DNA of 29,694 nt from a virus (Duplodnaviria > Caudoviricetes). Each line of letters opens with the position of its first letter. Position 1 is the first letter of the stretch. Under the pieces are notes generated by a model. It saw only the letters and a program-made list of their open reading frames with translations. It was not told where the DNA came from and searched no databases. The position numbers and the translations under genes were made by a program. Location: positions 1-29,694 of the IMG/VR virus record IMGVR_UViG_3300017766_001388, one strand, 5' to 3'. Of this stretch, positions 1-29,694 are shown in pieces.

Positions 1-13
1 TCGGGAGGGGTAA

Positions 14-1093
14 GTGAAAAAGTATTGGACAAGTTTAACCAGCACATACGTGCCAGATTGGTCAGCTCCCGAAGCTGTACGGGAAATATTACAGAACTTC
101 CTTGACTCTCCTTCAGGATTTGAGTATGATTTTAGTGGAGACACATTAGAGTTTACTAATAAAGGAATTACCTTACACCAATCAACTATTCTAATGGGCA
201 GTACGTCCAAACGAGATGAGCTTGATTCAGTTGGCGGCAAGGGTGAAGGATATAAGTTGGCATGTTTAGTGTTACTTCGTGAAGGTTATGGTGTTACTAT
301 TTACAATGGAAGTAAACTTTGGATTCCAGCAACTGAGTTTAATGAAGATTACGAGGCAGATTGTTTAGTCTTTAATGAAACAGAAAGAAGTTATGGGAAT
401 GATTTAACTTTTGAAATCTCAGGTGTAGATGAATCACTTACTTCTGAAATAGTTGATAAGTGTCTCTACTTACAGAAAGATCTTGGTGAAGTGTTAGAAG
501 GAACTCGTGGACGAGTATTGAAAGACAAGCCTAACATGCTTTATGTGGGAGGATTGTGGGTATGTGAAATTAGCTCAAAGTATAGTTATGACTTTCACCC
601 TCAATATCTCCCTTTGAACAGAGACAGGAAGTCAGTGAGTGGTTGGGACTTAGCTAAGAACACAACAGCTTTGCTTGAAGAAGTTATGCCTGTTGAAGAA
701 TTAGTTAAACTTACTATTGACAAGACTGTAGATGCTGGTTCATACTATGGACGATTCAAGTCTGATGATGTAGCTGAAGGAATGTATGAATACTTTAAGG
801 AAGAGTTTGGTGCTACAGCAGTAGTTGCTGAGGATTACAATGAAGAAGAGAAGCTTACAAAACGTGGTTACAAGAATGTAAGAGTGGTGTATAATTCAAA
901 TCAACGTGAGTTAATTAAGCAAGCACCAAGTTATCAAGAGTTTTTGGAAGAGTTAGATAATGTTGTTGAACCAGAAGATTCTCGCAGTCCTTTGGAGATG
1001 TTAGATGATTGGTGGGAAAAGGATGGAGGAGAAACTAGTTTTAAAGAATTACTTGCTTTATTTAAAGAACGTGGTGTAATCTGGAATGACTAA
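14..1093 (+). CDS. GHKL (HATPase_c/Hsp90-like) ATPase domain protein
   Basis: N-box EAVREILQNFLDS, FTNKG, and GSTSK...VGGKGEGYKLA Gly-rich lid; SD GGGAGG upstream of the GTG start. Confidence 0.75.
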   Translation: MKKYWTSLTSTYVPDWSAPEAVREILQNFLDSPSGFEYDFSGDTLEFTNKGITLHQSTILMGSTSKRDELDSVGGKGEGYKLACLVLLREGYGVTIYNGSKLWIPATEFNEDYEADCLVFNETERSYGNDLTFEISGVDESLTSEIVDKCLYLQKDLGEVLEGTRGRVLKDKPNMLYVGGLWVCEISSKYSYDFHPQYLPLNRDRKSVSGWDLAKNTTALLEEVMPVEELVKLTIDKTVDAGSYYGRFKSDDVAEGMYEYFKEEFGATAVVAEDYNEEEKLTKRGYKNVRVVYNSNQRELIKQAPSYQEFLEELDNVVEPEDSRSPLEMLDDWWEKDGGETSFKELLALFKERGVIWND

Positions 1094-2198
1094 ATTCAAG
1101 AAAGGTGACTTAATTGAGTGCGATTCAACTTCAATAGCTAGGGTTGGGGTAGGTGAGAAGTTTATTGTGGTGGAGATCAGACCTCAATTATCTGCCCCTA
1201 GCTTTCACCCCGAACTTGTTTACATTGAGGTTGATGGAGTTATACGAAATTACAGCCCTAAACATTTTAAATTAGTGGAACAGGAGGAAACAATGTCCCG
1301 CACAGAAATTAAAGATAAAGGTAGTGGTAGTAAGAAGTCAGAATGGTTTGGATACAAATATCGAGTAACACCTGAAACAAGTAAGTTGTTACAAGAGGCT
1401 GTATTTAAGGATGGAGGTGGTTGGTCAGGTAAGCAAGATTTTAAAAGTCGCTGTACTCATATCTTCATTACAGCAGATGGTTATATGACGTACTTAGACG
1501 ATGGAGATGATGAGTATTTTGAAGAAGAGTCTGATCTACCAGAAAAAGATCCACCACAAGTTAAAACAAAGAAAGAGTTCAAAGAAGGTTATTGGTATAA
1601 GTGTGTTGAAAGTACCTGTGCTAATGCACTCACCAAAGGTAAGTATTATCAATGCAAGAGTATAAGTAAAACTATCGACAGAATATCCATTATCATAGAC
1701 AATGGCGAGTTGGATGATTGGCCTTGGTCTAGGTTTGACCTTAACTCTGAATCAACGTTTAACCCTATGGTAAGTGTGGATTTACAGAATGAAAATACCA
1801 CCAGTGTCACTGTAGTAAAAGCAAGACCTGTTAAAGACAATCCTCATTTTTATCTTGGGGAATTTAATGCAGAAACAAACAATTTATTTAACCAACAAGA
1901 GGAAACAAATATGAGTAATGCAAGTAATCGTCGTATCGTAACTGTTCGAGTGTTTGACTTAGATCCAGCTTTGGATGTAGAACATTCACTAGTACATGTA
2001 TTTAAAGATGTTGTGACAGAAGATACAAATGATGTAACTTTAACTGAATTGCTCCACACAGGTAAACTAGTAGAGCCTTTGGCTGAACACAACAAGATTC
2101 GTACAGCACAAGACAACAAAGACATTTTGGCTCGCACAGGTAAGAAAGTTAAGCTTGAGCCTGTTAAAGTTAAGAATCTGAGTTTTAAGTACGTGTAA
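1086..2198 (+). CDS. Multidomain hypothetical protein with SH3-like modules and internal in-frame starts at 1293 and 1911
   Basis: 370 aa ORF; FKKGDLIEC and FKEGYWYKC modules; CAGGAGG and AGAGGA SD sequences precede in-frame ATGs. Confidence 0.75.
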   Translation: MTKFKKGDLIECDSTSIARVGVGEKFIVVEIRPQLSAPSFHPELVYIEVDGVIRNYSPKHFKLVEQEETMSRTEIKDKGSGSKKSEWFGYKYRVTPETSKLLQEAVFKDGGGWSGKQDFKSRCTHIFITADGYMTYLDDGDDEYFEEESDLPEKDPPQVKTKKEFKEGYWYKCVESTCANALTKGKYYQCKSISKTIDRISIIIDNGELDDWPWSRFDLNSESTFNPMVSVDLQNENTTSVTVVKARPVKDNPHFYLGEFNAETNNLFNQQEETNMSNASNRRIVTVRVFDLDPALDVEHSLVHVFKDVVTEDTNDVTLTELLHTGKLVEPLAEHNKIRTAQDNKDILARTGKKVKLEPVKVKNLSFKYV

Positions 2199-2229
2199 AC
2201 ATTTAAAGCAATAAACATTCAATATTGTT

Positions 2230-2256
2230 AAAGGGACGTAAGTCCCTTTCTTATTT
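2230..2256 (+). terminator. Rho-independent terminator
   Basis: AAAGGGAC-GTAA-GTCCCTTT stem with a GNRA loop, followed by CTTATTT. Confidence 0.8.
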
Positions 2257-2271
2257 CTGAGGAGAACATTT

Positions 2272-2661
2272 ATGACTATTGGCGAGAATGAATTTTACTT
2301 GCGTGAGTATATGCACCAACAAGATCAGCTTCAACAAAAGTGGATGGACTCTCTTCCAGAAATGATTGAAGCTATTGTAGAACACAGTGTTAAAGCTCTT
2401 GAGATGGGAATTTGTGCTCATGAATTTGATTGGATATTCACACGCTACACTAACTCTGATGAAGGTTATGAGCAACTGTCCTCTGTCTTAGATCAGTGGA
2501 ATGAAGGTGAAGTAGATCCTGAAGATGAACCATTCTTACATGAGGTGGCACTGATTGCTTTAGAGGGATCAGCAGAGGTATTATTTAATGAAAGTTTATA
2601 TGAGATAGTTTCAATGGGCGGATACTCAATTAATAAATTAGTGTTGGAGGTGATTTCGTGA
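2272..2661 (+). CDS. Acidic hypothetical protein
   Basis: 129 aa ORF with GAGGAG SD; GTGA overlap with the next gene. Confidence 0.75.
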   Translation: MTIGENEFYLREYMHQQDQLQQKWMDSLPEMIEAIVEHSVKALEMGICAHEFDWIFTRYTNSDEGYEQLSSVLDQWNEGEVDPEDEPFLHEVALIALEGSAEVLFNESLYEIVSMGGYSINKLVLEVIS

Positions 2662-2867
2662 GTCTCTTCATAATGCAGGAAGATGGATATTACGGTAAAG
2701 TTAAGCTACCAAAAGAAGTATTCAAACAATTGGATAGTCACTATTTTATCTCTCGGTGTACCCCAACTGTTAAATTTATGTGTGCTAATGAAGATGAGAC
2801 TCGTCACTTAAACAGTCTTGGTGTAAAAACAATTATTTGTGACTGGTACAAGTTGGAGTGTGAGTAA
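2658..2867 (+). CDS. Hypothetical protein
   Basis: GGAGG SD, GTG start overlapping the upstream stop. Confidence 0.7.
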   Translation: MSLFIMQEDGYYGKVKLPKEVFKQLDSHYFISRCTPTVKFMCANEDETRHLNSLGVKTIICDWYKLECE

Positions 2868-3056
2868 ATGAAACTATTAACAACAATGATTGTCCTATCA
2901 TTCCTAACAGCTTGTTCATCTGTTCCAGATAGTGGATATGTCACACAAGATGATCCTGTTAGGTCAGAGTGTCGAGATGGAGAGTTGTGGGTGGTGAATA
3001 ATAGTGGGGAGTATAACTTAGGAGATAAGTGTGAAGTCTTACGCCCAAGCTTATAA
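2868..3056 (+). CDS. Small lipoprotein
   Basis: MKLLTTMIVLSFLTAC: basic N-terminus, hydrophobic core, lipobox LTAC. Confidence 0.75.
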   Translation: MKLLTTMIVLSFLTACSSVPDSGYVTQDDPVRSECRDGELWVVNNSGEYNLGDKCEVLRPSL

Positions 3057-3267
3057 AGATATATTCGGGGAAGATCTAAAGAGGGATAACTATAAGCTTG
3101 AAGGACACTCTTTTGAATTTAATTCAAGAATAGGTAAATCTGTTTGTAAAAGGTGTGGCTTAGTTTACCTAAAGAATAGTTTTACTGAGTGGAGTGTCAA
3201 GATGGGGTGTTTATCATCTGATCATCCTCAATATGAAAACAAGAGAAAATCTACGGGGTTAAAATGA
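3031..3267 (+). CDS. Small putative Zn-binding protein
   Basis: AGGAG SD; H...CKRCGL...C pattern. Confidence 0.65.
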   Translation: MKSYAQAYKDIFGEDLKRDNYKLEGHSFEFNSRIGKSVCKRCGLVYLKNSFTEWSVKMGCLSSDHPQYENKRKSTGLK

Positions 3268-3341
3268 ACTACGAATTAATTTATTGGTTTAGGGAGGACA
3301 TTGTGTTTTCTTTAATGTGTGTGTTTATGGGGGTTTTGTGA
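3264..3341 (+). CDS. Putative 25-aa hydrophobic peptide, not in the ORF track
   Basis: MNYELIYWFREDIVFSLMCVFMGVL; ATGA overlap upstream and GTGA overlap with the primase start downstream. Confidence 0.4.
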   Translation: MNYELIYWFREDIVFSLMCVFMGVL

Positions 3342-5044
3342 GTTGTATAGAGAAGATTAAACATAACGTAAGTCATTGCACAGCAGAAAAAGGTTTGCAG
3401 GTATTCTATGATGACGGTAAAGGCAAACATACTGGCTACTGTTTTAGTTGTGCTGCAAGGGGTTTAGAGGCTTATGTGGCAGACCCTTATGGTGATGGAG
3501 TTGAAAGAGATCCACCAAAAAAGAAACCTCGTGAAGAAACAGAGGCTGAAATTGCTGAAATACGGGCGCTACAGAATCCAAACTTTATTCACCGTGGAAT
3601 AAAGATTGAGTATCTCCAACAGTCCGGTATTAGGATGGCTTTTAGTGAATTCGATGGCAAGACTCCAAATAGTTTGTGTTATCCATATACCCTTTCTGGG
3701 AAGCTTGTGGGTTACAAAGTGAAAGTAATCAATAAGAAGATTATGTGGTCTATTGGTGAAACAAAAGGTGCAGATTTATTCAATTGGGAGATTGCTAAGA
3801 AGAAGGGTGTAAAACGCCTCTATGTCACAGAGGGTGAAGAAGACTGCCTCTCTCTGGAGCAGATGCTTGATGAAATAGGCAAAGGGCAATACAAACATGC
3901 GGTTGTAAGTCTTGGCAATGGGGCTGGTAGTGCTGTCACAACCCTTGGCAGAATGCGTAAGGAGATTGAATCTTTATTTGATGAGGTTGTCTTAGTATTT
4001 GATAATGATGAAGCTGGAGCAAAGGCTACCCGAGATGTGCAGAAGATATGGCCTGACATTTTAGAAGCACCACATGTATCTGGCATTAAGGATGCGAATG
4101 ATGCCCTAAACTCTAAGTCTAAAGTTGTGTTTGCTGAGTATGTTCGTTGGAAAGCTCGTAAACCACCAATACAAGGTGTGGTGACTGTCTCAGAGATTAT
4201 GAGTAAGGGGGAAGACCCAAGTGTTAAAGGTTACAGCTACCCTTGGGAGACTTTAGATAAAGTGTTATATGGTCAATATATGGGGGAAAGTCTGTGTATT
4301 GCTGGCGCTGTAGGTGGAGGTAAGACAGCTATTGCTCACGAACTTATTGCCCACAATATGATGTACCATAAGTTGCCCTGCTTCGCCATACTTTTGGAAG
4401 AGACTAATATAAAAACTATTAGAAATATCTGTGGTAAGATTGACAGTTTGATGTATAGTAACCCAGAAGTGTTGGAAGCCAACAAAGAGCGTATGTATGA
4501 AACAGCCAGAATGTTGGAGAACATGCTTTATGTATGGAACTCCGCTGGTAATACAAGTATAAGGTTTGACATTAAAGAAGTGTTATCTGCAATACGTTAC
4601 AATCATTTAGAATATGGTTGCATGATGTTTTACATCGACAACATGACTAAACTTGTTGATGGTCTCACTAGTGCAGAGGCTAATGAGTTTATCAACAAAT
4701 ATTCAAGTGAGTTGGCAAATCTGGCAAGTGAGTTGGGTGTACACATTGGCTTATTCAGTCACTTGAACCCACCACAGAAAGGTGTTGATCATGAGCATGG
4801 TGGGCAGATATTTTTAAGTCAATTAACTGGCAGTCGTGGAGTGATGCGTTCTTTTGCAACCGCCCTTGGTTTTGAACGTAACCAGTATGCACCTAATGGA
4901 AAAGACCAGAACAGTTTTATTCGTGTACTTAAAAATCGTGAGCATGGGGATAAGATTGCAGTTAAGACGCAGTATAGTAAAGTTACAGGCCGCCTTCTTG
5001 AATTCAACTGGGAGGGTGATTCACTTATAACAGAGGAGAAGTAG
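3338..5044 (+). CDS. T7 gp4-like DNA primase-helicase
   Basis: N-terminal Zn motif (GYCFSC); TOPRIM YVTEGEED, VFDNDEAG, KDAND; SF4 Walker A GAVGGGKT, Walker B FYIDN, SHL, LTGS, VLKNR; likely start is GTG 3338. Confidence 0.93.
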   Translation: MSCIEKIKHNVSHCTAEKGLQVFYDDGKGKHTGYCFSCAARGLEAYVADPYGDGVERDPPKKKPREETEAEIAEIRALQNPNFIHRGIKIEYLQQSGIRMAFSEFDGKTPNSLCYPYTLSGKLVGYKVKVINKKIMWSIGETKGADLFNWEIAKKKGVKRLYVTEGEEDCLSLEQMLDEIGKGQYKHAVVSLGNGAGSAVTTLGRMRKEIESLFDEVVLVFDNDEAGAKATRDVQKIWPDILEAPHVSGIKDANDALNSKSKVVFAEYVRWKARKPPIQGVVTVSEIMSKGEDPSVKGYSYPWETLDKVLYGQYMGESLCIAGAVGGGKTAIAHELIAHNMMYHKLPCFAILLEETNIKTIRNICGKIDSLMYSNPEVLEANKERMYETARMLENMLYVWNSAGNTSIRFDIKEVLSAIRYNHLEYGCMMFYIDNMTKLVDGLTSAEANEFINKYSSELANLASELGVHIGLFSHLNPPQKGVDHEHGGQIFLSQLTGSRGVMRSFATALGFERNQYAPNGKDQNSFIRVLKNREHGDKIAVKTQYSKVTGRLLEFNWEGDSLITEEK

Positions 5045-5053
5045 TGGGGGCGA

Positions 5054-7156
5054 ATGAAGCAGATAACAAATTGGAGAAAAGCAACCGTAGCGGACATGGA
5101 GGCTGATGGTCTTCTTGATCAAGCTACAAAGATCCACGTATTAAGTTATAACATGTTAGGTAAGACTGGAAGTTTGTCTGGTGAGAAAGAAGAGGAACGT
5201 ATTAAGAAATTCTTCCAACACCATATTGAAACAGCTACGCCAATTGTTATGCACAATGGTATAACTTATGATGTACCATTAGCAGAAAAGATTTATGGTG
5301 TTGACCTAAGTAATTTGATGTTGATTGACTCTCTGAGTCTTAGTTGGTACTTAAACACTGAAAGACAAGTCCACGGTTTAGATTCTTTCTTTGAGGACTA
5401 TGGTATTGCCAAACCTAAGATTGATGATTGGGAAAATCTTAGTTATGAAGAGTACGTGAATCGTTGTACAGAAGATGTGAAGATTAATGTGGCTTTGTGG
5501 GAAGATTTTAAAGAACGTCTCACAGATATTTACTCCAATGTTAAACGTTGTGTTGATGGTGGATTAGTTGATGGCAGAAGAATGTCAGAAGATGAGGTGT
5601 GCTACATTGATCAGTACAAACAGTCTTCTACAGTTGATGAGTACATTGATCGAATCTTGACTTTTTTAATGTTCAAAGCTGATTGTGCAAGACTGAAAGA
5701 AAAGACTAAGTTTAAAGTTGATGTAGAAAAGCTGGACTGTTTAATTGACTCTCTTGGGACAACTATTGAAGATGCTAAGGCAGAACTTGAAAGTGTTATG
5801 CCTCCAGTACCACAGTACACTGAGAAAAACAGGCCAGCGAAACCTTACAAAAAGAATGGTGAGTTATCTGTTTCTGGATTATCTTGGCAAGAAACTCTAG
5901 CTAGAGTTGGTGAGAAAGATGAATCTGGTAACATTGTTGTTGAACAAGTTGATGTGGATACTATAAGGATATTAAAAAGCTATGATCCTCCAAACATTAA
6001 CGGACACCAGCAGATTAAAGACTTTCTTTTTTCTAAAGGTTGGGAACCGCGAAACTTTAAATTTGTTAAGGATGAAAAGGCACAACAAGCTTGGGCTGAT
6101 AGTGGTTTCAAGCCACAACTAAAACCTAAACCTAGGTCAATACCTCAAGTAAGTATTGATGGTGATGATGGTAAAGAATTATGTCCATCTGTAGTAGAAC
6201 TTGCAGAACGTGTCCCTGAGATTATGGCTTATGCCAAGTACACCACTATCAAACATCGTCTCGATATGTGTAAAGGTTTTAAAGAGTCTTTGAGGGAAGG
6301 TGGTTATCTGTGTGCAAGGGTTGGTGGTTACACAAACACATTAAGGGAGAAACATCGTGAACTTGTTAACCTACCATCTGTCAAGAAGCCTTATGGAAAA
6401 GATATCCGTGGACTTCTGGTGGCTGAACGTGGTAAAGTTTTGTTGGGCAGTGATATGTCCTCACTTGAGGATCGCGTGAAACATAATTTCATGTTGCCTT
6501 ATGATGCTGCTTATGTAAGGACAATGATGGACTCTGACTATGACCCTCACTTGGAGACAGCTTGTGCGTCAGGATTAATTACACAGCAAGATGTTGTTGA
6601 GTATAAGTCTGGCAACAAACGTCCTGAAGTGGTTGTTGCTCGTGGTATAGGTAAATCAACAAACTATGCAGCAGTTTACGGAAGTGGTGCTGAGACATTA
6701 GCAAGAACATCTGGAATGTCTGTAGCAAATGCTAAGATTGCTCTTGAAGGTTATTGGAAGTTAAACTGGTCTGTTAAAGCCATTGCAGAAGATCAGTGCG
6801 TTATTGAAGATAGTCGTGGGGGCAAGTGGCTAGTTAATCCAGTTAATGGCTTTGCTTACTCGTTAAGAAGTGATAAAGATAGATTTTCAACATTGTGTCA
6901 AGGCACTGGTAGTTATATGTTTGATATGTGGTGTGATGAGATTCTTACTCAGATGTATGCCAAATGGGGTGTGAAGAGACTTAATCTACAAGCGCATGAT
7001 GAATATGTAACATCATTTACAGACACTGAAATTAATAGGGAAGCTATGAAGAAGATAACTGAAGATGCCATCACAACAATTAATAAACGTTATTACATGC
7101 GTAGGGAATTAGGTTGTGAAGTACAATTTGGGGAAAATTATGCTGCCATTCACTAA
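5054..7156 (+). CDS. polA: Family A DNA polymerase with 3'-5' exonuclease
   Basis: Exo motifs DMEAD, HNGITYD, RCTEDV; polymerase motifs A (GSDMSSLEDR), B (GKSTNYAAVYG), C (QAHDE). Confidence 0.95.
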   Translation: MKQITNWRKATVADMEADGLLDQATKIHVLSYNMLGKTGSLSGEKEEERIKKFFQHHIETATPIVMHNGITYDVPLAEKIYGVDLSNLMLIDSLSLSWYLNTERQVHGLDSFFEDYGIAKPKIDDWENLSYEEYVNRCTEDVKINVALWEDFKERLTDIYSNVKRCVDGGLVDGRRMSEDEVCYIDQYKQSSTVDEYIDRILTFLMFKADCARLKEKTKFKVDVEKLDCLIDSLGTTIEDAKAELESVMPPVPQYTEKNRPAKPYKKNGELSVSGLSWQETLARVGEKDESGNIVVEQVDVDTIRILKSYDPPNINGHQQIKDFLFSKGWEPRNFKFVKDEKAQQAWADSGFKPQLKPKPRSIPQVSIDGDDGKELCPSVVELAERVPEIMAYAKYTTIKHRLDMCKGFKESLREGGYLCARVGGYTNTLREKHRELVNLPSVKKPYGKDIRGLLVAERGKVLLGSDMSSLEDRVKHNFMLPYDAAYVRTMMDSDYDPHLETACASGLITQQDVVEYKSGNKRPEVVVARGIGKSTNYAAVYGSGAETLARTSGMSVANAKIALEGYWKLNWSVKAIAEDQCVIEDSRGGKWLVNPVNGFAYSLRSDKDRFSTLCQGTGSYMFDMWCDEILTQMYAKWGVKRLNLQAHDEYVTSFTDTEINREAMKKITEDAITTINKRYYMRRELGCEVQFGENYAAIH

Positions 7157-7168
7157 GGTTATTTACAA

Positions 7169-7828
7169 ATGACAGAAAAATCTGCATTAAGAGCTAGATT
7201 AAAGAAAGTCTATGGTATTGGCATTAACGATGCAGATTACCCCGTACAGAGATTCTCTTACAAACTGGATGAAGCAGGTAACACCGTAGTTGATAAAAGG
7301 GAGTGGACTTGTCCCTATTATGAAGTTTGGTATGACATGTTCCGTAGGTGTTGCTCTAGTTGGAAAAGAAGTGATTCTTACATAAATTACAAAGATTGTT
7401 CTGTTTGTGAGGAATGGCTTATATTTTCTAACTTTAAGAGTTGGATGGAAACACAAGATTGGGGAGGTAAGGTTTTGGATAAAGATCTTTTGATTCTAGG
7501 CAACAAGATTTATTCCCCAAATACTTGTATATTTATCAGCAACGAACTGAACCAATTCTTTAAGGACAGGTCTAACCACAGAGGAAAATGTAGCAGTGTT
7601 GGTGTTACGATTATTGATGGTAAGTACGTCTCTAGGTGTTCTGACCCATTTTTAAAAGAAAGGGTTTACCTTGGATTCTATGATACTGAAGAAGAAGCTC
7701 ACCTTGCTTGGAAAGACTACAAGCATAAATTATCCTTACAATGGGCATCTATGCTAGAGTCTGAAGGGTATAATAGTAGAGTTGTGAATGCCCTTAGAGA
7801 AAGATACAGCAATGAGGAAGTAACATGA
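7169..7828 (+). CDS. Free-standing HNH-like homing endonuclease with AP2-like C-terminus
   Basis: YGIGINDA, WYDMFRRC, VCEEWLIFSNFKSW, LDKDLL..GNKIYSPNTC, YLGFYDTEEEAH. Confidence 0.85.
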   Translation: MTEKSALRARLKKVYGIGINDADYPVQRFSYKLDEAGNTVVDKREWTCPYYEVWYDMFRRCCSSWKRSDSYINYKDCSVCEEWLIFSNFKSWMETQDWGGKVLDKDLLILGNKIYSPNTCIFISNELNQFFKDRSNHRGKCSSVGVTIIDGKYVSRCSDPFLKERVYLGFYDTEEEAHLAWKDYKHKLSLQWASMLESEGYNSRVVNALRERYSNEEVT

Positions 7829-8079
7829 AAGACAAAAATTATTGGGCTATAATCATGGTATGGTTGGTCTTACTTTTAACTCAAGTAAACACATATTTCA
7901 TGAACAAAAGAATCTCTTCTCTTGAAGAGAAAGTAGAATTAATTGAGAAATCAATTAAAGAACAAGCTTCTAGTCAGGAGGAGATTAATTCCTTTAACCA
8001 GAAGTTTTATCAAGATCAATTGTATTTTAACACATACATTTATCAAACATTAATTGTAAATAGAGGAAAACCGTTATGA
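7825..8079 (+). CDS. Membrane-anchored coiled-coil protein
   Basis: N-terminal hydrophobic helix WAIIMVWLVLLL followed by a heptad-like segment; GAGGA SD. Confidence 0.7.
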   Translation: MKDKNYWAIIMVWLVLLLTQVNTYFMNKRISSLEEKVELIEKSIKEQASSQEEINSFNQKFYQDQLYFNTYIYQTLIVNRGKPL

Positions 8080-8255
8080 GTAATAAATCAGTATATTCAA
8101 TCGTATCAACTGGTACACAAACATCTCTGAGTGAACCAACATTCAGTCGTGAGATTGCAAGAGCTACCCTTCAGACATTGAAAGGTAAAGGTGTTTTGGA
8201 TGCTGTTATTAAATCATCCAAGATTAATTTGAATGATTCAAAAAGAATCCGATAA
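8076..8255 (+). CDS. Hypothetical 59-aa protein, not in the ORF track
   Basis: AGAGGA SD, ATGA overlap; MSNKSVYSIV...DSKRIR-TAA fills the gap. Confidence 0.65.
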   Translation: MSNKSVYSIVSTGTQTSLSEPTFSREIARATLQTLKGKGVLDAVIKSSKINLNDSKRIR

Positions 8256-8265
8256 GGAGAAGTAA

Positions 8266-8502
8266 ATGAGTAAGAAAAAGTTAAGTCGTGCAGAAGCTCG
8301 CCGACAATATGACAGTCGTCCATCAACACAGTACAATCAGGATTTTACAAGCTGGTTGATCTGGAGCAGCATTATTCTTGATGATGGTTATTCAGAGAGT
8401 CGTAGTTACGATAATGGTTCATCAAGTTTTAATAGTAGTAGCTATGATAGTTGTTCTAGCTACAGTTCAGATAGTTCATCATCCAGCAGTTCATGTGATT
8501 AA
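8266..8502 (+). CDS. Small protein with Ser-rich low-complexity tail
   Basis: AAGGAG SD; C-terminus SSYDSCSSYSSDSSSSSSSCD. Confidence 0.75.
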   Translation: MSKKKLSRAEARRQYDSRPSTQYNQDFTSWLIWSSIILDDGYSESRSYDNGSSSFNSSSYDSCSSYSSDSSSSSSSCD

Positions 8503-8525
8503 TTTAAAATAGGAGAAATAAAAAT

Positions 8526-9215
8526 ATGTCAAAGTTTAATACAGAAGTTGTTTACAAAGTAACTAAAGAAGCAAAAGGTGACAGTCCTGAGATGGGTTAC
8601 TTATACCTAAAAAATATTCCAGTAACTTTTGCGGTTGTTTTAGCACCTAAAAAGAAGCATAAATCTGAAGATTTGGCTTATCAAGTTAATGCTTTCATTA
8701 ACAAAGACACCCACGAAAAAATTGATGCAATTGGTGTCAATAAGGTATTTGCTGAGGTTGGTGTAACTAAAAAGACCAAAGGTGAGAATCGTGGTCAGGT
8801 TAAATACCCACTGGATGAACATAACTCACCGTATGCCGGTATGTTCGCTACACAACTAACTCGTGAAACAATTAAGCGTGACAAGAAGACAAATGAAATC
8901 ACCAAGAAATTTGATCCTTTGAAGTTAGTGGATACAGAGGGTAATCCTTTTACAGAAGAGGTGGGTAATGGTTCTATTTGTCATTTGAAGTTATTCTGCT
9001 ACCGTTCAGATGGTATGTTGAATACACAACTTGACACTGTGGTTGTGGTTGATCATGTGCCGTTTATTCGTTCAGGTGGTGATGGTTTCGATGAAGAACT
9101 TGGTATTACTGTTAAGTCTGCTGCTAAAGAGACTAAACCAGCAATTGATCCTGAGCTGAGTTCTACTGTAGATGATTTATCTTTGGATGATGATAGCGAT
9201 TCGGCTCCCTTTTAA
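8526..9215 (+). CDS. Single-stranded DNA-binding protein, T7 gp2.5-like
   Basis: Lies after the polymerase; VGNGS motif; acidic tail ending in Phe (DDDSDSAPF). Confidence 0.7.
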   Translation: MSKFNTEVVYKVTKEAKGDSPEMGYLYLKNIPVTFAVVLAPKKKHKSEDLAYQVNAFINKDTHEKIDAIGVNKVFAEVGVTKKTKGENRGQVKYPLDEHNSPYAGMFATQLTRETIKRDKKTNEITKKFDPLKLVDTEGNPFTEEVGNGSICHLKLFCYRSDGMLNTQLDTVVVVDHVPFIRSGGDGFDEELGITVKSAAKETKPAIDPELSSTVDDLSLDDDSDSAPF

Positions 9216-9224
9216 GGAGCCATC

Positions 9225-9404
9225 ATGAAATATAAACGTAAGGCCACTCAAACGAGTGGCGACATTAAACAAGAGAATGTCATAGAAATGGAAGGAGAAG
9301 TAAACGAAATTGCTGATCTTATTTCATTTCTAGACTTTATGAATAATTCTGAAACTATCTCTGATGAGATGTTTCAAGAATCTGATGAACCAATTAAACA
9401 TTAA
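9225..9404 (+). CDS. Hypothetical acidic 59-aa protein, not in the ORF track
   Basis: AAGGAG SD; MKYKRKATQTSGDIKQENVIEMEG...PIKH-TAA. Confidence 0.65.
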   Translation: MKYKRKATQTSGDIKQENVIEMEGEVNEIADLISFLDFMNNSETISDEMFQESDEPIKH

Positions 9405-9419
9405 TTAGGAGAATACATT

Positions 9420-9674
9420 ATGTCTTTACCAAATGATATTACTAAGCGTGAAACCGTAAAGAAATACGCACAAGAAATGATTGCTAATGTCCGTCAACAA
9501 GAATTGTTGAAACTACGAGCTAAAGAGATTTTGGATTCTGTGAAAGAGTCTGAGTTGATGGAAACTAAAGAGTTTAACTTGATTGTCAAAGCAGCTCTGG
9601 ATATTGATAAGATTCAGGAAGATGTTGACAATAAATCAACAGCTATTGCTAGTGTAGAAATTTTGGGGTTGTAA
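9420..9674 (+). CDS. Small helical protein, possibly T4 DsbA/GapR-like dsDNA-binding protein
   Basis: AGGAG SD; KEILDSVKE...KEFNLIVK pattern recalls the DsbA/DUF2312 family. Confidence 0.45.
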   Translation: MSLPNDITKRETVKKYAQEMIANVRQQELLKLRAKEILDSVKESELMETKEFNLIVKAALDIDKIQEDVDNKSTAIASVEILGL

Positions 9675-9676
9675 TT

Positions 9677-9868
9677 ATGAAAGTATACCACCTGTATTGT
9701 GAGTGCGACTTTGGTGGAAATCTTACAAGTAATTCAGGTGTGTATCTTTCTGAAGAATCTGCAAGAACTGCTTTAGCCTACGGTTTGAAAGGTTATTTTC
9801 ACGGATTAGAATTTAGTGATCTTAAACAAAACGAAGATTGGGACATAGAGGAGATTGAACTTATATGA
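9677..9868 (+). CDS. Hypothetical protein
   Basis: MKVY...GVYLSEESA small phage protein pattern; ATGA overlap downstream. Confidence 0.7.
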   Translation: MKVYHLYCECDFGGNLTSNSGVYLSEESARTALAYGLKGYFHGLEFSDLKQNEDWDIEEIELI

Positions 9869-10074
9869 AAGATATTAATCTTTGGATGTACTGCGTCGAT
9901 ATGATGAATACTTTAGGATTTACTTTTGAGTTAAATATATCAAGAGTTATCTTAATTAAAGAGGTTGGCGATGAGATTTTTGAAGCAAAAGAGAGTTTTA
10001 CTAATCTAGATGAGCTTCATGGATATTTAAAAGGTTACCAAGCTGCAACATACCGTTATAAGCGTGGAGGTTAA
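9865..10074 (+). CDS. Hypothetical protein
   Basis: GAGGAG SD; coupled to its neighbours. Confidence 0.7.
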   Translation: MKDINLWMYCVDMMNTLGFTFELNISRVILIKEVGDEIFEAKESFTNLDELHGYLKGYQAATYRYKRGG

Positions 10075-10284
10075 ATGAACCGAATTAAAGCAATTGCTTA
10101 TGGACTAATCCTGATCCTAGCAATTTTATCCCGTGTGGTTGAATGTTTCTTTGAAGCTGTATTACAAGCTGGGTTAAGTCCTAGCTTCTTTGTTGAGAGC
10201 TTCAAGTTTCATTGGAACGACCAAAGGTATTTTACTCCTGTGAGGATTCACTTACAACGATTGGAGACACTGTGGAATGAATAA
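10075..10284 (+). CDS. Hypothetical membrane protein
   Basis: GGAGG SD; N-terminal hydrophobic helix. Confidence 0.7.
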   Translation: MNRIKAIAYGLILILAILSRVVECFFEAVLQAGLSPSFFVESFKFHWNDQRYFTPVRIHLQRLETLWNE

Positions 10285-10615
10285 ATTTAAACCTAAACAA
10301 GAAGTGTGGTTCTACTGTAATCCAGATAACTTACACAATCCAGTCGAAGAAGGTTGTGTTTTAAATGGAGTAATTACTTCTGTAACAACAGATTATAAAA
10401 CAGTAGAAGATTTCTCGGACACAAAGACTGAAGAAATTCGTATTGGCTATAATATTGAAATTGTTTGGGATGACTTCTTTACTTTAGAAAAAGATATGTT
10501 TGAAACAGAGGCTGAAGCTAAGTTGTATGCCAAAGAAATTATGACGTCTCGTATAGCAAAAATAGAAGAACGTTTACAGCAGTTCAAGATTATTGCGGGG
10601 AAACTTGATGAGTAA
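10277..10615 (+). CDS. Hypothetical protein with SH3-like N-terminus
   Basis: GGAG SD; KFKPKQEVWF start; overlaps its neighbours. Confidence 0.7.
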   Translation: MNKFKPKQEVWFYCNPDNLHNPVEEGCVLNGVITSVTTDYKTVEDFSDTKTEEIRIGYNIEIVWDDFFTLEKDMFETEAEAKLYAKEIMTSRIAKIEERLQQFKIIAGKLDE

Positions 10616-10847
10616 TCAATTAGTTTATAGAGGCTGTGTAACATACACTCCGAAAGATCCTCATGAGTGGGCTGTTGCTTGCTGGTCAGAATGGACAAAG
10701 ATTTATACCAAAAAAGGACTAGCTGTAAACAACACTCCTTGTAGGCATTGGAATGATGATTTACATACAGATAGTGAAATTATTGAATATGAACTTGTTC
10801 CTACAGGAAGAAAGTTTAATAGTGAGAATGGTGAATTGATTGAGTAA
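10608..10847 (+). CDS. Hypothetical protein
   Basis: Likely start ATG 10608 after GGGG, overlapping the upstream stop. Confidence 0.65.
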   Translation: MSNQLVYRGCVTYTPKDPHEWAVACWSEWTKIYTKKGLAVNNTPCRHWNDDLHTDSEIIEYELVPTGRKFNSENGELIE

Positions 10848-11826
10848 AGGTTTATTTGATTTAGATGCAGTAAAATATATTTGCAGTGCCGTTGGACAGA
10901 AAAACTCAATTAAAGCTATTGAAAAAGTATCTGGTGATGAGTTCACTTTCAAAACTAGAACTGAGATGTATGGAAGAACCAAAGCTAAAGATGGTGCATG
11001 GTTAGCTGAACACAACAAAGAGAAGGATACAAATTTAACTGTTGATGATTTTATTATTGAAGATGTTGTTACCCCAGAACCTTTAGAGAATGTTTTGCAT
11101 ACGGTCAAGCTTACCATAGAAGGTGCAGTAGCTTCAGCTAAAGTAAAATCTTGGGAAGGGTTTATGGGGGAAGGAGATTCTTTCCGTGTAGAACTATCAA
11201 CACTTTTGAAGTACAAAGATGGTCGTGAGCAAATTAAACCTTATCACTTTGAGTCGGTTGTTGATTATATTAAACGTAAATATAAACCTGAGATTATTAC
11301 TGACATAGAAAGTGATGACAAACTTATTATGCTTGGTAATAACAAGAAAGATACAGTCTTGATAATCAATGACAAAGATTACAAATCTTATGATGTAAAT
11401 GTTCTTGATATTAATAAACAAGAAGATGGTGTTATTTATTGCGGGGGTTTCGGTAAGCTCTGGTTAGATGATAAAGGTAATGTTAGAGGGTTAGGTAGGT
11501 TGTTTAAATACTTCCAGATAATTAGTCAAGACTCTGTTGATAATTATAAGGCCAACTGTTTCTCTGATATTGCTTGGGCTGAAAAGAGTGCTTACAAAGT
11601 TCTAGTGAACTGTAAGGACGACAAAGAAGCTTGGCAAGTAATGGCTAGCACTTTCAATCATCTTTACCCTGAGCCTAAAGTTGTTACTGGCTGGAGAGGA
11701 AGTGAAATACAAATTGATTCTCTTTATGTATTTCAGGAGATGATGAACATGGCTCATTTACATAGATGGAAAGGTGACTTTGTAAATGTTAAAGATGTAA
11801 TGACCAAATTAAACATACAATTTTAA
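10840..11826 (+). CDS. 5'-3' exonuclease, T7 gp6/PIN-FEN-like
   Basis: Acidic motifs FDLD, IESDD, NDKD, QIISQDSVDNY. Confidence 0.88.
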   Translation: MSKGLFDLDAVKYICSAVGQKNSIKAIEKVSGDEFTFKTRTEMYGRTKAKDGAWLAEHNKEKDTNLTVDDFIIEDVVTPEPLENVLHTVKLTIEGAVASAKVKSWEGFMGEGDSFRVELSTLLKYKDGREQIKPYHFESVVDYIKRKYKPEIITDIESDDKLIMLGNNKKDTVLIINDKDYKSYDVNVLDINKQEDGVIYCGGFGKLWLDDKGNVRGLGRLFKYFQIISQDSVDNYKANCFSDIAWAEKSAYKVLVNCKDDKEAWQVMASTFNHLYPEPKVVTGWRGSEIQIDSLYVFQEMMNMAHLHRWKGDFVNVKDVMTKLNIQF

Positions 11827-11844
11827 ACAAGAGGAAACAAACTA

Positions 11845-12150
11845 ATGTCAACTAAGAAAACAAGTCGTACAGTTAAGAGTCCAGCTAAAGAAGGCACTAT
11901 ACCAAAAGAAGTTATTAAAGCAGCCGTTAAAGCTACATCTCCTAAGCCAACTATCAAAAGTTTGCAGGATGAGTTAGCCATTGCTAATACTGCTTTTGCA
12001 GATCAGTATGTAATAGCAGCCGATTTAACTAAACAAGTGTCAGACCTTAAAAGTAAATTGGTAGAACAAGATAACACTCCTTGGACAACAATTACCTATC
12101 AACGTTTTGTTCGTTGGTTGACTAATGTTACTAGCTATTTTAAGGAGTAA
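11845..12150 (+). CDS. Hypothetical protein with basic N-terminus and coiled coil
   Basis: AGAGGA SD; Lys-rich N-terminus. Confidence 0.75.
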   Translation: MSTKKTSRTVKSPAKEGTIPKEVIKAAVKATSPKPTIKSLQDELAIANTAFADQYVIAADLTKQVSDLKSKLVEQDNTPWTTITYQRFVRWLTNVTSYFKE

Positions 12151-12152
12151 TT

Positions 12153-12357
12153 ATGGGGGGGGGAATTTTATAGCAGCAAGTCTCCAGACGAACTTGAAGA
12201 TGAAATCAATCACATTGACGAACAGATAAACAAACTTCAATTCCAAATGTTAGAGATTGAATCAGATATAGATATTCTTGAAAATAGGAAAGCTCAACTT
12301 CAAGAAGAGTGGGATATGATAGATGAAATGATTAATGAGATGGAAGATGAGGCGTAA
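12153..12357 (+). pseudogene. Acidic coiled-coil gene frameshifted in a G9 tract; intact 67 aa with G8
   Basis: AAGGAG SD, then ATG-GGG-GGG-GGA-ATT-TTA-TAG; removing one G gives MGGEFYSSKSPDELEDEINHIDEQINKLQ...EDEA-TAA, filling the gap exactly. Confidence 0.7.
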
Positions 12358-12360
12358 CAA

Positions 12361-13200
12361 GTGGCTGTTCCTAGTGAAGCAGAAAAACAAAAAGTACAAA
12401 AGAAGCTAGAAGGTTTTCTAAAGAAACTTAATCCTGATGGTAGTCCTAAAAGACCAATGGATGATAATCTTGCCAAAGGTCTTATGAGGGATGCTGTTAG
12501 GAAGAAGTGGATGTATTGGACTATCGTTTCTGAAACGATTCACAAAGACTCTCACGGTAGTCATTATTTGTTGTGTAAGTGTGTTTGTGGTATTGAAAAA
12601 TTGGTCTTCAAACAAGACTTAGTGAGAGGTAAGAGCAATTCTTGTGAAGATTGTGCTAGAGTTTCCGACCCTGAAAAGTTTATCAGTATTAAAAATAAAC
12701 ATGAATTGGTTGGTAGATTACAAGAATTACCTCCATATGTGATTTGGAGGAAAATGCAACAGAGGTGTGACAACCCCAAAGACGCTGGTTACGAAAATTA
12801 CGGCGGAAGGGGAATAACACTTTCTGTTGAATTTAGGGATTACCTAGACTTCATTGATTGGTCTTATTCAAATGGTTACTCATCAGGGTTAACTATTGAA
12901 AGAATAGATGTAAATGGTGACTACTCTCCAGATAATTGTAAGTGGATACCTTTAGGTGAGCAAGCTAGAAATAAAAGAAAGTACAGAAGTAACAAATCTG
13001 GAATTACTGGAGTTAGGTTATCCAGCAATAGTTGGGTATGTTATTGGTACAATGTAAATAGAGAAATGAAAACAAAGTCATTTTCTATAACAAAGTATGG
13101 TTTTGAGGAAGCTAAAATTAAAGCAACTGAATACCGAAAAGAACAAATAACCCTACTAGAAGAGTCTGGAGTATTTTATGGAGAGTTTCATGGGCTATGA
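12361..13200 (+). CDS. HNH/AP2 homing endonuclease with a 52-aa foreign N-terminal segment
   Basis: WTIV...LCKCVCG...GKSNSC, WRKMQQRC...YGGRGI, TIERIDVNGDYSPDNCKW, NKSGITGV, FSITKYG. Confidence 0.85.
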   Translation: MAVPSEAEKQKVQKKLEGFLKKLNPDGSPKRPMDDNLAKGLMRDAVRKKWMYWTIVSETIHKDSHGSHYLLCKCVCGIEKLVFKQDLVRGKSNSCEDCARVSDPEKFISIKNKHELVGRLQELPPYVIWRKMQQRCDNPKDAGYENYGGRGITLSVEFRDYLDFIDWSYSNGYSSGLTIERIDVNGDYSPDNCKWIPLGEQARNKRKYRSNKSGITGVRLSSNSWVCYWYNVNREMKTKSFSITKYGFEEAKIKATEYRKEQITLLEESGVFYGEFHGL

Positions 13201-13735
13201 TATACCTTGGGAACCGTGGAAGCATTATCCCAATATATGGAAGAATAAGACAGCCTTTTACACTTGGTTAAGGGGTTGTCTTAGAAATGCTGTGTGGAAC
13301 AAATCGCCAATCAAAATCATCTTTAAGAATGACGGTTGTTCCTCACCTCCAGATGGTTATGATGGCAGAGCAAAGAGTGGTGCTTATTGTGCATTGAGTG
13401 GTGATTGGGAAGGTAAAAGTAAGTTAGAGGTAGACCACATTGAAGGTAATGTCTCTCTCCTCGAAGAAGAAGATATAATTAAATTTATAAAGCACTTAAT
13501 ACCTCCACCCAATTCCTTACAGCTCGTGACAAAGGAAGCACACAAGATTAAATCGTATGCAGAAAAGCAGGGGATTTCTTATGAACAGGCAACAGCAGAG
13601 AAGGAAGCTATTCTTATTATTAAGGAAAAAGGAGATATTGGATGGCTTGTCGGTAAAGGGTTGTCTCCTTCAAAGAACCAGAAAGAACGTAGAAAACAAA
13701 TAGTGGAGTACCTATTAAATGAATGTAAACAGTGA
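13178..13735 (+). CDS. HNH-type nuclease, putative resolvase-like core gene
   Basis: WKNKTAFYTWLRGCLRNAVW, CALSG...EVDHI...NSLQLVTKEAHKIKS; alternative start at 13190. Confidence 0.75.
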   Translation: MESFMGYDIPWEPWKHYPNIWKNKTAFYTWLRGCLRNAVWNKSPIKIIFKNDGCSSPPDGYDGRAKSGAYCALSGDWEGKSKLEVDHIEGNVSLLEEEDIIKFIKHLIPPPNSLQLVTKEAHKIKSYAEKQGISYEQATAEKEAILIIKEKGDIGWLVGKGLSPSKNQKERRKQIVEYLLNECKQ

Positions 13736-13988
13736 AGGATTTCTACCTTGCCCCAGATGTAATAGTGATAAGGTAGAATGGACTAATTCAAGAGATATAG
13801 ACCTTCTGTATCAAGAAGTGTATTGCCCTGATTGTGAGTTAAGTACGTTTCCTATTACAACACTTGCTTTCACCCACTTACCAAATCTCGACTATGAAAC
13901 TTCAGTTATGAAGTATAATGCTTGGGTGATGACTAAACCAAAAGGTTATTATTGTGACAGTAAAGATTTTCAAATGTGGGAGTGTTAG
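13719..13988 (+). CDS. Lar-like Zn-ribbon protein
   Basis: LPCPRC and VYCPDC pairs typical of the Lar restriction-alleviation-like family. Confidence 0.55.
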   Translation: MNVNSEGFLPCPRCNSDKVEWTNSRDIDLLYQEVYCPDCELSTFPITTLAFTHLPNLDYETSVMKYNAWVMTKPKGYYCDSKDFQMWEC

Positions 13989-13992
13989 TAAT

Positions 13993-14163
13993 ATGTTTAT
14001 AAACGTTCAGGCAGAAGTATCCACAGAAGAAATAATGAAACAAATGTTAAACGCACATAGTTTAAATTATGTCCTCTGGTTGGCATTAAAAACTTATAAT
14101 TACCATAGTCCAGAATATGTCGCGGATATGGTAACCAAGATAGTTGAGGAGACAAATGAGTAA
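13993..14163 (+). CDS. Hypothetical protein
   Basis: Likely start ATG 13993 after GGGAG. Confidence 0.6.
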   Translation: MFINVQAEVSTEEIMKQMLNAHSLNYVLWLALKTYNYHSPEYVADMVTKIVEETNE

Positions 14164-14347
14164 ATCATTCCCAATGAGTAAGTATTTATCTCTGTCAGAT
14201 TTATACAAAGATAAAGCAGAGCATTATCAAAAATGTTACGAGCTTCTGGCCAGACGAATGGTGGAGACAGAAGACCTTCGTTATGATGAAGAAATATGTG
14301 GATATTATTGTGTCCATTCAGGAGAATTTATTGAGGATATTGTGTGA
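14156..14347 (+). CDS. Hypothetical protein
   Basis: GAGGAG SD before ATG 14156; GTGA overlap downstream. Confidence 0.7.
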   Translation: MSKSFPMSKYLSLSDLYKDKAEHYQKCYELLARRMVETEDLRYDEEICGYYCVHSGEFIEDIV

Positions 14348-15315
14348 ATATTAAAGATAAAGAAACACGTAAATTAATTCGTAAGATGAAAGCTGAAGGA
14401 TGGAGTAATCGAGCTATTGGAAGAGAGCTTGGGATTGCTGAGAGTACAATTAGATATTTCTTGAAGCAGAAGGTAGAGGTGCAGCATGATCCTGAACCAA
14501 AAAAAGTAAATGATGTAGTTAATGTTCGTGTAATTTCCCAGACAGTTGTTGATAATTACTTATCAATTAAGGGTAAACCTAAAAAGATACTTGTGATTGC
14601 AGACACACAATGTAAACCATCTGAAGATTTATCTTATATGTCTTGGATTGGAAAGTATATCAACGATAAGAAACCTGATATTATCGTCCACATTGGGGAT
14701 CATTTTGATTTTGAAAGCTTATCCAGCTATGATAAGGGTAAGAAATCTTTTGAAGGTCGTAGATTAAAGGCCGATATTGATGCTGGCAACGAAGGCCTTA
14801 AATTACTTACTCGTGAATTCTTGTTTGACAATTACAAACCTCGTATGGTTTTTTGTATGGGCAATCACGAAGCAAGGTTTGACAGACTGTCAGAGGATAT
14901 GCCAGAATTGGATGGCTTTGTTGGTACAGATACTTTGAATATTGAGAGTGGTGGTTGGGAAGTTTACCCATTTTTAAAACCAGTTGAGATTGAAGGGATT
15001 TATTTTGTACACTACTTGGCTAATCCATTCAGTGGAAAGCCTTATGGTGGGACAGCAATGAACCAGCTTAAAACTGTAGGTCGCAGTTTTGTTGTTGGAC
15101 ATAAACAATGTTTGGATGTAGCTATTCGACCAACTATTGACGGGAAGCATCAAATAGGTATAATCAATGGGGCAGCTTATCCTTTTGAAGAACGTTATAA
15201 AGGTTACCAAGGGAATAACCACTTTCGTGGTATAACAATGTTGCATGAGGTTGAAGATGGTTTTGCACTCCCCATGTTTATTTCATTGGATTACTTGAAA
15301 AACAGATATAACTAA
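14344..15315 (+). CDS. Calcineurin-like metallophosphoesterase with N-terminal HTH
   Basis: HTH GWSNRAIGRELGIAESTIRY; motifs ADTQ, IGDHFD, GNHE, HY, GHKQ. Confidence 0.88.
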   Translation: MNIKDKETRKLIRKMKAEGWSNRAIGRELGIAESTIRYFLKQKVEVQHDPEPKKVNDVVNVRVISQTVVDNYLSIKGKPKKILVIADTQCKPSEDLSYMSWIGKYINDKKPDIIVHIGDHFDFESLSSYDKGKKSFEGRRLKADIDAGNEGLKLLTREFLFDNYKPRMVFCMGNHEARFDRLSEDMPELDGFVGTDTLNIESGGWEVYPFLKPVEIEGIYFVHYLANPFSGKPYGGTAMNQLKTVGRSFVVGHKQCLDVAIRPTIDGKHQIGIINGAAYPFEERYKGYQGNNHFRGITMLHEVEDGFALPMFISLDYLKNRYN

Positions 15316-15355
15316 GTTAAGCTTACTTAAACAAACCAAAACAGGAGAAACAAAT

Positions 15356-16354
15356 ATGAGTAAAGATACAATCAAATTCCCATGCGTTGTTAACATTAAA
15401 GGTTTTACAGAAGATCTGGTCATTAATTTGACAAATGCTTTTGTAGAGTTGGGGGTAACAGTTTATGAGGATACTGATACAAATAACCACACTGCTTGGA
15501 AGTATTATGGTGTTAATTCTAGGAATAAGACAGCTTTCTGGGATTACCTGTCAGACTATTACGATTACGAGGATGAATATAAAGTGACAGAATACACTTA
15601 TGATGAAGTAATGGCTTTTGGTAATAATACTGAAGAAGAAGAAGTTACAGTATTTACCCCTTCGATAGGTCAACCAGAACCACAATATAAAGCTGGTGAC
15701 ATTGTAGAGATTACTGAAAGCTTATATGGTCATGACTTTGAAATCGGTGACCATGTTCGGCTAGTCCATACCTCGGACAATTTAACATGGCGAGCAGAGT
15801 ATTTAGATGGGTCAGATTATTGGCATATTGACGCTGATGAATTTAAACTAGTAACTCCAGCGGGAGATGCTGCTGAAGCCTCCTCTAATGACGATACAGC
15901 CACTTTAGAGCCAATTGAATACGAAGGTAGCGGCTCAGGGGAAACTGTCTCTAATCAAAGCGTAGGAGCTTCTGTGACCACTAAACAAGTGTTTAGTCTT
16001 GGGGATGAAGTTGAGGTTGTAGAAGGGAGTCGGTGGGTGGGAGCTGGAATGAAGGGTGTTATTGAAAAAATCAATGCACACGACATTGAGAAAGATAGAG
16101 AACCTTACCGAATTAACTTTGACGGTAAAAAGATTTGGGTTAATGGCTATCAACTAAAATTGGTAAATAGTGCTGTAGGTTTGGTTGTTCCTGAAGAAGT
16201 TTGTGCAACAGCGATAAACATAACAGCTAATGTCTCCTTCACTGTGAAGATTAAAGGGCAAGAATTTACATTGGATAAAGATGAGATTCAGGAGTTGTAT
16301 ATTGCTTTGTGTTTGGCTGAGGGAAGTTTACAAGAGTGGAGTTTGGGGCAATGA
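15356..16354 (+). CDS. Multidomain hypothetical protein with two SH3/KOW-like modules
   Basis: CAGGAG SD; YKAGDIVEI and FSLGDEVEV modules separated by acidic linkers. Confidence 0.75.
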   Translation: MSKDTIKFPCVVNIKGFTEDLVINLTNAFVELGVTVYEDTDTNNHTAWKYYGVNSRNKTAFWDYLSDYYDYEDEYKVTEYTYDEVMAFGNNTEEEEVTVFTPSIGQPEPQYKAGDIVEITESLYGHDFEIGDHVRLVHTSDNLTWRAEYLDGSDYWHIDADEFKLVTPAGDAAEASSNDDTATLEPIEYEGSGSGETVSNQSVGASVTTKQVFSLGDEVEVVEGSRWVGAGMKGVIEKINAHDIEKDREPYRINFDGKKIWVNGYQLKLVNSAVGLVVPEEVCATAINITANVSFTVKIKGQEFTLDKDEIQELYIALCLAEGSLQEWSLGQ

Positions 16355-16641
16355 CAGAAACATTAGGTGTAAAATACGATCAAGGTAAATTACGCTGGAC
16401 ACTCCTCCCTTGGCGAACGCTGAAGGGGGTTGTGGAAATCCTTGAGATGGGGGCTAGGAAGTATGCGGAAGACAATTGGAAACATGTTGAACCTCAACGT
16501 TACAAAGATGCAGCTTTACGACATTTGACTGATTGGTTGTCTGGAGAGAAGGTTGATCCCGAATCAGGTAAGTCACATTTGTATCATTGTATTTGTTGCT
16601 TATTGTTTTTGGCATGGTTTGAGGAAGAGGGAAATGAGTAG
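16351..16641 (+). CDS. dATP/dGTP diphosphohydrolase N-terminal domain protein (DUF5664)
   Basis: GVKYDQGKLRWTLLP, GARKYAEDNW, AALRHL, DPESGKSHLYH; ATGA overlap start at 16351. Confidence 0.88.
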   Translation: MTETLGVKYDQGKLRWTLLPWRTLKGVVEILEMGARKYAEDNWKHVEPQRYKDAALRHLTDWLSGEKVDPESGKSHLYHCICCLLFLAWFEEEGNE

Positions 16642-17197
16642 ACAAATAGGTTGCGATGTAGACTTAGTTTGTGCCCCTAGTGACAGGGGCTGGTTTGATT
16701 GGCTATGGGAAAGAGCTGAACCTATGGAGCAGTCAATGTACGACTGCTTACCAAACTGGAAGATTAAAGAGCTACCATACAATTTATCTTCTCTATTTCC
16801 TTCTGTGGAGAACCCTATGCAGTATTGGAATGATTTAGATTACGATCAATTCCAACCACTAGAAGGAAGTGTTGATGCCTTAGAACGCATATCAACTTAT
16901 TTTGATATAGTATTCATTACTCAGATAGAAGGCGGGGATCATGGTAAGACTAAAGCTAAATGGCTGAAGAAACATTACCCTTTCTTGAAAGGAATAGTCT
17001 ACACTAAAGAAAAGTTTGTAATGAATAAAGCTGTTGATTATATGATTGATGATCGTATGTCACATTTAAAAGGCTTTGAATATCAAAAACGTATTCTATT
17101 CAATACTCCATATACACAAGATGTTCAATGTGAAGTGTGGAAGACAATGAATAGCTGGAAAGATATTGATGAGAAATTTATTAAGGAGTTGTTATGA
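16634..17197 (+). CDS. HAD-family 5'(3')-deoxyribonucleotidase
   Basis: Motif I CDVD, FIT, KAKWLKKHYPF, MIDDR; likely start ATG 16634 after GAGG. Confidence 0.85.
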   Translation: MSRQIGCDVDLVCAPSDRGWFDWLWERAEPMEQSMYDCLPNWKIKELPYNLSSLFPSVENPMQYWNDLDYDQFQPLEGSVDALERISTYFDIVFITQIEGGDHGKTKAKWLKKHYPFLKGIVYTKEKFVMNKAVDYMIDDRMSHLKGFEYQKRILFNTPYTQDVQCEVWKTMNSWKDIDEKFIKELL

Positions 17198-17367
17198 GTG
17201 AATATGAAATGTTAAGAGGCTTATTAAGAAACTTCTATACAACTACAGAAGGTGAATTGGAGTGGATGTGGACAGATGGGGTTACTGTTGCAGATCGAGA
17301 TGAACAGTTAAACGAAAGTTTGATGTTATTCTTAGCTAAGATTGAAACCTCTGGAGAAAGTTTATGA
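17194..17367 (+). CDS. Hypothetical 57-aa protein, not in the ORF track
   Basis: AAGGAG SD; ATGA overlaps at both ends. Confidence 0.7.
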   Translation: MSEYEMLRGLLRNFYTTTEGELEWMWTDGVTVADRDEQLNESLMLFLAKIETSGESL

Positions 17368-17582
17368 GCAATTCAGCAGGTGACGTAATTGATGACTTCT
17401 ACGCAAACAGACCAAAACAGAAGTATCAAACAAAAGAACTAAACATTTCTATCGCAAGCGATAAAGTGTCAATACTCCTTGATGGAGAGACACTATTAAC
17501 AGGAACTCTATTCTCTAATGCTTTTGTTAAGTATGGTGAATTAGAAGAATTTAAATTTACAATCGGTGTGGAGGATAATTAA
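17364..17582 (+). CDS. Hypothetical protein
   Basis: GGAG SD; coupled to its neighbours. Confidence 0.7.
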   Translation: MSNSAGDVIDDFYANRPKQKYQTKELNISIASDKVSILLDGETLLTGTLFSNAFVKYGELEEFKFTIGVEDN

Positions 17583-17836
17583 TGGAAGATAATATTAAAA
17601 CGTTTGACGTGAACTTTGGTTCCGATGGTAATTGGGCTGAAGTTGCGACAAGTATCCCTTTGTTTATGTGTATGCTTGTAAATGGTGTGACTAATACAAC
17701 AGTGTTTGAGGCTGATATTAATAAGCTTCAAGATTATTCAGGAAAGATGACTTATGATTTTAATACTAACTCTGTTTCTTATGAGTTGATTAAGGAGGAA
17801 GTTGTAGAGGAGGTAACTGTTGAAGAGTCAAATTGA
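17582..17836 (+). CDS. Hypothetical protein
   Basis: GGAGG SD; TAATG overlap. Confidence 0.7.
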   Translation: MEDNIKTFDVNFGSDGNWAEVATSIPLFMCMLVNGVTNTTVFEADINKLQDYSGKMTYDFNTNSVSYELIKEEVVEEVTVEESN

Positions 17837-18314
17837 AGAGTTTATGAAATGTACAGGGAACGACAACCCCTCATTTGATAATATTGATAAGGAGTATGTA
17901 TTTAAGAAGCTTAATCAACTGACAAACTTCATGGATGAAGAATTTAATGTGGAACTTAAAGAAGATGGTCTACAAGCTGAAGATATTGTTGCTGTTGTAG
18001 ATGCCATAGCAGATATTGAAGTCTTCCATACACAGATGGTGCTATTACTTGAGCGAGCTGGTGTTGATTATAAGGGTGTATGTGATGCTATAGCAGGAAA
18101 CAACTCACTCAAGTACACTACATCTTCAGGTCTAGCTGAACGTTGGTTAAATGAATGGCAATGTGAAGGGAACTTTGATTATTATATCTCTGGTACAGAA
18201 GTAGATGAAGTGATATATTATTCGCTAAAGGATTTGAAAAATGAGAAAGTAAAAAAGTGGAAAGATTTCCCCCAAGTAGATTTAAAAACATACATACCAA
18301 GAGGATTTATTTGA
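17820..18314 (+). CDS. MazG-like / all-alpha NTP pyrophosphohydrolase
   Basis: FMDEEFNVELKE...VVDAIADI...NNSLK; GAGGAGG SD with TTG start. Confidence 0.75.
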   Translation: MKSQIEEFMKCTGNDNPSFDNIDKEYVFKKLNQLTNFMDEEFNVELKEDGLQAEDIVAVVDAIADIEVFHTQMVLLLERAGVDYKGVCDAIAGNNSLKYTTSSGLAERWLNEWQCEGNFDYYISGTEVDEVIYYSLKDLKNEKVKKWKDFPQVDLKTYIPRGFI

Positions 18315-19013
18315 GTGGCTAAAACTTTAGAACTTATAGGGTGTACCTTTGGTCGACTGATAGTGTTGGACTATGCAGAACCTAGATATGGGAAAGGAGG
18401 TCAAAAAGTAGCTAGGTGGAAGTGCTTATGTAATTGTGGGAATACTGAAGAGATTTTGGTCGATAGCGCCAGTCTCAGGTCTGGTAATACAAAGAGTTGT
18501 GGGTGTATCAAAAGAGAGCGTATAACTAAACACGGCCTGAGTAAACACCCACTTTATAAAGTGTGGCATAATATGAAAGAACGTTGTTATAATCCACAAA
18601 GTATAAACTATGGAGGGTATGGTGGTAAGGGGATTACTGTCTGTAGCAGGTGGTTGACATCTTTTGAGAACTTCTATGAGGATGTCTTAGAAGGGTACTC
18701 AAATGGACTAGAATTAGATAGAAAGGAGAATGACGGTAATTATACAATCGACAACGTTCGTTGGGTAACAACTCAACAAAACCAAATGAATAAAGGGAGT
18801 TGGAAAAACAGTACTAGTAAGTATAAAGGAGTGTGTTGGGATAAAAAGACAAAGAAATGGAGGGCTAGCATACAAAAGGATCGTGAAGTTATATATTTAG
18901 GCCAGTTTATTGACGAAAAAGATGCTGCTATAGTTTATAATAAGGCTGCATTGGAATTGTTTGGTGAGTATGCTAACTTAAATATTATCGGTGAAAGAGA
19001 AGCTGTTAAATGA
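18315..19013 (+). CDS. Free-standing HNH/AP2 homing endonuclease
   Basis: FGRLIV, WKCLCNCG, KSCGC, WHNMKERC, YGGKGI, LDRKENDGNY..DNVRW, SKYKGV.W...WRASI...YLGQF (AP2). Confidence 0.9.
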   Translation: MAKTLELIGCTFGRLIVLDYAEPRYGKGGQKVARWKCLCNCGNTEEILVDSASLRSGNTKSCGCIKRERITKHGLSKHPLYKVWHNMKERCYNPQSINYGGYGGKGITVCSRWLTSFENFYEDVLEGYSNGLELDRKENDGNYTIDNVRWVTTQQNQMNKGSWKNSTSKYKGVCWDKKTKKWRASIQKDREVIYLGQFIDEKDAAIVYNKAALELFGEYANLNIIGEREAVK

Positions 19014-19091
19014 GTGATATTGAACTAAAAGAATTGTGGGAAAATTTCTTCAAAGAAGATAAGCCATTTTAAATTTGATGTAAGGAGAGAT

Positions 19092-19748
19092 ATGAGTATT
19101 AATGTAAAAGTAATAGGTGTTACAAAACCGGTAGTAGACTTTATTCCAGACAGTGAAGATATTATCTCTTATGCAGCACGAGTAAGTAATCCAGCAAACC
19201 AAGCCAATTTTGATACAGCAGAAAAACTATTAAGATATTGTATCCGTAATTCACATTGGAGTGTGTTTGAGACGGTAAGTTTAACAATGGAAATTGGGTG
19301 TCCTAGGGATATTGCAAGACAGATTCTACGGCACCGTAGTTTTAGCTTTCAAGAGTTTAGTCAACGCTATGCGGAATCAACAGACTTCGTTAAGCGTGAT
19401 TGTCGTTTACAAGATTTGAAAAATAGACAAGCAAGTGTTGTAGCAACAGACGAAGAAATTATCAAGTGGTGGGACGAAGTACAGGACACAGTACTTGATA
19501 TGGTTGAGTCATATTATAAAGCTGCCCTAGATGCTGGAATAGCAAAAGAAGTAGCTCGTTGTATTCTTCCAGAAGGATTGACAATGAGTAAACTATATAT
19601 GAATGGTACGCTTCGTTCTTGGCTGCACTATGTAGACTTACGAGAGAAGAATGGCACGCAACTAGAACATCAAGAAGTGGCTATTAAATGTAAGGAAGTA
19701 ATTAAGCAATACTTCCCAACTCTGATCAATGCTTTACAGAAGGAATAA
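19092..19748 (+). CDS. thyX: Flavin-dependent thymidylate synthase
   Basis: HWSVFE, RQILRHRSFSFQEFSQRY signature, KEVARCILP, LRSWLHYVDLR. Confidence 0.96.
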   Translation: MSINVKVIGVTKPVVDFIPDSEDIISYAARVSNPANQANFDTAEKLLRYCIRNSHWSVFETVSLTMEIGCPRDIARQILRHRSFSFQEFSQRYAESTDFVKRDCRLQDLKNRQASVVATDEEIIKWWDEVQDTVLDMVESYYKAALDAGIAKEVARCILPEGLTMSKLYMNGTLRSWLHYVDLREKNGTQLEHQEVAIKCKEVIKQYFPTLINALQKE

Positions 19749-19750
19749 AT

Positions 19751-20254
19751 ATGTACAAACAATTTTCGATAGTAGATTTGCAACAAACTTTGTCTTTCAA
19801 AGGTTTGAATATTAATAAAGAAGTATTTAAGGCTCTAGCCTTTGCTTGTCTTAACGTAGAGGAAGCTTTCAAAGCTAATGATAAAGAGGCTGTTGTCTAC
19901 TGGAACAAAGATCGTGAACGACTTGAGTGCAGTTTTGATAGTGAGAAATTAGAATACTTTCTATATTCATTAGGACTTGATACTAAACAACCTTATGCTT
20001 ACAAGAATTGTCTTCATCGAGCATTAACAACAAACATTCCTGTACAAGGAGTTCGTATTGAAGGGTATGCTCGTAGTGATAAAGAATGGCTTAATGATAA
20101 ATATGTGCCTATTGAAGATATTGCTTATGGTATGAAGGATAAGAGTTTTGGTAAGGAATTGAATAATCTTAATCCTCATAGTTACGTGATGAGTGAGGAT
20201 GATAGGGGTACAGGGAGTTTGGATATTGGGTTGGTGGAGGGTGACTGCGTATGA
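19751..20254 (+). CDS. Hypothetical protein
   Basis: 167 aa ORF with AAGGA SD, within the operon. Confidence 0.75.
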   Translation: MYKQFSIVDLQQTLSFKGLNINKEVFKALAFACLNVEEAFKANDKEAVVYWNKDRERLECSFDSEKLEYFLYSLGLDTKQPYAYKNCLHRALTTNIPVQGVRIEGYARSDKEWLNDKYVPIEDIAYGMKDKSFGKELNNLNPHSYVMSEDDRGTGSLDIGLVEGDCV

Positions 20255-20490
20255 CCTCAGTTGTAGTCTATTCAGCCCCTTGGTGTGCTGGTTGTAAAGT
20301 GGTAAAGAAGTTCCTAGATGAATACTGTATTGAATTTGAAGAAATAGATATTACAACTTCAGAAGGTGGACAGAAAGCAAAAGAGTTAGGTATTAAAAGT
20401 ATTCCAGTAACTTATATGTTTAATGGTAGTGTTTTTGTTGGCAGTAAGCCAGAAACACTAAAAGCAATACTGGAGGTTATTAGTGACTAG
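20251..20490 (+). CDS. Glutaredoxin, NrdH-like
   Basis: YSAPWCAGC active site and cis-Pro motif SIPV, directly upstream of the RNR genes. Confidence 0.9.
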   Translation: MTSVVVYSAPWCAGCKVVKKFLDEYCIEFEEIDITTSEGGQKAKELGIKSIPVTYMFNGSVFVGSKPETLKAILEVISD

Positions 20491-21466
20491 GATTACAACA
20501 CCAACAAACAGTTATACAAGACATTACCCCAACATTGTAAACCTAGCACTAAAGCAATTTGAGAAACAGTTCTGGACAGCTAGTGAAATGAAAGTTCATC
20601 TTGACAAGATGCAATTAGTTTATGAACTGACACCAGAACAACTACATGCAGTTAAAACAGTATTAGGTTTGTTTGTTCACTATGAATTGAAAGTGGGGGA
20701 TTTCTGGCAGCAAGTTGCTAAGACATTTCCAAGACCGGAAGTTAAATTAGCTGCTTCTATTATTGATGCTACTGAACGTGCTATTCATAGTGAATTTTAT
20801 AATGAAGTGAATATTCAGCTAGGTTTAGATACAGACGAACACTATTTAGCTTATACGCAAGATCCAATATTGAATGCTCGTGCTGAGTGGCTGGATGATA
20901 CGTTAAGAGGTGAAGACCGAATATTAGGTATTATTATTTTTAGTATGACAGAGACAGCTTTACTATTTAGCTCCTTTGCAATATTAAAAAGCTTCCAATC
21001 TAATGGCTACAATTTGATTCCTGTAATTGCTCGTGGCACCAACCAAAGCGCCATTGATGAGGATTTGCATGGTCAAGTTAGTGCCGAAATTATTAATACT
21101 TATTATAATGAATTGGGAACCACATTAAGGGAAGACTTACCTCGTTACGCTAAAGTATTGGAAGCTGTTGATGCTGCTTATGAACATGAATGTAGAATTA
21201 TTGATATGGCAATTATCGGTGAGTCTTTGAATGGAGTAACTAAAGATCAATACAAACAATATGTGAAGCGGCGATTAAATATATATCTTAATCGTCTGGG
21301 TCTACCAGCCAAGTTTAAAGTTACAGATTGTCCTATTGAGGACTGGTTTGAAAAGAATACTTATGCTTATAAGGTGATTGATTTTTTTACCGCTGGTATG
21401 GGTATGGAATATGAGACAGCATACAACGAACGTGGATTTAGTGCAGCTTGGAGGGAAGGTGAGTAA
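20483..21466 (+). CDS. nrdB: Class I ribonucleotide reductase beta subunit
   Basis: FWTASE, HYE, ERAIHSEFY (radical Tyr), ETALLFSSF, DEDLH, C-terminal DFF...Y. Confidence 0.93.
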   Translation: MTRITTPTNSYTRHYPNIVNLALKQFEKQFWTASEMKVHLDKMQLVYELTPEQLHAVKTVLGLFVHYELKVGDFWQQVAKTFPRPEVKLAASIIDATERAIHSEFYNEVNIQLGLDTDEHYLAYTQDPILNARAEWLDDTLRGEDRILGIIIFSMTETALLFSSFAILKSFQSNGYNLIPVIARGTNQSAIDEDLHGQVSAEIINTYYNELGTTLREDLPRYAKVLEAVDAAYEHECRIIDMAIIGESLNGVTKDQYKQYVKRRLNIYLNRLGLPAKFKVTDCPIEDWFEKNTYAYKVIDFFTAGMGMEYETAYNERGFSAAWREGE

Positions 21467-23192
21467 ATTAGATTACAGTAAACTACGCAAACAATTACAG
21501 AAAGAAGGTGAGGTTCCTGTATGGTACACTACAGCAGGACTACAGCTTTTCTATGAGAAATATTCTTGGCAACAAGAGACTGTGAAGTCACGGATGACTT
21601 CTATTGCTAAAACAATGGCAAGTCATGCACCAAAAGAATATCCAGATTGGTGGGAAGAAGACAGCTATACTCAAGGTAAGAACTGGGAACAAGTATTTTT
21701 TAATACATTATGGGATGGTTTTATTTCTCCTTCTACACCAATGATGGCTAATGCTGGCTTACGTAAACGTGGGACAACAGTAAGCTGCTCTGGTGGAGTA
21801 GTAGGTAATAATCTATTTGATCGCTACGATGCCATTACAGAGGCCGCTGTGTTGACTAAACATAGTCATGGAACAAGTTATGGTATTGACGATTGGCCTG
21901 CTGAGGGAACTGAACTCCCAAGAGGTGGTAGAAGCTTAGGTGTGATGCCTTTGATTCGTGACTTTATTAACTGTATGAATGAGGTTACACAAGGAAGCCG
22001 TAGAGGAAGTTTGGCTTATAGTTTACGACCACAACATGGAGACTTTGATAAAGTTCTTGCTTTTCTTTATGAGGAAACAGAGTCAAATAATGTTGGTTGG
22101 TTAATTGATGATGAATTTAAGAGGCAAATGGATTTAGGTAGTCCTGTTGCTCACGGTAAGTGGGAGAGAATGTGTGGAGTTAAATTACCAAGAGGTAAAG
22201 GTTACTTCACGTTTATATCCAAGTGCCGTAGACATTTAGCTGAAGCATTTAAAAGGGCTGGATTGGAGTTTCATGCAAGCAATTTATGTCAGGAGTGTAT
22301 TTTACCGGCTAGTTGGGAGTATACTTATTCTTGTGTAATCTTGAATTATAATTTAGAGCTTTATGATTCATGGCCTGAGCACCTAATCTTCGTTGGTCAA
22401 ACAATGAGTGATTGCAATGTTTCTGAGTATTTAGAAACTATTGATGAAATGTCTGTGTATGATAAACAAGCTATGCGTAAGATTAGGAAGTTTACAGAGG
22501 ACTTCCGTAGCCTTGGTTCAGGTGTTTTGGGTTGGCATACGTTAATGCAGAAGAAACGTATTGTCATTGGTGATATGGATAGTTTCATTCTCAATGGTGA
22601 GATATTCCATAAGTTAAATGTTGAGAGTAAAGAAGCAACACAGTGGCTTGCTAAAGTGTTAGGTGAACCAAAAGGTTGTATTGGGTTAGGTATTCGTAAT
22701 GCTACACGATTAATGATGCCCCCAACTAAATCTACAGCAGAACTTATGGCTGGAGCTAGTGAAGGTATAGGTCTTGATACAGCAATGGCATTTACTAAAC
22801 AGTCTGCTGGTGGTGAGTTCTTTCGTATTAATAAGATTCTTCTTGAAATCATGAAAGAACGTAAAGTACATAACGATGAGACAGTAATGAGAATTGCTAA
22901 AGCCCGTAGTGTGCAGCAGGAAGATTGGCTTACAGATCATGAGAAGAAAGTATTTCGTACTGCCTTTGAAGTACCTATGGAGTCTTATTTACAATTATGT
23001 TCACAAAGACAGTCTGAAATAGACCAAGGACAATCCATTAATTTATACTTTACCTCCAATGACACAGAGGAGTATATGAGCAAGATACATAAACAAGCTA
23101 TGGATGATGAAAACATATTAGCTTTATACTATATCTACTCTATGCGAGGTGCTGGAGATATTAAACGAGCTGAATGTGAAATGTGTATGTAA
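21459..23192 (+). CDS. nrdA: Class I ribonucleotide reductase alpha subunit, short form without ATP cone
   Basis: SPSTP, VSC, QGSRRG, ASNLCQE, LGSGVLGWH, PPTKST, IDQGQS, LYY, C-terminal CEMC; start GTG 21459. Confidence 0.95.
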   Translation: MSKLDYSKLRKQLQKEGEVPVWYTTAGLQLFYEKYSWQQETVKSRMTSIAKTMASHAPKEYPDWWEEDSYTQGKNWEQVFFNTLWDGFISPSTPMMANAGLRKRGTTVSCSGGVVGNNLFDRYDAITEAAVLTKHSHGTSYGIDDWPAEGTELPRGGRSLGVMPLIRDFINCMNEVTQGSRRGSLAYSLRPQHGDFDKVLAFLYEETESNNVGWLIDDEFKRQMDLGSPVAHGKWERMCGVKLPRGKGYFTFISKCRRHLAEAFKRAGLEFHASNLCQECILPASWEYTYSCVILNYNLELYDSWPEHLIFVGQTMSDCNVSEYLETIDEMSVYDKQAMRKIRKFTEDFRSLGSGVLGWHTLMQKKRIVIGDMDSFILNGEIFHKLNVESKEATQWLAKVLGEPKGCIGLGIRNATRLMMPPTKSTAELMAGASEGIGLDTAMAFTKQSAGGEFFRINKILLEIMKERKVHNDETVMRIAKARSVQQEDWLTDHEKKVFRTAFEVPMESYLQLCSQRQSEIDQGQSINLYFTSNDTEEYMSKIHKQAMDDENILALYYIYSMRGAGDIKRAECEMCM

Positions 23193-23196
23193 AAGC

Positions 23197-23225
23197 TTGA
23201 CAACCAAAACTAACTAACCTAATAT
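23197..23225 (+). promoter_or_regulatory. Sigma70-like promoter
   Basis: TTGACA-N17-TAATAT immediately after nrdA. Confidence 0.7.
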
Positions 23226-23264
23226 ACTCCCATCGGACTAACAATCTGGTGGGAGTTTTCTTTT
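23226..23264 (+). terminator. Rho-independent terminator of the nrd operon
   Basis: ACTCCCATCGGA-CTAACAA-TCTGGTGGGAGT stem (two G-U pairs), followed by TTTCTTTT. Confidence 0.8.
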
Positions 23265-23285
23265 ATGTAGACAGGAGGAATTAAT

Positions 23286-23498
23286 ATGATTTACGTTGAT
23301 TGGTTTTATTTAATATTTATGAGTATACTGTTTGTGGTATCTATTGTTGAAATGTTCAAACACACAAAGGTTGACGGCAATACTTGGATACTTTGGGGAG
23401 CTGCTTGTATTGTCTTCTTAGAAACAATGTGTCACCTAGGTGGTAATATAACTAAACACTATGAAGAACCGTCAGTAGTTAAGGAGGTAAAGGTATGA
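23286..23498 (+). CDS. Small membrane protein with 2 TM helices
   Basis: CAGGAGG SD; two hydrophobic segments. Confidence 0.75.
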   Translation: MIYVDWFYLIFMSILFVVSIVEMFKHTKVDGNTWILWGAACIVFLETMCHLGGNITKHYEEPSVVKEVKV

Positions 23499-23668
23499 AA
23501 TATATGTTATTTGGTTACAACTTAGAAAGACCTGCTGGTGGGTGGGAAGCTTTTAGAGGATTATTCGACTCTGTAGAAGAAGCAGAAGAGTATTACAATG
23601 AGTATGAAGGGAATAACAGAGGTCAAATAGTAAATGCAACTTCTTTGCAAGTGGAGGAAGAACTGTGA
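23495..23668 (+). CDS. Hypothetical 57-aa protein, not in the ORF track
   Basis: AAGGAGG SD; MKYMLFGY...PAGGW..FRGLFDSVEEA...QIVN; overlaps at both ends. Confidence 0.75.
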   Translation: MKYMLFGYNLERPAGGWEAFRGLFDSVEEAEEYYNEYEGNNRGQIVNATSLQVEEEL

Positions 23669-23937
23669 TCTTCCCAATTAACCACTGTGTACCAACAAAG
23701 TATCTAACTAAAGAATCCTATTCGTGGCTATTGACCAAACTCATCTCACAAGGGTATCATCACCCAACTAGACTAGATGATTCACGGTGGTTTGATATGT
23801 GGAAGTTTATTGGGGTTAATAGTAATAAGGATATCATCCTCTACGATTCAAATAAAAGTTATTTAGATATTGACAATGAAGATGAGAATGTTAATAATGT
23901 GTTGTCTGAACAATTTATTAAGGAGTATTTAAAATGA
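23665..23937 (+). CDS. Hypothetical protein, similar to the N-terminal domain of 15356..16354
   Basis: GGAGG SD with GTG start; WKFIGVNS versus WKYYGVNS. Confidence 0.7.
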   Translation: MIFPINHCVPTKYLTKESYSWLLTKLISQGYHHPTRLDDSRWFDMWKFIGVNSNKDIILYDSNKSYLDIDNEDENVNNVLSEQFIKEYLK

Positions 23938-24194
23938 AAGATTTAATTTTTGGTATTATTCTTGGGGCGTTACTTGGGGTCACATTAACACTGGTTTACC
24001 CTAAAAAGGTAGTTTCAGGGGTAACCACTTATCCTTGGGTAGAGTTAGTTTCCAAAGAAGTTTGTGTTAACAATGAAGGTTACACCTCTCTTAAATATAT
24101 TTTTGAAGGTAAGTACATTGTAAAATGCAAGTCAGGTGCAGAGTTCACTTTATCAGAGTCTGAGTTTAGACTCCTTGGAAATAAGTACAAATGA
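23934..24194 (+). CDS. Membrane-anchored protein with Cys pair
   Basis: AAGGAG SD; N-terminal TM helix; CVNNEG...CKSGAEF. Confidence 0.75.
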   Translation: MKDLIFGIILGALLGVTLTLVYPKKVVSGVTTYPWVELVSKEVCVNNEGYTSLKYIFEGKYIVKCKSGAEFTLSESEFRLLGNKYK

Positions 24195-24391
24195 CCACAC
24201 AAGAGAAGTTTAACCTATTCATCACAACCCTTAAAGAAAGATTATCCGTTGAAGGAGAATCATTAATATCTGTCCAGCCCAATAATCGTGAAGGAGGGGC
24301 TTTTGTTAGGATTACAAATAAAGGTTGTATTGATTGTTATTTAGTGTATCATGAGAATGGTGGTATGAATTTTATTAGAGTGTTTAATTAA
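24191..24391 (+). CDS. Hypothetical protein
   Basis: ATGA overlap. Confidence 0.65.
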   Translation: MTTQEKFNLFITTLKERLSVEGESLISVQPNNREGGAFVRITNKGCIDCYLVYHENGGMNFIRVFN

Positions 24392-24406
24392 CTGGGGGAT
24401 TGAAAT

Positions 24407-25594
24407 ATGAAGATTGGCGATAAAGTGATGTTGAAGGAAACTTCTAAGTTTGCTAACTCAGGGAGTGATAATCCTACGGGCGTAGTGGGTGAAATCGTGG
24501 GACAAGGAACTTGGTTACACTGGCAAGTACGTTGGGGGCTGGACTCAATAAACTCTTATAATGAAGAGGATTTAACTTTAGTGGAGGAAACTGTGAAGAA
24601 AGAAATAGATTGGTCTAAGGCACCAGAAGGTGCTACAGATTATAATTCTGCAAATGAGATGTGGTATAAGGAAGATGCAGAAGGGGTTATGAGTTGGTGG
24701 TTCAATACTCGGCAACAATGGGTGACAGGTGGTGAACGTGAAGACTATAATGTAGACGGGAAGAGTCCTTTTATTTCACGACCTAAGGAGGTTAAATCAA
24801 TGATTGGAATTAAGAGTGGAAAAAATTGGAATGAAGCTCCTGATGATGCCACACATGTTGCCGCTCAAGTATGCGGAGAAGCTTATAATTTCTACAAGCG
24901 TGAAAAGGGTCAATGGTTGTTCAATGTTGGAGAAAATTTCTGGATGGAGTCAGTAAATGCAGAAAGTAATTGGTTCAACCCAATATCCAAACAAGATGAC
25001 TTACAACTAGAAACTAAACCTAAATATTCTTCCCTACAAGAGCTTCCTGTTGGGACGTTTGTTAAGCTTAATCATGAAGAGGACAATACTTGTATTTGGA
25101 CTGGCAGAGTTCTTGCACAAATGAACCCTAGTGAAGATGTTGTTGATTGTTGGGATAAAGCTCAAGTTAATAATTATGAAGGTTTCAGATACAAGTTTAA
25201 TTCTGACTTTGATATTATAGCTTACTCAGACAAATACGATGGTGAGTATACCCCTATTGTAAAGGAACAACCCACCCCACAAGTAATTAAAGATGGTTGG
25301 AAGATTAAGCATATTAAATCTCCTAATTACAAATGTGGTCGAGATGTAGCTGTCACTATTTTGTATCGTGAAGTGAAGCCTGAATACTACGAGTATAAAT
25401 ATTCTATTTGTTGTGTTAATGATATGTTCAACCGTAAAGTAGGTATTCAAACAGCTTCGGATAAGACAGATAGTTATTATGTTCTGTCACACAAAGAAAA
25501 TTTGTTTAATACTATTTTAAGTAATATTCAAGATAATAATAATGTTAATGAACAATTTAAATTATTGCGAGTAGAGTACTATTTAAATCATTAA
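24407..25594 (+). CDS. Multidomain hypothetical protein with two 'WSKAPEGATH'-type modules and internal in-frame starts at 24593 and 24800
   Basis: IDWSKAPEGATDY and NWNEAPDDATHV repeats; SH3-like MKIGDKV N-terminus. Confidence 0.78.
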   Translation: MKIGDKVMLKETSKFANSGSDNPTGVVGEIVGQGTWLHWQVRWGLDSINSYNEEDLTLVEETVKKEIDWSKAPEGATDYNSANEMWYKEDAEGVMSWWFNTRQQWVTGGEREDYNVDGKSPFISRPKEVKSMIGIKSGKNWNEAPDDATHVAAQVCGEAYNFYKREKGQWLFNVGENFWMESVNAESNWFNPISKQDDLQLETKPKYSSLQELPVGTFVKLNHEEDNTCIWTGRVLAQMNPSEDVVDCWDKAQVNNYEGFRYKFNSDFDIIAYSDKYDGEYTPIVKEQPTPQVIKDGWKIKHIKSPNYKCGRDVAVTILYREVKPEYYEYKYSICCVNDMFNRKVGIQTASDKTDSYYVLSHKENLFNTILSNIQDNNNVNEQFKLLRVEYYLNH

Positions 25595-25603
25595 TCTTTA
25601 GAT

Positions 25604-25642
25604 AAAAGAAAAGCCACCAAGAGAATTACCTCAAGGTGGCTT
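25604..25642 (-). terminator. Terminator between convergent arms; U-tract on the - strand, possibly bidirectional
   Basis: On the - strand: AAGCCACC-TT-GAG-GTAATT-CTC-TT-GGTGGCTT followed by TTCTTTT. Confidence 0.8.
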
Positions 25643-25667
25643 CATTCGTTATTATTATTTATTCTAA

Positions 25668-26213
25668 TTATTCGTAGTTAAAGCTTAAATGTTTATACAA
25701 CGTAATCTGAGCAGATGGGGCAGGCATCACACCTAAGGCTTGTAAAGCAGCAGAAGGAGATTCAGAGATTAAATCTCCACTATCACTCCCTGTACTGCTC
25801 CTAGCGAACATAGTCCTAAGCTTTAATCCAGTAACTCCATACAACACAGCAAAGTCGAAGAATGTTTGTGTTTCTGTCGAATCATCTAAATGGATGTTAA
25901 TTGAATTTCCTATCTTATTCCAAACAATTCCACCATCTGAACTAGATTCAACCCAGAAGAATAGTTTACTAACTCCAGAAGCTCCAACTCTACCAGCCCT
26001 CAGTCTACTCTTAAAAGCTAACGTCCCTGTTTTTAGGAATGTAAATACACCATTTGCATAGTTTATGATAGCACTATTAGAATTTTTATTAGTTCCATAA
26101 CTAACTACTTTTGGTGTGTCTATTGGACTACCTGATTGAGTTACAAGAGAAGTAAAATCACCCTCAGGTACATACCCAGAAAGAAACCCTTCTTGTAATT
26201 CAATAATAGCCAT
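25668..26213 (-). CDS. Hypothetical beta-rich late protein, possibly C1q/BclA-C-like virion protein; may extend to ATG 26267 across a TAG
   Basis: GVFTFLKTGT-type beta strands; last gene of the late arm. Confidence 0.65.
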   Translation of the reverse strand: MAIIELQEGFLSGYVPEGDFTSLVTQSGSPIDTPKVVSYGTNKNSNSAIINYANGVFTFLKTGTLAFKSRLRAGRVGASGVSKLFFWVESSSDGGIVWNKIGNSINIHLDDSTETQTFFDFAVLYGVTGLKLRTMFARSSTGSDSGDLISESPSAALQALGVMPAPSAQITLYKHLSFNYE

Positions 26214-26266
26214 GTTCTGTAGGTAGTCACATGACTACCTTGTCATTGGTACAGTAGTGGTCGCCA

Positions 26267-26542
26267 TTATTTATTCTCTTTATTATTTATTTTTGTTATT
26301 GCTTCTTCTAACACATTCAGTCTGGAAGTGAGAGCAAGATTAGTGTTATCTCCTTTAACTTCTTGCCTTATTATGTCTTTCTGTAGATCCTTAATTTCAT
26401 CTTCCAATTCTTTCCTTATCTCTTGCTTGAATAGATCCAACTGCCTATCCCTGTTCCATTGTAGAGCAGTCTGTGATAACATGTATAAAATACATAAAAC
26501 AAAGACGTACGTGATTATTCTTTCTACAACTTTCCATATCAC
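26267..26542 (-). CDS. Single-TM coiled-coil membrane protein in the lysis region
   Basis: GAGG SD with GTG start; TM helix IITYVFVLCILYML followed by a coiled coil. Confidence 0.7.
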   Translation of the reverse strand: MIWKVVERIITYVFVLCILYMLSQTALQWNRDRQLDLFKQEIRKELEDEIKDLQKDIIRQEVKGDNTNLALTSRLNVLEEAITKINNKENK

Positions 26543-26560
26543 TTGACGCCTCTCTTTATG

Positions 26561-26854
26561 TTATTTCTTTATACCTTTACCATCAGTAAGTACCCATAGC
26601 ATGGTATCCATCTTATTATTAATATCTGCTACTACAGATTCTACCCTTTTAATAATCCTGTCTTCCATCACAACAGCATCCTTCTGACTAAAGCTACTTC
26701 CTTGCATTTCATACATACGTGCTTCAAGTTTCTCAATAGATTGATATTGATACATCATCACTAGTGACAATGCTCCTATCGCAACCTTCTCAAGTAATCC
26801 ACTTACCTGTTTCCGTACTTCTGTTCCATCTGCTAAACTATTTTGGTGTGACAT
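26561..26854 (-). CDS. Single-TM membrane protein, holin/antiholin/XhlA-like candidate
   Basis: TM segment VAIGALSLVMMY then coiled coil; likely start ATG 26854. Confidence 0.55.
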   Translation of the reverse strand: MSHQNSLADGTEVRKQVSGLLEKVAIGALSLVMMYQYQSIEKLEARMYEMQGSSFSQKDAVVMEDRIIKRVESVVADINNKMDTMLWVLTDGKGIKK

Positions 26855-27113
26855 TATAAATCTTCTCTTGTTCAATCTTCCATTCTGCAAGCTTATCTAA
26901 AGTAACCTTATATTGTTCAATACATTTCTCATTCCTTTTACTGACAATCATCAATTGCCTAGGAGTAGTGAATTTGTATTGAGCTTCACAAGGATGTACT
27001 AATTGAGACTTATCGGGAAGGATTGGTTTATCTTTATAAATTGTTACTACCTTCGTACAGCCTGATAAGCTCAGGATCAAAAGGAGCATCAATATCGACG
27101 TATTCAATTTCAT
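26838..27113 (-). CDS. Outer-membrane spanin, Rz1-like lipoprotein
   Basis: Lipobox LSLSGC; Pro-rich PILP..HPC; overlaps the 3' end of the i-spanin in another frame. Confidence 0.85.
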   Translation of the reverse strand: MKLNTSILMLLLILSLSGCTKVVTIYKDKPILPDKSQLVHPCEAQYKFTTPRQLMIVSKRNEKCIEQYKVTLDKLAEWKIEQEKIYNVTPK

Positions 27114-27429
27114 CTTGTTTAGTCTCTGTATTAGCTTTAGGGGCTACACACTTAGGTTTGTAATTAAGAAGATCAGAAACAACAACCTCTTCTTCTTTCT
27201 TTAGCTTCAGTAATTCAACGTTTAGATTAAAGATTATATCGGAGGTAACCTTATTAGAAGCTTCCAGTTGTTCTTTACTCAGTACTAAAGACTTATGTTC
27301 GCCTTCCAGCTTTGTATACTTCGTTTGTAGCTCGTTTAGCTCATTCTTAGTACTTTGCCATAGGATAACCATAGAGAGGCTACAAACGATTCCTAGGGCG
27401 CTTATAATCGATAGGATTTTAGTTATCAT
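27034..27429 (-). CDS. Inner-membrane spanin, Rz-like
   Basis: N-terminal TM helix plus long coiled coil; overlapped by the lipoprotein gene. Confidence 0.82.
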   Translation of the reverse strand: MITKILSIISALGIVCSLSMVILWQSTKNELNELQTKYTKLEGEHKSLVLSKEQLEASNKVTSDIIFNLNVELLKLKKEEEVVVSDLLNYKPKCVAPKANTETKQDEIEYVDIDAPFDPELIRLYEGSNNL

Positions 27430-27664
27430 CTAATTTACAACTCTCCTGCTTATCTTCAGCAGCTTCTTGCTTAACAAAGCTACCTACTATACCTAATAAG
27501 GCAAGAACTCCCGTAACAGAAGCCCCCACCCAAAGAGGGATATAGTCAATAAAGGGGACAATAGCTATCATCCCCACAGAAGATATTGCAATCAGAAGAT
27601 GAGTGATGAAACTATAGCGTTTAAGTACAGAGACTATGTAACAATCATCTTTCTTGATTTTCAT
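27419..27664 (-). CDS. Putative holin
   Basis: 81 aa, two TM helices, charged C-terminal tail, directly upstream of the spanins. Confidence 0.65.
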   Translation of the reverse strand: MKIKKDDCYIVSVLKRYSFITHLLIAISSVGMIAIVPFIDYIPLWVGASVTGVLALLGIVGSFVKQEAAEDKQESCKLDDN

Positions 27665-27669
27665 ATCAA

Positions 27670-27930
27670 TTATCCGAACAATGCAAAGCCAGTGATACCT
27701 GTAGCATCAGTGCCTGTATCGAGTAGCCTTTTAATTACCACAGGCCACCGCTCACCATCTGACAAAGTTACAGTGTCAGTATTACCGTCTTCACCAACAT
27801 ATGTTACATCACCACCAACCAATACACGAAAACCATAAGCTTTACCTTCTGGCAAGTCTGTGGAGTCGTTTGGGGTGATTGGGAATGTACCACGAGCCAT
27901 TGCAGACCCAATTAAAATATTTGAAGCCAT
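27670..27930 (-). CDS. Head-spike base protein, RcGTA Rcc01079-like
   Basis: ITPNDSTDL...FRV..GG.V....G...T....GE..PV...R.L.TGT.AT matches my recollection of Rcc01079 (ITPSDSTDL...RVLATGTTAT). Confidence 0.8.
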   Translation of the reverse strand: MASNILIGSAMARGTFPITPNDSTDLPEGKAYGFRVLVGGDVTYVGEDGNTDTVTLSDGERWPVVIKRLLDTGTDATGITGFALFG

Positions 27931-27951
27931 TGTCTATACCTTTTATTGTTT

Positions 27952-27975
27952 AAAGAAAGGCACCCTTAGATGCCT
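27952..27975 (-). terminator. Possible terminator overlapping the fibre stop codon
   Basis: On the - strand: AGGCATC-TAAG-GGTGCCT followed by TTCTTT. Confidence 0.5.
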
Positions 27976-29642
27976 ATCCCAATACTACCACCAAAACCTC
28001 CACCACCGCCTTTAGAAGACCATGAGAATGTTCTAGTTCCTATTGTCACTCTTACAGTGGCTCCATCAGCCCCTGACAACTGGATAGTGTCATTGTTGAC
28101 TAAGGTTCCAGATGTACCTGTAAAGCTACCACCATTTTTACTATACTGCCCACCTACAATTGAGATTGGAGTAGTACCAGCTAAACCTGTGATAGTTTTA
28201 ATATCACTTAATGCTGACAAGGTTACAAATTTAACAGTGTCTGGTTCAGTGTCTGCCACAGTGGTGATTGAATACTGAGTGGTGTATGTTCCAACAGTTA
28301 CATCCAAATCAACAGCAGTACCATAACTTGCACTGGAATTACGTCTAACCCTTAATGTATCGCCATTTGCAATAGTGCCTGCTGTGCTAACGTAACTGCC
28401 ACCATTCTTACTATACAAACCATCTACTATTGTAAGATCAGCATTAATACCACTACCCAAACCTGAAATAGTAATTTCATTGGAAGTGTATGTAGTGTTT
28501 AGGGTTGCATTAGTTACTGCTGTAAATGTAAAGGAATCTGGAGTAGTGTCATCAACAACAGCTCCATCCACAGACAAATCCAAATCGTGGTAATAGGTAT
28601 TTCCATTAGCCATGTGCAGAATTATTTGTTCTGTTCTTGGCAATGATCCTGACAGGACATCAACTCTACTATCGGGCAAAATTGACAAGGTGTTTGGGTA
28701 GTAGCAACGACGAACATCGGCAACCACAATACCCCCTACCACCATGGCAGCTCCGAGGTAATATGGATCATCTGTAATGATTGTTCCGAAAGTTACAGCA
28801 TTCATTCCCGCTGGGGCACTTAAATTACTTACAATGGTGTCACTTGAACCACCTTGAGATAGTGTGAAGGTTCCACTGACAACAGGTAGGTAAGGGTATA
28901 TTTGTGTGTCTACTGGTAATGGCCATGTCCCACTGTATGTTGTACCACCACCTGCAAAGGTAATAGAGGTACTAACACCACCGTGTGATAAAGTACCAGC
29001 ACCATCTGCTGCACCACTACTTGTACCACTAAAAGAACTGTTTGGAACTACAGGGTCAGTGAGAGTGAGAACATCGAAAATAGAGTCAACTGTCATGCCT
29101 GTTACACGACCACCGATTGATGCACAACCGGCATACTCTAGGCCAGTGTAGGTGGTGTTTATTAAATCACTCCCTACTTGAACACCATTTCTTAGAAACT
29201 TAAATGTACCAGTGGTCTTATCCGTACAGCGGATTTCAAAAGTTTGTGAGTAACCTGTACCGTAGCTGGTGAATTCAACTAACTGTGTTGTAAGTGTCCC
29301 TGCAACAACAGTGTAGATTCTAGCTGTTGTACCTGCTTGGTTTAACCAGAGGGAGTACCCATTACCAGAAGAGTTGACTATGCATAACCTAGCAGAGTCA
29401 TTACCTGCTTGAGTTGCATTTATACCGTGCGTAGTAGATGCAAAAATAGTGTTAGAGGTAATAGGTGTGGTATTTACCCACGCTCCTGCTTGCAACCCTG
29501 TACCAGAAAGTCTTTGAAAGTGGTTTGCACCGCCAGATAAAGTAACTTGCGTTGTTTGTGACCAAGCGGGTCTAGTCCATCCTGCGGGAGGCGTATTATA
29601 AGGACTAGCCGCCGTTAGGGAATTCACTAATAAAGTTGGCAT
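27966..29642 (-). CDS. Virion fibre/adhesin, probable head fibre: lectin-like N-terminal domain, Ig-like repeats, Gly linker and IGIGI tail
   Basis: Thr/Gly/Ser-rich beta protein; repeats DTTPDSFTF and DTEPDTVKF, each containing YSKNGGS; ends GGGGGFGGSIGIGI. Confidence 0.7.
   Translation of the reverse strand: MPTLLVNSLTAASPYNTPPAGWTRPAWSQTTQVTLSGGANHFQRLSGTGLQAGAWVNTTPITSNTIFASTTHGINATQAGNDSARLCIVNSSGNGYSLWLNQAGTTARIYTVVAGTLTTQLVEFTSYGTGYSQTFEIRCTDKTTGTFKFLRNGVQVGSDLINTTYTGLEYAGCASIGGRVTGMTVDSIFDVLTLTDPVVPNSSFSGTSSGAADGAGTLSHGGVSTSITFAGGGTTYSGTWPLPVDTQIYPYLPVVSGTFTLSQGGSSDTIVSNLSAPAGMNAVTFGTIITDDPYYLGAAMVVGGIVVADVRRCYYPNTLSILPDSRVDVLSGSLPRTEQIILHMANGNTYYHDLDLSVDGAVVDDTTPDSFTFTAVTNATLNTTYTSNEITISGLGSGINADLTIVDGLYSKNGGSYVSTAGTIANGDTLRVRRNSSASYGTAVDLDVTVGTYTTQYSITTVADTEPDTVKFVTLSALSDIKTITGLAGTTPISIVGGQYSKNGGSFTGTSGTLVNNDTIQLSGADGATVRVTIGTRTFSWSSKGGGGGFGGSIGIGI
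28020..28550 (-). repeat. Two tandem Ig-like domain repeats in the fibre gene
   Basis: Repeat 1 about 28550-28254, repeat 2 about 28253-28020; shared DT.PD, TI.GL, YSKNGGS, GT..N.DT, VT.GT. Confidence 0.75.
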
Positions 29643-29694
29643 TAACGATATACCTCACAACATCTGCGATGGCGCAGCGTGGCATCAGTTGGCA
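29642..29694 (-). CDS. 3' end of an upstream late gene, partial
   Basis: Open frame PTDATLRHRRCCEVYR-TAA with TAATG overlap onto the fibre start. Confidence 0.5.
   Translation of the reverse strand, partial: PTDATLRHRRCCEVYR

Follow-up and report, generated by a model that had tools for sequence, protein, structure and literature searches.

The closest described counterpart of the locus analysed here is the RcGTA head spike, built from Rcc01079 and Rcc01080 (6TB9/6TBA/6TSU/6TUI; Bardy et al. 2020). According to the accessible text of PMC7296036, the Rcc01079 base sits on capsid vertices, and residues 2-10 of the fibre occupy the pockets of the base pentamer as a five-point star, in agreement with the original interpretation of the locus. 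The other solved base is gp40 of Cobetia phage Carin-1 (8CJZ, PQ119497), a phage unrelated to GTAs; the record annotates it as 'head spike base protein; structurally identified and validated', and the product of the next gene downstream, gp39, begins with the usual N-terminal plug (MLGLGLGI). A spike base outside GTAs is thus already known, and the original prediction was mistaken in presenting one as a novelty. The spike base family is known from these two structures, both with N-terminal fibre plugs. What is likely new here is a predicted C-terminal plug on the fibre of an Rcc01079-type spike, an arrangement that recurs in several other phages. A literature search, mainly of openly accessible main texts, found no description of C-terminal spike plugging, and the accessible portions of PMC13450770, PMC12494034 and PMC13317679 contain nothing on plugs.

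The window, by which we mean the whole stretch of 29,694 nt that was analysed, is the IMG/VR virus record IMGVR_UViG_3300017766_001388, which is linear and estimated to be 32% complete. Its plus strand carries genes for DNA polymerase A, primase-helicase, ribonucleotide reductase and ThyX, and its minus strand the end of a late operon. Membership of the GTAs, which are host-encoded defective particles without replication genes, was considered and ruled out by the presence of such genes. The best 25 of 1,126 records matched by the DNA polymerase A are 49-55% identical and come from phages of Vibrio, Shewanella, Klebsiella and Pseudomonas of 96-147 kb. A syntenic relative (locus L427, record G004) carries genes for a major head protein, portal, tail sheath and baseplate wedge, which makes a myovirus the probable type of the window phage. 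It may plausibly be lytic, as had been claimed, but a fragment that is 32% complete does not establish this. Two ordinary HNH-AP2 homing endonuclease genes lie among the replication genes (12361-13200 and 18315-19013), and a 181-aa protein (phrog_3614; 25668-26213, minus strand) at the end of the late operon is kept in L427 and in one Zobellviridae record.

Our main reading, to which we assign a probability of roughly three in four, is that the 558-aa fibre encoded near the end of the window plugs by its last nine residues into a vertex-located pentamer of the 86-aa base encoded next to it.

A spike base and a predicted modular fibre

The relevant features, all on the minus strand, are as follows.

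29642 to 29694, minus: 3' end of the gene upstream of the fibre; its stop overlaps the fibre ATG
27966 to 29642, minus: predicted head fibre, 558 aa, all-beta and modular (ORF, homologues, model)
29082 to 29642, minus: fibre residues 1-187, concanavalin-A-like beta-sandwich, predicted glycan-binding tip (model, Foldseek)
28557 to 29081, minus: fibre residues 188-362, middle beta-sandwich region (21-33% identity in 7/8 relatives)
28014 to 28556, minus: fibre residues 363-543, Ig-like stalk domains (70-80% identity in 7/8 relatives)
27996 to 28010, minus: poly-Gly linker, G545-G549 (sequence; model pLDDT under 50 at 543-558)
27969 to 27995, minus: predicted plug 9-mer, F550-G-G-S-I554-G-I556-G-I558 (4/5 alternate positions hydrophobic)
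27958 to 27975, minus: terminator-like hairpin over the last fibre codons and stop (kept in locus L381, 4955-5015)
27670 to 27930, minus: head-spike base, Rcc01079 family, 86 aa, predicted vertex pentamer (sequence, curated family, fold)
26838 to 27664, minus: lysis cassette of a holin-like and two spanin-like genes, directly downstream of the base (weak matches)

As originally predicted, the 86-aa protein belongs to the Rcc01079 family of spike bases. It scores 54.8 bits against NCBIfam NF048002 (cut-off 28), and its sole phmmer match among PDB sequences at E<=10 is RcGTA Rcc01079 (6tb9, E 3.6e-7). The fold agrees: the model (pLDDT 81.7) has the small jelly-roll of 6TB9 and 8CJZ, and these are its only two Foldseek matches at E<=0.001 (TM 0.75 and rmsd 1.3 over 71 columns for 6tb9; TM 0.70 for 8cjz). 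By analogy with RcGTA, the base would form a pentamer on the capsid five-fold vertices. Its gene lies 35 nt downstream of the fibre gene, and both ORFs were found where they had been placed. The family is large (2,287 clusters at 50% identity). Tandem base genes are present in L016, L028, L030, L037 and L076, and also in L427, where two different ones (2292-2549 and 2806-3063) stand either side of a holin, yet there is one plug-bearing fibre. Ralstonia phage RSJ5 (AB983711; L370, 3968-4213) has an unannotated 81-aa spike-base-like gene after its lysis genes.

The genomic surroundings bear on where the base sits. The fibre/base pair lies inside a lysis cassette (phrog_1356, E 5e-5; phrog_739, E 0.009; phrog_812, E 7e-5; all weak matches), the N-terminal capsid-binding arm is the least conserved portion of the base family, and there is no capsid gene within the 29,694-nt window. 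These observations would suit a base located at another virion site, or in a soluble complex freed at lysis, with C-terminal plugging nevertheless true. We consider this improbable, since both solved members belong to capsid structures (the vertices in RcGTA, the mature capsid in Carin-1), neither window protein starts, by eye, with a signal-peptide-like sequence, and the syntenic G004 encodes an ordinary head together with a contractile tail.

The fibre begins MPTLLVNS and ends KGGGGGFGGSIGIGI-stop; its C-terminal residues are GGGGGFGGSIGIGI, and an N-terminal plug is absent. In the AlphaFold model (mean pLDDT 75.9) beta-sandwiches follow one another along the fibre; residues 1-10 are packed into the fold (pLDDT 84) and residues 543-558 are free (pLDDT under 50). 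No match was obtained in Pfam or NCBIfam; residues 364-471 match PHROGs phrog_4924, and Ig-like repeats are predicted from the model and Foldseek. The lectin-like N-terminal domain that had been proposed is borne out at the level of the model, which shows a concanavalin-A-like fold resembling CBM66 (TM by target 0.60-0.62) and, over residues 1-190, DUF7257 and 3-keto-disaccharide hydrolase models (TM 0.73-0.81); this domain is predicted to bind sugar. As to a possible homology with Rcc01080, approached indirectly, no PDB sequence matches the fibre below E 0.7 and the three tblastn records include no Rhodobacter phage. In relatives, a gene of 490-520 aa stands directly before the fibre gene and is often translationally coupled to it (L005, 4502-6004; L427, 4220-5704; L388, 4973-6436; L381, 1685-3238). 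Its product has no firm family match and, judged by eye, is possibly a polysaccharide-degrading partner.

The C-terminal tail and its proposed docking

The original prediction took SIGIGI as the plug. Its C-terminal position stands, but the plug is better read as the nine residues F550-I558, an alternating hydrophobic/small 9-mer of the RcGTA type with hydrophobic residues at 4/5 positions, a score that an ordinary N-terminus (in L380) also reaches. Of the 67 six-frame window ORFs of at least 60 aa, none but the fibre carries, at its start or its end, a strict run of hydrophobic-Gly-hydrophobic-Gly-hydrophobic. An outer-membrane beta-signal or membrane anchor was considered for the tail and rejected on inspection, there being no signal peptide and no barrel in the fibre model.

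Among 68 fibre homologues, the C-terminal end is of the GGSIGIGI type in 8, GIKRSIIHAIK in 3 and a series of GLTxx-like pentapeptide repeats in 7; the remaining 50 mostly show partial-protein similarity, and two of them start with an N-terminal plug-like run. All 15 reference tail positions are identical in 8/8 GGSIGIGI-type relatives, two of which have one inserted Ser. These eight share ancestry and are not independent, and for one of them (L381) the context was read directly. The N-terminal domain is 7-23% identical in seven of the eight, the other being a near-copy. We infer that the fibre tip is exchanged by recombination, which would alter specificity.

If the window base is assembled as in RcGTA, five copies would grip the capsid pentamer with their N-terminal ends and present five hydrophobic pockets, of which F550, I554, I556 and I558 would fill four, with G552 leaving one empty. 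The peptide would probably run round the ring as it does in RcGTA, and the chain would exit from its first residue via the poly-Gly linker. Only the exit end, and with it the polarity of the fibre, would change; the course of the peptide round the ring need not be reversed. The predicted sugar-binding domain would then point outward on the Ig-like stalk, and the spikes could give reversible first attachment to the host capsule or another surface glycan. If the plug also works C-terminally, the base socket is polarity-blind, and this is how it appears. A complex prediction of an incomplete pentamer (four bases) with fibre residues 529-558 gave a score of 0.03 against a mark of 0.32, which speaks neither for nor against docking.

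The nucleotide sequence of the tail raises another explanation for its conservation, namely that constraints on the DNA or RNA preserve it, through genetic linkage with the base gene on a mobile cassette or through the hairpin that spans the stop codon, and that it plays no part in docking. When the window is compared with L381, 13/15 tail codons are identical and two are synonymous, while the flanks show far more synonymous change (36/87 in the base gene, 20/45 just upstream of the tail). The stem of the hairpin includes the last two codons, for Gly and Ile, and in L381 it has a G-U to A-U change relative to the window. However, it covers only the last 2-3 tail codons and is absent from L427, whose fibre still ends ISLGIGIGFGI, and five other contigs show the same tail chemistry in different wording. 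Conservation for such reasons seems to us very improbable, slightly more so than a base away from the vertices. Terminator-like hairpin sites number 6, against 2.3 +/- 1.7 expected. The hairpin lies between fibre and base, though about five times more base should be required, and it may be an attenuator or a processing site.

Neighbours of base genes

The proposed docking by the C-terminus leads to the question of what other base genes have beside them. Three IMG/VR motif scans listed at least 361 loci, 282 of them with a base and 189 with flanks (134 after 70% clustering). Among the loci listed, a strict run starts 12/112 downstream neighbours of the base and 2/591 non-adjacent genes (p 1e-8). 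The same run ends 2/205 base-adjacent genes and 0/576 non-adjacent ones (p 0.069); it ends 0/617 genes of base-less loci, and the pooled comparison is 2/205 vs 0/1,193 (p 0.021), so that enrichment without prior selection for tails is slim. A looser C-terminal motif is not enriched (7/781 in base loci vs 3/617 in the background). A longer motif within the last 12 aa was found in 4/1,456 ORFs, all adjoining a base, with a chance expectation of about 1-3e-5 per ORF; two of these ORFs were contributed by a scan that had selected for such tails. In these counts an N-terminal plug downstream of the base is the usual layout, and C-terminal tails are rare. C-terminal tails occur beside bases in five further viral contigs.

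In 11 GenBank phage regions with a base, the product of the next gene has a plug-like N-terminus in six (4-5 of 5 alternate positions hydrophobic) and a looser candidate in one; RSJ5, RcMcLean, RHph_Y25 and Cr30 have no plug-bearing neighbour. No C-terminal plug was found among the neighbours inspected in these 11 regions.

The five further contigs are varied. In L020 the C-terminal tail is that of a 452-aa GDSL-like protein (weak Pfam match) encoded upstream of the base; in L059 it belongs to a Laminin_G_3 lectin of 229 aa (E 5e-23) encoded downstream of the base. Neither shares a BLASTP match with the window fibre. L059 shows that gene order and plug polarity are independent, which corrects the inversion as originally described. 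A targeted IMG/VR scan for a tail followed by a base returned 109 matches, five with a base, of which one was incidental and four were real (the L020 contig again, L427, L433 and L475). The fibres of L427, L433 and L475 are distant relatives of the window fibre with differently worded tails. Each of the five tails (L020, L059, L427, L433 and L475) has five alternate hydrophobic residues, which is the number of base pockets. L275 has a weaker candidate tail, LNLSMSLGL, two genes away from its base. A GTDB genome architecture scan, whose pattern covers only some codons, gave 0/13 matches with a base, and an IMG/VR DNA scan for GGSIGIGI-stop gave two matches, both antisense chance and without a base.

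Whether the C-terminal plugs have a single origin was approached through a tree of 37 hand-picked bases, which are short proteins (16/34 branches unresolved). The eight bases with C-terminal plug partners require five changes and form one group in 0/200 bootstrap trees, and C-terminal plugs appear to have arisen several times. The window base clusters (95/94) with two bases that have N-terminal plug partners, and the partner of one of these starts MARLGLGVGL-TRR-GGGGGG, the mirror image of the window tail.

The tail and the base also occur together. Of the nine loci given by a metagenome scan, one is the record of the window itself, three are family members and the other five have the stalk repeat only. 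In L381, a GGSIGIGI fibre with a different tip is followed by a base 35 nt downstream; the L382 contig ends ahead of the fibre tail. L380 and L388 have the same stalk with a GIKRSIIHAIK tail; the genes that come next encode a different protein of 89 aa and a portal. The L005 fibre has GLTxx repeats; no base was found in that record, which is 72% complete, and the next ORF is spanin-like by eye. Fibre-type loci with context thus have a base in the window, L381, L427, L433 and L475, and none in L380, L388 and L005. It had been expected that the tail would be missing where the base is missing, and in loci with readable context the tail does go with the base and other tails do not. In three further fibre/base pairs the two proteins come from contigs of identical length (7225, 8184 and 22756), which gives no more than an indirect hint.

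These results weigh on a further alternative, in which the base is real but its plug is encoded in the remaining two-thirds of the genome or does not exist. The 558-aa protein would then attach elsewhere, on the tail or on the large upstream protein, and its adjacency to the base would reflect cassette shuffling. The window covers 32% of a genome, 4/11 GenBank phage regions have a base without an adjacent plug, PHROGs labels the fibre stalk 'short tail fiber', and sister fibres carry quite different tails, all of which would fit. However, in every locus with context the type of tail agrees with the presence or absence of a base, and unrelated proteins converge on the same kind of tail beside bases. 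The complete genome G008 (100%), which contains L059, has no other strict plug: among 312 six-frame ORFs, with start codons chosen mechanically, a strict terminal motif occurs solely as the L059 tail, and six other ORFs passed the looser test only. We regard this alternative as unlikely, though less so than the two discussed above, and prefer docking of the 558-aa fibre by its last nine residues.

Alternative tails and comparison with known systems

The other tails suggest a wider reading. The 89-aa protein that follows the GIKRSIIHAIK fibres is a candidate alternative socket. It has no match to the base profile or NCBIfam, and its best PDB sequence match has E 0.23. It is unannotated and lies in N4-like head modules (L380, 2700-2969; L388, 8120-8389); in the ESM Atlas its nearest named cluster is XepA (score 0.90, 54% of members), which serves as a lead only. 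XepA is reportedly a pentamer. Two to five GLTxx-like pentapeptide repeats end the sister fibres P0009, P0010, P0012, P0020-P0022 and P0027 and that of L005 (5995-7185). We tentatively suggest, while holding it somewhat doubtful, that one fibre family picks among at least three interchangeable C-terminal docking tags with sockets of their own, and that the Rcc01079 socket accepts either terminus. The tags would be the hydrophobic-Gly plug, received by the Rcc01079 base; GIKRSIIHAIK, received by the 89-aa, possibly XepA-like pentameric socket; and the GLTxx repeats. If this is true, the plug is a nine-residue, two-way tag that places one cargo per capsid vertex. Unrelated lectins and esterases could then be recruited as head adhesins by nine residues at either end, and annotators should inspect the C-termini of genes flanking NF048002 on both sides. 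Such a peptide would also be a minimal display tag, at one copy per vertex, for proteins that need a free N-terminus.

Among other head decorations, T4 Hoc resembles the window fibre in being a monomeric adhesive decoration with N-terminal Ig-like domains and a C-terminal capsid contact. In contrast, the accessible text of PMC7602432 has Hoc binding hexamer centres via a folded domain that is not Ig-like, and neither a distinct base protein nor a short plug is involved. The crAss001 fibre proteins gp21 and gp29 also insert short terminal segments into capsid pockets, but as described in the accessible text of PMC10172136 their anchors are N-terminal, the fibres are oligomeric, the pockets are those of hexons and there is no Rcc01079-type base. 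Carin-1 gp40 shares the base fold with the window protein, and its neighbour gp39, unlike the window fibre, carries the plug at the N-terminus. The RcGTA spike remains the closest relative, with the same base family and fold, adjacent genes, and a flexible fibre, rich in beta structure, that bears a peptide of nine alternating hydrophobic and small residues. The window fibre differs in its long Ig-like stalk and in four rather than five hydrophobic plug positions, and its binding and vertex location are predicted. The reversal that was originally predicted holds: in RcGTA the plug is residues 2-10 and the fibre gene comes after the base gene, whereas in the window the predicted plug is C-terminal, behind a poly-Gly linker, on a fibre whose gene lies upstream of the base.
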